DNA of 64,000 bases from Sphyrna mokarran. Taxonomy: Eukaryota. Location of the stretch: NCBI GenBank assembly GCA_024679065.1, contig JAGIQG010000007.1, positions 124,682,001 through 124,746,000 of the forward strand. Reading direction: 5' to 3'. Below are positions 1 through 64,000 of the stretch, one piece after another (the first letter of the stretch is position 1; each line of letters opens with the position of its first letter). A program made the position numbers and the translations under genes. A model generated the notes under the pieces. It was not told the origin of the DNA, searched no databases, and saw nothing but the letters and a program-made list of their open reading frames with translations.

Positions 1-106
1 AACTCACGCAGACACGGGGAGAATGTGCAAACTCCACACACAGTCACCTGAGGCTGGAGTTGAACCCAAGTTCATGATACTGTGAGGCAGCAGTGCTTAC
101 CACCAA
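1..106 (-). mobile_element. HE1-type V-SINE, 5' part (cut by window edge)
   Basis: Reverse complement shows the tRNA-derived head (..agcactgctgcctcacag..gggttcaactcc) and the body gtgtggagtttgcacattctccccgtgtctgcgtg shared with the other copies in this window. Confidence 0.85.
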
Positions 107-185
107 ACTAATGTGGGCTACCTCACAAAATATCTTTGAACATTAGGTGCTAAACAATGTTTCTTCTGCCTGAATCTCTGTGTTA

Positions 186-576
186 TTTTCTCTGAAAGGG
201 GAGAGGCTGAGGGGGGAACCTGATTGAGGTCAAGAAAATTGAGAGGCACAGACAGGGTGGACAGTCAGAGAGTTCTTCCCAGGGTGGAAATGCCAATTAC
301 GAGAGGGCACGGGTTCAAGGTAAAAGGGGGGAAGTTTAAGGGAGAAGCTTTTTACGCAGTGAATGGTGAGTGTCTGGAAAGCACTGCCAAATAATATAGT
401 GGAAGCAGGCACATTCACAGCATTAAGAGGCATCCAGAGATGTATGTGAATTCGGAGGGAATAGAAAGATATGGACTGAGTAGGGGCAGAAGCTTCTTAT
501 GTTTAATTAGGGCATTATGCTCGGCTTGTGGATGGAGGGCTAAAGGGCCTGTTCTGGGGCTGTACTCTGTTCTGTG
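186..576 (+). mobile_element. CR1 (HER1-like) LINE 3' fragment
   Basis: Decayed CR1 ORF2 C-terminus (RLRG.LIEV..., TRGH.FKV..., W..LP) followed by a 3' UTR ending in gggcctgtt..ctgtactctgttctgtg. Confidence 0.85.
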
Positions 577-639
577 AACATGGCCACCATGTTTTTTTCT
601 GTACGTTGCTGTATTGAAGTACTCCGCAGTCAAATTCAA

Positions 640-1575
640 ATACAACTTCATACTCTCTCTCTGGGGAATTGGTACCTATGTTACCCTCCTCTCTGTTCTG
701 CCTGCAAGTACCAGAGCAGGTGATGGTTTTTCTCCATCATCAGTCCTTTCTTTCATTAGCACATGTTGTGACATCCTGCAAAACTACCAGCAGAGGTTGT
801 AGTTTGGCAATCTAAAAGCAGAAAGAAAGAAAGAGTACACTTGTGCCAAGGGTAAAGGAGGGAGGTGATGGGTGCCGAAGAGAAAGGGGCACATGCTTCC
901 TCCACCTGTAATACTCAGAAGAGATTGTGGGAGTATGTGCTAAGGAGGATTCGCGATGAGCGTACTGTCATCTTTGATGCTGTCAGCCCCACTGCTAGCT
1001 CTAACCTCAGTCATGGTCATTCCACTGATGTCAAGCATTGTCTCCTCCAGAAAGGTGAGGATGTGCAGCTTTGTTTGTTCCCAGCTGATCAGCTCCAACT
1101 GTTTCTGTTTATTTGTCATTGTGCCCTGCAAGAGAGAGGGAAATATGTCGGGTCGATGATAGTGATGCAATGGGCTTGTCGTGATGTGGGTAATGAGCTT
1201 GTCATGATTAAATAGCTGGCAGAGTGTGCAATGTGTGTGAATATTTTTTTGTTGGAGATTGTTGATAAATGAGTGAAGAGGGTGTGTTGAGTGCATGAGG
1301 CTCGTGATTCCGTTCTAAGGAAATAGCATTTGAGGATGAATTCATTGCACTTGATAACTCTTGAGAGGTCAATAAACTTCTCCAGGCACTGCATCCAGAC
1401 ATTTGGGGCTACATTGCTTTGTGTTGACAGTGATATTTAGCCACTTCTGCTGTCTGAAATTTTTCCCTCGTCCTCCGTGAGCAAAAGAGAATAACTCTTG
1501 CCTCCTCTCCATCTCCTGCGTTAAGGCCTCCAATGCTGCCTGCATTGAATAACACTGGGGCACGTTCTGTGCCTT
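640..1575 (-). pseudogene. Decayed PIF/Harbinger accessory gene (Myb/SANT-like, NAIF1-type DNA-binding protein), multi-exon
   Basis: Frameshifted minus-strand peptides AALEALTQEMERRQELF..QQKWLNITVN (1369-1563) and WMQCLEKFIDLSRVIK (~1350-1397) resemble the Myb_DNA-bind_5 fold. A second exon (966-1125, ctctcttgcag acceptor, gt donor) encodes GTMTNKQKQLELISWEQTKLHILTFLEETMLDISG. An acidic segment follows near 720-760. Confidence 0.65.
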
Positions 1576-3133
1576 GTCACTCTCTATGCTGTTTAGACAT
1601 TCTTTCTCAAGTGCTTCTGGCCCTGCTGCAGCGAGAATACTCCCTATAATACTTCAACCCAGCCTGAACTATGCTACTCACCTGGGCCTTCATAAAACCA
1701 CTCAAATGCATGCTTCATGTTGGGCTGAAAGCTACTATCATTTAAATGAGCAGGCAGCACAAAGTTGTGTGCTACGTATGTGGGAAGCAATGCACAAGCT
1801 AATCCCCTACCATAATCAATTGTACAGGAATAATGAGGGACTGCGAAAGAGCAGTAAATGTGTGCATATTTTATCTTGCCATCGACAATCTCATTGCAGC
1901 TGATTGTATTGATGTTTTGGCTTTGACTGAAATTTGGTTCCCAGGTATTTCACTGAAGCCTCCCGATTGGCTATTCCTTCCAGCATCTGTCTCTGTTTAT
2001 TCAATAACAAACAATTACTTTGCATTACTGAACAAATAATAATGCTAGATATATGAAGAATCGGTATGTCCACCAAGCTGACAAACTCTGAAGGCAACAA
2101 GAATGGGCTTAACATCTTGCAAAAGCTCTTGATCAATACTATAGAAGAGTGGTTTGTCTAACACGTGGAATGTGGCCAAGGAAGCCAAAACTCAAGGTAA
2201 TCTTTAAAATGGAAAGAGAATCGTAGGGAGTGAGGAGTCTTCCTCCTAGTTCCACAGTGTTCCTGATGGTTGCTTCTCGTTGTGCTGAGATTTCACTCCT
2301 GGCTGTCCTCATCCATGTCCAGCATTTACCTGAGGGCCATTACAGCCCTGAATGAATCTTCTGAAATGAATAAGCTGCCTACGGAGTTGCAACAAATACC
2401 TCATTCTTGCCAAAACCATTGAAACCCACACCAGAGGCACAATTTCAGGCTGGCCTCAGGCTTCCCAAGAGGGATGTATGCTGCATTTGAACATGATTTT
2501 CTTCTTGATTCTCTTCTGCCCTGTCAGTAGATGTGCAATGGAGTTTTTATTTGATTAGTTTGTCTTTGCCTCAGGTACAACGCAAGGAATTTGGAATGTA
2601 AAGCCTTTGCATCATTCCTGCTCTTGGAAAGAGAATGATTTATATTGGTTTGATTCATTGGTAGTTTATTTTTCTGCAAATATGTGTCTTGTTCATAATT
2701 GGCAATATTTCAAATCATTTTCTGTGAATATTAGCACAAGAATTCTGCTCATACCAAGAGATAAGTCAAAATTTAAAATCAAAACTTTTATTCAGTAAAT
2801 GAAAACAACGAGGGGTTAAGATGAGAACCAATCTTTTAATTTCAAAATAATTTGCTGGTCCACTGTGCCCAAAGTCAATTTGATATATTTCACCAAGTAA
2901 CAAGTTAAGTGTCAGACTAATAATGTCAATAACAAGCCCTTATTTTTAATTGTGAGTGTAAGTTTGGTGCACAAGGTTTGATGGGAATGACAGACTTCTA
3001 GCTCCAATCTGACTTGAAGCCATATCTGGAATACAAACTCCTGTGTAAATGACATGAAGGCTGGAAAGAGAGGAAGATTCCTCTTGTAGTGAGGGGGGCC
3101 TTGCGGGACCCCAAATGAAGGTAAATCAGCATG

Positions 3134-3196
3134 ATGGGGGAGAGGATGGGGGGAGGGGGGGGAAGAGGGCGGGAGGGGGGGGAGGAGGTGGGGGCG
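3134..3196 (+). repeat. G-rich low-complexity tract (G-quadruplex-capable)
   Basis: More than four runs of at least 3 G separated by short spacers. Confidence 0.7.
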
Positions 3197-3827
3197 AAGT
3201 GGTTGAGAAGGAGTCAATGTCTTTGTAAATCTCCTGTACAAGGAAAGTGTTATGGGTAGGTGGAGGGAAGCCCAACTCAGGAAGGCTGAATGTTTCCTTG
3301 GGGCATAAGGAGAGATGCAGGGAAACCTTAAATAAAAGTTGAGGACACAAAGCTGATTGTGTTCTGGAATTGAATTTCCATTTGCACCGCCACAGATGCC
3401 ACTGTGTATGTCACCAGCTCCCTGAGTATTTCTAAGGCCCAGTTGTAGTGAGGGTATTGTACACTTGCCAAAACTCCAGAATTAAAATACTGATCTGTGG
3501 GATTACAGCACCTACAGGGATGACCTGTTTAATCTCAGCTCAGCCCGACTGTTCCCCACCCAAAGGGATTCTCGTCCTTCAGTGACATCAGAGAGCATGA
3601 TGGACTGCTTGGCTGGTGTGCAAAAGCTGTTTGTCACAAGGTCATGCAAAATTGCTGAGACTTGAGAGCAAAGTCAGCCATTTCAGAGAGCTGAGACCAG
3701 AAATCAAGTAGGTGTCAAAGCCAGACATTGCAACACCCTGGACAATGTTCAGAACGAGCCCTGTCAACAAACCCGTGGGCCCTGGTGGAATGTTATTAAA
3801 TCACTGCCATTCAAGGCACAAAACAAG

Positions 3828-4112
3828 GACAACTATATTTATGTAATGCCTTTAACATTGCAAGATATCCCGAAGTGCTTCACGAAAGCATTTTCAAACA
3901 ACATTCGACGCTGAACCATATAAAGCATATTAGGACAGACGTTCACAGTTTGGTCAAAAAGCCAGATTTTAGTCAGCATGTTAAAAGAGAGGTAGACAGA
4001 TGAAACCATGTCACGAGTGCATTCCAGAGCTTCAGACCAAGACAGCTGAATGTATAACTGTCAGTGGTAGAGCGATTACAGTTTGCACAAGGCCGGAATT
4101 AGAAGAGCAACA
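3828..4112 (-). mobile_element. L2-type LINE 3' end
   Basis: acaactatatttatgtaatgcctttaac..atcccgaagtgcttcac..gcattccagagc is the reverse complement of an L2-type 3' end. The same tail occurs on the + strand at ~39165-39237. Confidence 0.65.
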
Positions 4113-5643
4113 CTAATTACAGAAGACTTAATCTATTCCTACTCACCACCGTGATGAGTGGATGAAGAGAACAGCACAGATACATCTCAGGGGAAGCTGG
4201 ACAATCTTATGAGGAAAATGGGAATAAATGGCTACAATGATCCATGTAGAGGAGAAAAAAGAATGGAGAGAAGCTGAAGTGAAGCGTAAACGCTAACAGG
4301 ATATCTAAGCTAAGGTGTTCATTCAAAATGAAGGGATTATGAAGAAGAGGAGACACATCAACAAAAATCCCATAAATAAGGAATGGAGGACAACACCTTC
4401 AGACTGGCCCTGCCAAGCCTGAGGATCTGATTTGTCTCAGATCCTGTGTGCCACTTTCCAAGTTCACATTACTTTTATCATTCCTTGTATAACCAGTGTC
4501 AGCTTTGTTATGAAATTTTATCTTGAAGTGATAAAGGACTGTACGTTTATCTCAGTCTTCGTAATTGATGGTGCCTACTGGGTTGAAATTATAAGGATAG
4601 AAGTAATCTCTTATTTTAATCCCCACGCATTCCCGTTCCCATCAATTGATGTCATTGTCCCTTAATCGTGGAGCATGTTTCTAAATACTTAATTGTGTTA
4701 TTTGCATTCACTCGTTAATAATGTGGATGTTTCAACAGTCAAACCAAGGGCAGTCTGTTATACCTGGAACCACGTAAGCACAGAATGTAGTCCTGACAAA
4801 TACAATTGGCAGTGAAACCAGATGACACACAAAAACATATTCAGTCTGTGAACTATGTGGAACGTGCATGTCTATTAATGTCACTTTGCAGTGACTATAA
4901 TCTGACAAAGTATTGTGAAATTTGTGCAAGCTCACTGTAAGTCCATTAGCATAGTGACCCCCATTACAGCGCAAAACCTTTTAGAGACTACATTACACTG
5001 ATTGGGAGATTGATTTCACATCATGCAGGCACATTGCAAATTCAAACAGCTTGCTCAGTGTTCTCAGAACCATGCGCTGATCAAAGATTAGTACTTAACA
5101 TCCAGACAATTGGAATACAAAATGTGTATGCAGAACTGTATTAAACTAGCTGGACTCACAAGTTTCATCTCAGTGAAGTGAAACCCCGTGAATAAGATAA
5201 ATTATTCAATGGAGACGATTGTGCATCAATTGTGATTTTTTTTTAAAAAAAAAGCCAATTCACAAGTGCAGTGCCCCTTCTTAAACTGTTGCACAGCTTC
5301 CTCAACATTATGAGCAGAAAGCACATGCTCCTTAAGCAGCTGGTAGGGTACTGCTCACCAAATAGTAAAAAGATCAAATAATCAGCATGAATCTTCAGCC
5401 AGGTTTATCCTTGTGCAAACCAATCATGCAGAGGGATGACTATTACCAAAGAATGTGACCCACTGATATCTATGGTTTCCTTTTTGAAATCCCGACCATG
5501 CTCTGGATCCAAACCCATCCTCTGCATCCATCCTACGCGACTGCCCCCACTTTCCGCACTTGTCCGAGGACCACTGTGATGCCAGTAGCGGTCGAATCTT
5601 CAATCATTATCCTGCCATTTCATTGCCTGCTACTCTTGGCGAT

Positions 5644-5960
5644 TCATTGAATCCCTACAGGGCAAAAGGAGACCATTCAGTCCATCGAGCCTGTACAGAT
5701 CACAATCCCAACAGGCCTCATTCCTATAACCCCACATATTTATCCTGCTAATCCCCTGATGCTAAGGATCAATTTCGCATGGCCAATCAACATAACCCGC
5801 ACATCTTTGGACCATGGGAGGAAACCAGAGCATGAGGCGGAAACTCACACGGACACAGGGAGAATGTGCAAACTCTATACAGACAGTCACCTGAGGCCAG
5901 AATTGAACCTGGGTCCTTGGCACGATGAGGGAGCAGTGCTAACCATTGTGCCACTGTGCC
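5644..5960 (-). mobile_element. HE1-type V-SINE, full length, CR1-type tail
   Basis: tRNA-like head with A/B-box-like motifs, V-domain body, and tail ..ctgtagggattcaatga on the minus strand. Confidence 0.9.
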
Positions 5961-6409
5961 GAGGGAGTGGGAACCTCTATCATTCTGCGTAGGGATCGGG
6001 CTGGCAATCCAGGTGGTAACTTGTTTCAGTTGGTGTCTATGATATCTGAAAGGTGTCCTGGACATCACCATTTAGATGGTTCCTGCCTCCTGAATCTCGA
6101 AAATGGAAGCGCCTCAATATTGATGATGGACAGGATTCTCTCCGAAAAATTTTAAGTGCTGAGTTCACTAAAAAGAAAGTAACTCCCATTGTTTTTTTGA
6201 GCAGAATTTTCAAAGTGAATCTCTACACTACAGAGAGATTTATGCTGTAAATCCTATTCCCAGTGGAAGGCTGGCAACATAGAGCTAAGCAGGCCACTGT
6301 GCAGGAACCGATTGTCAGAATGGAAATCAGTGCATGCACAGTGACCTCGCCCTGCCAGCCTTCCGATCGCAGGCCAGCCCCACAACCACACGTTGCTGGG
6401 CTTGCAAAG

Positions 6410-6505
6410 CCCCCATCCTCCCATCGCTGGCCTCCCCCATCCTCCCATCGCTGGCCTCCCCCATCCTCCCATCGCTGGCCTCCCCCATCCTCCCATCGCT
6501 GGCCT
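6410..6505 (+). repeat. 24-bp minisatellite, 4 perfect copies
   Basis: (cccccatcctcccatcgctggcct)x4. Confidence 0.95.
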
Positions 6506-6961
6506 CCCTGATGTGTCTGCACCAACCCCAGCCTCAACGTCATCCTGCTCCAGCCTGCTATGCTCTCTCCCCCTCCCCATACCCTTCCCAGTCCTGACCC
6601 ACTCCCCCAATCTGGATTGCCAACCCAATCTTTATACAGAGTGGTAGCAGGCTCCACCTCCTCTGGCCCCACCACCTTGGTACTGCCCAATGCCCAGTGC
6701 CCTGGTCAAGGTACATTGCCTCTTTACCCCTTGGGAACATTTCAGAGGGCCAGGCTAGTACTGCTAAGCTGGCAGTGCCCAGGGTACATCCTATCTAAAA
6801 CCCTAACTGCCAGGGGTAGGGGAGGGCCCTCCATCCAATGGGGTCAGGCCACAAGTTCCCCATTAGTGGGGAACTGTTGTAAACCCAGCTAGGGAGGGAA
6901 GGGAAAGACTAGTTGGCCCAGGGACTTCAGTCGCAGGCTCACTAATAGAATTCAAATACTC

Positions 6962-7545
6962 TTGATTTGATTTATAATTGTCACATTTGTATACAGTGTA
7001 TTGTTTCTTCAACAGTATACAGACAAAGCATACTGTACATAGAGAAAGAAAGAAGAGATTGCAGAATGTAATGTTACTATGCTGTAGAGAAAAATCAACT
7101 TATTACGAGATCAGAAGTCTGTTGGCAGCAGGGAAGTTGTTGTTCTTGGTCCATGACCTCAGAAGATGGAAGAGAGTATGTCCAGGGTGTGTGGGGTCCT
7201 TGATCAAAATGGCTGTTTTTCCAAGGCAGCAGCAAGTATAGACAGAGTCACTGGATGGGAGGCTGGTTTGAGTGGTGGACTGCGCTTTGTTTACAAGCCT
7301 TTGTAGTTTCTTGCGGTCTTGGACAGAGCAGGAGCTATTCCAAACTGTGCTATATACACAAAGATTGCTTTCCATGTTGCATTTATAAACATTGGTGAGA
7401 GTTGTCAGAGATGTGCCAAATTTCCTTAGTCTCCTGAAAAGGCAGAGGTGTTGGTGAGCTTTCTTAATTACAGCATCGGCATGGAGGGATCCATCCAGGT
7501 TGTTGGTGATCTGGATACCGAGAAACTTGAAGCTTTTGACCATTT
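6962..7545 (-). mobile_element. Rex1/Babar LINE 3' fragment (RT C-terminus plus 3' UTR)
   Basis: ORF 7103-7543 VKSFKFLGIQIT..KKAHQHLCLFRRLRKF..DRKKLQRLV..IKDPTHPGHTLF matches the Rex1/Babar post-RT (DUF1891-like) region. The tail ends in aatcaaatcaa. Confidence 0.85.
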
Positions 7546-8439
7546 CTACTTAGTTCCTCATTATCTATTCATTATGATATTTAAATCCGCTCCTGGTCAA
7601 TTTCCAGTGCGGAGTTGATGTTGTTGGAAGTCCGACTCTGGAGAAACATCGAGGTCATGTTACCCAGCAAGGGTGCCTTCCCAGAACAGTGTAGTGAGTC
7701 GGGAGAATTGCCCGTCAGTGTTTTTAAGTATATTTTTAATATCAAAAATCTTTATTGATGAAAGTTTCCTTCATAAGTTCAATTTTTGCTCTAATATAAC
7801 AATTCAATTTCTTCTGTGTTATAGTCAATGTACAGCCAATTCATCCTGTATATTTCATACTCTTCAGCACTTGATGTTGATGTTTGGCAGTGTGGCAACC
7901 AGCACCAAATCGTTGAATATTTTCTACAGAATCAGAAATTGAATAACTTGTGTTCCTGTCTATTCTGCACAGGACCTGGTCTAAAATTCAAACAAGTCCC
8001 AGTTGAGTTGATTTTAAAAAAAACTCTTATGAGAGATTTTCCAGCCATGCGTGTTAGTGGGATTTTCCAACATCCTGGATGGTGCACCACCACCGTGGGT
8101 TTCACGGCAGTGAGAAGTTCATGCAACAGGAAACTCGGTTGACAATGGCGGGACCAGAAGATATCACCGCTGCCCAATAGTGGGCCATCTCCCATCATAG
8201 CAAAACATGCAACGGATTGCTCAGAAATTCCTGCCCCCACCTTGTTAGTGGTTGTAAGAAAATCGAGTGAACTGGGTTTGGAGAATCTTGATCCAGCTCT
8301 TCGATTTTATTATTCTCAATGTTATTGCTGAAACTTCAGACACCAATTTTGACAACCAATTAATTAAGTGATACTCATAACAGGCCATTTGAGCTAACTG
8401 GTTTATTGTAATCATTGAAGTTCTTCCAATCAAATTCTC

Positions 8440-8830
8440 ACTTCCCATCCCATCCCATACCCATGAAACTAGCTAGCAAATGTTTTAATGTTTTTCTACT
8501 TTAACCATGAAATGTTCTAGCAAGTTCCACATTTTCACCATTATCTGTATAATTTCTCCAAAATTATTTTGTTTGATTTGAGAATGGCTATTTATAACGA
8601 TGCACCTTTGTTCCTGGGCTCATTCACAAATGGAAACAGCTTATTCACAATTATTGAACCCCTTCATCATGTTGAATCCAGTTGGCACTAAAATTATCTC
8701 TTCTCCAGAGAAAATTTTAATCTTCCAAGATAGTTGTAGTCTCTTAGTATGAATTATTTTCTCCAGTGCTTCAATATCCACTTTGTTTAGGATGGAGCTC
8801 AGATTTGAGCATCTCACTCAACGTGTACCC
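8440..8830 (-). mobile_element. Old CR1 fragment
   Basis: Highly decayed similarity to the reverse complement of the CR1 3' region (ttccacattttcacc..ctccagagaaaa..tccagtgcttcaatatcc). Confidence 0.45.
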
Positions 8831-8851
8831 CTGAATCGATGTTTAATATAA

Positions 8852-9166
8852 ATCATAGATTCCTTACAGTGCAGAAGACCATTCAGCCGATTGTTGTTGG
8901 TGCAGATTCAATCCCTGCTTAAGCCCTATTCGCGTAACTCCACATATTTACCCACAAATGCCTCTAACCTACACACTAAGGGGCAATTTAGTATAGCTAA
9001 TACACTTAACCCCCACATCTTTAGACTGTAGGAGGAAACCAGAGCACCCAGAGGAAAGACATGGGGAGAAAATGCAAACTTCATACAGTGACCCAAGCCA
9101 GGAATTGAACCTAGGTCCCTGGAGCTGTGAGACAACAGTGCTAACCACTGTGCCACCATGTTGCTC
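8852..9166 (-). mobile_element. HE1-type V-SINE, CR1-type tail
   Basis: Same head, body and tail as 5644-5960. Confidence 0.9.
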
Positions 9167-9224
9167 AATGTTTCATTACTATTATGTTTTGTGTTCTATT
9201 CGTGTTGAAAGATAAGCTCTTTTT

Positions 9225-9625
9225 TTACACCAAGAGCAATGGTCAGAGAAGTTTTCTTTCAGTTGAAATATTTCAGCCTGAATTCTCTGACCCTGTCCGC
9301 AACTGGGATTCTCAAATTCCACTGCAGTGGTAGGATTGGTGGTTTAGCTGAGTGCCAAATTCTCCATTCTCACTTGTAGCAGCAGTGAGGAATACAAAAT
9401 CAGTGAATTCTAGCCTTTAACTGAGACCCTATCAGAGAGACATCTAAGTGGCCCTGTATTGAAGGAACATTCTCCTGCGTGCCCAGACCAGTATTTATTT
9501 CTCGACCAATATTTATTTCTCAACCATGTTGCCTGCAAATTGTCAACCACATTCCGTTACACTACAACAATTATACTTCCAAAGTATTTACTTGGTTGTA
9601 AATGTTTCTGAGGAAAGAAATATAC
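9225..9625 (+). mobile_element. Decayed DeuSINE (SacSINE1-like), interrupted by a ~140-bp MITE at 9275-9416
   Basis: Deu-like motifs (..ctgagaccctatc.., ccagtatttatttctc) and tail cttccaaagtatttacttggttgtaaa. The insert has inverted ends gcctgaattctctga and tcagtgaattctagc. Confidence 0.5.
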
Positions 9626-12600
9626 CAATATAAGTCTTTCTATCTCTGGCTTCTCTTCTCTAAATCTGCCTATCTGTAAGGAATTAATACTATCCGTGAG
9701 TGCAAATTGTGTTGGTGATGGGTGATTGTGGGGTAGTAGGTGTGAGGGTTTGATATTAAGGATGAAAATGAACACATTTGGCATTATTTTAACATCTAAA
9801 ACCAGTGCAAATGGAAATCATTGTTGGTCGCAATTCACCGCCCTAGAAATAATCAGCAGAGATGTAAAACAAGTTGCCAATTCTTATCACCCATTTTTAG
9901 CAAGCATCAAAGGTCAAAATCTAGCCCATGTTCTCTGGATTATTGGAATAATCGCTACAATATCACATCATGCTATTGGAAATTAATTAAGATGGTGTCA
10001 ACTTAAACCCCAGGACTAAAAACTATGTAGCAATAAAAAACAAAACAAAATCATATTTTCCAATTTAATTTTGATTTGAATTTCACCTAAAGCAATAAAA
10101 TGTTCAACCACCATTACATATTCACTGTAACAACACATTGTGTAAGTGGAAAGTAAATGCGAGTCAAAAAACATTACTGCAAACTCTTACGGACCAGTTA
10201 ATTTCATCCTCGTTACCCAGATTTGAGTTTCTCTTTTGACATTAATGGATCAAAGAGGCAAAGCTGTGTTAACAAGAGGTTTTTAATAATAGCTTGTTGT
10301 AAGAAACTCCACATATTGCAACAAATTGAAATTATGAAGCTGTGTTGGGAATCTGCAAAGCAAAAAAAAATGCCACTTGGTAAGTGGATCATTATTTCCA
10401 TCACATTGGCAATACTTTCACAAAAAGAAAAATCTGTAACTTGTCACTTGAATGCAGAAAACCTGTCTGGCAGGTTGTGTGGGGTAGAGTGACTTTGGGC
10501 ACAGTTGTTGATTCCACAAATTCTGCGCCCATTTTGAAAAATAATTTTTGCTCATAAAGTTTTGCTAAAGTAACTTGCATGTTTCAAACTGTGTCATGCA
10601 CTGGTGCAAGTGGATAGCATTTTATTTGTTTTCAAGTTTATTTTCACCATCCCGATAAAGAATTATAACTTGTAAAAGTTTGATGAACCCTGCTGAAAAA
10701 AGGTTTATCACAAAAAATAAGTATTCTTAATCACAATACTAATCTACACCTGTACAATCAAATCATTACATCAGCTTTCAAAACATGATTTTGGATTTTG
10801 ATGCTTTGTTGAAAGTTGGTGGAATTCTTCAAAGCTCCTGTTGGCAGGTTCAATGGCGGACATAAGGGGAAAATGTAGCAGAAGGCCCAGAAATCGCTTT
10901 GAATTTGCTGCTGGGACTTCTGATGTGACTGCCATGGTAGATCGGTAGAAGCCAACCTGAAATTTATTTGCATCCCGTTAATCCTGTCGATTGGCCAGCC
11001 AGGATGAGATTGCTTTCCAGGGCCGGTCACACCTGGAAACGTGTTTTGCATCCACTTCCTGGCCTGTCGAGAAAATTTCAAGCCTTAGATTTCAGGTTTT
11101 GTTTTCATTTTGGGAATTCACATTGGTAAGGTAACAGTAAGTTGTTATTTTTTGTGTAATTTTATGGTGAGCAAGAGACTCTTCATAAGCTGAGTCACCA
11201 ATAATTTGCACGATTTTGCTATTCGTTCATTCCATCCGTGTACGTTTCAAGAAAAAGTTGCATTTATGTAGTAAATGGAAATTGAACTCATGACATAAAG
11301 TTATGACTGCTATCAAATCATATAAATATCTTTTTAGAACAAGATTAATGTTTGTGAAGTAACACTGAAACCTCTCTAGCCCAAAAAGGGAACAATTGAA
11401 ACCATGGAGTTTCATGACTGTAGGTAGTAAAAGATTCTTACTTTTCTGAAATGTAATATTTAAAATGTTTAATTCAATATTTCTTCCCTCTCTTTTCCTC
11501 TTCTGTAATTGATTTGACGCTATTTTTTTCTCCGTCATTCCGCTATTTGTATCTCAAGTATTAAGTCTCATTGATTAAAGAATTATGATGCTCTGCAGTT
11601 GCCTATTCTTAGTTCACACTCCCAGCTGAAAGACGAGGAGAAATATCTTTCCTGCTCCAACTCCTGCAACATATTAACCGGGTTCACAGAGCTGAACCCA
11701 GTCTGCTTCCTGAGAATCACGAACATTATGTCAGGAAGCAACCAGAGAAAAAAGAGTTGAGGCTACAGCTCTTGGCACTTGAAGCTTGTATTATTATCTA
11801 TATGATCACTGTATTTTGTCACTCATTGCTTTTAATTTCATTTACTGTCTTGGCTGTCAGGGTTAAGGTGCATGGGCTATTCTGTGGAACAAGCAGAATG
11901 AAACGATCAAGCCACATATACATTTCAGAAGTTCACTGTGAGCAGCAGTTGATGGACAGAAATAAATAGAACCCTGTCACTCGCTGAAAATTAGGAATTG
12001 CAAATTGATTTCCATCTCCACATCTAAGTCTGTCACCTCATTAGCATATCAGTAGAACTCGGTTATGATAAAGTTACAGATTGTAATCTTCTAACTACAA
12101 TGAGGTGATTTAAATTTCTGTCTGGAGATAGGCTACAAAAGGGCAGGAGTTTAAAAATGTAAGTTTATGGCTCAATAAATGAAATTGTGCGTGTGAATAA
12201 ATCTGTTTTCTTTTCAATTCTTTTGGGCTTTAGTTTGAGTGGGACTGACAGACAACTTTGTTGTTTTAAATAGACTGCCTTCCACATTCCCTTTCTTTGG
12301 TTATTGTCAAAGATGATAAAATAAATGATAAATCCCTGATTGTTCCAATTAGATTTCACATTCACTTTACATTCTAATGTTTTATTTTTACCTGTTATGT
12401 TTTTGAAGGACACTTCCTGTCCTACGGCTGAAACTATTGTATGCTGAGAGCTGCAAATTGCAGTCCAACTGAAGAATTATTTCACGCAATGCTTGGGTCC
12501 TACTTCTCACTTCCACTTGTTTTTGGTGAGTGGATGTGCAAGATGCTTGGTTGTGCCACAATTAACAACTCAGCAATAAATATTGGGGCTTTTAATGTAA

Positions 12601-13169
12601 ACAAGGTGGCAGGTGACTCACTTCTACGGTATGGAAGCGTGGCATATGTCTGCATTTTGTTGAGTCTTGTTAGCACACCTCACTGGTGTTATCCCTTGAA
12701 ATTTGACTTCACTGACATAAGATACTAAACAATTTTCCTTCCTGGCTGCCATGTTGGAGTTAGATTTGAAATAGGTTGTCCTTTTCACCTTCTGTTCAAA
12801 GGAGGCATCATCACGAACTCCAAAAATCTTCTTTTAACCCATCTGTTGTGAACTGTTGCTCAATCTTCCTGATCCCTTCAGGTTCTTGAACTTCTTACTG
12901 CCTCCCAGATCAATCTCCTACAACTCACTATTGAATTCTTCCAATTAAATTGTTATCTTCCCACAGTATCAAATATCCCTAACATCTGTCTTTTCTGACT
13001 GTAATCTTGGACATTATACCTCCTCATGTTCCTCAACCTCTTTGGTTCCTCACATTATCAATCCCTCTCCTTGTCAGTGGATCTGCCATCTATTCATAGC
13101 TATCTGTTGTTTGTCAGTGTGACTCAAGCAACAGCTACCATTGCTACAGGAAGAGGTTTAACTTCAAAC

Positions 13170-13303
13170 AGCCCTGATTTCTCCGCCGCTTGTAAACAGG
13201 TGTTTTATTTAATTTTTGATTTCCCCCTTTGTAGGCGGTGGGATATATGCCCTGAGTATGGAGTGAGCCCACAGCAAACTCATGATGGAGTAAAATCAGA
13301 GGG
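13170..13303. mobile_element. Short MITE
   Basis: Imperfect TIRs gccctgatttctcc and ggagtaaaatcagagg. Confidence 0.4.
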
Positions 13304-14729
13304 TTAGTTTATTTTACACACACGCAGAAGTGGGGTGGGAGCTCATAATGTAGCCCCTGGTACATTCACACAATAAAAGAGGGTAAAGACATCAGACAAA
13401 CTAAGAATTATTGTTTACATGAGTCCAAAACCAAAAAGTCCAATGATGGATTTCTTAACAGACTGAAGCTGGTGTGGAGTAATCAAGTTTTCCAGTAACA
13501 CTGACTTCCATGCTGAGAGAAGCATGTGAGCTGAATTAATCTTGTAGTAGACACTTGTACAGAAGTTCAAATGTTCTACCAGGAACAGAAGTCCAGGCAA
13601 TTTAACATTGAACAGCGCTCTTTGCTGTTCTGTTGATAACAGATGGCAGACTGTTTTTGGTCAACTCCACAAGGCAATATTATGCAGTGGGTGGGAGGCA
13701 TTGTGAGGGAGGGGGGGTCTGTCATGTGCCAGAACTCCCACTTCTTCCCTTTGATTTGGACAAAGGACATTTACTCATGGCCAGGATTCCTGAGATACTT
13801 CATGTTGCACTCATAAGTTTCATGGGTTTCAGGGCCAATATGTCATTGAAGATGCATTGTCTTTTTGATGTGGCATCTGAACACAATGGCAGATCCCACT
13901 CCCCCATACTGGCCTGCCGTGCCACTGAATAGAGTGTAAAATACAGGGTGCATAAACATACATAGCAGGAAATACTCCATGTTCCCACCCCTACCACAAC
14001 CCACTCTCAAAATGGGGAGAATTTTACCCAGCATTGATTAAGAAAAATAGCTTTGGTCATAGTATGAGCAGGGTAAGAATCTGTCCACTTTTTTTTTAAT
14101 GTGAGTCATTGAGGATCCTTTTGTACCACTAGTGTGCAGTCCATGAACAAGATCCTTCCTCCCTACTATTTAAAATGAAGCATGGAATGAATCTTCCAGC
14201 CGAGAAATTTTGTCCACCAACTCAGTCCATCTCACTTGGACTCTGAAACTGAAGACGGCCAATTTATGAAACATACAGATAAAAAAACATAACAGACAGG
14301 AAAAGGCTTCATCGAGCCTATCGCGCACACACATCCATTTCAATGCCATGTGATCTTAGAGAGATGAGGATGCAGATAAAAATCCCACACAAATTGGGCA
14401 ATAAAGACTCTGGATAATTCCTCTCTGCTCCTTTTAGATAATTGAAGCAAGTTTGGGAAATCACTCTGGACCTGATTAACATTAAAAAAAATCTATCACT
14501 TGTACAAAGTGAGAAAGTACAAAACTCTTTGTGCAACTTCTTCAACCTCAGATGAAATTATTTCAATGCTTAACCAGGTATTTCCAATATTAGTAAATGT
14601 TGCTGCCCCTTAAAGTGACTTATTCTTCTCAACCATCATATTTGGCCAAGAGACCTATTGTTTTCTGATCTCTTTTCTCCATTTGAAACCCACTTTTTAG
14701 TTCTGTCTTGCAATAATACTGCCGTGGGT

Positions 14730-15105
14730 ATGTAGTACCTCTTGATATTACTAAATTACTTTGAAGTGCATAAATATTGTTGACGGGCAAATACAGCAGT
14801 TATTCTGCACGTAACTTGCAAATGTTTCACAAATAACATTGAGATAAATGGCCAATTCATAATTTATTTTTGTGATGTTATTCATTGAAGAAGATATATT
14901 GATGTCAGGCAAACTTCATGTTTAAGTTCTATGGGATCTTTAATTTCCAGTTACCAAACGATGGGCTTAAAATCTCAACCAAAGGACAGCAGTATTGCAC
15001 AAGTATTCTATCAAGGTGTCAGCTGGATTGGGCTCAAATGCTGGTGTAGGTTTGAAAATCATGTTCTAACCCAGAGGTGTGAGAATGCTTCTAACTGAGC
15101 CACAT
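14730..15105 (-). mobile_element. DeuSINE (SacSINE1-like), decayed
   Basis: atgggatctttaatttcc..tctcaaccaaaggacagcag..gtgtcagc..ttgaa..cagagg..actgagccaca corresponds to the reverse complement of a tRNA head plus Deu domain. Confidence 0.6.
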
Positions 15106-16075
15106 TCACACAGTATTTTTCTCCCAATTCTGACACCTACAGCCAGTCAATCTCCAGCTGACAGTCACTTTTTTTTAAGAGAAACATACTAACTGTTCAA
15201 AGTTTATACAAGTCAATGATATTACTATGGCCTGGAGCAAGCCTGTCACATGGAAGATGTGTAATAGCAAATGGCAGGCATTTGCATTGTGGAGCTTGCT
15301 TATGGGTGAGTAATTTATCATATTTAATGTTCCCCACATTTGAGTAAAATGTTCTGCAAGGTAGATTTGTTAAACTGTTGACAGATTTATGGGGACTATC
15401 TTGTAGTTCTATTATTTGCATAATAGATCTAGTAAGGGACATGTGGATTTTCAAGAATGGTGTCAAAGCAGTTTCAAATCTTGCATAATATGCGTAATTG
15501 TCTCCATTGTAGCACCTTCAGCACAAATGTTTCACAAACGTGAAATGTAACACAGTTCAAAAAACCAGCTGTTTGACTACTGTAACTATCTCTGCGTGAA
15601 ACTAACAAAAATGATACATTTACTTATAACACAACATGAGACTGACTTCTCTCTTCCTGTCATCATAAATGAGAAGTGAAATCCAGATAAATTCACAGAA
15701 AACTACCCTGCATGTGTTCATACAACAGCTCCAGGTAATTCTGCTTAACTCAACCTTTCCTGAAGTCTACCATCCATTTCTTTGACTTTTTATTACCCGA
15801 TTCACTCATTCTTTTTTCAGTCACGACATTCAATCTAACTACGTTGAGGTTACGATTTTTCAAATGTTCTCTTCCTCTCACGTCAGTTAGTTCCCATTTC
15901 GTTGCTTCAATTAAGTCAAATAATCCTTCATTCCTTGTTAAATTAAAAGCATACCCATTTAGGAAACTTCCCTGATTGCATTTAAAATGTTCCCACTTTT
16001 ATCAACAGATACCTTATCTTAGAACAGTTAAAAGTCATCAAATATTGCCAAATTGTTGTTTTTATGTATCTTTCT

Positions 16076-16337
16076 TATTTATTTATTCGCTGCAAGTAGG
16101 CTTACGTTATCACTGCAATGAAATTATTATGAAAGTCTTCCAGTTGCCACACTCCAGCATCGGTGGCAACGAGGGGTACACTGAGGGAGAATTTAGCATA
16201 GCCAATGCACCTATCCAGCATGTATTTCGGACTGTTTGAGGAAACCAAAGCACCTGGAGGAAACCCATGCGGACATGAGAAGAACATGCAAACTCTGCAC
16301 AGACAGTGATCCAAGCCAGGAATTGAACCTGATTCCC
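16076..16337 (-). mobile_element. HE1-type V-SINE, alternative-tail subfamily
   Basis: HE1 body joined to tail ..ctccctcagtgtacc..ggagtgtggcaact..ttcattgcagtg..gcctacttg..aataaat. Confidence 0.85.
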
Positions 16338-17119
16338 AAAAAGGGTTCTTCTCAGTACAAACTGTATTTTGCCCCTCATGTGATATTCTCTGACCATAAT
16401 GCGTGTTTTGTGGCTGGGTGTGAGGGCTGGAAAATCACTCCAATTATGTTGCTTTACCTGTCCAAAATTAGGCTACAACTATAGTACAACAACGATTTCA
16501 TGATCTTCACAATTATAAGATTTTCATATTTTCAATTCTATTTTGCACTTTTTTCTGATTCATATCTGTATCACTCACCCCTGACTCCATTCTAAACTGT
16601 TGGTCTTCTTTCCTCTGACTTTTTCCTTTAAATGTTTGACCCACTTTGCCCCTTCTGCACGCTGTTTATGCCTCCATTGATCATATTTTCTCCCTATTTC
16701 TTTCAGGGAACTTTTCTACTCCAGTAATTTCAAGAGTCCTGTTCTACTTGTCCAGTCACAAACCTCTACTATTTCTGACATTATTAACTTATTGGCTACT
16801 GCTCAATTTATCATCATTAGCAGGTTGTTATGGGCTAATTCCATTGACTGGCCTGCATAAATGATGCTTGGGAGTTTGCTCTCACCTCACGTCAACTAGG
16901 TTTGGTGAACTTGATACACTCTCTGCCAATCTCATACTGGCCACACACCCAGAGCTAAAATTCCCAATATCTATTGGATAGTTCCAATTATACAGCTTGC
17001 CAGTTAATTCTTCCCCTGGTCCTTATTGATTATAATGTTTAATAAAATCATCCTCATGCTTTCTTACCTTGCACAATGTCCCAAGCACTACATGAATAAA
17101 ATTTTTAAAAAATGCACAG

Positions 17120-18125
17120 ATGAAAAGTGTTGATAAGTTGCCCCTATATTTTTAAGGTATGCCTGCATTTTTGTGGGATACTTGGAACATTCCTTGTGCA
17201 GTCCGACTCATGGGCCCTCCCTTACGTTTTTCCAGTACATTGATGACTATGTTGGAATATTACCTATTCTCACCTTGGATTTGAAAGTTTCATCAACTTT
17301 GCCTCCAGTTTCCAGTCTTCTCTCATTTTCATGTGGTCCATCTCCAACACTCCCTCCCTTTCCTCAATCTCTCTGCCTCAATTTCTGAGGATAGGCTATC
17401 AAAAAACTTTCACCATGTGCCCACCGACTTCCAAAACTGCCTTGATCACCTGCTTTGTAAGCACTTCCATTCTACCTGTTTCTCAGTCTTTGTCACATTG
17501 TTCTGATGATATAACATTTCCTTCCAATGTTTCTGGAATGAATTTGTTTTTTGCTCAACCAAAGATTCCCTGTCATCATGATTGGCTGTACGCTCGATTC
17601 TAATCAACCTACTCTTGCTCTTATGCTCTGAAATCATTCCTGCCCTCCCTGGAGCATGATAGAGTTTCTCTTTGCCTCACCTTCCATTCTACTAGCCTCT
17701 CTATTCAACAAGTCATCCTCTGTCATCTTTGCTACTCCCAGCACGGTGCCACTATCTTCCCCTTCCCTCTAAGTATTCTTAAAAGACTATCCATCTGTGA
17801 CACTGAGTCTGCTCCTCAATGACCCCTGCACACATCCATCCACTGTTGATGTAAATCCAAAAATCTATGGCACAGCATTGTTCTAACGCAAGCCCAGGAG
17901 ATATAACAGTTGACCTTTAACCTCCTCTCCATGACCTCAAACACTCCTCCAGGTGAAACAATCTTTTATACGTGCATCTTTCAATTTGGAAGATTGCATT
18001 CGCTGCTCACAATGTGGAGAGCTCTACATTGGAGAGACAACTTTTTGAAAAACTTTTCCAAGTTCTGATGAAAGGTCATCAACCTGAAATGTGAATTTAT
18101 TTCTCCCTCCACAGATGTGGTGCAT
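17120..18125 (+). mobile_element. Decayed Penelope-like element (RT, GIY-YIG endonuclease, pLTR with hammerhead remnant)
   Basis: RT motif FQYIDD (YIDD at 17236-17247), preceded by ACIFVGYLEHSL. GIY-YIG-like CIRCSQCGELYIGET at ~17995-18040. Hammerhead-like agtt-CTGATGA-a-aggt/acct-GAAA at 18061-18097. Confidence 0.8.
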
Positions 18126-19436
18126 TTCACATGTTATGTGTTTGTGCAACTCATTACATGTGTGTTGTAAGCAATGTAATATCAATTCCTACCTCGTAGC
18201 TATTTACAGCTCAGGCACCAAATGTAGCAGTTTAATCAGTCCTTATTGTTGAATAGTGAAATTCAAGTAAATTCAAACTTTAATACTTATGCACCAATTG
18301 TGTGCCTAAGTGTTGAAGTTACTTCCACTTTGTCCAAACTCATCTAGCTTCTCCCATTTTATTTTGTTACCCTCTTATAACTCAAGAAGAAGGTAATTGA
18401 ATATCCATGGCTGACTTGTACTGAAATTGGTGTCGAGCCAGAAGGTGAACAATGGGACAGGCCCCTTGGACATTTTAATTAGATTGCCACTTTTATGGAA
18501 ATGGGGCACCAGAAAAACCAAGTGGAAAGGCAGAATGGGAATGTGATGCTCAACCCTCACCGACATACTGGAGGTGAGATTCTCTGAACTCATCGCACTC
18601 TTAGTAGATCGCACCAGTCCCAGAGAATAGCCAATATGTGAGCCTATAAATCCATTGTATGCACCGCACCAAACAATTTACATGTCTCCCAGTCCCTTCC
18701 TAATGGCACCAACCAGATCGCATCCTGAAAGGGCGTGAGTCTGTTTAGCTTATTTAAAGTAACATTTAAATATGTGTAGCCCATTCAAATCCCAGCACGC
18801 ATAACTTATTGGTATTGGGTGTGACGCAATAACTGAGTGCATAGTAACCTCCATTAATGGAGACCTGGCACATTAGTCATGCCAGGGGACTCTGAGGGCA
18901 TTGAAGTCTCCAGGTGGTCTGGAGCATGGCTGGGTGAGTGCCCACTTGGTAGGGTTCAGCTGGCACACTAGTAATGCTCAACTGGCATAGCAGAGGTGTA
19001 TGGCAGTGGACACCAGACAACCAGGCAGTGCCAGTTAGGTATGTACTGTGCTAGGGACAGTGCCAAGGGGGTGAAGTCTGAGTGGGGCCAAGACGGGGGT
19101 GGGGGGGGTGGTCTGATGGAATAGGTATGGGAGGGGGTGCAGGGGTGCGTTGTGAAGGTGGTCTTGATGTTGGGGGTCAGGGCAGGGGACCCCATTGGGC
19201 AGGATCCAATGCCCTGATCACTGCTGAGCTGTGTCAAGGTGCGTGTGGGGTGGGGGTGGGGGCAGTTGTCGGGGGTGAGCACACCATCCATTGCCCCCCC
19301 TCCCCCCAGTACCAGTACAAAACCCCAACCTCTCTAAAAAGTGACTGATTTTGGGAGGATCGTGATGTGGGACACACTTGATAGACTGGTGTGGATCTCT
19401 CCATTATTCTTGATGTTATGACACTTCGAAACTTCT

Positions 19437-19730
19437 AGTTTATTTATTAGTGTCACAAGTAGGCTTACATTAATGAAGTTACCGTGATTGTGAAAATCCC
19501 CTAGTTGCCTCACCATGGTGCCCATTTGGGTACACTGAGGGAGAATTTAGCATGGACACTTTCAGACTGTGGGAGGAAAAGGGAGCATCTGGAGGAAACC
19601 CACGCAAACGAGAAGTAAACATGGGGAGAATGTGCAGACTCCACACAGACAGTGACCCAAGCCGGGAATTGAACCCGAGTCCCTGATGCTGTGAGGCAGC
19701 AGTGCTAACCACTGTGCCACCGCACTGACC
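19437..19730 (-). mobile_element. HE1-type V-SINE, alternative-tail subfamily
   Basis: Clear head ggtggcacagtggttagcactgctgcctcacag and tail gcctacttgtgacactaataaataaact. Confidence 0.9.
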
Positions 19731-20939
19731 CTTTTTGGGGAATTCTGTCCTTGTCCTCATCCTTACTTCTGGAAAGAGCACAATAGTAAACTTGGATCTC
19801 AAGTTTGTACAATGATTCACATTGCTCATCAATGCCAACATAATTTTCACCCATTTTCCTAAAATGAATGTTCTATATTTAAAAAATACATGGATATGCA
19901 GTGTGAAGACATTTAATTCTGTTGGACAATAAAAGAGCATGCATTGTGTTGCACTTTTTAGAACCTCTGGGTGATGGTACAAAGTTAGAATGAAGCAAGA
20001 AGTGAAGCAACTTTTTGTGTAGCCTTGGGACATCAAACAAGAATGTGATGGACTTTGGGACAACTGGCAAACTGTGTGAAGGAATGTCCTACAATTCCAA
20101 ATGGGAATATATACACAGAACCTGAATGCTTGTGGTTTAATTTAGTTTTACCCACGGGATATAAAGATGAACAAAGCCTGAACATTTAGTCACAGATATC
20201 TTTCAAGTTGTTTGCTTAACTTAAACCTAAAGAAGCTTTTTGTTCTCCCTGCAGTGTCACCAGAGACCTTTGCAAGTAGAGGTATAGATGTTGACAGGCT
20301 AGATGTGAAATTAATATAACTCATATAACCTGTCTGTCAAAGTGGAGGCTTCTGCCAGTGACGGATCTCTTAGGTTGCTGAGAACTAGAGCTCTCCCTAG
20401 AATAATCACATTTCTTTCTCTTCCATCTTGTGATGGACTATTTGTATAAACTCTCAACGTAATATGACACGGTGAAGATTGGGAGTTTTTTTAAACCGCA
20501 ACGAGTCTGTTAAAAGAACAATTTTTGGGCAATCAGTGTCATCTAACAGAGGTTTGGTGTGGCATTCTTCCCTTTCCTTCTCGTTATTTGATGTGAGTAG
20601 AATCGTACCCTTGCGTTTGAATTGAATATCTTGCTCCAAGTCTCTTGGTAATTAGTATTGTAGAACAGAGAGTCTTTTTTCCCACAGCTTCAAAATATTG
20701 CAAATATATAAAAGGTACAACAGCTTTACACAGCATTTAATTTCTCCAAGAGTGATCTTTGATCACACTTAGTTGTTCCTTAGTGAACATGTGTACTATA
20801 TCCATTTTTTAAGTTAATTTGAATCTGCTCAAACTAGAATAAACATTTCTGATTATTTTTTATGCTGTTTTAGTTCAAACCTTTGATTTCTGGGTGATAT
20901 TTAGGTTGATGTACATATATGTAGTAACTTGTTTGTAGT

Positions 20940-21263
20940 TCATAGAATCCCAACAGTGCAGAAGTAGGCCATTCAGCCCATTGGACCAGCACTAACAATA
21001 ATCCCACCCTGACCCTATTGTATTTCTTAGATCTTGAAGCACTTCCAGACAATAGTTAATTTGGAAATGCAGTGAATGTGTGACATCTTGGCATGGCTGA
21101 TCCACCTAACCCACTGTGGAAGGAAACCAGAACACCCAGAGGAAATCCACACAGACATGGGGAAAATGTGCAAACTCCAGACAGACAGAGGCCCAAGGTG
21201 GGAATTGAACCCAAATCCCTGGTACTATGAGGCAGCAGTGCTAACCACTGTGCTGTCGTGCCG
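20940..21263 (-). mobile_element. HE1-type V-SINE with internal replacement (~21020-21085)
   Basis: HE1 head, body and CR1-type tail (ctgttgggattctatg), with an unrelated segment in the middle. Confidence 0.85.
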
Positions 21264-21589
21264 TGTTGAGTTGTGACAGGGATAAGAGTGCGACCCTCAG
21301 AACTAAATCAGTGGGCGAATATATGCATAACAGGTGAATAAATTTCAACATTTGTTTGATACTTTGAGAAAAAAATGAAAATATAGCATTGTCTTCACTC
21401 AGGATTCTCCAGCATTCCACATCCTACTATAGATGTAAAGATGATGTTACTTGTGCTACAAGATATTGTACAATGCTGTATTTTGAGTGATACCCTTAGT
21501 TATGTTATGACCAGGCTGGAAAGTATGAACACTCTGTCAAGCTTGAGGTTGTACCATTCGTTTAAAAATTTAAATCATTCACCTGAATT

Positions 21590-22545
21590 TGATTTTTTTT
21601 AAACCTGATTTATTATTATGTGTATTGGTATAATGAAAACTATTGTTTTTTGCATGCTATACTGATAAAACATACCATTCGTCGAGTACGTAGGGGTAAA
21701 GGAAAGGAGAGGGTGCATGTAGGGGTTTTTTTCAGAGGTTAAATATTGAACTGAACTCTAGCTAAAACTAAGACTCATGACAACAGTATCCTTGTGAAAG
21801 GTGATCTTTATTGACCAACCTCCGCTGGAAGCCAAGTGCTCTGCAGTCCAAAACTTCTCTGAGGTTACATCACAGTGGCAATATAATTATGCAATTTCTA
21901 CAAGTCACTTTATCTGTGCTTCCCACCCCCGGACATGAACCAATTATCATTAGTAGAAGTCAGTCATTATTAGTAAATGTGATGTGTCTTGATTTCTGAC
22001 TGTCTTTCCCATGGCCGTCTGTAGATCGTCCCACTTGTTTAATGAGTTGTCTATTCGTTAAACTGTCTGGGATTACTGGATTCATCCTTAGCTGATGAAT
22101 ATTCTTATTCAGGAGGATAGTCTAGAGCCAGTGCCAGTAAGAGCTATTCTTATGTGAGTGTATTGTAATAAAGAATGTGATTCATTTTACTTGACTATTT
22201 CCTATGATGCCTTGGAACTCTGCCAGTAACTTGTATGCTCAGATGGATGCCTTTTCAATAATACACTCTCAGAAATACATGTTTGAATTCTTGAACAATG
22301 GTTATATGTGTTTCCATGCAGAAAGTACCTCTATAAAATATATGTTTGTGGCAGTCTGTGATTTTTATCCTAAGTTAATCCATTTCATTTTAATAGTCTT
22401 TATTACTGTTTTAGTTCCTGGGTATTTTGAAATCCTCTAACAAGATAGGATGTCATTTTAGCTAGGGTGTAGAGAATGATCAACTTCATATAAGTTCGCT
22501 TCAAAAGTCTGATGCCAGCAGGAAAGAAGCTGTTTTTGAGTTGGA
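21590..22545 (-). mobile_element. Rex1/Babar 3' UTR fragment split by an insertion at 21718-22442
   Basis: 21590-21717 and 22443-22545 are colinear with the Rex1 3' end at 6962-7150 (tail, ggaaaggagagggtgca | ..gtgtagagaatgatcaactt..agcaggaaagaagctgttttt). Confidence 0.6.
21718..22442 (+). mobile_element. Possible solo LTR (725 bp)
   Basis: Begins TGTAGGGG and ends CCTCTAACA, has an internal AATAAA (~22167), and cleanly interrupts a Rex1 fragment. No clear TSD. Confidence 0.4.
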
Positions 22546-22611
22546 ATGTCTTCTAATTATTTACTTTTGCTTCTGTTAGACCCAAAATAACAGAGCCTTT
22601 ACTCAGGTTTC

Positions 22612-22809
22612 TTTTAATATCGAAATGATTGATTTATTATAAGTCAAAATCTTTTTTGTTAAAACAAGCTGCAAGAAAGGGGATATTATTCTCTGGAAGT
22701 ATTACCATCTTTCAATAATCTTAATGATTGATTTAATATAAATCAAAATTTCTTGCGTTAAAACAAGCAGCAAGAACAGGGGTATTATACTTTGGAAGTA
22801 TTACCATCT
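22612..22809 (+). repeat. Diverged tandem duplication, ~99-bp unit x2
   Basis: aatgattgattt..ttaaaacaagc.gcaagaa..tggaagtattaccatct occurs twice head to tail, ending at 22710 and 22809. Confidence 0.9.
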
Positions 22810-23538
22810 ATCCCTTTGTGAAAATACCTAGCACACGTGCACAACACATGTATGCACGCACACCAACACATACAAAAAGATAAATGTATAGGGTTTTTGC
22901 ACAGACGGATTTTGGATGATAGGCTCTATAAACTACAGGATAAATTTCTGAGGATTTCAATGCTGTCCATCTGGTGCTCTGTTGTGTGAAGATGGCTGCA
23001 GTCTGTCTGGAAGTTCTCAACAATGGAGCTTTAGCTTGAATGAAAACAGAGCTCATCTCAGCTTTTCAGGTTTCCAAACAAGGACATGTAATATCCAGGT
23101 TAGAGTTCTCTGGCAGCAGGTTGTTAACCACACACAGAATTTCAGGCAAGACACAAAGACAGCGAGTTTGGCCAGCCTTGCTTCTCAGCTTATTCTCCAA
23201 ACCGCACTTACTTCAATTACAACAGGTCAAAACCTGAAGCATGTCTTTGTGATGTGATTTCCTTGTAATGTAAATCATTAATTAAAGTGATTGCAGTGCA
23301 AACAAACACACAGCTCATTTCTCCTCAGGTAGCACGCTGGTCAGGTGATGTCCAGCAAAAAAAAAGGCTTGCAACTATCAGAAGGTGAACTTATGACCCT
23401 TTTCTTAAAATCTGTAGGTCAGCATCCAGGTGTCCAATGTCTTTCTATATTAAAAAAGGAAAATGGTTTTGAGATGTATGATTTTCCCAACAATTCAATG
23501 CTGAACAGTACAAAGAATTGTAACATACATCACCTTAC

Positions 23539-23553
23539 CAGATTCAATGCAGG
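23539..23553 (-). other. Candidate 15-nt microexon of an unidentified host gene
   Basis: Minus strand reads ctgac (branch point-like)...tgc-T-run-ctttccttcag|CCTGCATTGAATCTG|gtaagg. Length is a multiple of 3 and the flanks lack recognisable repeats. Confidence 0.35.
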
Positions 23554-24188
23554 CTGAAGGAAAGAAAAAAAAAGCATACACTTTCTGCATCTGTCAGTTG
23601 AAATTACAGCTGTGTTGCATTCTACTTGGCAACTTATCGAAGCAACTGCAACTTGTGAACCAAATCATTTTAGGGTGGAACTTTAAATGTCTGCAGTGAA
23701 ACAGATGAAGTGGGATAGTAGCTTCACCAATTATTTTGGGTAATTTATAAAAGAACTGCTTTCAGATAAAGCAAAAACTATCACTTTGATAATCTTCAAG
23801 ATTAAATTCTTTTTGTTTGTAAATCTATAATAGAAAACTTGACACTTTGCAACTCTTCACTTCAACCTTATAAGACTTAAAAAAACTTAAAATGGTGACG
23901 TAGAATTAATGAACGTTTAAGTTTAGAACTGAACATTTTTGGAAACATACAATGATTGAACTCTCTCTTCCAGTTACAAAGAGGATACATATTTGAATTG
24001 CAGATTTCTGATGCTTATGATTCAAAGCATTGGCTTTTGTAGGGTTTTTCATTTTTAAGGTAGAAAGTTGAAGAAAGATTAAGTTATCTATTTTTTGGTG
24101 AAATTTGAACAAGTTTTCTGTATTGATTATCTTCAAAGAACAATTTCCTATTGCAAGTGGTGCCATATCTGTTGTAGTTCTAATCCAT

Positions 24189-24230
24189 TATATATGTGTG
24201 TGTATGTATATATATATATATATATATATG
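24189..24230 (+). repeat. (TG)/(TA)n microsatellite
   Basis: Short TG run followed by a long TA run. Confidence 0.9.
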
Positions 24231-25059
24231 TAATTTCATGGCGTGAGTGGACTCAAATGAAATGTGTCTTCTATCATGACTACATCCATTGTAAGAATTT
24301 CTGTGGGCAGCAGAGATGTTTTGCAGAAAGTAGACATGCAAAAAGAGCCATTAAGCTTTTCTTGGATTCACTGAAAAAAAAAAGCAACTGGAAAGATTTG
24401 GAAAATCAGTGAAGCTTTAACTGCAGACTGCCCTCTTTGCTGTAGTGCCCCAGGGGGCTGCAGATTGTAACAGACTTGCCCACTGGCAGTGGTTGTGCAG
24501 AAATGACAGTCTGATGATGAATCCAGTCACTGATCTTGACTACTGAGCCTTGCAGAGTTTTTTGTGACTGATGAGCTAGCTCGATCAACCTGACAGCTGC
24601 CCAGGCTCCTAGATCCATTCTGCTGGAACTCAGTGCCCTACCTTGTCAGATTGCTAACAGACCCTTGACACATGCTTTCCTGGGTATACTTGTATGAATA
24701 TTATAGAAGAAGACTTTGAAGGGTAATTGCTATCTATTTTTCAAGAATGTAATTTTTGAGGCTTTTATATGATTTTAAGGAAAAACAGAGATTGCTTTCT
24801 CCTAAAATATTACAGTTTTGATGCTCTGTTGTGCGCTGAATTGTATCACCTAAGGCCACTTATCTGCATGATACAGGTTCATAGGTATACCTCAACCTTA
24901 GAGTTAACCTATATTTTTCAACATCATTGGTCGATGAAGACATTAATTTCATGTTACTTTAAATATTATGCTATATTTGTAAAATCTAGAAACACTACAG
25001 GCAATATTATGTGTGCTGCTTTGAATTTATAAAAGCAAATATAATTACACATGATTAAA

Positions 25060-25370
25060 TTGTTGAAAGAAACATTTATTCAAAGCTTTTGGTTTTGCAC
25101 TCATCAGGACGTTCACAAGAGCACTAATGCGAGGGGAAATAACAGCTTTATTATGTATGAGAAGGGAATACTAATTGGTTGGCAAGGGGAATCTGGGGGG
25201 TGGAAGCATTGCCATGGAGAATGCAGCAGTTCATGTTCACTGACAGTTAACTGCCAAATATTGTTTGAAATTTAAACCAGACAACTTGACTGTAGTTGGT
25301 AAAGGTATTGCCCTGTGGAATGAACCAATGAATAACTATCATTTATTTTGCTTAGTTGAAACAGACAGAA
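25060..25370 (-). mobile_element. Decayed hammerhead-bearing retroelement terminal repeat (PLE-like)
   Basis: Minus strand 25110-25078 reads gtc-CTGATGA-gtgcaaaac-cAAA-agct-tt-gaa, followed by an AATAAA. This fits a minimal type I hammerhead with a mutated GAAA. Confidence 0.45.
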
Positions 25371-25371
25371 T

Positions 25372-25509
25372 GGACAAGATTTTCCAATTCTGTCCCCTCT
25401 CCCACGATTCACCATATTGTTAATGGGTTTCCCCGTTCTATGCACCTTCTACAGGAGGGGTTCATCGTAAGCAGGACCCTACTGATGAGAAAGGCGGAAA
25501 ATTCAGGCC
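25372..25509. mobile_element. Short MITE with 3-bp TSD
   Basis: TIRs ggacaagattttcc and ggaaaattcaggcc, flanked by aat on both sides. Confidence 0.55.
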
Positions 25510-28500
25510 AATTACGGTATGAGAAAGCTGCAGATATTAATACACATGGCAAAAAGTTTCAACAAATTGTGTTTTACAGCAAACTTCTAGTTCTGTACTA
25601 TCACACGACTAAAATAATGTGCAGACAGTGAACATAAAGGGGTGAATTTTGGTTCTTAAGCTAATGTAAAAAAGGAATACATTGAATTGAAAGTCTGTGA
25701 TGCTTTTTCTCCTGATTTTAAGTTATTTTACTGATCTGCTTGCCTACAATTTTTATAAACTCATCATCATTATCTAACTGTGACTATACAACATGTCAGA
25801 GTTAACGTAAGATTTCTTCGCTCGATGCTGAGATATAATGCCTAGAATTTCCACAGAGATTCCATTGACCTCTTAACTTTGAGAAGACTGTTGGAACTCG
25901 TACAAAGATTTTACCTGAAGAAGTTTCATTTTCTTTTCAATTGAAATTCTCAATTCACTTTGCTACTTAGGATTTTAAAATTCAATTTTGCAGCCAGCAT
26001 TAACATTTAGATCCATTTATTTTATGGGGCAAATAATCAGAGCACTTCTGCTGTGATAGGATTGAGAAATTTATTTTCATGGGTCTGCAAGGCATGTGTG
26101 GTAAAACCATTCAGCTGATTTACCTTTAATCTCTCATGTTTATGGTTCCTCGTTACGTGACTTGTGGTGTTAATTTGAAAGAAATGGCAAATAGAATTTC
26201 ACAGAATAGGGAAGAATCAAAGTAAGGAAATATTGGTTGTCGATACAATCCGCCATATGCAGTGAAGATAACAATTCGCCCAGATCTCCATATTTGTGCA
26301 TATTGTACACAGCTTGGCAGAGATTTTAACTGCCAGTGGGTTCCTGGCAGGAACTGTTGGTTTCAGCTAGTTTTCGCTTGCCTGCAGAGGCACAAGGCGA
26401 TGGTAATTTTTATTGCCAAGCTTCATTAACCTGCCACCAGCCTCTTGAAAATTGTCCCAATTTCTGGTCACTTGGGAACATATACTTGTACAGTTTGATT
26501 GTGTTGTTGCATTGTCCGTTCAATGAGGCAGGTGAAGGGTTGCTTCAAACTCATCAATTTTTGTGAAAACCTTACTGACCAAAATTTATCAAGATTTGAC
26601 AGAAAATGTTTCAGATCATTTGTATAATCATTGGTGCTATTTAGCATCCTGCTGAGAGCGTTGTTTCCCAAAATTCCTCTGATACACAAGACCTACTCAG
26701 TTAACCCCTAGCAGGTCTAGACTGTGGGAACAAATCTCACAGGAAACGACTCCATTCTTAAATTGGATCAGTCTGAAGTTTTTGTGTTGCCATAGTGCTG
26801 TGGCCATATTCAAATGAACTCAACTGTTCATGATATGAGCAAAGCTTCCATTGTCAGCATTGTTGGGAGTCCGAGTCTTTTAATGTTGTTTACGGTCAAC
26901 TAATTAAAGGTTATTTTATGTTGCAGTTCACGCGAATTTTATTTATATAAATGTTTATGATAGAACAAGCTTTCTAAGAGTTCTTTTTAATCCCTAGTTT
27001 CAAAAGCTTCAGATATGACTGAATATGGAGATGGACCATTTAATTACATCGTGAAGGAAAAGGGTATTGTGGAGCATATTGAGGAACCACGAATAAGTTA
27101 CGATAAGAAAGGAAAAGAGAATTCAGAGTTGTATTGCGTGACCATCACTTGCATCATCTCAAGTGATTAACACTAAGGGCTGCAGTTTATGTACATCTGC
27201 TGGACATGTTTTCGGTTGGGGTGAATATGGAGTGTCATAAAACAGTGGAGTTGCCCACTCCATCACGTGCCTCCCTTTTACTCAAGATACAGTGGTGAGT
27301 GAACATTGAAATCAGCAGGCCACCCTGGGTATCAAAATAAAGAATCATGTACGTGGAACTTGTTCACAAGCCCGTTGACCCCGGCAGTATCCAACCCACA
27401 TTATAACGTGACTGGCATGGGCAAACAGGTGGGAATAGGACAGGCTGCTTTTTAAAAATATATATTTTCAAAAGTTGGTAAGGAATGGAGTGGTGTGGGG
27501 AGGAGGAGAGGTCAGGGGCTGGACGGGGTGGGAGAGGGGGTCAACAAGCTTCCATTCGCCTCCCCTTAATGAGCTGCTCTAATAAAAATGAAAAACATGG
27601 AAAATCAACAGGACATGAACAAAGTTGATCCAGTCAATCATCAATTAACTGTATTGAAGTAAGTCAATCCATACTCTGTTTATTAAATTCATAACATGGG
27701 TTCAATTAATCTGTAATTTAAAAACAAACATTTTTATTGCTACCTATGTTTAATATAATGTAATTAATATTCAATAAAACGTAGATCCATTTATTGAAAA
27801 GAATCACTTGGGTAGATCAACATTACATTTTTTTATGTTTTACTTCATGAGAAAGCTCCAAGTGCAATATAGAGATGTGAGGAAGAACCTTCTGGACCAC
27901 GTGGTGATGAGTTTGGAAGTGGAAGGGCTGGGAAGGTTGAATAAGATTCTGACAGGATGCCTCCCCTCCTCCACCCCCAACCCATTCCCAATGTGGTCCT
28001 GCTCCTGGGAGAATTTCTGAGGGGCAGGCTGCCATTGGAATCAGCAATTTTCTCCAAAGAGCTGTCAGATTGGCAGGCAACCGATAAAATTAAAGCGTCA
28101 ATGAGGGCCCATTTTTCTGACAGTGACTCAAGTTATCCCCAGTGTCACATGCGTCTCCTGCTGTGTCAGGAACTTGGCAACACTTTGTAAGTGGCCAGTC
28201 ACTGGGAAGTCAGAGGGCCATTGGAGGCTCATTGAAATTACACTATCAAGACCTGGCAAGGTTCAAAAAAGTTCAACCGAAGCTGCTGATTTTCTTATGA
28301 AGAACTTTCCCTTCCACCTTGAAGATCCTCAGAGACCTGTTATTTGTGAAGTGAGCTTGGAGCCTTTTAATGTCTCCTTTTTGAGCTAATTCCAGCAGGC
28401 TTGAGCTGCACTCACCTCCTTTGGTGAGGCTACCAGCTGAACATGGAGACTGGGCATGGGGCCTTCCTGTACCACCCAGTGATGGATGGTGAAATGGTGA

Positions 28501-28722
28501 GTGGGCTGCCAAGTGGAGACAGCTTGATGCAGATCTGTGACTTGAACTCATCAAAATTGCTGATGATGGAAATGGGGATGAGATTACAGGATTTGGTTCA
28601 GGCTGCCATTTTTAAATCCTGCCCGATGCAGGTCAGTCTCGCATTATTACTGGCTCCTTATCTCTGACTTTAGCACATTTGTTCGTAGCCCAAAACAAAC
28701 AAAGCTGGAATGTAAAATTAAT

Positions 28723-29744
28723 GGCTGGGAATCTCCCAGCTCGTTGTGCCTCTCAAGTAGCACGGTGAACCAAGTAGAACAGTAAATATCTTTAACTGGA
28801 TTCGAGACCCAGTGTCCACTTTCATCGCCAAGGCCTTTTTATTCAGCGTAATCAGCTCGGCGCTGGAAACCGGAGTGCAGGTGATTACCAGATGGAAATA
28901 GCAATTTCCAGATTGTTAGCAGGATAATTACATGGAAATAGGAGTCTCCAAGTCTTGATGTAAAGATGCTGGCATTGGACTGGGGTAAACACAGTAAGAA
29001 GTCTGATAACATCAGCTCAAATCTAACCGATTTATTTGATAGTAAACTCTCAAGCTTTCGACTCCATGGCATTTGTCAGGCCATAGAGTCGAAAGCTTGC
29101 GAGTTTACTAACAAATAAATTGGTTGGATTTAAACCTGGTGTTGTCAGACTTCTTACTGAGTCTCCGAGTCTGCCAGCATCTTTCCTGTCCCTCCACTGC
29201 TGGAAGAAGTTCCCAGCAGCAGGATTAACAACTGCTCCACACTAACGTTGAACAGGCATCCTCATCCCAATGTGGGAGGCAGAGGCAATTGAGACTCTCC
29301 CAGGAGGATGGAGGGAAAGGGGAAGATGTCCCCTGGGCAGTGCAAGCCTGGCACCTTGGCACTTCCCATTGGATGCCACTAAGGGGACAGGAGACATTGG
29401 GAGGTGGGGCTTATTGGAAGGATTAATCAGTGATAGAGGCAGGGGACCCACTGCCACTCTGCGAAAGGATTGGTGGGGGAGGGAATGAGTGGACGATTGG
29501 GGCTGGGGCAGGGGGGATGCAGAGCAGAACTGGCCGTGGTGGGGAGAGTAGAGATCAACAAGGCTGGCTGGTAAGGTCCAGTAAGCCAATGATTGGGGGC
29601 AGGGAGGGATGTCGGGAATGCTGGCAATCGAGGGTGTGTCGGGAGACCAGTGATTGGGCGTATGGGGGGCGTGGAGAGGAGGCAAGTGTTCTCCCCGTTT
29701 TCTTGTACGTTGAGCACTTGGGTTTTTTTGGGAGAATCTCAACC
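28723..29744. mobile_element. TIR-bounded non-autonomous DNA transposon (PIF/Harbinger-type) with 3-bp TSD
   Basis: Left ggctgggaatctccc versus reverse-complemented right end ggttgagattctccc; aat on both flanks. Hosts a PLE fold-back insertion. Confidence 0.65.
28956..29159 (-). mobile_element. Fold-back Penelope-like pLTR insertion
   Basis: Inverted arms 28992-29070 and 29080-29159, plus a ~37-nt unpaired tail. TSD gagtctcc(a/g)agtct at 28942-28955 and 29159-29172. Decayed hammerhead cctgacaaatgccatggagtcgaaagc on the minus strand. Confidence 0.8.
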
Positions 29745-31056
29745 AATGTTTTCTTCTATTCTGCTGTGATGCAATGAAGTACATCTTATTAAATCAAGGG
29801 ACAGCATGTTTGGATTTAACAACAGAGATGTGACAGGAATCAGACATTGCATGATTTTCTTTTGACGCAAAAAAAACTGAATCAACGATGGGCCACAGAG
29901 TGAGCCAGCTTTTGCAATTGAAGTGCATCCTGAATAAGCATATCAGTGCAGACCGTCACAGAGTAGAATTAGAGGAATGCAAAAAACCAGTGCTAGTCAC
30001 AGTTTCTTGGGATAATCTAATAGATTGTCATCTCGTTTGATCTTTTTGTAGTTCCCAGAAACACTGCAACTGTTTACAATGGATTGCAGTTCATATTTGA
30101 TGTGACTTATTTTTTCAATAGTTGATGCATAAAATGCTTGTATAGAAATTTGTTTTGCTTGCGCAAGTATTTCAGCACATCCTGTTTGATTGACAGCAAA
30201 CTGTAACAGCTCCCTTCTACTTATTCCCCAGAGGAAGGTCTGACAATTAGCACTGAAACTGCCAAGGAAAAGAAAACGCTCCTCCAACTGAAGATGAATA
30301 AAAAATAAATCTCACTTTGTTGAGAAGAAATAATGAAATGAATGCATGAATTAGCATGTTTGAGCAAATATTGGTTTGTCTTATTTAAAAAATATTGTAC
30401 TCTGAAGGTCTCTTTTAAATCAAAAATTGATACATCGTGCATTTTTGATATTACTTCATATGAACACACTCGGGCACCTAATGAATTCATTTTGCAAAAT
30501 GGTTTGTGTTCATCAAGGATGACAAAACTGGTGAACAGAATACATTTGCAATTTCGAGCACCCAGCAGTGGCCTTGAGGTGAATTACTTCATTGTCTTTC
30601 AATATCAGAAATGCAAAAAGCAAGAGATTAAATCAAACAAAGGAAGCAGTCTACATTCAACAGGTTTATCCAATGAAAGTTGAATCTTATCTACTCTCTG
30701 TAAGTGGCTGGCTTTTGATTGGAATAGTTCATTTGGCTGAGAGTGGGGAACATTTTTCAGAGTTTGGATTCCTTGGGAACACTGATGAAAATGTACAGAT
30801 GTCAAGATTAGACTTGCCTATGTTAACTCCTGCACTTGAATAGTATATCAATATATGGGTCAAAGCAACATTGCCATTGTATTGGTGCTCTGTATCCATG
30901 GAACAGGAGACAAACCTTTGTGATGCAAAAGGCAACCATTTTTAAGTTTTTTTTTCAAAGCTGTGAATACTGTCCAAGCATGTCTAATATATTTGATAGT
31001 GTCACTATAAGCTTGATTGCAGTAAATACTAAGAAACTGATTGCAACATCATAACA

Positions 31057-33095
31057 GGGGAAGCAATGGCACGGTAGTATTACTGCAGTGGTATTGTCAC
31101 TGGATAAATAATCCAGAGACCTAGGGTAGATCCAGGTTCAAATCCTACCACAGTCTAACTAAAAGCCTTCTGATGACCATGAGACCTTTGTCTATTCTCG
31201 TAAAGACCCATCTAGTTCAATAAAAGTTCACTCCAGACCCACAGCAACGTTCTCCTGAATGCCTCTGAAATGGCCGAGCAAACCACTCATTTGTATCAAA
31301 CCACGAAAAACAAGTCAAAAAGGAATCAAATCGAACAGACAAACCAGCAGAGACTGAGGCAATGAAATAACAATAGTCCCGTTAACACTGCAAAGCTTTC
31401 CTCCCTAACGTCTGGGGGCTTGTATGAAAATGGAAGAGCAGTTCCACAGACCAGTGGGACAACAGATTATCTTACTGATTACTTTACAAATTATGTCCCC
31501 GATACGATTCTACACACAGTCGAGATAGCAGCAGAGTGGTATACAATCAGGAGAGAATTACTCTTGGAGTTCTCAACATCAACACTGGATCCCAAAAAGT
31601 CTTATGGTACATGGGGAAAAAAGTAAGCAAAACCCCTGCAGCATCACTACAGAATGAGCTGGTTAAATCCTAAAGGATGTAGCTGCTGGACTGGGACTGT
31701 GGCAATTGATGAGGGAACCAACAAGAGACAAAACTATGTTTGATCTCATCTTCACCGACCTTTTTGAATGTATCTATCCTGGACAGAATTGACAAAAGTG
31801 ACAATTGCAGAGTCCTTGTGGAGACAAACGCCCGTATTTACACACTGACAATACTCTCCATTGGGTTTTGTGACTCTACTACCGCATTAAATAAATTAGA
31901 TCTCAAACAGATCTAGCAGCTGAAGACTGGACAGCCTTGAGGTGCTGTGGACCATCAACAGCAATACACGACTACAATCCAAACTCATGAACTAACATTT
32001 CCCCCACTCTAACATTACCACCAAACCAGGGATTCAACACTGGCTCAATGAAGAGTGCAGGAGGGTAGGCCAATAGCAACACTATAAAAATAGCACATCC
32101 TGAAATGTGGTGTGAACCCATACAACTCAGGATTATTTGCATTCTAATCAGCATAAAGAGTAAGTGATTCCACAACCAATGGATCAGATCTAAGCTCTGC
32201 AGTCCTACCACATCCAGTCATTAATGGTGGTAGACAACTGAACAGCTCAGTAGAAGAGGAGGCTACACAAATATCCTCATCCTCAATGATAGCGTGGCTT
32301 ATCAGTGCAAAAGATAATACTTGTGACAACCTTCAGCCAGAAGTTCCAAATGGATGATCCATCTTTGTCTCCTCTGGTCATCCCCAGCACCACACATATC
32401 AGTCATCAGCCACTTTGATTTCCTTTGCATGATATGAAGAAGCAGTGGAGGGCACTGCATACTGGAAAGGTTATGGGCACTTACAATATCCTGGCAACAG
32501 TACGAAAGACTTGTGTTCCAGAATTTCCCACGCTCCTAACCAAGCTATTCCAATCCAGCTACGATATCTATCCAGCAATGTGGAAATTATCCAGTTACAT
32601 CCTGCACATACGCAGCAGGACTAATTCAATCTGGTTAATTACTGCTCCATCACCAACTCTTGATTATCAGTAAAGTGATGGAAGGGATCATGGGCAGTGC
32701 CATCAAATAGCACCTGCTCAGCAATAACCTACTCAGTGAGGCCCAGTTTGGGTTCAGTCAGGGTCACACAGTTCCTGACCTCAAACATGGACAAAGGAGC
32801 TGAATTCCAGAGCTGAAGTGAGGGTGACAGCCCTGAACATCAAGGCTACGTTTGGCTGAGTGTAGTATCAAGGAATCGATCAAAACTGGAATCCAAGGGT
32901 GTCAGGGGTAAACTCCCTGCTGGTTAGTGGCAAACTTGGCACTTAAGGTTATAGGGCATCAATCATCTCAGTTCCATGATATTCCTGCAGGAGTCCCTCA
33001 GGGTTGTGTCCGAGACTCAACCATCAGCTGCTTCATCAATGACCTTCCCTCCGTGATAAGGTCAAAGTGTAGATACTTACTGATGATGGCACCAG
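31057..33095 (+). mobile_element. Decayed CR1-group LINE (APE plus RT) with a tRNA-like 5' head
   Basis: B-box GGTTCAAATCC at 31135-31145. Endonuclease-start-like NVWGL (~31405). RT motifs QFGF (~32745), ALNIKATF (~32830), AGVPQGCV..SCFINDLPS (ORF 32927-33112) and a DD remnant at ~33082. Many frameshifts. Confidence 0.75.
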
Positions 33096-33254
33096 GCTGT
33101 TTAAGGATTTAAGGTTTCTATTGTAATTAAATAATTGTAGAATAATATAGCACAGAAGAGGATATTTGATCCATTACGCATTTGTTCTTTGAAAAATCTA
33201 TCGAAATCATTCTCCCATCCTTCGGGGAAAATGTCAGAATTCTCTCCCGATGCT

Positions 33255-33556
33255 GGAGGCACAGTGGTGAGCACTGTTCTGTCACAGTGCCAGGTATCCA
33301 GGTTCAATTCCCAGCTATCACAATCTGCACGGAGTCTGTATGTTCTCCCCATGTCTGCATGGGTTTTTTCCAGGTGCTCGAGTTTCCTTCCACAGTCCAA
33401 AAGATGTGCTGGGTTAGTGCATTGGCCATGCTAAATTCTCCCTCGGTATACTTGAACCAAGTGCCGGAGTGGCAGCAACTAAGAGATTTTCACAGTAACT
33501 TCGTTGCAGTGTTTATTTAAGCCTACTTGTGTCACTAATCAATAAACTTTAAACTT
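33255..33556 (+). mobile_element. HE1-type V-SINE, alternative-tail subfamily, inserted in a short MITE (~33232-33608)
   Basis: Head ggcacagtggtgagcactg, HE1 body, and tail gcctacttgtgtcactaatcaataaacttt. Flanks gtcagaattctc and aatattcagccc are TIR-like. Confidence 0.85.
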
Positions 33557-33859
33557 CACTAGCATTTTGTGGAGCTTCCTATCTCGATGGGCTGGTAATA
33601 TTCAGCCCAAGATGTCAGGTTAAGCCAAACCAGTAATTTATAACACTGTTGTGTATTTTAAATGCTTTTGTATTTTATACTTCAATTTGTGAAACTAAAG
33701 ATTCTGTTTATATTTAAGTCGTGCTCCATAATTTTAGTAGCATCTTACATATTTTGCTCTGGTCAGGTCGAGTTAAACTCTCTCCAAATTGTTTGTAGCT
33801 AAAATATTAAACTGTCTTTTCAGATGTGAATTGGCTTGCTGTATATTTTCCACACTTTG

Positions 33860-34235
33860 CAATTGCTTGTCCCATTTGATACTGGCAGCTGATGTTTGCC
33901 GAAGCATTTCATTTATGCTTCTCAACTTGTCCTGCTCCCTTCAAGTATCTGTGTACATACACCCTCGGGTCTCTTTGTTCCTGCACCTCCTTTCAAACTG
34001 CACCATTTAGTTCATATTACCACCCCTCATTCTTCCTAATAAAATGCATCACTTCACATTTCTCTGCATTGCATTTCATCTGCCATGTGGCTGCCCAATT
34101 CACCAATCTGTTTCGATCCTCCTGAAGTCTGTTGCTATCCGTTTTCTTGTTCACTGCATTTCCAAGTTTAGTGCCATCTGCTAAATTTGAAATGATGCCC
34201 TGTCGAAGTCCAGATCGCTAACATGTGTCAAAATG
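33860..34235 (-). mobile_element. Old CR1 RT fragment
   Basis: aaaatgcatcacttcacatttctctgcattg..atctgcca..tttagtgccatctgctaaattt is the reverse complement of KF.ADxTKL..WQM..N.EKCEVMHF. Confidence 0.7.
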
Positions 34236-34875
34236 TTCAGTGCTCTGAACAATGTGTGAATAATCTTGCAACGAGAAAGAAATTTCAGTGGGCTGCATTG
34301 ATTTTGGCTATTGGTCAAGACGGTTAACATCAATAGTCGGGCAGTAGTCACCCTGTTCGCCACATCTATTGCAGTCCCCACTATTTTTAATAGTGTCCAC
34401 TTATGGACGGCTGAAATACAAGTTGGTTTTGGTCGTCTTAATGTGCAGGACGTATCTAGTGAGATTCATCTGCATTGTTGAAGAAAACTAGTATGAGAAA
34501 GCCCTCTAATCAGTTCCACAGGTGGAAATACTGAAAAAGGAATTTTAATGGAGTCGGAATGCCCCTTCAGCCCACCAGAATCCATCATTGTGTGATCATG
34601 CTTTTCCTATGTGGTGATTGTCCCTTTAAGGCAACAAGCAGTGTAAGCGTCACCTGGTTTGGATGACCAGTTGGAACTTGGGATGGGGTAAGCAGCCCAG
34701 TGAGTGGGACCCTCGAAGGCAGCAGACACATATGAAGCCAGGTACAGGCCTGAGGCTACCGTTTTCTGCTTAAATCCCTTTTTGTATTCACAAATCAATT
34801 GAAAGTGCATCGTTACACTCTGCCTACAGCTATCGGCATGGTATCGCTAAATCTGAATCTGCCAAGCTGAACCAG

Positions 34876-34995
34876 TAAGAAGTCTCCAAGAAGATTGCGC
34901 ATATCGACACAGGCATCAAGTTTTTGCAGAGATACAAGAAAGCAGATTGACTTCTTACTATGTTTACTCCACTCCAATTCCGGCATCTCCACATC
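34876..34995 (+). mobile_element. Chimeric Penelope-like mini-insertion
   Basis: TSD aa(g/a)ctgaaccag at 34864-34875 and 34996-35007. Contains a short inverted arm agtaagaagtc, a 63-nt open frame SKKIAHIDTGIKFLQRYKKAD, and the pLTR end gacttcttact..ggcatctccacatca. Confidence 0.7.
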
Positions 34996-36255
34996 AAACT
35001 GAACCAGGGCAGGCGTCTCTTCTGAACCATTCAAAAGGTGCTCCCACACCTTTGCCAGCTGACCTGTTAACCGTCCACATGTCAAAACAGACCCCTTTCA
35101 AGATAGATCAGGGCAGGCTGGTGACAAAGCGAAAGAGAAGAAAGAAAAAGGTTGAAGCTGGGTGATGACATTTTCCAAATAGTATCGTTGTATGAGGCAC
35201 AACTGAGAAAGAGGTCTCAATCTAGGAATGGATCTTTTTGATTCAATTTTATTTTTATGCACTGTTTACCATTGTTCAATATGTATGCAAATGCTAGATT
35301 AGAGTTTTAAAACAACAGAAATTAATTCATTGATATTTTTCAATTTAGTCCATGCATATAAAACTACCTTTTTGTAAATTAGCCAGTGTCCAATTTTCAT
35401 TTCCATTGAAATCAATGCCAGGATGACTATTACAAGAATTTAGCATAATTAAAAGATTAAACAAGACTGTGGAAAATATAAGGCAATTTAATTTTTTTTT
35501 AAGGTAGATGTAACTGCAAATTAAGGGAATTAGTGCAATTGTAAAGATTTTTTTGGGAATAAGGAGGCTCAATCTGCAAATGAAAAGAAAGCTGAAAGGG
35601 ACATTAAGGCGGCTTATTATAAGATGTAAATGAGAATGATAAGAGGGATCATTTTGACTTTGGATGACCATAAAAATGGATGATAGCAATTCAACAGCCC
35701 GTGGAAGTCGATTCAAATGAAAATCAAGGAGATGTGAGATGAACAAATAGTTGATTCAATATCACCAGATTTACACTGTCATTCAAAATCAAACTTACTC
35801 ACATGGGCTTTTATAAATGCAAAAATAAAAAGATGGTTAAAGAAAGAATGAATTTTATACATGAAGGGGGACATTGTTTTGTATTTAAGTTTAATGGGAT
35901 GGCCAAGAGCTTAATGTGTGTGTGGCCTTAATTCGAATATAGTTAATTAAAATGAGATTGTGCATGTACCAGTGGCTGCTGTAAATACTGCAGTGGAAAG
36001 AATGACTCATTTGGACTACATACGGAAATGCCCCAACTTTCAATCCCAATGGCATGGATCTTATTGTTCTGAAGGAAGTTGAGACTAAGTAAAAAAATCT
36101 TCCCAAAATGGAAGTTTCATTGTGGAACAGGAGGATAGAAAATGCTAATTGTTGCTGAAATGAGGGGGGTAGGAGGAAGCCAGGTATTTATAGGCCAGCT
36201 CGCTTTATACCCATCATGAGTAATATGCTGGGGCTGGAATTTTTGTCCCTGTATG

Positions 36256-36635
36256 ATGTACAGACAGTTACATGTGTAAGATTGGAATCAGAGTGATATG
36301 GGTCAAATGTAAGGAATTGGGACTTCCTTAATGGTAAAAACTGGGTGGCACGGACAAGCTGGGTCAAAGGGCCTTTTTCCATGCTGTAAACCTCTACGAC
36401 ACTTAGAATATTCCGTTTAACTGGGTCAAACTCTTTATCTACCCGGAAACTGGGTAGAGTCTGGGACTTGCTATCACGTGGAGCAGTTGCGGCAAATAAC
36501 ACAGGCACGTGGAGGGGAAGATAGATAAGTACATGAGGGAGAAAGGAATAGAAAGATCAGTTGAGTAAGTTGAATGAGAGAAGGTTTAAAAACAGCAGTA
36601 AAGGTCAATTGAGCAAGCAGTCAGTTTCTATATAG
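36256..36635 (+). mobile_element. Two adjacent CR1 3'-end fragments
   Basis: Tail gggcctttttccatgctgtaaacctcta (~36370-36397), followed by an older CR1 3' region. Confidence 0.65.
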
Positions 36636-39476
36636 TTCCACATTTGTCATAGGCCAAGGCTACAGCCTGAAGCCAAGTAAAGGAGATGACCCTGCTGGCT
36701 CTGGCCCACAGAATTTGAGGAGATTGAGAATGTTTAAGAAATAATTGTTTCCCATTGGAAAAGTGGTAATAAAAAATTGATGGTGGCAAAAATGGACCTA
36801 AAGCACTGCTGGTTCCAGCAATTCTGATGATCTAAGAGGCACATGTGGATGGGGGGGACATGGACAGGGTGGGGCAGAGGTTGGGGAGGGAGAATGCAGG
36901 AATGGGAAGACCTTTGGCAAGATCCTCTCGTGGCATAGGGGACCAATAAAGATGGCACACCAGTGAGGCCTGCTGGATTGGATACTTGGCCTCCCTGCCA
37001 CAGTTAACATTGTGGCAGTGATTGGAAGAGGCCCTTAATGTCACTGAATATGGGCAGTTGAGGGCCTCTTCCAGAGGCCATGAGCATTTTATCGGCAGTA
37101 GGTGGCCGTGCATGGGGAGACAGCCTGTTGAATCATGGCAGCTGTCCTGTGTGCTCAGGAGCAAGGCCTTCTGGAATGGGCACTCTATGGACCATGCAAG
37201 GGCCCCTCGGCAGCAATTGCTGTGCCATCACCAACTATCTCCCTGCCTTCTGCTCGCTGAGGCCTATCTGACTGGCAGACATTCCCTCCCAGCTGACTGC
37301 AATCGCAACATTGGCCACCATTCCTTGTGGAATTGCTGGGATTAAAGGGCTGTTTATTCTGTAGAAAGATGGGCTGTGATTCTCCCATTCCTGCTGCGCT
37401 TGTATTTTAGTATAGTAGGCTGAGAGATTGTTGTGTTGGCCGATTCATGGGTTTGCGTGAGCGTTCACTCCCCGCTTGTGTCTCCCAGTGCCGGATTTCC
37501 AATGATATCCACTTTGTGGCGGAAATCAGTGGGGAGGCGCAAAGTCCTTTTACATGGTCATTGAAATAGAATTTAAATATGACTAGCATCCCCCACCCTG
37601 CCAGAGTATTTCACTCCTGCAGGGATTACTGTAGAACCCCCAACTTTGGGGAGTTGGCAACCCAATCCCACTGGAGTGAAAGGAACTGGCAATCAGAGCT
37701 CCTCAGAGAGTTGGCTGGGGAAGGGGGGAATGCCTCATAGGCATTGACACACTGGCACTGCCATAGGGTCAAAGTGCCAATGTCCAGGAAGCACCTTGGC
37801 TTTGCCCATCGGGTCGCAACCCTCCACAATTTCAGCCTAAGATGTTTGGTGTGACCATAAAATGGGCTTGTGGAATCAATTGAATAAGTTGACAGATGCA
37901 GACATCATTAGACACGAGGGAGAAATTCAACAATGATTGGTGGCACATATCAGTGTCACCAGATTGAGGGAAGAGACATAAATACGTATAAAACTTAGTT
38001 GAATGAGCCTGAGGCACGAGTGAAGAATAACAGCAGTCATTTGGCCCATCAAGCCCATGTCTTTCATTAACCAAATTACATTTTCACCAGCATGAGTTTT
38101 ATCTAAGTCTTGCATACTCCCAAAGGTGTGATGTTGATCCTCAGGTTCATTTCATGATCAACTCTTCACAGTTGCGAGTGGTGCTCAGAGAGAGCTATCT
38201 TGAGATCTTCTGCTACCTTAATTTTGCGTTCATTAAAATTTAAGCTCTGAGAATCCTTTCAAGTTGCAATCTAGCCTTTGATATTAGCTCTCACAAGGTG
38301 AGCGTTGACATCAAAGTTGTGGCTTCATCTTGAAAGAATTCCCAAAACAGGGTTTATATTTTAAGCTTAACTTCAGTTCTGTCTCGGGATCTGAACTGTG
38401 TGGCTGGAAGTTCACATGTTCTTTAGCATCAAAAACTATATAAAAAAAAAATACAATTCACCCAAGAATTCTACCTCTGATCCAGCTGTGCAAGAAATCT
38501 TTTCTGGAAAGGATAATATAACCCTTTATGAACTGACCTAATCTTCATCATTTTTGCTGTGTTGTATGCATTTGTTTTCATATTCAACCTGTGAATAAGT
38601 TTGACTAAAAGCTTTAACTCGAAGACTTCCCTCAGTGGCAGGTTTACAGGCAAAGACCCATAAAATTCCTTGGGTGGCCTTCCTCCTGGTCTCCCCAGAT
38701 TTATCTTCACTTTAACAAGGGGCAAGTAAAGTTTAGGATGGCCCTTGCTTCCCTTATGCCTTTAGTAGCCGATCATTGGTCTCTTAAGGGCTGCTTTGCA
38801 CCCCCCCCCCCCACCGTCTCAATTTTGAGGCTGATAAGAGGGTGTCGGGGTAAGGGAATATTGTGGCTTTACCCAGGTTGACTAGTTGCTGGGAAGGGAG
38901 AATTGGAGTATCTCTCAAAACCCCCTTTCTAAATCCAGCTCTGTCCTTTCCCTTACAGTACGGTTCTGTACTGTACTGTAGGTTCTCCCTTCTCCTTGGC
39001 TTTCTTATCAAGACCTCCACCCTCCAGGCCTTCCCACTGCTGGAACTAAATAGGGACTGGCCAATCTGATTGGTTGCAAGCTTTAAGAGGTGGGACTTGG
39101 GTCCAAGTGAGGAGCAAGCGTGGCCAGCGATTATAATCCTTGGTGTCAAAACTTCCTTTATATAAATCTCCCATGAAACACCTTGGGATATTTTATGATG
39201 TTAAAGGCGCTGTACCGATGCAAATGCTTGCTGTTCAAGATGTTTGGAGAGTGAGTTCTGTCTTTATTCAAAACGATAAGTGATAAAATGACAAATGAAA
39301 CACGAGTTCTATGTGATGCACTGCTAAGTATAGTGATTTCTGTAATTATCAGTAAAAAGATTTTCATAGAGAAATCATTCTGATAATTTTCAAAAATTAC
39401 AATATTTGAAAACCAAGTACATTTACGGATTAATTGTTCAGATTTGTTTCAGGTAAGGATTTCCTTTTGTTCTTTT

Positions 39477-39588
39477 GGTCAGGATCTTCTGGGTGCTGCT
39501 GTGGTGAATGTGGCGATCCAGCTAAAAGTCCATTGACTTGGTTGGGACTGGAAGATCCCGTTAGTGGGCAGGACTGGAATACCTGGCC
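39477..39588. mobile_element. Short MITE
   Basis: TIRs ggtcaggatcttctgg and ctggaatacctggcc, with ttt on both flanks. Confidence 0.5.
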
Positions 39589-41048
39589 TTTGTTTAGTCT
39601 TTGCACTTTTTAATTTTGTTGCATATAAAATGTCATTCATGTTCTTCACAAAATTCATCAACTTTTTTTTTAGCAAATCCCATTTACAGTGTTTAAAGTG
39701 TATTTTAATTGTTTTTATACAATGGAGAAAATCAACTGAAAATCATATTTTTGGTTTTTGTTTGCATGACATGGTGCTTAACTTTGATTAGACAGTTTTG
39801 CTTCTGTGCATTAACATTTCATTTTCCTGGAGATTTAAAACCCGAATGCACCGTTGTGCCAACTTCTAGTAGACCACATTAATTTCACAAGAAGTGAGTG
39901 GTGTTCTTTTTGGTTTTGCTCCATTTTGAAAACCTCGGGGAGGGAAGTGACTTTCAGAAATCCTGAATGTGTGTTTGTGGTTTTTAATGCTGGCATACAG
40001 AAGCACTAATTAAGAACCAAATAGTCTGAATTGCAAAATTTGCTTATACCACAGGAGCATTTAAACTTCCCATTGTGGGCTAATTAGATGTACACATTTG
40101 TATTGCTGAACACTGGGAAGTGTTCTTGAAAGGACTATCAATGAGTTTAGAGAGGAGCCCTTGTTTGCTGTTTGATTGAGATACATTGTAATGAGTTAGT
40201 CTCGCTGCTGAGACACAGGCCTGGATTTGTTCCCAAGTCATTGGCACAATTGGAAGAATCCCTGTCTCCCCAAACTTTACCTTTAAAAATGGCTGCCCAG
40301 ACATTAGATTTTTGGTCTGGGGGCTGTGCTGGACTAAATTAAATTAGAAGTTGAGATGGATGGCTACACTAGAAGTGATGGATCTGTCATATGTAGACGC
40401 AAGGTGGGCAAAAACCCTGTGTTGCGACTTCAGCACTGTGTCCAGAAAAACATGAATTATGCTTTTAAAAAGGTCATCATGAAACATTCAGTCCTCACTC
40501 CCCACACATTCCCATGCCACATCCATGGTACCTCATGCCCTGTACCCATCCCCATGGTCTTTCGCACACTCCATGTCAAACTATGTTGCTATGCCCACTT
40601 CATGGATCTTTCTAGCATGTCAATTTAAGTGTCTGTACCCATTCCAAAGCACCTTAAGCCTCCATGCCAACTCATGTCAACCCGTGCATCCCACCCAAAA
40701 ACCTTCCATGTCAATTCACTCAGTATTAATCATGTCTTTATCATATACAGACTTCAAAGAGTCTGTAATCACTTAAAACCATCACACTGTGAAATAGCAA
40801 GCGCCCTATTGTGATAATGATGGTTGTGAAATCGGTCATGCAGCTGTAATTCTCACCCCTCAGGCTTATCTAAACGGACAGTGAAATAACAAGCAGATTT
40901 TTTTGAATACACCAGGCATCTTTTTTCCAAGATTTAAAGAGCAGGAGTTTTAAATGTCTTGACAGCTCCCTTTGATAGGTGCCTTTGATAATTCCTCTTG
41001 ATTGTGTTTATGACTGATTTTGTCAGATCTGTTGACACTTCAGGAGCT

Positions 41049-41097
41049 CATGCACATTTTAATACATGTTCATGCACATTTTAATACACATTCATGC
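41049..41097 (+). repeat. 22-bp tandem duplication
   Basis: tcatgcacattttaataca repeated twice, plus a partial third copy. Confidence 0.8.
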
Positions 41098-41199
41098 TTA
41101 AATTTAACACTTTCAAAGGAACCTGTCTTGCACAAGTGAATCTTACCTTATCCAAAATTGTCCTAGGACCAGATCAAAAGGTTAGTACCTTATTTCTTC

Positions 41200-41410
41200 A
41201 GAAAGATACCATAGGGTGGTTCGGGAGTGGAATGCCCTGCCTGCAGCAGTTGTGGATGCGCCAAGTTTGGTGGCGTTTAAGAGGTTAGTTGATAAGTATA
41301 TGGAAGAGAAGGGAATGGTTTAGTTTGGAGGGGCATTGCTTTTTATATTGGTCGGCACAACATCGAAGGCCGAAGGGCCTGTTCTGTGCTGTAGTGTTCT
41401 ATGTCCTATA
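41200..41410 (+). mobile_element. CR1 3' fragment
   Basis: agggtggttcgggagtggaatgccctgcc..gggcctgttctgtgctgtagtgttctatgtcctata. Confidence 0.85.
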
Positions 41411-42095
41411 GTATCCAAACAAAACTGCAAACTCTGACCTGATCCCACCAGAGCTAATCTACACACTCCAAGACTAGCAAAATCACTCTCAAGTGGGGAC
41501 AGCTCCCCATGTATGAAATGTGCTCTGCCTCTATTTCCACCGCTGGGAAATGGAGAAGGCTGCACTTCCCGTTACCACAACTGCAGTGGACATATTCATG
41601 AGACATGGAGTCACGGTGCCTGTGAAGTCAATGACAGCTACTGACTTAATCAAGGCATGGGTTGATCCAGAATATTCAGCAATGTAAAGAAATTTAATCA
41701 GGGTCACATCAATCAAATGTGTTTCTTTTCTTCCCCATGGTCAAGGGTTGCAGTTTTCACAGCATAGTGAACCCTCAAACGCCAATTAAAAAATGTTGGG
41801 ATTGTGATTGCAATTTGCTCATTACCTTATTTGTTGCCTCACTGCCTGCCACTCAAGTCCTGGATGATGGGCAAGGCCTGGAATATTTATTTGCTGCATC
41901 TCTCCACTGATACTGTGTCAGATTTGCTGAGTTTGTCCAGATTTTCTGCCAACAATGACACTGTGGGTGCAGCTAAGTTGAAAATAACTCAAAGCCAAGG
42001 TAAATCAGGAAGGGCAGCACAGTGACACAATGGTTAGCATTGAGTAAAGTTTTACAACACCAATTTTAAATCCAACCAATTTATTTGATAGTACA

Positions 42096-42132
42096 TCAGC
42101 GAGCTTTCGACTTTTTGTCTTCGTCAGGCAAA
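42096..42132 (-). ncRNA. Minimal type I hammerhead ribozyme motif (mirror copy)
   Basis: Minus strand tttgc-CTGACGA-a-gac(aaaaa)gtc-GAAA-gc-TC-gctga. Confidence 0.7.
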
Positions 42133-42157
42133 TGCAGTGTTCTGGTGTGCCACTACA

Positions 42158-42194
42158 TTTGCCTGACGAAGACGAAAAGTCGAAAGCTCGCTGA
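42158..42194 (+). ncRNA. Minimal type I hammerhead ribozyme motif
   Basis: tttgc-CTGACGA-a-gac(gaaaa)gtc-GAAA-gc-TC-gctga. Intact core, 3-bp stem II, palindromic AGCT stem III region; predicted cleavage after 42189. Confidence 0.7.
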
Positions 42195-43201
42195 TTTACT
42201 ATCAAATAAATTGGTTGGATTTAAAATTGGTGTTGTAAAACTTTACTGAGTTTACCCCAGTCCAATGCCGGCATCTCTACATCATAGCATTGAGTGTCAG
42301 AGACCCAGGTTCATCTCAGCCTCAGGTGACTTTTGCACTTTCTCCTCTGTCTGCATGGGTTTCCTCCCAGTGCTCCAGTTTCCTCCCACAGTCCAAAGGT
42401 GTGCCGGTTAGATGGATTGACCATGCTAAAAATAGTAGGGATTAGTAGAGTAAATACGTGGGTTTCTGCGGGATGGGGGCTGAGTTGTCAGTGCATGTTC
42501 TATGGGCTCAATGACCTCTGTAGGGATTCTATGATTATAGTCATTGTTGTTGACTATTCATTTTTCAAATGCTGATAATTGCGGGAAATAGGAGAGACTG
42601 AGGACAATGAGCAATGCTGCAGAATGTGCAGTTCTCTGTTATAGAGTGAGTGGATGTTGGAGGGATGGGGATGATGGCTGGGTAGTGAGGTTAAGGGGAG
42701 AATTTTGAGACATCACTGATGTAGTTCATCAAATAGGAGATACATAATCCATCATGCTCACTGACAGTTCATCAAGTATTCTGTAACACTGTTCAGAAAA
42801 CAAAACAGAGAATTTTGTTTCTATCCACAAATTTCACCTGGAATATGAAATTATTTTCCTAACCTTAGAGTTGAGCACCAATCTTCGACCTGGCATTTCC
42901 AACATGTAAGGAATCTCCAGTGTTTGTAATGTATGTCAGAAGTGTGAGATTACTTTATGCAAATGTTTTCAAGATTTAAAATAAAGAGGAGAATCATGGT
43001 CAATGTTTCAGGAACAACATATGTTCCTGAAAAACATTACAAAGGTCATCCTTCAGTTAGAATGTATTTGATACACTGCTTATAAAATTGTATTAGCTAT
43101 CAATCCATTCTACTGGGCAAGACTACGCACCAACATTTTCACTGAAAAATTATATGAAGGTAAGCTTATTAATATTTATCTTCTGTAACCAAACTACTAT
43201 T

Positions 43202-43528
43202 AACATAGAACATAGAAAATTACAGCATAAACAGCCCCTATGGCCCACAAGTTGCGCCGATCATATCCCTATCTACGAGGCCTATCTATAACTGTCAATC
43301 CCATTAAATTCCATGTACTCATCCAGAAGTCTCTTAAAAGACCCCAGCAAGTTTGCCTCCACCATCACCAACGGCAGCCAATTCCACTCACCCACCACCC
43401 TCTGAGTGAAAAACTTACCCCTGACATCTCCTCTGTACCTGCTCCCCAGCACCTTAAACCTGTGTCCTCTCATAGTGACAATTTCAGCCCTGGAAAAAAG
43501 CCTCTGATCTATACCTCTCAACATCTTA
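43202..43528 (-). mobile_element. Young CR1 3' fragment
   Basis: ORF 43282-43578 KMLRGIDQRLFSRAE..RGHRFKVLGSRYRGDVRGKFFTQRVVGEWNWLP; tail (ttctatg) repeats. Confidence 0.92.
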
Positions 43529-43902
43529 TTAAAACTGAATGGAGAAATTATTTTTAATCCCAGTGAATGGAATTGCACTTGAGATCAATGTTAGCACTAG
43601 TATCATCTACCCACATTAATTTTCCCAAAATGAATGAAACTTATTAAAAACAATTAACAGACAAAAGCAACATTCAGACAAAGTATAACGGGAAAGAGTA
43701 GTTAATGATCTTGAATGATTGGATATGCAGAACTGTTGCCAAAACCAGTTCTGAGAAATCAGTAAAATACTCCATTATCAAAGTTAACCTGAACATTTGC
43801 TATTTCTCTCGATTGTTCTTGATATTTAAAGCATAAACACAGGAAGTTTCACTGAACATTTTCTGACTATCCAGCTTGGATAAATGACTGCAGGTTTTTT
43901 GG

Positions 43903-44207
43903 AATCAAAGAGCCCTTACAGTACAGAAAGAGGGCATTTGACCCACCGAGCCTGCACCAACAACAATCCCACTAAAGCTCTATCCCTGTTTCCTCACATA
44001 CTTACCCTGATATTCCCCCAGACACTAAGAGGCACTTTAGCATGGCCAATCAATCTAATTTGCACATCTTTGGATTGTGGGAGGAAACCCATGCAGACAC
44101 AGGGAGAATGTGCAGACTCCACACAGACAGTGACCCAAGATCAGAATTGTCCTGGGACCCTGGCGCTGTCAAGTAGCAATGCTAACCACTGTGACACCAT
44201 GCCACCC
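43903..44207 (-). mobile_element. HE1-type V-SINE, CR1-type tail
   Basis: Same architecture as 5644-5960. Confidence 0.88.
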
Positions 44208-45509
44208 ATAAATTAGTCATCAGTTGTATGCTTCAATAATTGTAGATACATCTTTATATTTTATCAGTTGTGAGAATGAAGCATCACTAGAATCGCATTT
44301 CAATAGCTGGCTATTTCACTTGTTGCCTGTGTAATACAGTAATCTTTAATGCCACATTACAGCTGAACAAAGTTTATCTGATATCACTCTTTTAAAGCTT
44401 GCACTGTATAATGTGATTTATTTTGCAATATTTTCATGTCTTTGTAGCCTAAGGTAAAAAGCAATTCTCACAGCTCTATATCCTTTGCCATATCTCACAA
44501 AACTTTAAAAGTCAAGCAGAATGATTATTACCTTGAAATATTGCTGCAATAAGAGAGCGTTTTCTACTTAACATGCATTGACTTAATCAATTCAACGCTA
44601 TATATACTTGGCAAAATTATTATACCCCCGCTTGAATGCTGAATTTTACTTTGTCCGAACAATGTGCTCGTCAAGTAGCCTGCTGCTTTCCTTTTAAATA
44701 TTGCAGGAAATTATATACATCTTAAGAGACTAAGACGAGACTTCATTTGTGCAATTTTTGTCACTGTTAAGTGATGATGCTGAAGGCACTGAAAAAAAAT
44801 CAATTTTATTCGGTGAGGTGAAGAAGAGGTTATAGCTGCCAAATGACTGTTCAGAATACAATTTAAATATATTTCCAATTCATTCCTGCAGCATCGTTGT
44901 TTGATTGGAGCAGTAAAAAGGAATAGTGCAAGTTTCACAGGAAAGGCTGCTCCCTCACTCTCCTGAAGATGGTAAATAGATGGCAGTCTTGTAAAATATT
45001 CAAACTTGGGGATTTTTGTACAGTCATGGGATCTACCTTAAACTAAGTCATATCTCTGAGACCGCTTTTCTAACACCAATGATTTAATGATCGCAATAAG
45101 GATAAATGATGGAGGCCCTCTGGTCTATCCCGCTGACCCTTCCATTCGAGAATCCATGTGACAGGAGAATCGAAGAGTCTCCTACTTAAAATTTACATTC
45201 ACACCAAATGAATACAACTTGTCTCAGACTTGTGACAATGGGAGCAGAGGAAATAGTTAAATAAAATCATGATGGTCGGTTTAGATACCACTAAATTCTA
45301 CCAGCAACATCTGTTGTACTAAGACTATTGAATAACATCGCTCAAAAGTAAAATGCAGTCACTGCTCTCTCTTCGCTGTAGATGAATTGTACTGAATGCT
45401 TTGCATGTTTTATAATCCCAAGTGAGCAGTATGAAATAATTTTAGATTAAGAAATATTATGAGACATACTTTTATATTTAGTTATTATAGTTGTGCTCAA
45501 TAAATAAGG

Positions 45510-45722
45510 TATCAGCTTTGGCTGAGCATGAACATCATTGCCTCTGTCTCAAGTGGTTATGCATTCAAATCCCAGGCTACAGGTTTATGCAGCTGATGCT
45601 TCAATGTAGTATTTGGGTAGGTGCCTGGATTGTCACAGATGTTGTCATTTACATGAGACAATACACTCTCTCTGATGGTCATCAAGGATTGCTTCACATT
45701 AAGGAACGGCAAGGGGCTCTCT
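45510..45722 (+). mobile_element. Decayed DeuSINE (SacSINE1-like)
   Basis: tRNA-like head (tggctgag..ttcaaatccc) followed by a Deu-like body. Confidence 0.45.
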
Positions 45723-45734
45723 TTTGAAAGATAA

Positions 45735-45913
45735 AATTGTACCCGCCTCGCCTGCCACCTCTGGCAGCTTGTTCCAGACACTCAACACCCTCTGTGTGAA
45801 AAATTGCCCCTCTGATGCTTTTGTATCTCTCCCCTCTCACATTAAACCCATGGCCTCTAGTTTTAGACTCCCCTACCTTTGGGAAAAGATATTGACTATC
45901 TACCTTGTCTATG
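45735..45913 (-). mobile_element. CR1 3' fragment
   Basis: Near reverse complement of 46410-46600 (tagttttagactcccctacctttgggaaaagatattgact). Confidence 0.85.
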
Positions 45914-46324
45914 CAAGATGTGATGCAAGAATTTTTTTTTTTTACACAGGATGTACCCTGAATTTATATAATTAATTATAACATTTGCAATTTAATTTAA
46001 CGCCCTTTAAATAAGCTTTTACTTGCATTTTAATTGTTGTCCATTAACTTAAAGTAATGTCTATAAAGGACCCCTACGTTTCTCCACTGAGCTAAAGTTC
46101 CAGCTTTTCCCAATGTGAAAAAAACCCTGATGTTTGAGTTCAAAGTGCACAAGCTCACACTTGCTCACGTTGCATCCCATCTGCGAACGTTTTGCCCACT
46201 TACTTAATACATTACTGTCCGTTTGCAATTTACTGCTCCTGACTACTGTGCCATGTGTTGGTGTCATCAGCAAACGTAGACATATAGTCCTCTATTCTTC
46301 CAGCTCAGTCATTTATATCTATAA

Positions 46325-48110
46325 TGAAAATAGAATTGCCATTTCCAGGTGCTACATTCCGCAACAAACGACTCAATGTGTAAAAAAGTTTCTTCTTGCA
46401 TCACATCTTACATAGACAAGGTAGACAGTCAATATCTTTTCCCAAAGGTAGGGGAGTCTAAAACTAGAGGCCATAGGTTTAAGGTGAGAGGAGAGAGACA
46501 CAAAAGAGCCCAGAGGAGCAATTTTTCACACAGAGGGTGCTGAGTGTCTTGAAGAAGCTGCCAGAGGTAGTCGTAGAGGCAGGTACAATTTTATCTTTTG
46601 AAAAGCATTTTGATAGTTACATGGGTACGAAGGTATAGAGAGATATTGTCCAAGTACGGGCAATTGGGACTAGCTGATGGGTTTTAAAAATAAGGGCAGC
46701 ATGGACAAATTGGGCTAAGAGGCTTGTTTCCATGCTGTAAACCTCTAGGACTCTATAACATTTAGGTCTTTCACAAATCACTTTATATCTGAGACCTTTT
46801 TTTCTCTTGGTCCATTTACAAGCAGCAACACTTTCTTCCTATCTACTCTATCCAGCCCACTCATGATTTTGAACATCTCTATCATAAGCTCTCTTAGTCT
46901 TTTTCTCTTCGAAGAGAACAGTCCTAACCTCTTCAATTTGTCCCCCACCTGGAACCATACTTGTAAATCTCTTCTGCACTTTGTCCAACATGTTCACGTC
47001 TTTCCAATGGTTTGGTGCCCAGAAGTATGCGCAATACTCCTGTGATGTATAGATTGTGTAAGTTTAGCATAACATCCTTGATTTGCACTCTACATCCCTT
47101 TTAATAAAACCCGGAATACTATATGCTTTGTCAACTGCTCTGTCCACTTTTCCTGCTTTGCTATCTCAATAATCTAGGCACATGGATACCTGGGTCCTTC
47201 TGCTCCTACACCGCCTCATTTTATCTTGTCTATCTGTGTTCTTCCTAACAAAATGCATCATCTCACACTGCGCTGCATTGAACGTTATCAGCCACATTTC
47301 TGCCCACTTGATCAACTTTTCTCTGTCCTTTTGAATTTCTAAACTGCTCTTTTCATAGTTTACAAGCTTCCAAGTTTTGTGTCATCTGCAGATTTTGAAA
47401 TTTCCCTGTGCACACCAAGGTCTAGATCTTTAAGATGTACCAGGAAAAGGAAGGATCCTGATACTGAGCCCTGGAGAACACTGTAACAAACCTCATTGAC
47501 CATTACTCTCTGTTTCCTATTACTCAGCCAATATTGTATCCATGTTGCCATTGTCTCTTTTATTCCATGACCTATGATTTTCCTCACATGCTTTGTTCTG
47601 TGGCATTGTATCAAATGTGTTTTGAACATCCAAGTACATCACGTTAATAGTATTGCACTCATCAATCCTTTTTGTTATTCATTCAGAAGTTATTTAAACA
47701 TGATTTTCCTCTTAAAAATCCAGACTGGCTCATGTGACTATTAATTTTATTCTGAATACCTGTTTCTAGAAGCTTCCACACCACTGAAGTTAAACCAATG
47801 GTCTGTAATTGCTGGGCCTATCCTTACAACATTTTTGAAGAAAAATATGCAATTTTCCAGTTCTCTGGTACCTTCTCTGAATCTAGACAAGACTGAAAAA
47901 TAATTGCCCTGCAATTTCCACTCTCATTCCTGCAATGTCCTTGGATACATCTCAACAAGACCCAGTGTCTTGTCAACTTTAAGTACCAACAGTCTATCCA
48001 ACACTTACTCATGAACAACTTTGACCTTTTCTAGTGACAGTTTCCTCCTTTGTTACTGTGGCCCAGATAGCATCTACCTCCTAGTAAAGATAGGTACAAA
48101 ATATTAATTT
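46325..48110 (-). mobile_element. Older CR1 ORF2 (RT) remnant, interrupted by a younger CR1 at 46410-46757
   Basis: ORF 47360-47629 HGIKETMATWIQYWLSNRKQRVMVN..VLQGSVSG..ISKSADDTKLG; ORF 47824-48018 IFQSCLDSEKVPENWKIA. Confidence 0.85.
46410..46757 (+). mobile_element. CR1 3' fragment
   Basis: DKVDSQYLFPKVGESKTRGHRFKVRGER; tail ccatgctgtaaacctctaggactcta. Confidence 0.9.
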
Positions 48111-48329
48111 GGTACCTTACCTAAGCTTGTTGTAATGGGTTTTGAACAAGTGATGAAGGGAATAAAGAAAAAAAGGGAAGATCTGTGATAGCACACACCG
48201 CAAGATACCTTAATTCATCAAGTGTTCCATGGATCAAAAAGGGACTAAAGGAACAATATATATGCATGATGAGGTATGAATTGCTGTTTCTCAGTTACCC
48301 AAGTGTTCAGTAAAGGAACAAAAAAACTG

Positions 48330-48715
48330 GCAAAAATAAAACGTGAAACAAAATGAAGATAGAAATTATGATTGAAAATTGTTCATCTCTATGTTGAGTC
48401 CAGAAGGCATTGAGTGCCGATTTGGAAGATGAAATACTCTTCCGAATGCTTCTGTGACAGGCCAAGGGTGGAAAGGTCAGAGTGAGAGAAGTAGGGAATT
48501 AAAATAGTAAACAAGAGAAATCCCGAGGTCGTGTTTGGAGACTGAAAAGAAGTGTTCCATGAAGTGGTCACCCCGATTATATTTGATCCTCCCTGTTGCA
48601 GAGAAGACCACACCGTGAGCAGCAAATGCAGCATAGTAAATTGAAAGAAATATTAGTAACTCATTGTTTTAATCGGAAAGATCTTTGGATCGGAGAAGGG
48701 CATCAGTAAAAGGCA
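48330..48715 (-). mobile_element. Decayed Penelope-like element, GIY-YIG region
   Basis: Minus-strand NLLCCICCSRCGLL and EEYFIFQIGT resemble PLE endonuclease motifs, as at ~18 kb. Confidence 0.6.
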
Positions 48716-48849
48716 GGTCTTCTGTCAACTATCAAGTCACAAGTGTGATGGGATTGCTTGGATGAGTTAGGCTACGACACTCAAAGTTCAACATCATCCA
48801 AGACAAGGCAGTCTACTTGATTAGCACTCTATCCACCACCTTCGATGGG

Positions 48850-50330
48850 GAAGTTTTTGTTGAGTTAGAGTTTCTGGCCAGCTGAATCTCAGGAGTTCAA
48901 TTGAAGGGAAGCAAAATCTCAAGTTGAGTAGGACAGAGTTAACTTTGGTTGTGCCAGTTTTAAAATGAGGCAAGTTTTGGGTCCTCCATGACTTGATAAT
49001 GTCAGACAGCACAGTGTCAGTGAGGAAGATGTGAACTGGTTTATTCAGCAAGTGCATGGATGCTAATATGTTGAATGTCTCTGAGCAGAAAAATGGCAAC
49101 AAGAATGATGCAAGCATGCAGGTGGGCATTTAGTCACTATCAAGACACACAAGGCTATGGGGCAAGTGCTGGAAATGGGATTAAGAATCCCACTTAATAC
49201 TGCAACTTTCTAAGACCCTTGTCAGATCCCACTTGGAGTACTGTGTGCAGTTCTGGTCACCTCACTACAAGAATGATGTGGAAGCTATTGAGAGGGTGCA
49301 GAAGAGATTTATAAGGATGTTGCCTGGATTGGGTGGCATGCCTTATGAGGATAGATTGAGGGAGCTTGATCTTTTCTCGCTGGAGAGATGACGGATGAGA
49401 GACAACCTGATAGAGGTTTATGAGATGTTGAGGGGTACAGATCGGGTGGATTTTCAAAGGCTATTTCCCAGGGCTGAAATGGTTGCTACGAGAGGACATA
49501 GGTTTAAGGTGCTGGGGAGCAAGTACAGAGGAGATGTCAGGGGTAGGTTTTTCATTCAGAGGGTGGTGGGTGTATAGAATCGGCTGTTGTCGATGGTGGT
49601 GGAGGCGAACTCGTTGGGGTCTTTTAAGAGATTTTGGATGAATACGTGGGATTTAAAGGGATTGAGGGTTATAGATAGGCCTGGTAGGTAGGAATATGAT
49701 TGGTGCAACTTGTGGGCCGAAGGGCCTGTTTGTGTGTAGTGTTCCATGTTCTATGTTAAGAATAGTTAGGTGATTTATATTTGACTGACACTCTCACTAT
49801 GGACCGAAGGATCTTTTTCTGTGCTGTGTCCTTGTATAAGCATGTCGGCTGGAGGAAAAGCTACTTAGAAAACACACTGGTTAAGCAGGATTCCAACCAG
49901 GTGATTGCAGTGCCACAAGAGTATGAAATTAGGAAAAACGACAATGGAGGGTGGCAAAGCCAACTGTGTTGAAAGGTCCAAGAAGACGGTGAGGGATAAC
50001 TCTCCACTTGGAGCAATCAGGATTGAAAATGGATGGACTCCATGTTGTGGACAGGGATAACTGGACCAAAGATATTTGAAGAAAGGTAAATGAGTGAAAA
50101 GTTGGGGTAGCAAAGTAAAGGCAACAGCCAAGTATGGCATCTGATCGGTTGTATAGACATTCTTCTTTTTTGTTTGTTGAATCAGGCTGTAAAGAGATTT
50201 CGAGGATAGGTAGGGTGGAATTTTTTCGACATCCATCTGCAAGAACCAATATCTGAAACGACAGAGGAAGCAACTATTGCAGTTCAGACTCATTCTTGTC
50301 ATCACTGAAGAACAATACACAAATACTGCC
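48850..50330 (-). mobile_element. Old L2 RT remnant with nested CR1 pieces
   Basis: GELSLTVFLDLS (ORF 49865-50350) and VLSDIIKSWRTQNL (ORF 48821-49129) resemble L2 RT motifs. Confidence 0.55.
49211..49757 (+). mobile_element. Young CR1 3' fragment
   Basis: LVRSHLEYCVQFWSP..ERVQKRF..RDNLIEVYEMLRGTDRVD..TRGHRFKV; tail gttccatgttctatg. Confidence 0.92.
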
Positions 50331-50444
50331 TGCCTGACTTCAACCAACATATTTTATATACTGGCCTTTCCTTCAGCTTACACATTCATTTCAGTCGAGC
50401 CCAATAATTCTGCCTGCCCCTTCCTATTCCTTGCCACTTAATAA

Positions 50445-53245
50445 TTAGGGGGCAATTAACATCTAAAGGACCAACAAGGAAATCAGCAGTTTAGGGTTAT
50501 AATCCCAACTCTGTTGGTGTAAGGCAAGGGCATCCTCCACTGATTGTCTCAGGTGGTGGAAAGGGGTCATCACATTTTATTGGTCAGTCGCTGCCCACTT
50601 GAAGTTAGGCAGCACCCAGCCAATGAGATATTGCCCTGTCAGCTTCCATCTTCCCCTCTGGGTGCTTCTGATTGAGAAATCCTGTTCTGACAAGCAGGCA
50701 GTGAAAGGATAGACCCAAGAAACAAAAGATGAAGACTCATCAAGTTGGAAATTGGAATTTCAGGACTGTGTGTCCTGACGTGTCAGAAGGATTGGTAGTG
50801 AACAGATAATGTATGAAGACAGCATTGATCGACCATGAGCTGTACAAGTTCAACATCAACACTGCTGCTCTCCAGGAGACTAGATTGGCTGACATTGGAT
50901 CAATACACGAGACTAATGATACCTTCTCCTGGAATGACAAAAGTAGAATGACTGTTGTGAAAATGAAGTGATTGATATGGATATTGAGATGCCTGCTGTG
51001 ACCTCTGAGTACCTCATATCTCTTCATCTAACATCAGATGTAAGTTTTGTTGACATTATCTGCGCTTATGAGCCAGTAGCAGGATGAGTGTAACCAGAGA
51101 AAGTCCAAACATCGCAGATTGTGCATCAACATTCCATGCATGAAGGCTGAAGACCGATGTCAGGCATTCTCAAAAGCTTTTGTGCTTTTCACCTGATGGC
51201 TCACAAGATAACACTGAGGAAGCGTAGAAATCCCTGTGATCAATATGAAGTTACAGTAACAACATTTGGCAAAAGAAGAAACAGGAGCAACGATTGATTT
51301 GATCCTTGTCTTACGGAAATATCTCCTGCCTCTGAAGCAAAGCAAATAGCTCATCTGGCTTAACTCGAAAGGCAGCACCTCATACTCACCGAGGCAGTTG
51401 CACAGAAGACAGCAAAGTACTGTGCCAACAAGTATTGGATTAAACTATATGAAGTAAAATGCACATGGTGTGTCACAGTATCAAAAGACCACTTGAACCC
51501 TCCATCACCGATGGGGCTCCTTTAAAATCCACAACACATCACTGACCAGAACAAGCAGAGGCCTTTTGGATAGAACATGACTGAGCTGCACTCACATGTG
51601 ACAGGTATATCAAAGTTTGATGACTTTTTGCAATTATGAATATTCATCATTTGAGTTTGAAGAGGTCATTGACTTCCTCGGAGCAAAATACCTAGAAATG
51701 ATGGAATGCTGATTGAACTACTCAAGTATGGAAAGTCCCACCTGCAGCCAGAGTTTGGGCACTTCTTCCTCATCCAGAGAGAGAGCTGTGTCCCACAGGA
51801 TGTGTACGATGCAAATGTCATCACATCATACAAGAACAGCAATGATCAAGGGGATTGAAACATACTGGAGATCTCTCTCTCCTTGGTGTCAGTGGGAATT
51901 TATTTGCCAGAGTAAATCCACTGAGGTTTCATTGACTAGTTAACAGATTATACCCAAAGGCACAATGGGGTTTTAGAGCAAATCCTTGGTTAGCCTGATT
52001 TCCCCTTTTAAATTTAAGAGAAATGCAGTATTCAGCAAATTCCACTTTTTGTGAATCTCACAAAGGTATTTGACACCATGAGCAGGATCAACCTCTAAAA
52101 TGTACTGGAGAAAATCAACTGTCCTCACAAACTTTGCACTCTATTTCAGTCCTCCTGTGGTAACATGCAAAGCATTATTCAATTTGACAGTTCTACTTCA
52201 GATGCTTTTGAGATCAGGAATGGAGTTGAAATAGCTGTGTCTTAGCTCCTACTTGAATTGGTGTCTTCTAGCTCTGTCCTCCTGACCTATGCATACTCTT
52301 CCAACATAGAAGGACTGTAACTCCACGCTCAATCAAATGGAAAACTCCTCAAGCTATCAAGATAAAGAGTGGCATGTCCAGATCAGATCTCTCTGTGCTA
52401 ACGCTGCTACATTAATTGCCCAAATAGAAAACCAGCTGCAAAAGCTCATGGAATCCCACTGCCATCTCCCTCACCATCAGTGTCGAGAAAATTGCAATTA
52501 TGGTTCAGGGTTTTGTGTCTCAGCCTGTGATCAGATTCAAAAACACCACTGAAAACAGTTGTCATATTCTGCTGCGTGGAGTCAAAGGTGACCTGTGTCT
52601 TGATGGAGAACACAGCACACACATTGGAAAAGCAACGAACAACTTTGGACAACTAACATAGCTGGTACAGACTGCAGGAACAAGGTGCTTATGTACAAGC
52701 CCTGCCACCTCAGGGTATTTCTTTTACAGCAACAAAGTCTGAACAGTTTCCACCTCCCAAGAACAAATGCCTAATAACTTCCATCTCCAGTATCTTTGAT
52801 GTGACCTCAGCACCACATGAAAAGCAAAGTTACCATTGAAGCTGTCCTTTCCAGGACAAACATGCGAGACAATCCAGCACTACTCGGGCAATGCGCTGGA
52901 TGCAAGATGATCACATCCCAAGGATGTGCCACACAGAGTATTGGCCGATGCCAAGAGACCAGCAGGGTGTCCGCAAACTCAAATCAAAGATGCTGTCAAA
53001 AGCGATATGAAACTGCTGAACAAGAATAAGGACAAATGCAAAACTCCAGCTGACAATTGACACGATCAGTGACACCAGAGCTGTAGGCAGGAATTTGCCA
53101 TCAGAATGATATGTTTCCTTGTTCAGAACCTCCAAAGCTGATACCAAACTTGTAAACAAGGAGACAGCAGGAATCATCCCACATCAGCAGCATCCCACAG
53201 CTTCACATGTGGCACTTGTTCAGCCATCAAAAGAAATACAGCAAA
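50445..53245 (+). mobile_element. Near full-length decayed RTE-clade LINE
   Basis: APE start (GNWNFRT..KTALIDHELYKFNINTAALQETRL, ~50745-50890). RT motifs FVNLTKVFD (~52047) and GV...CVLAPT (~52222-52253). Multiple stops and frameshifts. Confidence 0.85.
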
Positions 53246-53712
53246 TGATCTGATCTGATCTGACCTCACCAGAGTTTTGTGGCTGCATTTCCATTATGGA
53301 ATGATGCAAACCAGCAACAACTGAACCTCCTTCACCTATGTTTCATCTTAGTGTCAGATATTAGAAAGGTAAAGGTCCTTTTGGGTGCTAATCACGCATC
53401 ATGGCTCCATTCTCAAGACACGCTTATTATAACTATTGTCACATGCTTATTTTCAATGTTGTCAAATAAATCATCAGTGTTTAAAATTGAGAAATTCTAT
53501 TTGTTGCTTTGGCCGCTTGGAGTAATATTCAATAATCTGTGTGAAATGAGGACAATAGTGTCTCAGAACTTTATTAAAGACTTACTTGGCAAGCAAGAAA
53601 CTTGGGTTTTGGCTATTAAATTAGCCACTTTATTGATTAATGGACAAAATTGATTTTTAAAATTAATTTTACAGAATGTGGGCATTTATTGCCCATCTCA
53701 AAACTGCTTTCT

Positions 53713-53850
53713 CATCTGTGACAAAGGGTCAGCAGATTTGAAATGTTCCTCTATTCTCTCTCCACAAATGTTGTCAGACCTGCTGAGATTTTCCAGCATA
53801 TTCTGTTTTTGTTTCAGACTCCAGATTCGCAGTGTTTTGCTTTTATCTCA
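53713..53850 (+). mobile_element. PLE pLTR remnant
   Basis: tgacaaagggtc..tgaaatgtt..tctctccacaaatgttgtcagacctgctgag..tccagca resembles the pLTR at 18061-18125. Confidence 0.6.
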
Positions 53851-55193
53851 GAGGTGTGCCTTTCCTGACTTGATTGCAATCCCAGTTTTGCAGTTTCCTC
53901 TGGTAACCTGTCTGTTGAGTTATTGGGTCGCAATTAGATCAAAATATTCAAATCAGGCATTACTATTAAAATGGATAGGGTCTACATGATTTGACCTTGC
54001 CAGGTTCCTTTCCTGGGCTCTGTTGCATCTGCCTTGCCCTTTGGGGCCAGAAGATTAATTACCATGCTAGCACTCGATCTTTGAAAGGGAGATCCACGTG
54101 TTTCCATTCCCTCAACTTATTGTACTCTCTTTTTCCACTATTTGTCCTACTCAACTGGGATTAACTAAGAAGTTTAACAAAAAAGGACGGCATGGATAAG
54201 TTGGGCTGAAGGGCCTGTTTTCATGCTGGAAACCTCTGTGACTCTACTCCTGCTTTGCTCCATTCTCCTTTGCCATGTTCTTTTGTCTTTCATTCTGTGT
54301 TCTTTCTTTTTTTGTCATTTGTTTTGATGGTTCTATATTTAAAATTGCTCTTAGGTAAGATTACAGACAAATGGCGGGATGTGTTTAAAATTAAAATTAC
54401 CTTGAGACAAGACCAATATATACTCCTCAGGGAAAGAACTCTGCTTACCGTATAAAACAGCTGAGGTCTACAAAAGAGTTGAAAAATAACACAAAACTGA
54501 AGGGAAGAACATATGAAAGTTAAAAATAAAAGTTTGTATTTCAGTGAACTGTGCGAGTTGAAAAGAAGAAAGACAAAATGGTAACGGACTGCATAAAAGC
54601 AAAGATGGAAAAACTTGAGAGGTATCAAGATACATACAAAAGATTTTTGCAATTATATTTGAAAGGAATTGCCAAGGGTGAAGCAGGTGCTGGTTCTTCA
54701 GAAGTAGATGCAGGTAATGTCAAACTTGACAATTTTTTTTTCAGTCTTCACAACCAAAGATTAGAATAACCGACCTGCCATGCCAAAGAACTTAGAAATA
54801 AATCAAGGACGGAGCATAAAAGTAAGAAAAAATGTAATGATTACTAAAGACTGACAAATGCCCAAGTCCAAATGATTTCCACGTCAAGATTTTAAAGGAA
54901 TGAGATGAGGAAATTGTCACTGATTGGGAAAGAGAATTGTCCCTTTTGATTGGAAAATTACAAGTGTGACTGTTATTTGAAACGTATGAGAGAGACAAAC
55001 CAGAAAATGAGAGATTTACCAGTCTAACATCTGGGGGGAAAGATTATTGGAATCTACAATTAAGGGCAGGTGATGAGGAACATAGGAAAATATGAAAGGT
55101 TCAAGAGGGCCAGCTTGGGTTTCTGAATGGTGAGTCACATTGGACTGAATTAAAGTCATAGCCAAGGAGATATTTGTGTCTGTAGCTAATACT

Positions 55194-56298
55194 GGGTCAG
55201 ATTTTACAGGGTTGGAAGGCGGCGAGGAGGGGGGTGATGTGGGGGTGAGGGGAGGAGAGGAGAGAGGAGTTTGAGGGTGAACTATTGACATTCATTGTAA
55301 TTATCCCTCTGAAAGTGATCATGACTTCAGTATCTTGGGCATGTGCAGATTAGCATGGAAATTCTGACATTGCAGTCTGTCACTGACATAAACTGTGCTC
55401 TGGCCAACACTTGCCCAGACTGTCAATCACTGAAATTGGTGAGAATTTTAATTGTCCACTGAAGAGCATTGCAGTATCCATACACAGTAATGGATCTGAA
55501 ATTATCACCAGAGAGCATATTGCTTCAGCACTGACCATGCAATTTGGTCCAGTATTGACTTCGAGAAGGCATCCAATAAAGTTCCAAATCAGAGATTGTT
55601 AGCTAAAATCAAAACTCCCAGAAGTTGGTTAGGCCATTGACATAGCAGTAAAAACCATCATTACAAGATAATGGGTGCAATATGAAACTCATGCCCTTAG
55701 CCAGCACCAAGGACCCAGCCTTGATTCCCAGCTTAGTTCGCTGTTTGTGTGGACTTTGCACATTCTCCCCGTGTCTACACGGATTTCCTCTGGGTGCTTC
55801 GATCTCCCACAGTCCGAAAGATGTGCTGGTTAGATGCATTGGCCATCCTAAATTGCCTCTCAGTGTACGCGAACAGGCGCCAGAGTGTGGTGATTACGAG
55901 ATTTTCACAGTAACTTCATTGCAGCATTAACTGTGACTCTAATAAATAAACTTTAAAACTATCCTGACTCCCATGTCTCGATCAGCCCTCCAAAATGCGA
56001 AATGGCTGCATTTTCCATTTTATCAACTTTAAAAATTACTTTCTAAATAGCAACCACAGCAATGACTGCTGAAGTGAGGCAGAATGTGCACCATGTTTTC
56101 TGTTTTCACCCACCTCTGTTTACAACCACACCCCCCACCCCCATTCCCAGCAGTCGTTAATCAGCCAGCAAAACTGTCGACAACCAATTGTCAATTCACC
56201 TCCACCAAAATACCATAAAGTTTCTACATCTCACTAGAGGGTAGACCCGGAAACATACCCACCCCCTGATTCCTGTCTCCATTACAAAAACCCAGCCC
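55194..56298. mobile_element. TIR-bounded non-autonomous element splitting the CR1 just before GVPQG
   Basis: Ends gggtcagatttt and aaaaacccagccc; CR1 sequence resumes on both sides. Confidence 0.5.
55692..55960 (+). mobile_element. HE1-type V-SINE, alternative-tail subfamily
   Basis: HE1 body plus attttcacagtaacttcattgcag..aataaataaacttt. Confidence 0.85.
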
Positions 56299-56770
56299 GT
56301 GGTGTCCCACAAGGATTTGTGCTGGGCTTTCAACTATTAACGTCTTTAGCACAATGAAGAGCTACATATTCAAGCTCACCAATGTCAAAAAGAATGGCAA
56401 CATTGGAGTGTTGGAGACAGGCGAGAACATTAAAAAGACATTGATAATTAAATCAGCAGTTGAAAAGCAGTTAGCATTCAGTACAGATGAGTGTGAAGTC
56501 ACCCAATTTGGACCAAAGAAAGCATAGTTCTGGATATTTAAATGGTGAAAACCTAGGAACAGTGGATGAGCGGAGAGATATAGGAGCCAAGTACACCAAT
56601 CACTAATAATGTCACTGACAATAGATCCAAAAATAATCAAAATGGTTAAAGGAATCTCAGCCTTTATATCTAAAGGGCTACATTATAAATTGGAGCAAGT
56701 TTTATTAAAACCATGTAAAGCCATGAATAAACCACACCTGAGTTCTAAGCTCTTAACTTTAGAAACTTTT

Positions 56771-57055
56771 GGTGGCACAGTGGCACTTCTTCCTCACAAC
56801 GCCAGGGATCTGGATTTGATTCTGGGCTTGGGTGACTGAATGTTTGGAGTTTGCACTTCCTCCCTGTGTCTGTATGGATATCTTCCCAGGTGCTCCAGTC
56901 TCCTCCCACAGTTCAAAAATGTGCATTTCAGGTGGATTAGCCATGGTAAATGTCTAGCATTAAGGTGATAGGGCTGGGTGGAATGCTCTTTCAGAGAGCT
57001 GGTGTTGAACTGATGGGTCAAGTGGCGTCTTGCTGCACTATAGGGAGTCTATGGT
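56771..57055 (+). mobile_element. HE1-type V-SINE, CR1-type tail
   Basis: ggtggcacagtggc..tttggagtttgcac..cactatagggagtctatg. Confidence 0.85.
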
Positions 57056-57645
57056 ACTATAACTGGCCTTGGAAAAGATCTATCAGGGCTAAAATGTTAG
57101 AGTATGAGGAGAAATTACAAATGGCCCTTGTTTTCTGCAAGATAAAATATTAATAAGTGATTTGATTGAGGTAGTATTTTGGAAGGAATTGATATGATAG
57201 AGGTAAGCATTTGCCTCGTGGGTAATCTAACATTTAGCTCCATAATTTTAAAGTCAAAGCTGGTACATTATGAGAGAAATTGTTCAAGCATAAACTAATG
57301 GCAGAATGGAACGCTCACAAAAAGCATTCTTCAAGCTCAGTTAATAATATGAGATTGATACGTTTTTGTTGGTTGATAGAGTAAAAGGATATGGAGCAAT
57401 GACAAGAGAAGATGGCATTAAGATACAGATTAGTTGTAATCTCATTGAATGGCAGAACAGTCTTGAGGGACTGATTTGTCTATACCTGTTTCTTTGTTCC
57501 TCTAATGTGTTGTTAACCAATGCATTGAACGTACTGCTGTGCTCCATCAATCTCAGCTAGGCTGTCGGGTCAAAACACTGAGCAAGGGTGAAGCAAAATT
57601 GGTACTTACCTTTTATTTATCTCCAATTCCTTGAGGCAAGTAGAA

Positions 57646-58737
57646 GCATTAAATACAAATCATCAACTGAGGTAGCCTTTAAATGGGGAAGGGAAATGAA
57701 ACCTTTTTAAACAAAAGTAACAAATACAAATAATTCAACATTTGTGATGGTTTAAAATGACATGTCGTATGTTTTTTTCTCATGCATTGTATATGCCAGC
57801 TCAAATATTCATATCACACGTACATTTTCTGTCTTTGTGAAATATTTCAGATCGAATTTTTATAAAATTATCTGGTTTTACCAGCACATTTGAACAAAAT
57901 AAACCATTTTGATTTGAAAGATGAATAATATCAACTGCAATTTGATTTGTATCCAATACAGATCGACTTTTCACAAAACTTATGATTGTTTTTTAAAAAA
58001 TTGCACAGGAAACTTTTCCTGCTTTCAAAACTGATTCTGCCAAATAAATCTATTTGGCGGTCTTCAAATTAAGATTTTTCTCCTTGGTCCAAAGATGCTT
58101 TTAAAATGTTTTTCATATAAAAAAATGTAATTTGCCGAGAAAGCAACAAATCAAATGAACAAATGAGTTTGGCATCCATTTTCAAGTCATTTCAAATCAG
58201 AATGGTCACAAGTGGTGTATTAGACTTACTAAAGTCTAAATTAAAAATACTTTTTTGTGATAAACTTCATTCCAAGAGCCTTAATAAAATGATACCAGCT
58301 TATAACTCATAAATATATTACTACAGCCACAGCAGATGTTGTTCATTGAGCAAGCCAAATCCCAGTGGGAAACTTGTCCCAGTGGTCATAACTTTTTTTT
58401 TCAAATTCTGTGTACAAGGAAAAGAAATAATTGATTCTAGGACCATAGCATTCCAGTAACATTTTGGAGATTTTAAAACTTAAAAGATTTGTTAACAAGA
58501 AAAAAAGTAAGTATATGAGATCGAAGTTATACATTTGAAGAAGCCTTACAAAACATGGCCACACCACCATCACCCTGCACCTCCCCGATAGTCTCACTTC
58601 ACAAATAAACACATTCTAGGCAACATTCTTCTGATTGCATTAAATACTAATCATCAGCTGAGGTAGCCTTTAAATGGAAAGAGAAAATTAAACCTTTTTT
58701 TTAAAGGAGTAAAAACAAATATTCAACATTCATGATG
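57646..58737. repeat. Dispersed ~100-bp direct duplication (57646-57749 and 58637-58737)
   Basis: gcattaaatac.aatcatca.ctgaggtagcctttaaatgg..aaaccttttt..attcaacatt..tgatg occurs twice, ~990 bp apart. Confidence 0.88.
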
Positions 58738-58888
58738 ACTAATTTGGGCAAAAGTAATCATTGTACTGGAAGAAAGTAAAAAAAAACTGAAAAATGCATA
58801 TTCATTTTCTAACATTTTAAAATATTGCAAACTTTATTTATTTTAACACAAGTATGCATATATCATAATAAATTAACTATAACTCCAT

Positions 58889-59870
58889 GCTGAAACCTTC
58901 AAAATCATTTCAAGCACTGTTTGAATCACCACACAATTAATCCCAAAAGTCTGGATATGTAACATCACCATATGGATCTTTCTCATCATCATCATCATCA
59001 TTATTGATGTAGCCAATAACTTTGGCACATCATTTCACAAATAATTGTCCTCTGCACTGTTGAGGACAATCAATATTTTAAAGATGAGGTTTTTACAACA
59101 TTAGAATTTGCTAATGAGGATGCTCACATATTTCCATCCATGGTGAATGCTTTGTTTTGCCTTCCAATGTCCAATTGCTCCATATCTTTTCGGCTACTGT
59201 CCTTGCCATGTTTATTAATACACACATTCAGGGCTGAACAACAGTCACTAGACTGCTGGGAATAACTACAATATCAGCATTGATTGATCGTACAGCACAG
59301 CACAGACTACATCATCAGTAAATTGGGATGTGAACATATCCCTGATGAGTAAACCTTTATCTCTGTCTAGTCCTGCGGGTCTCAAATTCCAAACTGACCT
59401 GATTGCTCCTTGAAACCGCCTTCATCCATCCAGCATTTTTTGTAAGCATGGACAAAAATGCCTCTTTGAAATCTCTCTTGGGGTTTATGTTTGAACATTG
59501 CTATCAGCTTTAATTTTATGTCATATGCCACAAGATAGAACCATTGTGGATTGCAGCTTCTCATGGCCAATCATCTTCACAGGAATGTTATATTATTCAC
59601 CAGTCTTGTAATGTTTTGTTTTTGCTGGCATATTTAAGCTTATCAACATTTCATTCATATTCATATTTCCAATGCAGACTAATTGTGCTATTCTTCTCTG
59701 TGTTGGATGACAAAACAATAAAATTTTCTGATTGTATCATCATGTCCAGGTGGCAGGCACTGTGGATGTTTTGTTGCCTGATAGAGTATTAAATCATGCC
59801 TTTTCATGAATCTTGTGTACCATCTGGCACTGCGCTTGAATGCTGAAATAACATTCTTTCCCAATTCTCT
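58889..59870 (-). pseudogene. Decayed pogo/Tigger (Tc1/mariner superfamily) transposase
   Basis: Minus-strand frames give a CENP-B-type HTH remnant WYTRFMKRHDL..QCLP, then DDE_1-type motifs IGNM..E, GHEK..TMVLSC, GIFVHAYKKCWMDE, VWNLRPAGL..LLIRDMF, IVVIPSSL..VVQP/LNVCINK, and an acidic tail DDDDDE..DFEGF. Confidence 0.85.
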
Positions 59871-59879
59871 GTGGACGTT

Positions 59880-61002
59880 AGGTTGGATGGTTTTGTAAAT
59901 AGGGACATTGAATACAAAACACGGAAGTCGTGCTAAAGTTTTACAAATGACTGATTAAACGTAAACTGAAGTGTTTCGTGGAAAGTACATGTTAGGAAGC
60001 ATATCAAGGCCTTGGGGTGGAGAGGAAGTTCACCAGGGATAAGGACATTCAGTTTTGTATAAGATTGGAGAAGCTGGGATGTTTCGGTTCAGAAATAGAA
60101 AGTTAAGACAAAGCCTATTAGAGCAGTAGTGAAATCTACGTGGGGGAATTGATAGAGCAAGTAGCAAGATATTGGTCCCTCTGGCAAGTGGACCTGTAAT
60201 CAAAGGTCTTTAATAGAACGTAGAACATTACAACACAGTACAAGCCCTTGGGCCATCGATGTTGTGTCGAGCTGTGTCCGAACCCAAGATCAAGCTATCC
60301 GCTACCTATCATTCTGGTGTGCTCCATGTACCTATCCAATAACCGCTTGAAAGCTCCTAAAGTGTCCGACTCCACTATCACAGCAGGCAGTGCATTCCGC
60401 ACCCCAACCACTCCGAGTAAAGAATCTACCTCGGACATCCCTCCTATATCTCCCACCATGAACCTTAAAGTTATGCCCCCTATTAACAGCTACATGAACC
60501 TGAGGAAATAGTCTCTGAACATCCACTCTGTCTATCCCCCTCATCATCTTATAAATCTCTATTAAGTCATCTCTCATCCTCCTCTGCTCCAAACCAAAAA
60601 TCCCCAGCTTCCTCAACCTTTCCTCATCAGACCGACCTCTCCAAACCAGGCAGCATCCTGGTAAATCTCTTCTGTACTCTCTCCAATGCTTCCGCATCCT
60701 TCTGACAGTGAGGTGACCAGAACTGCACACAATAAATATAAAATAATTGTAAAAGAGAGAGGGGAAATTGGGAAAAATTTCTCCACACAAGATATGGAAC
60801 ACACAAAACTGAACGGGTAGTGAAATCAGGTTCCATATAAAGTTTCAAAAGGCAATTAGATCAATATGTGAAGAGAACAAAACGCGGTGTTATCGGCAAA
60901 AAGCTGAGATTTGGGACTAATTGGACAGTTGTTTCAAAAAACCAGATCAGATTTGATGGGCTGATTAGCCTCCTTCTGTGCTTTAGTATTCTAACGATTT
61001 AT
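59880..61002 (+). mobile_element. Older CR1 3' region, interrupted by a younger CR1
   Basis: RDIEYKTRK.., gattggagaagctgggatgtt, and tail tgggctgattagcctccttctgtgct. Confidence 0.7.
60213..60733 (-). mobile_element. Young CR1 3' fragment
   Basis: YCVQFWSPHCQKDAEALERVQKRFTRMLPGL..EERLRKLGIFGLEQRRMRDDLIEIYKMMRGIDRVD. Confidence 0.92.
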
Positions 61003-61312
61003 GATATGGCATAAATGTCTTAATTTTCAGGTTAATTTTGCTGTTCCTCGACAGTCCACATTAAGCCAGGGTTTGTTACTATGTTGGTGATGCTGGTAGT
61101 TAAGGCTATGGCAGCCATAAGCTTTGACATTGTAGTGGTTCTGCTGCTGCTAATTTGTTTAACTTAGTGATAGCTCCACACAACATGACGTGATTAAACA
61201 GGTTGTTCATCAGACCACATAGAATGATGCAGCACAGTAAGCTGCAAGTCGGATTCTAACACTTTTCAAGATCTCCAAAGTCAGTCAAACTCTTCTGCTA
61301 TTTCACTAGGAG

Positions 61313-61674
61313 TTCATGTCACACTATCTGTAACCCCCATGATTTGCCTAGCTTTGCAAAACCTCACTTACTGTGCTGTCCGGAAACAATACACATCTCT
61401 TTAACCTGTGCTCAGTGCTCCTTCGACTCACATTGTCGGCCACTTTAAGACTTGAATAGCAGGTTAGGTGTAAAGATTTGCATTCTAATCAGTAATCTGT
61501 AAACAGTCTGTGCTGTGATATGTGCTGTTTGAGACCAGAACACCTCATTGACCTGACAAAGAGGATAACCTCGAAAGCTTGAGTTTACTATCAAATAAAT
61601 CAGTTGGACTTAAACCTGGTGTCGTCAGACTTCTTACTGTGTTTACCCCAGTCCAACACCGGCATCTCCACATC
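61313..61674 (+). mobile_element. 5'-truncated Penelope-like element: ORF end, 3' region and pLTR with decayed hammerhead
   Basis: Starts FMSHYL* (stop 61331-61333). Hammerhead remnant CTGACAA-a-gagg(ataa)cctc-GAAA-gc at 61553-61578. Same pLTR end as the 29, 35 and 42 kb copies. TSD atttcac(t/c)aggag at 61300-61312 and 61675-61687. Confidence 0.82.
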
Positions 61675-61699
61675 ATTTCACCAGGAGCGAATATTTTTC

Positions 61700-62340
61700 C
61701 TTCAAATGTCTTTCAGCTCCAAAGTTTTTACTAAATTTTTTCCATCCACTTCGCGGCAAGTATGTTCCAGGGGAAACATATTCTCTTTAGCTATTATATC
61801 AAAAGCCTTAAAAATTTTGCACCGTTCTATCCATTTTTCCTCTTAATCATTTCTGCTCTAAGTGAATAACCCCAGTTTCTCAGAAAGCTTTCATCCCTGG
61901 TATTATTGTAGCATTACGTGCACCCGTCGAAGGCCTTGATGTATTTTCTATGTGGTGCTCAGTGGTCACAATAATCCAGCTTGCCCTTCACCAATGTTTC
62001 ATAAAAGTTTAGCACAAGCTCTTTTATACTCTGTTCTCTTGTTAATAATGTCAAAGATTCTGCAAACAGTTTTAAGAACTTTTCCCGTGTGGTCTGCCAC
62101 TTTTAAAGACTTGTGCTTCCCCTGCACTGCCTTTAAAATTGTACCACTTTATGTTGTCTCTCTTAAATATTTCTGCCAAAACGAATCACTTCACAATTTC
62201 ATGTGCTCATTTTCACCTTCCATTCATCTGCCCATTTCACTCGCTTCTCTTTCATCCTAAGATTTGTTATTTTTATCTTTACCACATTTCTGAATTTTGT
62301 GTCATTAGCAAACTTAGTTTTTAATGTCAAAGTCCAAGAA
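61700..62340 (-). mobile_element. Old CR1 remnant
   Basis: Decayed reverse-complement CR1 RT and 3' motifs (tttgtgtcattagcaaactt = KFANDTK). Confidence 0.55.
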
Positions 62341-64000
62341 TAATCGGTATTTTTGTTTGGGCAGGGAGAAGTGTTTTGGTGCCTGAATAGCTACACTGGG
62401 TGAAGGAAATCTGATTTTCCTCTGCATTCCTGACCCTGTGTAACTTTCCTTTAGCATTTATGTGGGTCAGGAATGCTCAGCAGCACACAGGTTAGTTAAC
62501 CTATTCTAAATGGGGGACAAAAATCCAATTTCCTCCCCCACACAATTTTCATCTGGCAGTGAGCATTTTAGAAGGCCTTGAAAACATGTTGAGTTTAAGA
62601 CTTTGTGAAGAAAATAGAAACCTGCGAAGGAATCTGTAATATTCTGAAATGTAATTGTAAGATATTTCCATGCCTTCAAACATTGCAATATTGCAGGAAA
62701 TGTATTTTTACTGCACTAATTAATATTTGGGATCTGTCCTTTAAAGATGAGTTGATCCTTACGTGGGCGAGCATTGTGTAATTGCTTACTATTTTTACAA
62801 TGGAGAAACTACCAGAGTGCAGCAAATAATGTTACAAAATGTCCTACCAACCTGTGCTGCCATATTTTCTACTGTGATTTAAATGGGCCTTGCAGATCAG
62901 CCAAAATTGCTTATGACACTTGGGAAAAAAAAAATCACTTGAGAAACATTTTCGCTTGAAGATAAAATCTAAAATCTAAAAAGATAAAATCCACAAATGG
63001 ACAGACATTTTGCTTTGAAATTGTAATGATCACCTTCAGAGGGTACTTTATTGTTTGGACATATGTGACCACTTCAAATTTTTGCCTGAGGTTTTAGTAC
63101 TAACAGGGTTTCAGCAAAGTCGGTGTTGCCTTCATCTGAGAGTGAAAGCTCGTTTCAAGAGGTTGTTGTGACAGATTGTGCCTTTGTTGGGGTTTTTGAT
63201 TTGTTGATGCAAGCTAATGGGATGACAAATATTATCATGTTTTCACTTGATGGAATGCAGTTTTTTAAAAATATCAGTGACATCTGTTCAATGGAAGTAT
63301 TTATTTAGATGGCAAGAGATTTATTTTTTGGAATTAAAGAATCTGAGGAATGTATGCAGTAGAAACTGGGTGAATGTCTACAAAGGATGTGTGCAGAAGT
63401 GAAGGGGAGTGGTACAGAGAGGAGAATAGATGGTGTGAGGGGAATGGGCTGGCAGGATGGTATGGAAGGAGAATAGGTGACATGAATGATATGTGGGATT
63501 TTGGGCTGGCATGCTACATGATGGGGGTTGGGTAGTGGTAAAGTTTAAGGGGCTTTTAAACAATGTTCAAAGCTGTGCTGCTGTCTTGGAGAACCAAGAC
63601 AGGGCTTCTAACCAACTGAGTTCTGCGTGCACACTCCTCATGTACCCTACTGCAGCTCTCAAAATGCACGGTGGACCCCAACCCAATATGGAAAAAAAAA
63701 CAGAGTTGGTGTTTGAAGTTTCATACTGTTAAGTTGCGCAGTTTTTAAGCTGTGCAAGTGCATAGGTTGGGTTTCCCTGAGCCCAGATGAAGACTAGGTT
63801 ATCAATATAATTTACTAAAGTGGGCTTAACACTGACCTCTGGGGACACCACTACATACTTTTATTTAGTCTGAAGGATAATTGTTCAATACTGCTCCCTG
63901 ATTTTTGTTCCTCAGCCAATTTTGTATCCACATGGCCTTCTCCCACAGATTTATAATTTATGGCATGGACTATTAAGTGATATTTCATCAAATCCATTGT

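Follow-up and report, generated by a model that had tools for sequence, protein, structure and literature searches.

A palindromic insertion carrying two hammerhead motifs in Sphyrna mokarran as a probable insertion product of a Neptune-like Penelope element

The closest described counterparts of the locus considered here are the EN+ Penelope-like elements (PLEs) Pen2 and Pen2a of Adineta vaga, for which the accessible text of PMC3846280, together with the scheme in PMC8557442, describes an inverted, 5'-truncated pLTR copy with a tail of 30-40 bp at one end, a short TSD, a pLTR that overlaps the ORF start, and partial tandems. All of these features recur in the Sphyrna mokarran family, where the tail measures 37 nt. 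There are also differences: both copies of the palindrome in our window (the whole 64,000-nucleotide stretch analysed, positions 124,682,001 to 124,746,000 of contig JAGIQG010000007.1) are so short that the pLTR alone remains, the TSDs are 11-14 bp as against 8-10 bp in the A. vaga examples of that text, and the family prefers a palindromic, non-microsatellite site. A second point of reference is PAc, a Poseidon element of Anolis, in which, according to the available portions of PMC11167929, two RT start sites close to the pLTR-ORF junction have the tail between them, as appears to be so here. PAc, however, prefers AT-rich 5'-ATT-3' sites, whereas genomic sites here are bipartite (CTG-N16-CAG), and its ORF starts inside the ribozyme, whereas the ORF here starts ~95 nt past the cut site.

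Two further systems bear on the ribozyme motifs. The hammerheads of metazoan PLEs, as far as the accessible text of PMC4209133 describes them, share with ours the CUGANGA box, an extra base between positions 9 and 10.1, the G10.1-C11.1 pair, a palindromic 15.2-16.2 without loop 3, and variable, covarying stems; the window subfamily departs from them in its 3-bp stem II, its stem I mismatch, and in having motifs on opposite strands that are predicted to mask each other. Non-LTR retrozymes, in the part of 10.64898/2026.07.22.740005 available, are likewise ORF-less, pLTR-derived units of a few hundred bp with a type I hammerhead; they are head-to-tail tandems with ribozymes on the same strand, whereas the window unit is head-to-head and of no fixed length.

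The insertion occupies 42035-42295 and interrupts, near its head, a host SINE-like repeat at 42013-42430 (forward strand). That it had entered a SINE head was already proposed in a sequence-only reading of this DNA, and the flanks do join into a SINE-like head, with an uninterrupted relative at 5770-5975 on the reverse strand. Its inverted arms, at 42043-42139 and 42151-42247, measure 97 nt each and differ at three pairs (42155/42135, 42174/42116 and 42196/42094), the same values as first claimed. The TSD of 11 bp is an exact direct repeat, as had been stated (42035-42045 on the left, with its last 3 nt also matching the end of the inverted copy as a microhomology, and 42285-42295 on the right), and the unpaired 37-nt tail is present where expected, at 42248-42284 on the forward strand and on one arm only, a tail of the type that appears in the accessible text of PMC3846280, PMC8557442 and PMC11167929. 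What had been read as an 11-nt spacer is, by contrast, element sequence: at 42140-42150, 10 of the 11 bases agree with what lies upstream in the parent element, read as its reverse complement. The inverted, tail-less pLTR copy is thus in fact 108 nt long (42043-42150, reverse strand; counted from the 3' end of the element, it covers -145 to -37), and immediately next to it lies the direct copy of 134 nt (42151-42284, forward strand). The latter stops where the element normally has its 3' end; in a tandem copy the ORF start codon stands there. In top-strand order, the parts are TSD, antisense from -37, junction, sense to 0, and TSD, and this copy of the PLE has no ORF of its own. The surroundings offer little else: no tRNA gene was called within the 64-kb window, and no host gene was identified among the 80 longest of its 117 frames, which gave one low-complexity repeat match only; the frame at 6257-6631 matches the Pfam prion octapeptide repeat at 34.5 bits and is probably a tandem repeat read in frame. 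The locus is ordinary transposon debris, a known kind of PLE insertion product.

The same early reading suggested a PLE family as the source of the unit, and on this point it is supported: arm plus tail make up the pLTR 3' end, and longer copies reach an ORF with RT and GIY-YIG domains. Used as a genome query, the right arm with its tail returned 2129 candidates, and the best 40 scored were full-length matches at 96-100% identity. Longer copies, 96-99% identical in the arm, continue into the RT and GIY-YIG ORF, and the upstream sequence they have in common extends for 1.4 kb or more. One of them, L171 (4136-7163), is a near full-length tandem unit of 3028 bp that reads pLTR, ATG, ORF, pLTR; its N-terminal 402 codons are open before stops and a frame change break the frame, and Pfam recognises RVT_1 at 39.5 bits (cut-off 29.6) and GIY-YIG at 24.3 bits (cut-off 22.6). 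The element's usual 3' end coincides with the ORF start codon, and 698 places in the genome run on into the ORF start. Two hallmarks of EN+ PLEs were found, namely a pLTR repeated before and after the ORF in the partial tandem L171, and an inverted 5'-truncated copy with a tail of 30-40 bp at one end and a TSD. In the translations of L013, L024 and L171 a CX4CxxC motif precedes the endonuclease, and a CX2-5CxxC within the RT-EN linker marks Neptune and Nematis in the accessible text of PMC8557442, whose proteins likewise have a C-terminal GIY-YIG, cysteines inside the motif and a CX4CxxC linker before it. The assignment to the Neptune type depends on this linker motif, which Nematis has too, and we therefore say Neptune-like; to judge from these sequences, the parent is probably a Penelope element of this Neptune-like type, present in abundance. 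No match came from searching PDB sequences with the RT piece.

Several other traces of the family were noted along the way. The window holds an older direct pLTR copy at 61313-61675, 80% identical to L171 and without an inverted partner, and at 34883-34996 an ORF-start piece (64 nt, 91%) is fused to a pLTR tail, an internally deleted mini-copy. In L031, L032, L034 and L037, long PLE copies lie inside, or next to, nearly intact ORF fragments from a different RT family of the LINE type. Two readings of the unit were set aside at this stage. A DNA transposon of the MITE kind was rejected, given arms that lead on into an RT ORF and ends that are not symmetric, and so was the idea that one subfamily might be a short non-autonomous element, since each of the three subfamily groups has copies that reach at least 450 nt upstream.

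To place the window copy among its relatives, we consider the palindromes as a class. A genome-wide pattern for a head-to-head joint within 30 nt directly 5' of the ribozyme matched 417 times in forward and 418 times in reverse orientation, giving ~418 palindromes as against 16,493 single motifs. Forty-nine of the palindromes were examined, the window copy and 48 from the first-listed places on contigs C1, C2 and C113, with arm ends taken as BLAST end points against one reference copy. Among the 49 short palindromes, the end of the longer arm falls at 0 to -2 in 46, and that of the other, tail-less arm at -30 to -37 in 41; TSDs could be called for 46 of 48, and 38 of these TSDs are 11-14 bp. 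Short palindromes are one end of a wider range, in that a tail-only sample (74 of the 698 places) contained an inverted segment in 49 of 74 cases, the arms ranging between ~30 bp and 2.6 kb. In a few inverted copies, a minority (L113, L115, L121, L130, L141 and L158), both arms carry a tail, and at 28956-29182 the window contains an older stub, likewise head-to-head, that belongs to a related subfamily and whose second tail is degenerate.

The exact junction of the window copy is unique in the genome, and two further places have its unmutated form; the three places with this type of junction belong to three different subfamilies, which argues that palindromic units are mostly made afresh at insertion. 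The arms of any one copy are alike: the mean distance is 2.3 within, as against medians of 7-17 between (44 copies; of the 49, 5 were left out because their arms were short or they had more than one junction). The two arms of a copy thus look as though they come from the same subfamily, which would fit a single RNA template and would fit fold-back copying equally well.

Junctions are also unevenly distributed along the element. Relative to single 14-mers, palindromes number 603 of 64,453 at -88 (0.94%), ~418 of 16,493 at -134 (2.5%), 62 of ~8,600 at -151 (~0.7%, the denominator being estimated from 36 of 69 sampled motifs) and 20 of 16,607 at -197 (0.12%). There is accordingly a peak just 5' of the hammerhead, 21-fold over -197 and ~3-fold over its neighbours, a slope rather than a wall, and these ratios are rough because each 14-mer samples a different mix of subfamilies. 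Either the 5' end of the RNA or stalling of the RT at the ribozyme fold could produce such a peak. We also asked whether junctions gather there because the spot is the target motif that the element itself uses, and dropped the idea when no TG-N16-CA spacing was seen there by eye.

That target motif is found at the insertion sites themselves. With TSDs called without regard to the flanking letters before scoring, TG-N16-CA is centred on the TSD at 47 of 92 sites over three sets, compared with 2-2.5% of random positions. The palindrome set gave 28 of 46 sites (shuffled mean 0.63), and a tail-sample set, in which a TSD was callable in 29 of 72 cases, gave 12 of 29 (shuffled mean 0.39). A third set, 17 cases from 62 tails scanned, gave 7 of 17, with 5 of 9 for inserts longer than 400 bp; the random-position background is 2.2-2.5%. 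Because it was the palindrome set that first drew attention to the motif, the tests are the other two sets; some of the target sites counted share one position of a host repeat and do not count as independent. Sites that match have CTG(G)-N14-(C)CAG as their fuller consensus, with the TSD usually the central 12 nt, give or take one. The window site has both halves, NTG at 42030-42032 and CAG at 42298-42300 (both forward strand), but they stand 15 apart where 16 is the mode of the family, and the site was counted as a non-match; at 5770-5975, the uninterrupted SINE head carries the TG-N16-CA spacing at the position hit in the window. L067, L119, L127 and L160, and also L168 and the window, show host SINE-like repeats that separate insertions entered at the same positions. 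We found no description of a PLE target of the TG-N16-CA type in the literature that was accessible, and the available portion of PMC12910113 holds nothing on PLE target sites. The linker of Neptune and Nematis is tied to a microsatellite bias in the accessible text of PMC8557442; the sites here are of the TG-N16-CA type instead. Overall, the family prefers a mirror-symmetric site, and a likely reason is that the enzyme has two parts and copies from both of the cut strands.

Taken together, we believe with considerable confidence that the locus is a single insertion, two 5'-truncated pLTR copies head to head within an 11-bp TSD, likely built at the moment of insertion and not derived from a palindromic parent. 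How such a product might arise can be sketched. A dimeric element protein would nick both strands of the symmetric site ~12 nt apart, and each nicked 3' end would then prime reverse transcription on element RNA, one at the tail end and the other ~35 nt inside. Both cDNAs would usually end 0-15 nt upstream of the hammerhead, possibly where the RNA has its 5' end, and would then be joined head to head, with the hammerheads carried along as passengers of the pLTR. The layout of two cDNAs head to head resembles L1 twin priming. The order of TSD, antisense from -37, junction, sense to 0 and TSD is what would be expected of two target-primed cDNAs, one per nick. Components of this scheme have been described for the anole PLE, where, in the accessible text of PMC11167929, two RT start sites bound the tail, both strands are nicked and extended, and a dimer is predicted. 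In its most specific form, our proposal is that a dimer reads the 22-bp CTG-N16-CAG and nicks it 12 nt apart, that two cDNAs off the 5' pLTR of one RNA, begun at the two start sites that bound the tail, run off just upstream of the hammerhead and are joined, and that some palindromes, such as L050 and L052, may re-insert as units; we offer this version tentatively, at somewhat below an even chance.

The strongest competitor is fold-back, or self-priming, in which a target-primed cDNA snaps back near the hammerhead and copies itself, with the tail set at resolution; the outcome would be the same type of by-product. Self-priming has been proposed for palindromic junctions (PMC3846280, accessible text), many of the junctions here are symmetric to within 1-2 nt, and the closeness of the two arms of a copy is as this route would have it. 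Moreover, L074 (G000:C2:63245776-63246098) contains four alternating copies of one junction, turning inside the hammerhead and bounded by a 13-bp repeat, a structure that requires fold-back copying of the DNA product and not two cDNAs alone; fold-back copying thus also happens. Folding back of a tail-primed cDNA predicts, however, that the tailed arm always reaches further 5', and this is seen in 17 of the 49 palindromes, whereas in 26 of 49, the window copy included, the inverted arm reaches further (the two are equal in 6 of 49). The two-fold symmetry of the target site also speaks against it, and we consider fold-back an unlikely explanation.

A different possibility, close to one raised at the outset, is that the unit belongs to a palindromic family of non-autonomous, retrozyme-like kind, whose members are transcribed and which the PLE protein re-inserts whole. 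The ~418 similar short palindromes might suggest as much, and trans-mobilisation by pLTRs is described in the available text of PMC3846280. Also in its favour is a clonal-looking pair, L050 (G000:C1:73385174) and L052 (G000:C1:79089943), which lie 5.7 Mb apart and have an identical ~225-bp core, a complex junction and a private arm difference in common, with different TSDs and with tails on opposite arms. Here at least one palindrome must have been copied from another, by conversion or remobilisation, and the pair may keep a weak form of the remobilisation idea alive. Its junction, however, has only these two copies genome-wide, all subfamily groups also contain long copies, and the window's junction is unique, its unmutated form being found in two other subfamilies. 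Nor did we find the defining trait of retrozymes given in the accessible text of 10.64898/2026.07.22.740005, at least two tandem units with hammerheads on the same strand, the copies here being inverted with one motif per strand; and, L050 and L052 excepted, there is no fixed multiplying unit. The retrozyme-like reading thus fares poorly, and we regard such a family as improbable. Whether the copies form a self-propagating family or are one-off by-products had been posed as the deciding question, and the continuum of arm lengths and junctions answers it for the most part in favour of by-products, with that one pair as the exception.

The ribozyme motifs themselves are clear in sequence. The pattern CTGANGAAG-N8-14-CGAAA occurs once per strand, at 42163-42185 (+) and 42105-42127 (-), and two matches were seen in 0 of 100 shuffles. 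The full minimal type I motifs, from the 5' to the 3' strand of stem I, span 42157-42195 on the forward strand (CUGACGA, an extra A, a 3-bp stem II, and GAAA-GC-UC) and 42095-42133 on the reverse strand, with predicted cuts after 42189, as anticipated, and after 42101. The core had been called intact on both strands, and its letters are; the 3-bp stem II and the U.U mismatch in stem I nonetheless place it among the weaker forms. An Rfam check proposed for these motifs found nothing in the window that reached the gathering score, and none of the 21 matches with E up to 10 belonged to a hammerhead family; the sub-gathering matches (miRNA, UTR) were rejected as hairpin-driven shape artefacts. The case for the minimal form lies in the motif and in covariation. 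Among 213 motif instances in the fetched loci (a count for which part of the core was fixed by the pattern, which takes in both, non-independent arms, and which includes at least one spurious match), stem II is at least 3 bp in 192, with varying sequence and length, and compensatory forms occur in stem II, several of them, and in stem I. In class, the motif fits the PLE-type minimal type I hammerhead, whose self-cleavage is predicted to be blocked within the palindrome.

Whether either ribozyme could fold in a transcript of the locus is another matter. A contest between ribozyme and hairpin had been envisaged, but in both directions the antisense arm comes first, and in the folding model the hairpin wins by 56-65 kcal/mol: forcing the hammerhead fold is predicted to cost 63.5 and 65.3 kcal/mol in the whole insert and 56.2 and 60.6 kcal/mol at a pause just after the motif, compared with 5.6 and 1.3 kcal/mol in single arms. 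With the arms head to head, the two motifs are therefore predicted to stay paired shut, silenced by a ~100-bp hairpin in either transcript, and they cannot form a cis dimer. One presumed-RNA run gave no depth on the unique flanks of the locus and depth on its repeated parts only, and the runs compared with the locus yielded no bridging contig and, among the joints listed, no empty-site joint. A host-used RNA switch, with ribozyme set against hairpin or the duplex serving as an editing or Dicer substrate, is the least probable reading: transcription of the locus would give rise to a near-perfect ~100-bp duplex, and the core letters are intact in both arms, but the ribozyme fold is disfavoured even at the pause, the copy is ~2% from its relatives so that intact letters reflect youth, neither flanking depth nor a host gene was seen in the run and frames just described, and metazoan minimal hammerheads showed no monomer cleavage (PMC4209133) or required protein (PMC11167929) in the accessible text of those sources.

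Regardless of the exact route by which the two cDNAs would be joined, the family data bear on a point left open in the available text of PMC8557442 and PMC11167929, namely how PLEs make inverted pLTRs and tails, and they do so with a target that differs from the AT-rich or microsatellite preferences those sources describe. The symmetric target and the ~12-bp stagger, common to short and long inserts, provide a concrete DNA substrate on which two-sided priming could be tested. If our proposal is true, this would be a retrotransposon with a bipartite, sequence-selective DNA target, and its short palindromic stubs would be a genomic record of PLE insertion.
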